This document shows positions 1 to 11,232 of a stretch of DNA of 11,232 bases, piece after piece. Within the stretch, counting starts at the first letter, position 1. Every line of letters starts with the position of its first letter. The DNA comes from an uncultured archaeon (lineage in GTDB: Archaea; Asgardarchaeota; Thorarchaeia; Thorarchaeales; CAZPUN01). The stretch is from contig CAZPUN010000049.1 of assembly GCA_964589775.1 (NCBI GenBank), positions 1 to 11,232 on the forward strand, read 5' to 3'. The notes under the pieces are model-generated. The model was given only the letters and a program-made list of their open reading frames with translations, searched no databases and was not told where the DNA came from. The position numbers and the translations under genes are program-made.

Positions 1-782
1 CTTAGCTTACCTATTTTTATTCCTTCTGTGTTTATAATTTCTATCTCTTTGGTATTTACTAGTCCATTTTCAAATATAGGTCCGATAAATGACGCATTCA
101 ATTCATTTACTGGTACTCCGCTAATTAATTGATTAAATGCGGGCATAACTATAACGTTTAGTGTTCCATTAATTTCTTCCGGACCCATAATATAACTTGA
201 GAGCGTTTTCTTAGAGATCTTAAAATGCATGAATACCTCTATTGATGTTCGTTTTACAACTCTTTCATCCCATGGATTTATCGGGTTTTCGATCTTTTTC
301 TCAATTACGAATACTGGATGATTGTGTGCCATAATAAGGACGTCTGCGTCAAGAACCTTATCAGATGGCCATGCATGCCCATGAGTCAAAAATATATTAT
401 CCATTAAAATCCCTGATGGTTCGATTATTTCCGCAAATTCACTAGCAATGTCTTCAATACCCCCATCATGATTTCCTTTAATGATTTGAATTTTTGAATG
501 CTTTGAAATTTCGCTTAGAAATTTTCTTGTTTCTGAGACACTTTGATAATATGATCCCATTCGGTCTTTTACATCCCCAAGAATTATCAGTGTATCTACT
601 TTATTAGATGTGATTATTTTTGATACAAGAGTTATCAATTGCTCAGTTTGCCGTTTGTAGGATATACCTGCAGTTTCAAGTCGTGTCTCAAATCCTATAT
701 GTAAATCTGCAAGCAATAGATACCTTTCTTTTTTACTTTCAATAAATAATGCTGCTTGATTTGGAACTGGCAAAATCTTCAT
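1..782 (-). CDS. Calcineurin-like metallophosphoesterase, Lhr/ligase-associated MPE type (COG1407-like); runs off the left edge of the window
   Basis: Not in the ORF track. Manual minus-strand translation from ATG at 782 gives MKILPVPNQAALFIESKKERYLLLADLHIGFE...IILGDVKD...IIKGNHDGG...LTHGH...IMAHNHP...VIVMPAFN...KIGKL, open to position 1. All five metallophosphoesterase motifs are present (DxH, GD, GNHD, H, HxH) plus the MPAFN motif typical of this subfamily. Confidence 0.9.
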   Translation of the reverse strand, partial: MKILPVPNQAALFIESKKERYLLLADLHIGFETRLETAGISYKRQTEQLITLVSKIITSNKVDTLIILGDVKDRMGSYYQSVSETRKFLSEISKHSKIQIIKGNHDGGIEDIASEFAEIIEPSGILMDNIFLTHGHAWPSDKVLDADVLIMAHNHPVFVIEKKIENPINPWDERVVKRTSIEVFMHFKISKKTLSSYIMGPEEINGTLNVIVMPAFNQLISGVPVNELNASFIGPIFENGLVNTKEIEIINTEGIKIGKL

Positions 783-823
783 TTTTAATCGCTAAAGGCT
801 TTTTTATTTTAGAGTAGAAAAAA

Positions 824-1636
824 TTATTTTTTAAGTATGTCATACATTTCTTTTAGTATCTTTTTGACTTCCTTAATTTCTTCTATTGTTTCGGCTGCTA
901 TTTCAGAGGCTTCGGATGCCTTTTCGAATGCGAGTTGGGATTTTTCAGAGGCTTCGGATGCCTTTTCGAATGCGAGTTGGGATTTTTCAGAGGCTTCGGA
1001 TGCCTTTTCGAATGCGAGTTGAGATTTTTCAGAGGCTTCAGATGCCTTTTCAATAGATAGGTCTACTTTCTCTTCAGTTATTAAGACACGACGCAAGTAT
1101 TCAAATTGAATTGCATCGTTTATGGCTAGTGGCGAAAAGTTTTCACAATTTTCGCGTTCTGCTTTTTCGTATATTTTCATTTTAAGTATATACATTGCTT
1201 CCTCTTGCGGATATTGTGTGATTTCATTAGGCAAGTAGATAAATATTAAAATTGTTTTATAATCGCCCGTTTTCTTATCATTACATACAAAAATAGATAC
1301 CAATAATCCATCTTTATCATATGTCAGTTCAGACCATAATTTTTTGAAGGTAGCTGTTATATCTCCACTTACCGCCGTTTTTGCATTTATTTTTCTTATT
1401 ATTTTTTCATTTTTATATAATTCAATATCTCCACTATCACGTGGTTGTGGTCCTGGATATACTTTTATATCATCGAAATCTATATCTAAATCTCTTTTTA
1501 ATGCTTCACGATCTTCAGAAATGACCTTTACAGTAAATTTTCCAATATCAATAGGATGCTGTACAAAAATTACTCTGATTATTTCTTCCAATGGTCTTTG
1601 AATAAATTTAATTCCTTTATCATTAGTAAAATTCAT
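824..1636 (-). CDS. Hypothetical protein (270 aa): globular N-terminal domain (possibly restriction-endonuclease-like) plus C-terminal heptad-repeat coiled coil
   Basis: ATG-initiated ORF with a TATA box at the expected distance. Residues ~196-245 are repeats of EKASEASEKSQLAF. The N-terminal pattern is E17/E18...GD70IEL...IN84AK86T. The ORF is well supported; the function is not. Confidence 0.75.
   Translation of the reverse strand: MNFTNDKGIKFIQRPLEEIIRVIFVQHPIDIGKFTVKVISEDREALKRDLDIDFDDIKVYPGPQPRDSGDIELYKNEKIIRKINAKTAVSGDITATFKKLWSELTYDKDGLLVSIFVCNDKKTGDYKTILIFIYLPNEITQYPQEEAMYILKMKIYEKAERENCENFSPLAINDAIQFEYLRRVLITEEKVDLSIEKASEASEKSQLAFEKASEASEKSQLAFEKASEASEKSQLAFEKASEASEIAAETIEEIKEVKKILKEMYDILKK
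901..1051. repeat. 42-bp intragenic tandem repeat, about 3.6 copies
   Basis: Unit tttcagaggcttcggatgccttttcgaatgcgagttgggatt at 901-942 and 943-984 (identical), 985-1026 (one substitution) and a partial copy at 1027-1051 (one substitution). No spacers. Encodes 14 aa, i.e. two heptads. Confidence 0.97.
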
Positions 1637-1657
1637 AATATAGATTTATTTCTAAAA

Positions 1658-1673
1658 TTTATAAAATTTTGTA
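1658..1673 (-). promoter_or_regulatory. Putative archaeal promoter (TATA box TTTATAAA with A-rich BRE-like segment) for the 824..1636 gene, probably leaderless
   Basis: tttataaa at 1658-1665 lies 22-29 nt upstream of the ATG at 1636 and is preceded on the minus strand by tacaaaat. The AT-rich background lowers specificity. Confidence 0.5.
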
Positions 1674-1799
1674 AATAAGTTTGATTAAATAAATTTATTG
1701 TATTGTGGAGATAAAAATGATTTTAAGTTAAGATACTATTTAATTAGTAGGAACCGGGTTGTGACAAAATATTAGCTAAAAAATAGCATGAACTAGGAT

Positions 1800-2582
1800 G
1801 TGACTAAATTGGATATTGCAGTTTCTGTACAAGATCTTAAGAAAAGTTATGGAACTCTTGAAGCACTAAAAGGTTTAACATTTGAGATTAAATCAGGAGA
1901 AATTTATGGGCTTCTTGGTCCAAATGGAGCTGGAAAAACTACTACCATCAAAATTCTCATGGGGCTCCTCAAACCAAATGGTGGGAATGTTAATGTTTTA
2001 GGATATGATCCACAAGAGGATCCAATTTCTGTAAAGCAACTTGTAGGATATGTGCCTGAAGAGATAACTCTTTTTGATTCTTTAACGCCAAATGAGTTTT
2101 TTGAATTCATAGCATCCATAAGAAAAATAGATTCTCTCGTTGCTATTCGGCGAACCCAGGCATTAATGGAAGCATTAGATGCGGTTCAATATGTAAATAA
2201 ACCCATTGCAACTTTAAGTCATGGGAATCGCCAAAAAGTAGCTATTGTTTCTGCAATTTTGCATGATCCCCAGCTATTAATTCTTGATGAACCTTTTTCT
2301 GGTATAGATGCATTATCGATAAAAGTTATACAAGAGATGATTAAGAGTTTCGTAAAATCTGGCAAAACCGTATTATTCTCAACTCACATAATGAAGATGG
2401 CTGAAAGTTTATGTACGCGAATTGGAATTATTAATGAAGGTATTTTAATTGCTGAAGGCAGTATGGATGAGCTTAAGCAAAAATCTGATGAAACGGATCT
2501 TGAATCTGTATTTCTAAAGCTCACGGAGCAAGAAGAGGATGTATCTGAGCGATTAGACCTGATAAGAGGTGCATTCAGTTGA
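1800..2582 (+). CDS. ABC-2/multidrug-type ABC transporter ATP-binding protein
   Basis: Walker A GPNGAGKTT, Q-loop region GYVPE, signature-like LSHGN, Walker B LLILDEP, H-loop STH. GTG start. Confidence 0.95.
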   Translation: MTKLDIAVSVQDLKKSYGTLEALKGLTFEIKSGEIYGLLGPNGAGKTTTIKILMGLLKPNGGNVNVLGYDPQEDPISVKQLVGYVPEEITLFDSLTPNEFFEFIASIRKIDSLVAIRRTQALMEALDAVQYVNKPIATLSHGNRQKVAIVSAILHDPQLLILDEPFSGIDALSIKVIQEMIKSFVKSGKTVLFSTHIMKMAESLCTRIGIINEGILIAEGSMDELKQKSDETDLESVFLKLTEQEEDVSERLDLIRGAFS

Positions 2583-4192
2583 AGTTCAGTGAACTTTGGC
2601 AAATTTCAAAAACAGTCGAGCAGGAACAAAACTTCAGGTCTGCATTATTACAAGCGGGCGTAAAAAAAGATATGGTATTAAGTGAGAAGGATCGTGCCCT
2701 TCAAAGAGCGATGAAATCTGGTGGCCGATTCAAATACATAATTGCATTCTTTTATATAATGATCGTATTTTCTAGCACGCTTCCATTATTTTATAGTGCC
2801 GCTCCCGTGTTTCTTCTAAACATAAAGGCAATTACTGTTGCTTCAGCATATCTTTCAAGCTTTTTCATTATATTTTTCTTTAGCATGGTAAGAAACTCAG
2901 ATCCTTCTGTAGAAGAAATTTTCAGATTTCTTAGAATGCAAAATTTAAGTGACAAAGATGCATCAACTATAATCTTTCTTGCATGGATTCGATTTTATCT
3001 TCCATTACTCATAAGTGCTGTAATTTTGACACCCATTGCAGGATATTTATCTTCCGGTTCTTTACTTTTCGCTTTAGCAAATACTTTTGTGCTTTTTGCA
3101 GATATCGCAGTCGCAATAGCATTAAGTTTTAAAGTTTCTAAATTCATGATCATTCAAACTCGTCGTGGCAACAGTGGAAAATCAACAACATTAATTCGCA
3201 TATTTACTTTACTGGGTTACACAATCAGTATTGGCGCATTATACTTTGCCATGTTGATACCTCAATCTGTATATGATTATGTTTTGACTGCAAATCTAAA
3301 TTTACTTGACCCGCCATATCTTTACTTACTGCTTATTCCATTTATTGGTGTTGCATATCTTGTTAGTTTGATATTATATCCTATTTCCTTAACAACTATG
3401 CAATTGCTTATACTTGGTATTTCATTGCTTCTACTAATACTCCCAGCACTCCTCAGTATTTCTTCAATAAATAGCTCCATCAAGGATATTTCCCAATGGC
3501 GAATTAAGATATCCGGCGGGAAAGTTACATCTGAAATTCGAATGAAAATTCGAGGGGCTCTTAAATCTCTCATAATTACAGACCTTAGAATCTCATTACG
3601 CGACCCTTCCCGTATGGGCATTCTAGCATTACCTTTATTTCTACCCATCTTCTTGATAGTGTTTAAATTAGTTGGAAGTTCATTTATGGAATTCTTTATG
3701 TTCGGTTATTTTGCTGCCATGGCGTTCATTATTTCAATATGGTCGCTTTTGGTATTTGATGTTCGTGGTGGTTCATATCTTGCATTGCTTCCATTACGTT
3801 CAAAAACAATTGCTATATCAAAAGTTATTCTTGTTTCATTATTGCTGATTCCCGGCATTGCAACTGGATTAATCATTTACTATATCGATTATGGTGACTT
3901 TATCGTACTAATGTATCCCATAATATTATATCTAACATTAATTGGTGCTGGATTCGTTGAGATCTACATAATGGCAAAGATGCTTGGTGAAGGATACATA
4001 GCAGTTATGAAAGTAGAATCTCAGGTGTCAGCAGGAATTGTAACAGTTCTTACTTTATCTCCAATAATAATAACACCATTGATTTTAGCATATGCTGTAT
4101 TTCAAGGTATTCTGGGTGTCATTGTGGGGCTTGTCATTGCTGTAATTTTCGATATGGCGTTTTACAGATTACTCGATCTTTTGAGGGATTAA
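2579..4192 (+). CDS. ABC exporter permease (multi-pass, about 12 TM segments in two halves)
   Basis: Highly hydrophobic. TTG start overlaps the ATPase stop (TTGA, 4-nt overlap suggesting translational coupling). Internal 'SLIITDLRISLRDP' amphipathic motif is typical of ABC-2-like permease repeats. Confidence 0.8.
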   Translation: MKFSELWQISKTVEQEQNFRSALLQAGVKKDMVLSEKDRALQRAMKSGGRFKYIIAFFYIMIVFSSTLPLFYSAAPVFLLNIKAITVASAYLSSFFIIFFFSMVRNSDPSVEEIFRFLRMQNLSDKDASTIIFLAWIRFYLPLLISAVILTPIAGYLSSGSLLFALANTFVLFADIAVAIALSFKVSKFMIIQTRRGNSGKSTTLIRIFTLLGYTISIGALYFAMLIPQSVYDYVLTANLNLLDPPYLYLLLIPFIGVAYLVSLILYPISLTTMQLLILGISLLLLILPALLSISSINSSIKDISQWRIKISGGKVTSEIRMKIRGALKSLIITDLRISLRDPSRMGILALPLFLPIFLIVFKLVGSSFMEFFMFGYFAAMAFIISIWSLLVFDVRGGSYLALLPLRSKTIAISKVILVSLLLIPGIATGLIIYYIDYGDFIVLMYPIILYLTLIGAGFVEIYIMAKMLGEGYIAVMKVESQVSAGIVTVLTLSPIIITPLILAYAVFQGILGVIVGLVIAVIFDMAFYRLLDLLRD

Positions 4193-4216
4193 AATTTTCC
4201 CCCTTTTATTTTATTT
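4193..4216 (+). terminator. Possible archaeal pyrimidine/oligo-T terminator after the ABC operon
   Basis: aaattttcccccttttattttattt immediately follows the TAA at 4192. Confidence 0.3.
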
Positions 4217-4274
4217 AGCAGATTATGAATTTATATTTGTACAGACCGTATTAATTTAATAAAAGTAAATTATA

Positions 4275-4282
4275 TTTTATAA
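4275..4282 (+). promoter_or_regulatory. Putative TATA box for lhr-rnc
   Basis: ttttataa lies 25-32 nt upstream of the ATG at 4307. Several other AT-rich candidates are nearby. Confidence 0.35.
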
Positions 4283-4306
4283 TAGCACATTATATAGGAA
4301 TGTATC

Positions 4307-7138
4307 ATGGAACCCAGTAATGTATTTTCTTTATTATCTCCCAAATTGCAGGAACAATTGAAAGAAATCGGATTCATTACACCTACATCTCCTCAAACTA
4401 AGGCTATCCCTGAGATTATTTCAGGACGTCATGTGCTTTTGATTTCTCCAACAGGGTCTGGAAAAACTGAAGCCGCATTACTTCCTATTATCGACTTTAT
4501 TGTTCGTGAAAATAATAGAATGCCTTTGAAAGGGATTGTTGCTTTGTACATTACACCCCTACGGGCTTTAAATAATGATATTTTGGTTAGAATGATCGAT
4601 TTTGCAGCACAAATGGGCGTAAAAATTGAAGTTCGTCATGGCGATACTACGCAGTATCAAAGGCGAAAGCAAGCATTAAAGCCTCCAGACATTTTGATAA
4701 CGACTCCTGAAACACTTCAAGCAATACTACCTGCGCCTGTCATGCGAGAGCATCTCAAGAACATTAAATTTGTAATTGTTGATGAAATTCATGAATTGGC
4801 TTCTTCGAAACGTGGGGCTCAGCTTTCTGTTGCTCTTGAGCGATTAGAAGAATTAATAGGTCATGCTTATCAAAGAATTGGACTTTCCGCAACTGTACAA
4901 AATCCAAAGACAATTGCTCGTTTTCTTGGTGGTAAGGGTCGCGATGTAAAGATAATTGAAATTGAAAATAAAAAGAAACTTAACATACTTGTGGAAACCC
5001 CTCACAAATCTGAAAAGCCTGATAGTTCTGTTTCGCGTATTTTTCGAATTAAGAGAATTGCAGAACTTATAGAAAATCATAGTGGGATTCTCATATTTTG
5101 TAATACTAGACGAACTGCTGAGACAATTTCTCGATTACTAAATGAAATTAAAAAGGATCTATCCATTCTGGTTCACCATAGCTCATTATCTAAAGAAGTT
5201 CGTGAAGAGGCTGAACGCCTATTCAAAGCAGGAAAACTAAAAGCAATAGTTGCAACATCGTCCCTTGAGCTTGGTATAGACATTGGTCATGTGGATTATG
5301 TAATACAATACGCGTCACCTAAGGAAGTGCATCGTCTAATTCAGAGAGTTGGGCGTTCCGAACATAAAGAAAAAACCGTATCTCAAGGTTCTATCATAAC
5401 ATATCCAACATTAGATGATATGTTTGAATCACTTGTTATCGCTTATAATGCTGCACATGGAACAATTGAAAAAATTCGTCCTCATATTCTTCCTTTTGAT
5501 GTTATGACGCATCAAATAGCAGGAATTATCATGGATTATAAAGAAACTGATGTCTATAAGATTTATAATATATTGACCCGAGCTTATCCGTTTATGGATT
5601 TAACGCCTGAGGAATTCAAGAAAGTAATGGACTTTATGGAACAGCAATGGATGTTCAAACGCGAGCGGACAAAAATATTTACAAAACGAAAAACTCGCAT
5701 GTATTATTATTCTGAACTGTCTATGATTCCGGATCAACAGAAATATCTCGTTCGTGATGAAGTTTCTCACATGCGAATTGGATTTCTAGATGAAGATTTT
5801 GTAGCTAGTTATGCGAATCGCGGTGATATTATTGTTCTACAAGGAAACCTATGGGAAGTAATTGATATTGATGGCGATAATCGAGAAGTAAAATGCGTTC
5901 AAGTGAAATCTTCTGAAAGTCGTGTTCCCCATTGGGAAGGTGAGACAATTCCTGTTCCATATGAAGTAGCTCAAGAAGTTGGCAAAATCTGGCATGAATC
6001 CATAAGTGCTGGGATAGATTCTGTGGTTTCAAAATACGAAACGGAACAGATTTCAGTACATGAAAATTTGAAAATACTTTCTGGAAAAATAATAGCAAAA
6101 CAGAAAGCGAGTGGTGTGCATCCCTCAGACACAAAAATTGTCATTGAATATTTTGGTAATCATTTGATAATGCATGCACCCTTTGGAACACGAATAAATA
6201 ACACATTGGCACTATATTTAAGTATTCAATCTACGCTAAGACATGGTTTTGACATTGCATCTGATTTTGATGCATATCGTATTCTTCTTTCAAGTAACAA
6301 GACCATAGATCCAAACATAATAAAACAAATAATGTTTGAGACAACTTCAGATGAGTTATTATCTCTCGTTAAAACTGCGATAAAGAATACAAAGCTATAC
6401 GAATTCCGCTTTTTACATGTGGCTCAAAGGTTTGGCATAATAAAGAAAAACTCCGAACGGACAACCGCAGATCTAAAACGGGCAATCAGAATTTTTAAAA
6501 AATCTGTTGTAGAAGAAGAGACTATTAATGAGATTCTTCATGATAAATTGGATTTAATTGGCACATCACATGTTTTCGAGAAAATACAAAATAAAGCTAT
6601 TGAGCTTTCAATTGTACCTAAAAGCATAAATGAAGCAAGCCCATTATCTCTATATCTACTTGAAAAATCTAATCCGGACCTTGCAGCTGAACTATCAATC
6701 GAGAATGAAATGCTCGAGTTAGTAGAGCAAAGATTATTGAATCATGAGTTCAAATTTGTTTGCATTTTTAAAGGAGACTGGGAAGAAACACTTCCTGTTC
6801 GCCTGGTTGAATTTCCATTGAAGTGCCCTGTTTGTGGTTCTGTGTTCATTAGCACGACTTATACATCCGATAAAGAACTACCGAGAATAGCTCGTAAGCG
6901 ATTTAGAGGTGAAAAATTAAAACGCGATGAATCCGAAATATTTCGACGTGCATGGACTACTTCGTCCTTGATCCAATCATATAAGATGGACGCATTAATC
7001 ACGCTAGCCGGATTTGGAGTAGGCCCTACAACTGCTGCGAGAATATTAGCAAGACCTCACAAAACACGAAAAGACTTAATAAAAGATATCATAGAAGCTG
7101 AAAAGAATTATGTGAAAACGAAACCTTTTTGGGAATAA
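4307..7138 (+). CDS. lhr: Lhr-family SF2 DEAD/H-box helicase, archaeal type with C-terminal Cys-rich and helix-hairpin-helix-like extension
   Basis: Motif I SPTGSGKT, Ia YITPLRALNND, VRHGDT, ITTPETL, II DEIH, III GLSATV, HHSSLS, V ATSSLELGIDIG, VI QRVGRS. Lhr-specific SMIPD, IGFLDEDF and PHWEGE motifs. C-terminal CPVCGS and GFGVGPTTAARIL. Confidence 0.95.
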   Translation: MEPSNVFSLLSPKLQEQLKEIGFITPTSPQTKAIPEIISGRHVLLISPTGSGKTEAALLPIIDFIVRENNRMPLKGIVALYITPLRALNNDILVRMIDFAAQMGVKIEVRHGDTTQYQRRKQALKPPDILITTPETLQAILPAPVMREHLKNIKFVIVDEIHELASSKRGAQLSVALERLEELIGHAYQRIGLSATVQNPKTIARFLGGKGRDVKIIEIENKKKLNILVETPHKSEKPDSSVSRIFRIKRIAELIENHSGILIFCNTRRTAETISRLLNEIKKDLSILVHHSSLSKEVREEAERLFKAGKLKAIVATSSLELGIDIGHVDYVIQYASPKEVHRLIQRVGRSEHKEKTVSQGSIITYPTLDDMFESLVIAYNAAHGTIEKIRPHILPFDVMTHQIAGIIMDYKETDVYKIYNILTRAYPFMDLTPEEFKKVMDFMEQQWMFKRERTKIFTKRKTRMYYYSELSMIPDQQKYLVRDEVSHMRIGFLDEDFVASYANRGDIIVLQGNLWEVIDIDGDNREVKCVQVKSSESRVPHWEGETIPVPYEVAQEVGKIWHESISAGIDSVVSKYETEQISVHENLKILSGKIIAKQKASGVHPSDTKIVIEYFGNHLIMHAPFGTRINNTLALYLSIQSTLRHGFDIASDFDAYRILLSSNKTIDPNIIKQIMFETTSDELLSLVKTAIKNTKLYEFRFLHVAQRFGIIKKNSERTTADLKRAIRIFKKSVVEEETINEILHDKLDLIGTSHVFEKIQNKAIELSIVPKSINEASPLSLYLLEKSNPDLAAELSIENEMLELVEQRLLNHEFKFVCIFKGDWEETLPVRLVEFPLKCPVCGSVFISTTYTSDKELPRIARKRFRGEKLKRDESEIFRRAWTTSSLIQSYKMDALITLAGFGVGPTTAARILARPHKTRKDLIKDIIEAEKNYVKTKPFWE

Positions 7139-7165
7139 ATTTCGAAGAAAAATTGGGGATTTGTC

Positions 7166-7837
7166 TTGATAGATACTAAAAAGTTAGAAAAAATTGTAGG
7201 GCAAAAAATAAACGATATCTCATTGTATAGGTCTGTCTTTTTACTTCCTGCTTTTAATAAGAATGAAAATTATCAAAGATTAGAATTCCTTGGCGATACG
7301 ATTTTAGATATGATTTTCGCAAAATATCTGTTCTTTTTTGAGCCTAAGCTATCTGCACACGAGATGACTCAGATACGTTCAAAAATCGTAAAAGACAACC
7401 AATTGGCAAAATTTGGCTATAAAGTCGAGTTAGATAACTTTTTTGAAGGTAAGAGTAAAAAGATTCTAAATAATTCCATAATGGCGGATATCGTAGAGGC
7501 TTTGATAGCTGCTATCTATTTAGACCTCGGATTTGAGTATGCTTACGATTGGGTAATTAAACATATGAAATCAATAATTCTGGACGCTATCTCATCTCAC
7601 AACTTGATAGACCCTAAATCACAACTAAAAGAACTAATGAATAAGCGAGTTAATAAAGACCCGATTTTTATGGTTATCGAAAGCCGACAGATTGATGGAT
7701 ATTCATGGATTTATAAAGTAAAGGTTATTGCAGATCTTGGTTCTGGCAAAAAGGAAGCGATTGGTACAGGTCCAAATAAGAAAGCTGCAGAAAAAGATGC
7801 AGCTAAAAATTGGCTTGAGAAATATTATACGCACTGA
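7166..7837 (+). CDS. rnc: Ribonuclease III (RNase III domain plus C-terminal dsRBD)
   Basis: Signature YQRLEFLGDTILD (E40, D44) and second motif MADIVEALIAAIYLD (D108, E111). dsRBD DPKSQLKE...GTGPNKKAAEKDAA. TTG start preceded by SD-like ggggat (7155-7160). Confidence 0.95.
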   Translation: MIDTKKLEKIVGQKINDISLYRSVFLLPAFNKNENYQRLEFLGDTILDMIFAKYLFFFEPKLSAHEMTQIRSKIVKDNQLAKFGYKVELDNFFEGKSKKILNNSIMADIVEALIAAIYLDLGFEYAYDWVIKHMKSIILDAISSHNLIDPKSQLKELMNKRVNKDPIFMVIESRQIDGYSWIYKVKVIADLGSGKKEAIGTGPNKKAAEKDAAKNWLEKYYTH

Positions 7838-7839
7838 TA

Positions 7840-8928
7840 TTAATTTTTAACAAGTGCAGGCGAAACTTTGTAAATTATATTTTTAATTACCTGTATCTTT
7901 TCATTATCTATGATTCTATTATCATTATATTTTGATAGCTCATTATCAATTTGTAAGGTTATTTCTTTTATGAATTCAAAAATTCCAAAATTGGGCTTGT
8001 TTGAAACTATAACTGTAATAATTCCTGTTTTTTTACCCCAATTTATTATTATTGAGTTACTATATGTTATTATTTCATCAACCTTATCTACATTTAACAT
8101 TTCAGGGATCATATGTAAAATCGCATTTATTATGGCACCATGTTTTAAATCAACCTCTTTTCCAGAATCACTATATGAATATAGTATGTTGCCCCCTTTA
8201 TCTAATACAAGAAGTGTATTTATGTTAAATAGAAAATATGATGAAATCACATCACTTTTTCTTAATATAATGAATTCAAAAATGGCTCCGAAAGCTATTG
8301 CTGCTAAAAATGAAAATCCCATTCTAGATAAGATCTTAAATAAAGTTGAATCAATGGCTATAAATACTGACATAATAATGGATGATGTAATTCCAAATAA
8401 AATTTGAGTTATTATTTTTTGGGGCTTAATATTATTTTTTAATATGTCACGTGAGACCTTTATCATATATATCATAAAAATAATGAGAATTAAATTTGCA
8501 AGAACTCTTGATTCTATAGATATTTCCCATGGATATGGTATTTTTGAAGTTGAAAAAATCATAGGATGTGTAATAATCGAAAAAGTATATAGTCCCTCTA
8601 AGAACGAAAAAAATGATGTTGTTATTGTGGGTAATTTTGTGCTTTTTAGATAGCTGTAAAACAAAAATAGAATCATAAATCCATATATTGGTGTAATTCT
8701 TCCTAATAACCAGAAAATAAAGGATAATAGATCTTGTGAGCTTTCAATGAACATATATGATAAAAGCATAAAAACGCCTGAAAGTACCATCGATATGAAG
8801 AAAAATCCTAATATGCAATCTAATATTGATTTATTTTTCTTTCCCCTATGAATCAAAATATATGAATCTAATCCTGCGAAGATTATTGCAATGATCGATT
8901 CAAATATTACGACATAGAATTCTATCAT
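7840..8928 (-). CDS. Seven-TM membrane protein with C-terminal soluble longin/profilin-like fold domain
   Basis: Seven hydrophobic segments in residues ~1-225. Residues ~236-358 read INTLLVLDKGGNILYSYS...GAIINAILHMIPEML...VDEIITYSNSIIINWG...IITVIVSNK followed by two helices, matching the beta-beta-alpha-beta-beta-beta-alpha-alpha pattern of longin-like domains. Assignment is by eye. Confidence 0.65.
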   Translation of the reverse strand: MIEFYVVIFESIIAIIFAGLDSYILIHRGKKNKSILDCILGFFFISMVLSGVFMLLSYMFIESSQDLLSFIFWLLGRITPIYGFMILFLFYSYLKSTKLPTITTSFFSFLEGLYTFSIITHPMIFSTSKIPYPWEISIESRVLANLILIIFMIYMIKVSRDILKNNIKPQKIITQILFGITSSIIMSVFIAIDSTLFKILSRMGFSFLAAIAFGAIFEFIILRKSDVISSYFLFNINTLLVLDKGGNILYSYSDSGKEVDLKHGAIINAILHMIPEMLNVDKVDEIITYSNSIIINWGKKTGIITVIVSNKPNFGIFEFIKEITLQIDNELSKYNDNRIIDNEKIQVIKNIIYKVSPALVKN

Positions 8929-9024
8929 TAAGGCTCACAATCCAATTAATTCAATATTTTTTAATTGAATTTTATATTTTTGCAGTATTTAAAAAGTAAT
9001 ATGTATATATATACCTTATTAAAT

Positions 9025-9061
9025 TTGTGGGGGGCCATTTTTTGGCCTTTACTACCCACAA
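9025..9061 (-). terminator. GC-rich stem-loop just downstream of the Lrp gene (possible terminator or 3'-UTR structure)
   Basis: Outer stem ttgtggg (9025-9031)/cccacaa (9055-9061) and inner stem ggcca (9033-9037)/tggcc (9043-9047), embedded in very AT-rich DNA, 16 nt from the Lrp stop. Confidence 0.45.
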
Positions 9062-9077
9062 TTAAATAAAAATAAAG

Positions 9078-9542
9078 TTATAGGAATGACAGTGTGTCCT
9101 TGAAGTCTTCCATTACGAAGAAAGTCATTGTTCTATCAACCACTGGATTCAATCTGAGCTCTTTAACGATAAAGTCGTTAAGTTCTTTCATATCGCGTGC
9201 GCGTACTTTTAGTAGCACGTCCCATTCGCCGCTTATTACATGTGCTGATTGTACAAATGGAAGCTTTGCTAAGGACTTACACAATGTCTTTTGAGGATTA
9301 CGGTCGTTTTCTTCCTTATTTTGCATGGAAGTTCTGATCATAATGTATGCAAGTAGTGGCTTTCCGACTTTTTCAGCGTCAATGATCGCTGCATATCCCT
9401 TAATGATTCCATCTTTTTCAAGCTTTTTGATTCGTTTATGAGCGGTGGTAGTTGCAAGTTTGGAAGCTTTTGATATATCATTTAGTTTTGCACGACCATT
9501 ATCCTGCAAATACCTTAACAATTCAATATCTTTGTCGTCCAT
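9078..9542 (-). CDS. Lrp/AsnC family transcriptional regulator
   Basis: N-terminal HTH MDDKDIELLRYLQDNGRAKLNDIS...AHKRIKKLEKDGIIKGY and C-terminal RAM domain with HVISGEWDVLLKV. 154 aa. Confidence 0.95.
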   Translation of the reverse strand: MDDKDIELLRYLQDNGRAKLNDISKASKLATTTAHKRIKKLEKDGIIKGYAAIIDAEKVGKPLLAYIMIRTSMQNKEENDRNPQKTLCKSLAKLPFVQSAHVISGEWDVLLKVRARDMKELNDFIVKELRLNPVVDRTMTFFVMEDFKDTLSFL

Positions 9543-9565
9543 GTTTCTAGAAAAAATATTTTTGC

Positions 9566-9580
9566 TTAATAACGCTTTTC
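9566..9580 (-). promoter_or_regulatory. Putative BRE-TATA promoter of the Lrp gene (leaderless)
   Basis: Minus strand reads gaaaagcg-ttattaa. The TATA-like element lies 24-30 nt upstream of the ATG at 9542, with a purine-rich BRE-like segment before it. Confidence 0.5.
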
Positions 9581-9691
9581 ATTTATGAATTTTTTAACAA
9601 TTATAAATCTACAAGACAATAATTGAATTTAATTGGCAGATTTGGGATTTTATTACGTATTTATTCCAAGAAAAAATTTTTCATAAAATGC

Positions 9692-11032
9692 CTATTTATG
9701 GCTTTTTGAGCCGATTCCAATGAAAATTCCATCCCTAGCACGAATTATTTTAGCTCGTATGTGTTCTCCTAATTTTGCATGAGTATTAACTATGTGTATC
9801 AATCGATCTCTTGCTTTTCCGAACATAGTTCTTGGGCTTTCCGGCGATACTTTCATCCTTCCCGGTAAAACTATTTCAAGGTCTACATGTTCTCCATTTC
9901 TAAATGGAACTGGATATCGTTTTCTCTTATGAGTTCCGAAGTGTTTAGGTGTTAAAATCAAAGGTCGAACATTTGTTTCGTTTTCAAGTTCCCGGAGCGC
10001 TTCGTAGAACTCTTTCCATTGCATGGCTTTTACTTTGCGCACCTTTCTTCCAAAATGATGTATTTCGTATTTTTGTATCCCTAATGCAGGCCATCTTCCA
10101 CCAGCTCCTATTTCCTTTGCATATCGAATAATCGGGACCATGTCATTGTCATTAAAGCCCGGAACCCAAACAGGAGCTATTAGAAGTTCGATCCCTGAAT
10201 CTACAATGATTTTTGCTACTTCTAAAACATGTTCAAGATCATATTTGTTTGTTCCTGCAAGAATAGCCGCCGTGCGTGGATCTAAACTATTAATTGTTAA
10301 ATTAATCCGTGATAGTCCCGCATCTCTTAAACGCAAGATTCTCTTTTCATTTAATGGTATTCCATTGCTCTGTAATGAAATTATTTCCACATTTTTATGG
10401 GCAGATATGTATTCCACAAGATCTTCAAGTTCCGGATTTATACTTGGTTCTCCTTGTCCATCCAAATGTGCTTCTACACCTTTACCCTTGAAATCTGCAA
10501 GTTTATAAAACCATTCTGCAAGATACTCCGAATCTACAAAGTAATCGATCAATCGTGTTTTTGAGTACGGTCCTTCTCCCACTGAACAGAAAAGGCAATT
10601 TAATGGGCAGCCAGTAACTCCTCTCACTTGAATTAGGTTAGTTCCTCTATCTATTAATCCAAAATCTGCGATCCCTAAAAGTGGAATCTCCATGTCTTTA
10701 GTTATTCTTATCAATTTTCTTTTAGTAACAGCATTCTCAAGATTTTTTGCTAACATTTGTGATAAGACAGTTTGTGATACATTCTTTAAGCTTGATAGAT
10801 CTATCTGAATATCACTATGAACTATGATTTTCAATCTATGTGCTGATGGTATAATTTCAATTCTTGCGTTATATATTCCAAACGTGTTTTTTATGGCTCC
10901 AGCATACGCTTTTAACTTAATTTTTGAGGCGTAAAAATTCCTAATGACAACTCGAATATATTCTTCGTCTATCTGTTCAATACTTATTGCATCTTCTGGC
11001 ATGTCCGGAATTAAAACACCAAATCTTTTCAT
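9692..11032 (-). CDS. Archaeal radical SAM protein (COG2100-like) with probable C-terminal TRAM-like domain
   Basis: CxxxCxxC motif GCPLNCLFCSV preceded by IPLLG...FGLIDRGTNLIQVR; AHLDGQGEP; SLQSNG; C-terminal beta-rich ...AKLGEHIRAKIIRARDGIFIG. ATG at 11032 is preferred over TTG at 11044, but the start is uncertain. Confidence 0.85.
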   Translation of the reverse strand: MKRFGVLIPDMPEDAISIEQIDEEYIRVVIRNFYASKIKLKAYAGAIKNTFGIYNARIEIIPSAHRLKIIVHSDIQIDLSSLKNVSQTVLSQMLAKNLENAVTKRKLIRITKDMEIPLLGIADFGLIDRGTNLIQVRGVTGCPLNCLFCSVGEGPYSKTRLIDYFVDSEYLAEWFYKLADFKGKGVEAHLDGQGEPSINPELEDLVEYISAHKNVEIISLQSNGIPLNEKRILRLRDAGLSRINLTINSLDPRTAAILAGTNKYDLEHVLEVAKIIVDSGIELLIAPVWVPGFNDNDMVPIIRYAKEIGAGGRWPALGIQKYEIHHFGRKVRKVKAMQWKEFYEALRELENETNVRPLILTPKHFGTHKRKRYPVPFRNGEHVDLEIVLPGRMKVSPESPRTMFGKARDRLIHIVNTHAKLGEHIRAKIIRARDGIFIGIGSKSHK

Positions 11033-11135
11033 ATCATTATACAAACAAAAATTCTAATTTTATAAATGAACTGATTGTTACCGTCTCAAGTCATCATAAG
11101 ATTTATTGCTTTCTATTTTCTTCTTTTCAAAAGTA

Positions 11136-11142
11136 GAGGTGA
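11136..11142 (+). promoter_or_regulatory. Shine-Dalgarno sequence GAGGTGA
   Basis: Typical archaeal SD motif 6 nt upstream of the GTG at 11149. Confidence 0.75.
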
Positions 11143-11148
11143 ATTCTT

Positions 11149-11232
11149 GTGGAGTTCGAAACTATCAAATATGAATTGAAAGATAAGGTCGCAATTATTA
11201 CTATAAATAGACCCAAGAAATATAATGCTCTT
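11149..11232 (+). CDS. Enoyl-CoA hydratase/isomerase (crotonase) family protein, 5' fragment running off the right edge
   Basis: Not in the ORF track. The GTG start with strong SD translates as MEFETIKYELKDKVAIITINRPKKYNAL, containing the crotonase N-terminal motif 'AxITxNRPxxxNAL'. Confidence 0.85.
   Translation, partial: MEFETIKYELKDKVAIITINRPKKYNAL

Follow-up and report, generated by a model that had tools for sequence, protein, structure and literature searches.

A lineage-specific lhr–rnc gene pair in an Asgard archaeon, probably an operon of two separate housekeeping proteins

Does a helicase gene followed at once by an RNase III gene in an archaeon signify that the two products work together? 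The question is raised by a contig of 11,232 nt (GenBank assembly GCA_964589775.1, contig CAZPUN010000049.1; its whole length is here called the window), in which lhr and rnc lie in tandem and in one reading frame. An earlier note, made from the letters alone, had seen in the pair an Lhr–RNase III module resembling Dicer, and had proposed a survey of gene neighbourhoods, a check for true fusions and a search of the genome for Argonaute. The source, which that note had taken for an archaeon, is an Asgard archaeon from the phylum that also contains the genome encoding HrAgo1. A helicase–RNase III partnership in such an organism would, if true, bear on how the architecture of Dicer was assembled before or during eukaryogenesis.

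Re-reading the sequence bore out the arrangement as first described. On the + strand, lhr (4307–7138; ORF and Pfam) runs from an ATG to a TAA at 7136–7138 and encodes an aLhr1-type Lhr helicase of 943 aa, and rnc (7166–7837; ORF and Pfam) runs from a TTG to a TGA and encodes a class-1 RNase III of 223 aa. Both starts are 2 mod 3, and the 27-nt spacer between the genes (7139–7165, +), which would read ISKKNWGFV, is stop-free and in frame with each of them; the hypothetical read-through product is thus 943 + 1 + 9 + 223 = 1176 codons long. Ahead of lhr lies an AT-rich spacer (4193–4306, +), read from the sequence and marked by a dip in G+C. On the other side, an ORF for a multi-pass membrane protein without a Pfam match (7840–8928, −) converges on the pair, ends 2 nt past rnc and forms the 3' boundary of the unit. 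The G+C content of rnc equals that of lhr, and there is therefore no sign that rnc was recently imported.

The identity of the helicase is clear. The protein contains DEAD (136 bits), Helicase_C (83 bits), WH_Lhr (PF19306, 53 bits) and DEAD_assoc (PF08494, 106 bits) domains, all of these matches, like those of the RNase III, exceeding the Pfam cut-offs; the SF2 RecA1 and RecA2 core is present, and the DExH motif reads VDEIHE. An extra C-terminal cysteine-rich motif separates aLhr1 from aLhr2 (PMC8301817), and the C-terminal tail of the window protein, a stretch of ∼135 aa behind DEAD_assoc, holds H813, C819, C840 and C843, which are invariant in comparison with the proteins of the sister lineage described below. 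By domain content and tail it is an aLhr1, and the His/Cys tail is a putative metal site. Its full-length identity to the Lhr of many archaea is ∼40%, and lhr is the sole DEAD_assoc gene of the 96.75%-complete genome. Judged by sequence, this is a helicase of general occurrence in archaea, present here in a single copy and not as a dedicated paralogue, and because there is one aLhr1-type copy with this general level of identity we assume that lhr was inherited vertically. By homology, Lhr would use ATP to translocate 3' to 5' and to unwind DNA as well as RNA:DNA duplexes.

The rnc product has one Ribonuclease_3 domain (PF00636, 70.5 bits, residues 37–122) and one dsRBD (dsrm, PF00035, 34 bits, residues 150–219). 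In HMMER alignments, residues E40, D44, D108 and E111 fall on the catalytic positions of Drosha RIIIDb; they do not vary in the sister RNase III and are the counterparts of E41, D45, D114 and E117 of Escherichia coli. The protein thus has the class-1 layout, with one RNase III domain, one dsRBD, ∼220 aa and four metal-binding acidic residues, as in the bacterial enzymes, to whose solved structures (E. coli, T. maritima, A. aeolicus) it scores 65–71 bits. It differs from them in its archaeal host, in reading QRLEFLGD where the bacterial signature is ERLEFLGD, and in missing the equivalog cut-off of TIGR02191 (148.4 against 166.25 bits), a cut-off that no genome out of 400 from the phylum reaches. 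Bacterial rnc usually stands in an rnc–era context, which the window gene lacks. In the rnc tree, a long branch leads to the window clade, whose grouping with database matches, few of them named and those bacterial, is loose (SH-aLRT 82). This is the sole RNase III gene of the 96.75%-complete genome. The enzyme would, by homology, work as a homodimer that cleaves dsRNA such as rRNA-precursor stems and sense/antisense duplexes. RNase III-family genes are common across the phylum, matching in 281 of 400 genomes; the patchy archaeal distribution stated earlier is not what this phylum shows.

One way for the two genes to yield one machine would be programmed read-through of the TAA, giving an 1176-aa Lhr–RNase III–dsRBD fusion protein, and the common frame and stop-free linker of nine codons are what such a mechanism would need. 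They are nevertheless expected in ∼17% of such gaps: at the genome G+C of 35%, the probability that a random codon is a stop is ∼0.07, and an in-frame, stop-free gap of nine codons has a chance of (0.93)^9 × 1/3, ∼0.17 or ∼1 in 6. A crude ORF census of the same genome counted 287 co-directional neighbour pairs separated by 0–60 nt, of which 87 were in frame and stop-free, a figure that is inflated by the longest-ORF rule and still shows that the pattern is common. The shared frame is unremarkable, and the caution already voiced that such a gap is not rare by chance was well placed. In the sister lineage Lhr likewise stops at 943 aa (...KPFWD) and the RNase III keeps its length too, so the position of the lhr stop is conserved; rnc has its own Shine–Dalgarno (SD)-like motif and start; and a folding test found nothing unusual in RNA structure at the junction (z = −0.12), with none past the stop. 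The check for true fusions was negative twice over. A word-indexed search for longer proteins with the RNase III query yielded no Lhr–RNase III fusion, and in an exhaustive HMMER search of 1.84 billion representatives with a query that joined the C-terminal 199 aa of Lhr through the linker to RNase III, no protein matched both halves. Multi-stretch matches to this query, considered as candidate Lhr fusions, were all tandem-RNase III, Drosha/Dicer-like proteins. We regard read-through as extremely improbable.

How, then, is rnc expressed? Beyond the 12-TM gene that precedes lhr come terminator-like T-tracts and then, at ∼4271–4298, TATA-like boxes, which makes the spacer at 4193–4306 the putative promoter of the unit. 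GGGGAT (7155–7160, +) lies 5 nt ahead of the rnc TTG and resembles an SD sequence; the regions upstream of 1195 long ORFs of the genome are G-enriched at −14 to −8, and the GGGG at −11 to −8 of the rnc start falls inside that genome-typical position. The 16S 3' end reads GGATCACCTCCT. The TTG start is supported by the sister RNase III, which is 70% identical, also 223 aa long and begins at the same residue. Because the spacer is too short for a promoter and GGGG precedes rnc, co-transcription, which the earlier note had thought likely, is plausible, and the two genes probably form a bicistronic unit.

The alternative is that the adjacency is purely historical and that rnc is transcribed separately, from an internal promoter AATAAATTT at 7133–7141 in the 3' end of lhr, giving an rnc mRNA with a short leader or none. 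This weak TATA-like element overlaps the lhr stop, lies 25–33 nt before the rnc TTG and could give rise to a separate rnc transcript; a T5 run stands just ahead of the same stop. Such elements are, however, frequent in an AT-rich genome and AT-rich hexamers arise by chance: a bacterial-type promoter/terminator scan, applied here to AT-rich archaeal DNA, gave 25 promoter-like matches in the region against 17 expected in shuffles. The SD-like motif at a canonical distance moreover implies a leadered message, and a TTG start is ill suited to leaderless initiation. We therefore hold wholly separate transcription to be unlikely.

If the two proteins functioned together, their genes might be expected to keep company elsewhere, as the proposed neighbourhood survey supposed. 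In the closest sister lineage they do: three Lhr (943 aa) and three RNase III (223 aa) orthologues, 78% and 70% identical, respectively, to the window proteins, are linked on the same contigs, of 15363, 18155 and 70175 bp, and we infer their direct adjacency there from matching contig sizes alone. With protein identities of 70–78%, this linkage can be simply inherited gene order. Elsewhere in the phylum, ∼70 RNase III loci were surveyed, covering at least seven families (f2, f8, f10, f11, f19, f21, f22 and f30), and none had Lhr within 1.5 kb of rnc; rnc was beside none of the 29 Lhr loci of the sister family f2, around which no synteny was found with the window's other genes either. A phylum-wide search with P0006, a protein of the sister lineage, returned nothing above 40% identity except the window itself, and scans of genome contigs with P0006 and of metagenome contigs with clade alignment A1 gave no match. 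Conserved Lhr microsynteny across archaea has not been reported (PMC8301817). The survey thus went against a split Dicer-like module. On these comparisons, the pairing appears to occur in this lineage and its closest sister alone, and a Dicer-like machine was unsupported by any test.

A separate observation from the same survey concerns family f2, where Lhr and an EngB-like GTPase (MMR_HSR1) form a tight pair. At all 29 loci the GTPase gene lies downstream of Lhr, whose 3' end it overlaps in a different frame; the EngB-like GTPase of the window's genome lies on another contig.

These results bear on the idea of a dedicated partnership, in which structured RNA or R-loops, once unwound or remodelled by Lhr, would pass to the RNase III dimer, a two-protein analogue of Dicer with a supposed role in RNA surveillance or antiviral defence. 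Tight linkage, with expression probably coupled, and its retention in the sister lineage are consistent with this, and there are precedents both for Lhr co-transcribed with a ribonuclease, in the rnt–lhr operon of E. coli (PMC8301817), and for an Asgard rnc beside a helicase and an Argonaute (PMC11217426). Set against them are the absence of the adjacency from the rest of the phylum's surveyed loci, the lack of a fusion in the databases searched, and a helicase that is a single housekeeping copy rather than a specialized paralogue. The search of the 96.75%-complete genome for Argonaute gave no Piwi match anywhere, and no PAZ; Pfam found neither PAZ nor the Dicer dimerization domain (DUF283) in Lhr or RNase III, and the other ORFs of the window likewise have no Piwi or PAZ, as had been thought. 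In the rnc tree, the window gene falls outside the Argonaute-linked clade. The helicase family is also unlike that of Dicer, which is Hef/RIG-I-like (PMC5303251), and unlike the SF1 enzyme of the HrAgo1 locus: the best NCBIfam matches of the window Lhr are Lhr-type models (530 and 394 bits, against only 58.7 bits for the Hef model), in keeping with the earlier reservation that the helicase of Dicer is not of Lhr type. With the pair confined to one lineage, a housekeeping Lhr, no Argonaute and no fusion, the comparative evidence gives no reason to see lhr–rnc as such a partnership, and we rate it distinctly unlikely. A related proposal is that the sole Lhr and a divergent class-1 RNase III share an operon because they act jointly, the RNase III dimer cleaving what results when Lhr opens or remodels RNA:DNA hybrids or structured RNA, as a two-protein, Argonaute-independent analogue of helicase-assisted dicing or as a module for processing R-loops or rRNA precursors; this we consider a long shot.

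We believe that lhr–rnc is probably a lineage-specific two-gene operon encoding two separate housekeeping proteins, presumably without a dedicated joint function. Transcription would start from the TATA-like boxes ahead of lhr and continue across the two genes; translation of Lhr would end at the conserved TAA, and ribosomes would start rnc on their own, at the TTG behind the SD-like motif. The juxtaposition would have arisen by rearrangement in an ancestor of this small lineage. That the sister lineage has kept the linkage, and that the partner of Lhr is RNA-related in both families, leaves room for a real functional tie. The side observations made along the way are perhaps more useful than the pair itself.

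Compared with known systems, the locus shares with eukaryotic Dicer the order along the DNA of SF2 helicase, RNase III and dsRBD. Dicer, however, is one polypeptide, in which two RNase III domains form an intramolecular dimer and which has a Hef/RIG-I-like helicase, a Dicer dimerization domain and PAZ; here there are two proteins split by a conserved TAA, a single Ribonuclease_3 stretch and an Lhr-type helicase, with no PAZ.

Within the same phylum, the HrAgo1 locus of 'Candidatus Harpocratesius repetitus' has the order rnc, Argonaute, helicase, and its authors drew a comparison with the domains of Dicer (PMC11217426). We located HrAgo1 in the phylum set (G195/L101) by a full-length match to PDB 8r3z. 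At both loci, an rnc whose product has an RNase III domain and a dsRBD clusters with a helicase gene, but the helicase there is a 1278-aa SF1 (AAA_11/AAA_12, Upf1-like) protein rather than an SF2 Lhr, a PIWI-clade Argonaute lies between rnc and helicase where the window's genome has no Piwi, and the two rnc genes belong to different clades. In several Asgard families, beyond this published locus, rnc adjoins Argonaute genes.

The E. coli rnt–lhr operon, like the window, pairs an Lhr-family helicase gene with a ribonuclease gene, and no interaction between its proteins is known (PMC8301817); it is bacterial, has the two genes in the opposite order and encodes, in RNase T, an exonuclease and not an RNase III, and bacterial Lhr has a ∼600-aa C-terminal extension. 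A further parallel in gene arrangement is the Lhr–EngB pair of family f2, where an orthologous Lhr likewise comes first in a tight pair and the second gene encodes a protein of ∼205–225 aa related to RNA or the ribosome; the partner there is an overlapping GTPase, whereas here it is an RNase III that follows after a 27-nt gap.

The lhr gene occupies 4307–7138 on the forward strand of the window (943 codons, ending with TAA at 7136–7138) and is followed on the same strand by rnc at 7166–7837 (223 codons, TTG start). Because both ORFs lie in one frame and the 27 nt spacer between them is stop-free, a single stop codon separates the pair from a reading frame of 1176 codons, just as the earlier note had claimed. 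The lhr product contains DEAD, Helicase_C, WH_Lhr and DEAD_assoc domains (Pfam), its top-ranked NCBIfam models are those of an Lhr-type helicase, and the C-terminal cysteine-rich motif that defines aLhr1 (Hajj et al., PMC8301817) is formed by H813, C819, C840 and C843. The rnc product combines Ribonuclease_3 and dsRBD domains (Pfam), scores 148 bits against the RNase III model TIGR02191, under its equivalog cut-off of 166 bits, and keeps all four metal-binding residues (E40, D44, D108 and E111), which align with catalytic positions in solved RNase III-family structures. At 7274–7360 it reads QRLEFLGD, with Q in place of bacterial E38, and A64 stands where E. coli has E65. Over the whole sequence, the top PDB matches are to human Drosha, in which RIIIDb likewise reads QRMEFLGD; per-domain scores are equal for Drosha and the bacterial enzymes.

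The common frame of lhr and rnc is not meaningful. At the genome G+C of 35%, some 7% of random codons would be stops; a nine-codon gap would then stay open in about half of cases and fall in frame in one-third, giving ∼0.17 overall by chance. In a crude genome ORF census, whose longest-ORF rule inflates the count, 87 of 287 co-directional neighbours with gaps of 0–60 nt were also in frame and stop-free; the earlier caveat that such a gap is not rare was well placed. Folding of the junction RNA was no better than that of shuffles (z = −0.12). The nearest database relatives, in a sister lineage, are 70% identical for RNase III (P0006, P0125 and P0126, each 223 aa) and 78% identical for Lhr (P0128, P0307 and P0308, each 943 aa). 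Both protein lengths are conserved between this lineage and the window, as are the Lhr C-terminus (…KPFWD versus …KPFWE) and the RNase III N-terminus; judged from these sequences, the lhr stop and a separate rnc start are kept in the sister lineage. We consider read-through of the lhr stop into rnc, which the shared frame would permit, extremely improbable.

Upstream of lhr is an AT-rich spacer of 114 nt. In it, T-tracts directly follow the 12-TM gene that precedes lhr, and TATA-like boxes lie 10–35 nt upstream of the lhr ATG. The 3′ end of the genome's 16S rRNA is GGATCACCTCCT. Across 1195 long ORFs, G is enriched at −14 to −8 upstream of the start, and a GGGG in the lhr–rnc spacer sits at −11 to −8 relative to the rnc TTG. 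This anatomy, with the convergent gene that closes off rnc (below), suggests a single promoter ahead of lhr and a bicistronic lhr–rnc mRNA on which rnc is initiated independently, by its own SD. The lhr stop is overlapped by a weak TATA-like sequence, AATAAATTT, which could give a separate rnc transcript; we regard separate transcription as unlikely. Most probably the two genes form an operon, in line with the co-transcription proposed earlier. G+C is equal in the two genes. The end of rnc at 7837 is met at 7840 by a convergent gene (7840–8928, reverse strand) for a multi-pass membrane protein of 362 aa whose C-terminal domain is soluble; neither this ORF nor the one for a 270-aa protein that flanks the region (824–1636, reverse strand) has a Pfam match.

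Of 400 genomes from the phylum, 281 had a TIGR02191 match; none of the 400 reached the bacterial equivalog cut-off. This frequency conflicts with an older view that confines RNase III to 'very few mesophilic archaea' (PMC5303251). Among high-quality Asgard genomes, 72 of 90 matched the RNase III family model. Some 70 rnc neighbourhoods, 1.5 kb each side, were drawn from families f8, f10, f11, f19 and f22 (the last with 30 loci from 10 genera), together with six loci of a divergent f2 type and four Argonaute-linked loci. No Lhr was found within 1.5 kb of rnc in these ∼70 loci, with Asgard Lhr proteins included as queries. The neighbours vary by family (ABC ATPase, peptidases, ribosomal protein S19), and no helicase was among the family-specific neighbours identified. 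In f11, rnc adjoins the S19 gene in nine loci (L009:1060–1455 and eight more), a context compatible with a putative ribosome-biogenesis role for Asgard RNase III.

From the Lhr side, a single orthologue (∼40% identity) is present in 37 of 40 genomes of f2, the sister family of the window's f1. None of the 29 f2 loci fetched (L051–L079) has rnc downstream; in all 29, the gene 3′ of Lhr encodes an EngB-like GTPase (MMR_HSR1) of ∼205 aa, followed by a convergent gene. The GTPase gene overlaps the lhr 3′ end by ∼50 nt in another frame, as read in locus L052 (Lhr 1495–4338; GTPase 4289–4924). We found no description of this conserved pair in the literature; the EngB-like gene of the window genome is on contig 13. 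In each of the five f2 genomes in which both were located, Lhr and the RNase III-like gene are on separate contigs. The contigs of the sister-lineage RNase III and Lhr genes match exactly in length (18155, 15363 and 70175 bp), so there both genes share contigs and, from these lengths, are at most 15 kb apart. The survey envisaged in the earlier note thus finds lhr–rnc adjacency absent outside the immediate sister lineage, and from its two sides we infer that the junction is a derived rearrangement.

Among longer RNase III relatives in a word-indexed search, the only helicase-containing ones were eukaryotic Dicers with a Dicer dimerisation domain, and none had Lhr domains. In an exhaustive HMMER search, 1.84 billion representatives were compared with a read-through query that joined the last 199 aa of Lhr to the linker and RNase III. 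Against it a typical Lhr–RNase III fusion would be expected to score ∼170 bits or more and rank third; no protein among the best 150 matched both halves. Multi-stretch matches were rejected as fusions, being tandem RNase III proteins. The window genome (2.16 Mb, 96.75% complete; the sole f1 genome in the set examined) has one DEAD_assoc gene and one RNase III gene, and a Piwi search of it found none. The gene pair described in the earlier note stands in its coordinates, domains and frame, but the Dicer-like module is not supported: the pair is accompanied neither by a fusion nor by Argonaute, PAZ or a specialised helicase. A genuine functional partnership of Lhr and RNase III faces these same absences and a neighbourhood survey negative beyond the immediate sister lineage, and seems to us quite unlikely. 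We believe, with some confidence, that lhr–rnc is an ordinary operon, specific to its lineage, of two nucleic-acid enzymes with housekeeping roles.

In our tree, RNase III of the window and of the sister lineage makes up an isolated long branch, grouped only loosely (SH-aLRT 82) with database matches at 33–41% identity, the few named ones among which are bacterial; it did not group with the Asgard clades of f8 or f11. The f2 RNase III-like protein (∼228 aa; L002:1480–2166, reverse strand, and L003–L007) begins with an uncharacterised N-terminal region of 130 aa, lacks a dsRBD and carries a degenerate signature (VLGLLGD versus ERLEFLGD); it may be non-catalytic. It groups with three of four Argonaute-linked rnc in a quick tree in which long branches meet there. 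These rnc (RNase III + dsRBD) adjoin Piwi-domain Argonaute genes in four genomes from three Asgard families, so the neighbourhood is not limited to the published HrAgo1 locus: L102 (G194) has rnc–Ago and a dsRBD-less RNase III (176-aa open frame), L103 (G368) TIR–rnc–Ago, and L104 (G246) rnc, a Csa3-like gene, Ago and a NERD/UvrD-like helicase.

The fourth, G195, is a single-contig genome of the same phylum as the window. Its Piwi/PAZ protein of 822 aa matches PDB 8r3z 'HrAgo1' along the entire length (1857 bits), which identifies G195 as 'Ca. Harpocratesius repetitus' and the phylum as the Asgard archaea. Asgard rnc and helicase genes flanking HrAgo1 have been likened to Dicer's domains (Bastiaanssen et al., PMC11217426). 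At this locus (L101), rnc (285 aa) and Argonaute (822 aa) are followed by a 1278-aa AAA_11/AAA_12 helicase, which is SF1 rather than Lhr as in the window, and the rnc falls in another clade of the tree. For Dicer itself, Koonin (PMC5303251) traces the helicase to Hef/ERCC4-like helicases of archaea and the RNase III domains to a bacterial source; Lhr belongs to a different SF2 family. Conserved Lhr microsynteny was not found across archaea, and the lhr gene of E. coli undergoes co-transcription with rnt (RNase T), with no protein interaction known (Hajj et al., PMC8301817); this co-transcription is the nearest precedent for the lhr–rnc pair of the window.

Follow-up and report, generated by a model that had tools for sequence, protein, structure and literature searches.

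Does an RNase III from an Asgard archaeon that lacks both outer acidic residues of the bacterial enzyme process double-stranded RNA (dsRNA) in the bacterial way, or could it release Dicer-sized duplexes and bear on the origin of the eukaryotic RNase III domains? The question was raised by a preliminary description of an 11.2-kb stretch of DNA (hereafter the window), which is an entire contig of a 2.16-Mb host genome (64 contigs, 96.75% complete). That description had read one gene as an RNase III with outer sites like those of Dicer RNase IIIb, had proposed that the enzyme may naturally generate siRNA-length duplexes, and had regarded it as intermediate between the bacterial and the eukaryotic enzymes.

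The RNase III gene and its protein

The gene, rnc, occupies positions 7166 to 7837 of the forward strand as a stop-free open reading frame with a TTG start and a TGA stop, and its translation gives a protein (Rnc) of 223 aa. Six nucleotides 5' of the TTG, the letters read GGGGA (7155-7159, forward strand), a Shine-Dalgarno-like box that we regard as a putative ribosome-binding site. At the related loci L007/L009, a GGGGG box stands at a comparable distance 5' of the rnc GTG, and the remaining spacer has diverged. The protein comprises an RNase III catalytic domain (RIIID) at residues 32-134 (7259-7567, forward strand), matched by Pfam PF14622 over residues 32-134 and by PF00636 over residues 37-122 with E-values of 1.7e-21 and 2.3e-19, and a dsRNA-binding domain (dsRBD) at residues 150-219 (7613-7822, forward strand; PF00035, dsrm, E 3.9e-8). 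The span to which the enzyme had been assigned at first, 7226-7528, corresponds to Rnc residues 21-121.

An AF2 model based on 30 homologues (pLDDT 92.6) predicts an all-helical RIIID and, C-terminal to it, a dsRBD of alpha-beta-beta-beta-alpha topology. Its best Foldseek matches are the RNase III structures 7r97 (E. coli), 2ez6 and 2nug (Aquifex) and 1o0w (Thermotoga), with E-values from 5e-14 to 2e-12, and Dicer and Drosha rank behind bacterial RNase III. Several features of class 1 are present: the signature with the four acidic ligands, a single C-terminal dsRBD and the bacterial RNase III fold. Two are absent, namely the outer acidic pair (the equivalents of E38 and E65) and a score above the cut-off of the NCBIfam equivalog TIGR02191. 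This model gives Rnc 148.4 bits, under its cut-off of 166.25, compared with 149.2 for the orthologue P0003, 102-161 for other Asgard Rnc and 206.5 bits for one bacterial relative. Judged from its sequence, Rnc is an intact class-1 RNase III. It contains the only RNase III domain found in the host genome and, because the genome has one RIIID gene, a homodimer is its sole option; such a homodimer would be expected to cleave dsRNA in a Mg2+-dependent manner.

Intact metal ligands and replaced outer sites

Alignment with the E. coli K-12 Rnc (from NC_000913.3) places all four metal ligands, with E. coli E41, D45, D114 and E117 corresponding to E40, D44, D108 and E111. The first two lie in QRLEFLGD (E40 to D44, 7283-7297, forward strand) and are invariant in our alignment A1, and the other two lie in ADIVE (D108 to E111, 7487-7498, forward strand). 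At the outer sites, E38 corresponds to Q37 (codon CAA, 7274-7276, forward strand), E65 to A64 and G66 to H65. The A64-H65 codons, GCA CAC (7355-7360, forward strand), supplant the near-universal E-G pair where RNA-binding motif 3 starts, and the translation continues with E66. The two outer sites are 27 residues apart in both enzymes, with no intervening gap in the alignment.

The residue-level reading of the preliminary description was therefore accurate. The alignment bears out the four ligands, the Q and the A at the outer sites, the exchange of 'EG' for 'AH', the numbering and the spacing of 27. It also confirms that the ALTHxS motif has been lost, with VFLLPA in its place, and that NSIMADIVE is without the eukaryote-type Lys, as S104 (E. 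coli S110) stands at that column.

Other elements that contact RNA depart from the bacterial pattern as well. The loop that precedes the second catalytic helix, in the region of RNA-binding motif 4 (7430-7474, limits approximate, forward strand), is 5 residues shorter than in relatives and lacks 'GxGE', as judged from alignment A1 and the E. coli alignment. In the dsRBD, the GPxH loop has become QIDGYS, K155 and N159 take the places of E. coli Q161 and Q165, and the KKAAEKDAA helix is retained.

Rarity of the outer-site states

How unusual these states are was assessed in an HMM-anchored alignment of 567 domains. Of the 80 named bacterial Rnc, 71 have E and 9 (11%) have Q at site 37. Site 64 is E in 79, the remaining one having Q, and 79 have G at site 65, the remaining one having S, so that 78/80 have the E-G pair at sites 64-65. 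Among 243 short homologues, Q at site 37 occurs in 77, A at site 64 is found only in the window lineage, P0203 and P0246, and H at site 65 only in the window protein and its three 70%-identical orthologues (P0003/P0122/P0123). The A64-H65 pair is a real peculiarity; Q37 is ordinary. Outside the window lineage, a few bacteria are neutral at both sites: L116 (a Bacteroidaceae MAG) and P0267 as Q/Q, and P0246 as Q/A. The double-neutral state is thus rare, at ~1% of the sample, yet not unique.

The likeness to Dicer RNase IIIb at the outer sites, both of them non-acidic, stands: eukaryotic Dicer RIIIb-type domains are Q/P in 35 rows. A further 29 eukaryotic rows are Q/E, and human Drosha RIIIb reads NQRMEFLGD...HHEG. 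The use of YQRLEFLGD as a eukaryotic mark does not survive the counts. Since Q at site 37 is common in bacteria, in 11% of named bacterial Rnc and 30% of close matches, and E38Q is near-neutral in E. coli, this motif is no such mark. Among the 28 other Asgard Rnc, P, V, K or S is frequent at site 64 and Q occurs now and then at site 37, but no protein combines the two.

We also observed that the Rnc of Asgard family f22, the largest Asgard group (L015, L020, L022, L027, L029, L030, L032, L033, L035, L038 and L039), have Pro at the E65 site, reading 'DPGE', which can be compared with the 'SPG' of Dicer RIIIb. Most of these proteins also have the eukaryote-type Asn and/or Lys, and they adjoin eukaryotic RIIIa weakly (83) in a quick tree of the RIIID only.

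A small lineage under purifying selection

The lineage that carries these residues is small. An exhaustive HMMER search of 1.84 billion representatives gave one cluster above 1e-30, that of P0003 with 70% identity, and all remaining matches had at most 42% identity. The sequences P0003, P0122 and P0123 originate from two recent NCBI assemblies and a small number of SRA runs; SRR32938005, -008, -009 and -011 contain the orthologues. These orthologues retain Q37, A64 and H65, and begin at the same start residue, encoded by GTG there and by TTG here. Between the two species, rnc has a pN of 0.20 against a pS of 0.69 (saturated), which indicates purifying selection on the gene. Moreover, its GC content of 0.33, against 0.35 for the genome, gives no sign of recent import.

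RNase III domains are widespread in the phylum, with 279 of the 400 sampled genomes encoding them. When the window Rnc was used as the query against 400 Asgard genomes, the best match reached 70.7 bits and 32% identity, and in the sister family f2 there was no match to it at 1e-8. The matches listed in a scan of genome contigs were bacteria only, at 27-37% identity, with no phylum favoured.

Two other groups of proteins came to our attention during these searches. In family f2 (L003, L004, L005, L006), 79 of 86 genomes have another RNase III-domain protein of ~230-270 aa (for example, L006:1012-1833:+ and L004:1114-1803:+), which consists of a ~130-aa N-terminal part without Pfam match and a RIIID, with no dsRBD. 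With G/A at the E40 site and T at the D108 site, this protein has lost two of the four catalytic acids and is probably an RNase III fold without catalytic activity; the RIIID tree places it (99%) inside the Rnc of Asgard family f21. The second group (P0126, P0130, P0134, P0136 and P0200), from metagenomes and transcriptomes, comprises compact proteins of 650-840 aa with PAZ and two RIIIDs (plus a dsRBD) and no helicase domain. They are among the top-scoring matches because their two RIIIDs sum.

Placement relative to bacterial and eukaryotic enzymes

Scored by phmmer on single domains, the best matches reach 85-105 bits for bacterial or unlabelled class-1 enzymes, 70 for the E. coli enzyme, no more than 71 for Asgard Rnc and no more than 64 bits for eukaryotic RIIIb-dsRBD. 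Drosha heads the PDB phmmer list only because its two domains sum. In a quick tree of the RIIID only, the lineage fell within a clade of 95% SH-aLRT containing 45/46 bacteria, and the careful trees put it with bacteria at 51/61 (RIIID alone) and 76/68 (full length). When the lineage was forced into a clade with the other Asgard Rnc (p 0.587) or with eukaryotic RIIIb (p 0.746), the AU test rejected the tree in neither case. These trees place the window lineage weakly with bacteria, and by its sequence it is a long-branched orphan. As its branch is long, attraction artefacts are likely. The preliminary description had looked to alignment and phylogeny for a verdict. The alignment showed the Q/A pairing to be rare; the phylogeny gave no firm placement among the clades, and the gene may be a transfer from bacteria or a divergent Asgard one.

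Two more definite statements were considered and set aside. The label 'clearly bacterial-type' was dropped, as the independent TIGR02191 model scores Rnc no higher than several other Asgard Rnc; a first profile built from the match list had given 230 bits for the window Rnc against 239 for E. coli Rnc, and this near-E. coli score is due to seed bias. The same was done with a kinship to P0143 and P0203, the nearest neighbours in some trees, which lie in plsX-rnc-smc contexts typical of Bacillota/Mollicutes. That grouping is weak, perhaps compositional, and gone in the full-length tree. As a separate observation, the full-length tree joins to the window lineage (70/90) the protein L148 (G087:C582:427-1089), a divergent 266-aa RNase III from an f10 Asgard genome and one of three PF00636 matches in G087; we flag this as a long-branch join.

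The residues of the cleavage site speak more directly to the eukaryotic enzymes. Eukaryotic RNase IIIs (Rnt1p, Drosha and Dicer) have two extra catalytic side chains, an Asn (N5) and a Lys (K6) (PMC9291653). At the N5 column, Asn is found in 112 of 165 aligned eukaryotic domains and in 17 of the 28 other Asgard Rnc, and the window lineage has Asp (D77, codon at 7394-7396, forward strand). At the K6 column, Lys is found in 76 eukaryotic domains and in 18 of the 28 other Asgard Rnc, and Ser in 62 of the 80 named bacterial Rnc; the window protein has this bacterial-type residue (S104, codon at 7475-7477, forward strand). With D77 and S104, Rnc lacks the eukaryote-type cleavage site. By these residues, Rnc is less eukaryote-like than its Asgard cousins, and for this reason it adds little on the origin of Dicer and Drosha.

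It is tempting to see in the lineage a specific relative of the eukaryotic RNase IIIs (Dicer/Drosha RIIIb), or an intermediate towards them, and some of our data would fit. A tree forced to join it to eukaryotic RIIIb-dsRBD is ~1.4 likelihood units from the best careful tree (with the AU value given above), the summed phmmer scores put Drosha on top of the PDB list, and the Q/non-acidic state is that of Dicer RIIIb. However, both N5 and K6 are missing, Q at site 37 is frequent in bacteria, and the per-domain score of Drosha RIIIb (64 bits) lies below those of the bacterial enzymes (71-105 bits). In addition, the unconstrained trees are bacterial, and in them eukaryotic RIIIb groups weakly with Asgard Rnc that bear N5/K6. 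We therefore consider such a kinship very improbable, and we do not retain the description of Rnc as 'intermediate', given the missing side chains, the weakly bacterial trees and the non-discriminating AU test.

Genomic context

Upstream of rnc lies the gene for an Lhr-type DExH helicase of 943 aa (4307-7138, forward strand; Pfam DEAD, Helicase_C, WH_Lhr and DEAD_assoc). From the lhr stop to the rnc start there are 27 nt; the two genes share strand and reading frame, and L007/L009 have the same lhr-rnc order with a 39-nt in-frame spacer. This arrangement suggests that the two genes are co-transcribed. The gene order shared with the orthologues continues as lhr-rnc-membrane protein-lrp-radical SAM, and the neighbours look archaeal (the Lhr helicase, an SbcD-related archaeal phosphoesterase, an Lrp/AsnC regulator and a radical-SAM enzyme). 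The host genome also encodes a profilin domain, which is found in 0 of 14 control prokaryote genomes; together these features make the host very probably an Asgard archaeon.

The lhr orthologues of five f2 genomes (~40% identity) are followed by a GTPase gene and not by rnc, and no Lhr-like gene was found in the flanks of the other sampled Rnc loci. The lhr-rnc pairing is thus specific to the window family. The linkage of lhr to a metallophosphoesterase gene is, by comparison, kept across the order. A complex prediction for Lhr (residues 380-943) with Rnc scored 0.00, which we count neither for nor against an interaction.

Some features of the surroundings deserve mention in their own right. 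The SbcD-like metallophosphoesterase gene lies at 3-782 of the window on the reverse strand, with lhr at 4307-7138 on the forward strand, a linkage that can be compared with L133-L137. Lhr itself has a conserved C-terminal extension with invariant C819, C840 and C843, possibly a zinc ribbon. Finally, positions 824-1636 of the reverse strand encode a 270-aa orphan that has three tandem 'EKASEASEKSQLAF' copies near its C-terminus and no Pfam match.

The common frame of lhr and rnc leaves room for a more radical idea: read-through of the stop codon would fuse Lhr and Rnc into a Dicer-like polypeptide composed of helicase, RNase III and dsRBD. In both species a single stop and a stop-free in-frame spacer separate the two genes (TAA + 27 nt at 7136-7168 of the window; TGA + 39 nt at 7959-8003 of L007/L009), and yet each species has its own rnc start codon and a different stop codon. 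Moreover, the spacer peptides, ISKKNWGFV here and ITNIFNCIWGLSI there, are unconserved except for the G-run, which is the putative ribosome-binding box. We give this fusion hardly any credence.

Ribosomal RNA stems as candidate substrates

Long stems form from the flanks of the host 16S and 23S genes, the 23S stem containing 22 perfect base pairs, and these stems are candidate substrates of Rnc. Long rRNA stems are also present in archaea without RNase III, so those of the host do not show use of Rnc; flank stems fit processing by RNase III or by the splicing endonuclease alike. The 16S gene (G000:C23:20552-22053) and the 23S gene (G000:C23:99368-103215) are unlinked, as they lie 78 kb apart. 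In its 3' half, the 23S gene exceeds the Rfam model by ~880 nt, which probably represent an intron or insert.

Product size and cellular role

In the E. coli enzyme, E38 and E65 stand one at each end of the catalytic valley and belong to the surface that contacts the RNA (PMC9291653). According to the account of the engineered variants given there, E38A/E65A takes away four of the dimer's twelve negative charges and makes the enzyme-RNA complex more stable, and both EcE38A and EcEEQ (E38A/E65A/Q165A, the 'bacterial Dicer') release ~22-nt duplexes via an inside-out mechanism, a mode that the same account equates with cooperative binding of adjacent dimers. The 22-nt products of these variants thus follow from the loss of negative charge at the valley ends; Q165A, for its part, abolishes the preference for G at +3 (PMC9291653, same account). 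What the preliminary description had stated of E. coli, that E38A leads to siRNA-sized products, agrees with this source.

All three EcEEQ positions are non-canonical in Rnc (Q37, A64 and N159), and a prediction of product size is fair because N159 also departs from Q165, the third EcEEQ site. The idea of siRNA-length products thereby gains more direct support than the preliminary description had drawn on. A deep mutational scan of the E. coli enzyme, in the values quoted from PMC10037077, gives E38Q a fitness of 0.99 and a cleavage of 47% vs 69%, with E38A not near wild type; most changes at E65 are deleterious, and E65P is neutral. Since E38Q resembles wild type in E. coli, Q37 by itself may do little; and since most E65 changes are deleterious there, A64-H65 could lower, not tune, activity. 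Weaker dsRBD contacts could likewise offset any gain in binding.

Taken as a whole, the data are best explained, in our judgement with moderate confidence, by a prokaryotic-type RNase III of an Asgard family that has a de-charged valley and serves general dsRNA processing. Rnc would be a homodimeric class-1 enzyme, a Mg2+-dependent dsRNA endonuclease confined to one small Asgard family and maintained by purifying selection. Its cleavage site is of the prokaryotic type, as it has the four acidic ligands but not the Asn and Lys of eukaryotes, and both valley-end acids have been neutralised in the lineage, by Q37 and A64, with H65 in addition taking the place of Gly. Several contacts that read the sequence are altered as well, through N159, K155, the lost His of GPxH and the shorter motif-4 loop. 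By analogy with the engineered E. coli variants, such an enzyme would bind long dsRNA more tightly and with less sequence selectivity; the binding of dimers side by side may then be favoured, with products of ~22 nt rather than ~11 nt. In the cell, its task is likely general dsRNA processing, for instance of sense/antisense duplexes and perhaps of the long rRNA processing stems, and it is probably co-expressed with the upstream Lhr helicase. A role in an Argonaute pathway would not be expected in this genome: the Piwi domain (PF02171) had no match in the 96.75%-complete host genome or in the window, which makes an Argonaute-based use of Rnc products unlikely here.

Two other readings have to be weighed against that of a de-charged enzyme for general dsRNA processing. 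The more ambitious of them takes Rnc for a natural dicer that would convert long dsRNA into discrete 20-25-nt duplexes for a small-RNA pathway. Changes at all three EcEEQ positions, an outer-site state conserved throughout the lineage and a helicase gene immediately upstream are what one would expect of such an enzyme; however, the genome in which it would work has no detected Piwi/Argonaute, E38Q hardly departs from wild type in E. coli, and the helicase is of the Lhr type and not of Dicer's RIG-I-like type, with the other sampled Rnc loci being without a flanking Lhr match. We find this reading doubtful, and we are equally sceptical of a variant of it, based on analogy with the engineered enzymes, in which the lineage naturally reached the 'bacterial Dicer' solution, with a RIIID homodimer making ~22-nt cuts, an lhr operon and an Argonaute-free clearance of antisense or viral dsRNA.

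The more modest reading is that Rnc is a housekeeping RNase III with the products and substrates of bacterial Rnc, and that Q37 and A64-H65 arose by neutral drift, the lineage being small and fast-evolving. Neither E38 nor E65 is a metal ligand, the fitness of E. coli is unaffected by E38Q and E65P, other Asgard Rnc often have a non-acidic residue (P, V, K, S) at site 64, and the lineage sits on a long branch. Drift would have to account, however, for the retention of A64-H65 in orthologues whose synonymous sites are saturated, for the joint alteration of several RNA-contact elements, and for a site at which most changes are deleterious in E. coli. This possibility is one we take seriously, although we think it rather unlikely.

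Comparison with known systems

By its sequence, Rnc belongs to a known family, within which it is divergent and has an unusual periphery of the RNA valley. With the bacterial Rnc (E. coli 7r97, Aquifex aeolicus 2ez6/2nug and Thermotoga 1o0w) it shares one RIIID and one dsRBD in ~220 aa, xRLEFLGD, the four acidic ligands and a Ser instead of Lys four residues before the third ligand, and these enzymes are its best matches in sequence (85-105 bits) and in fold. It differs from them by Q37 and A64-H65 in place of E...E-G, by the absence of ALTHxS, by a motif-4 loop that is 5 residues shorter, by a dsRBD without the Q161/Q165 equivalents and the GPxH His, by a score below the equivalog cut-off and by its Asgard host.

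Dicer RNase IIIb has YQRLEFLGD in common with Rnc, including the Q in place of E38, and likewise lacks an acidic residue at the E65 site. In contrast to Rnc, Dicer has two RIIIDs per chain, forming an intramolecular dimer, as well as PAZ/platform, usually a RIG-I-like helicase, and N5/K6; Rnc has one RIIID, no PAZ and neither side chain, and the helicase next to it is a separate Lhr gene.

Asgard RNase IIIs have already been published as possible forerunners of Dicer (bioRxiv 10.1101/2023.12.14.571608). The Rnc of the HrAgo1 locus (Bastiaanssen et al., bioRxiv 10.1101/2023.12.14.571608) has, like that of the window, a RIIID and a dsRBD, an Asgard host and a helicase gene nearby. Neither the window locus nor its genome shows the Asgard rnc-Argonaute(-helicase) module, however: Argonaute was not detected in the genome, the helicase is Lhr, and Rnc is without the Asn/Lys that most of the sampled Asgard Rnc carry. 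As it stands, the protein described here is one further Asgard RNase III, of a class that has already been published.

The closest functional parallel would be the engineered EcEEQ and EcE38A (PMC9291653; Xiao et al. 2009 as cited there), which, as described in that source, share with Rnc the neutral sites at the valley ends and an altered form of the Gln that reads G at +3. Rnc differs from EcEEQ in having Q and not A at the first site, N and not A at the third, and the extra H65, and it is a natural protein known from its sequence. If the prediction of ~22-nt products is true, Rnc would be an example of a prokaryotic RNase III that naturally yields products of Dicer-like size, and possibly a cheap reagent. 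It would also mean that siRNA-sized dicing can arise in a class-1 enzyme via a few surface changes, independently of Argonaute.
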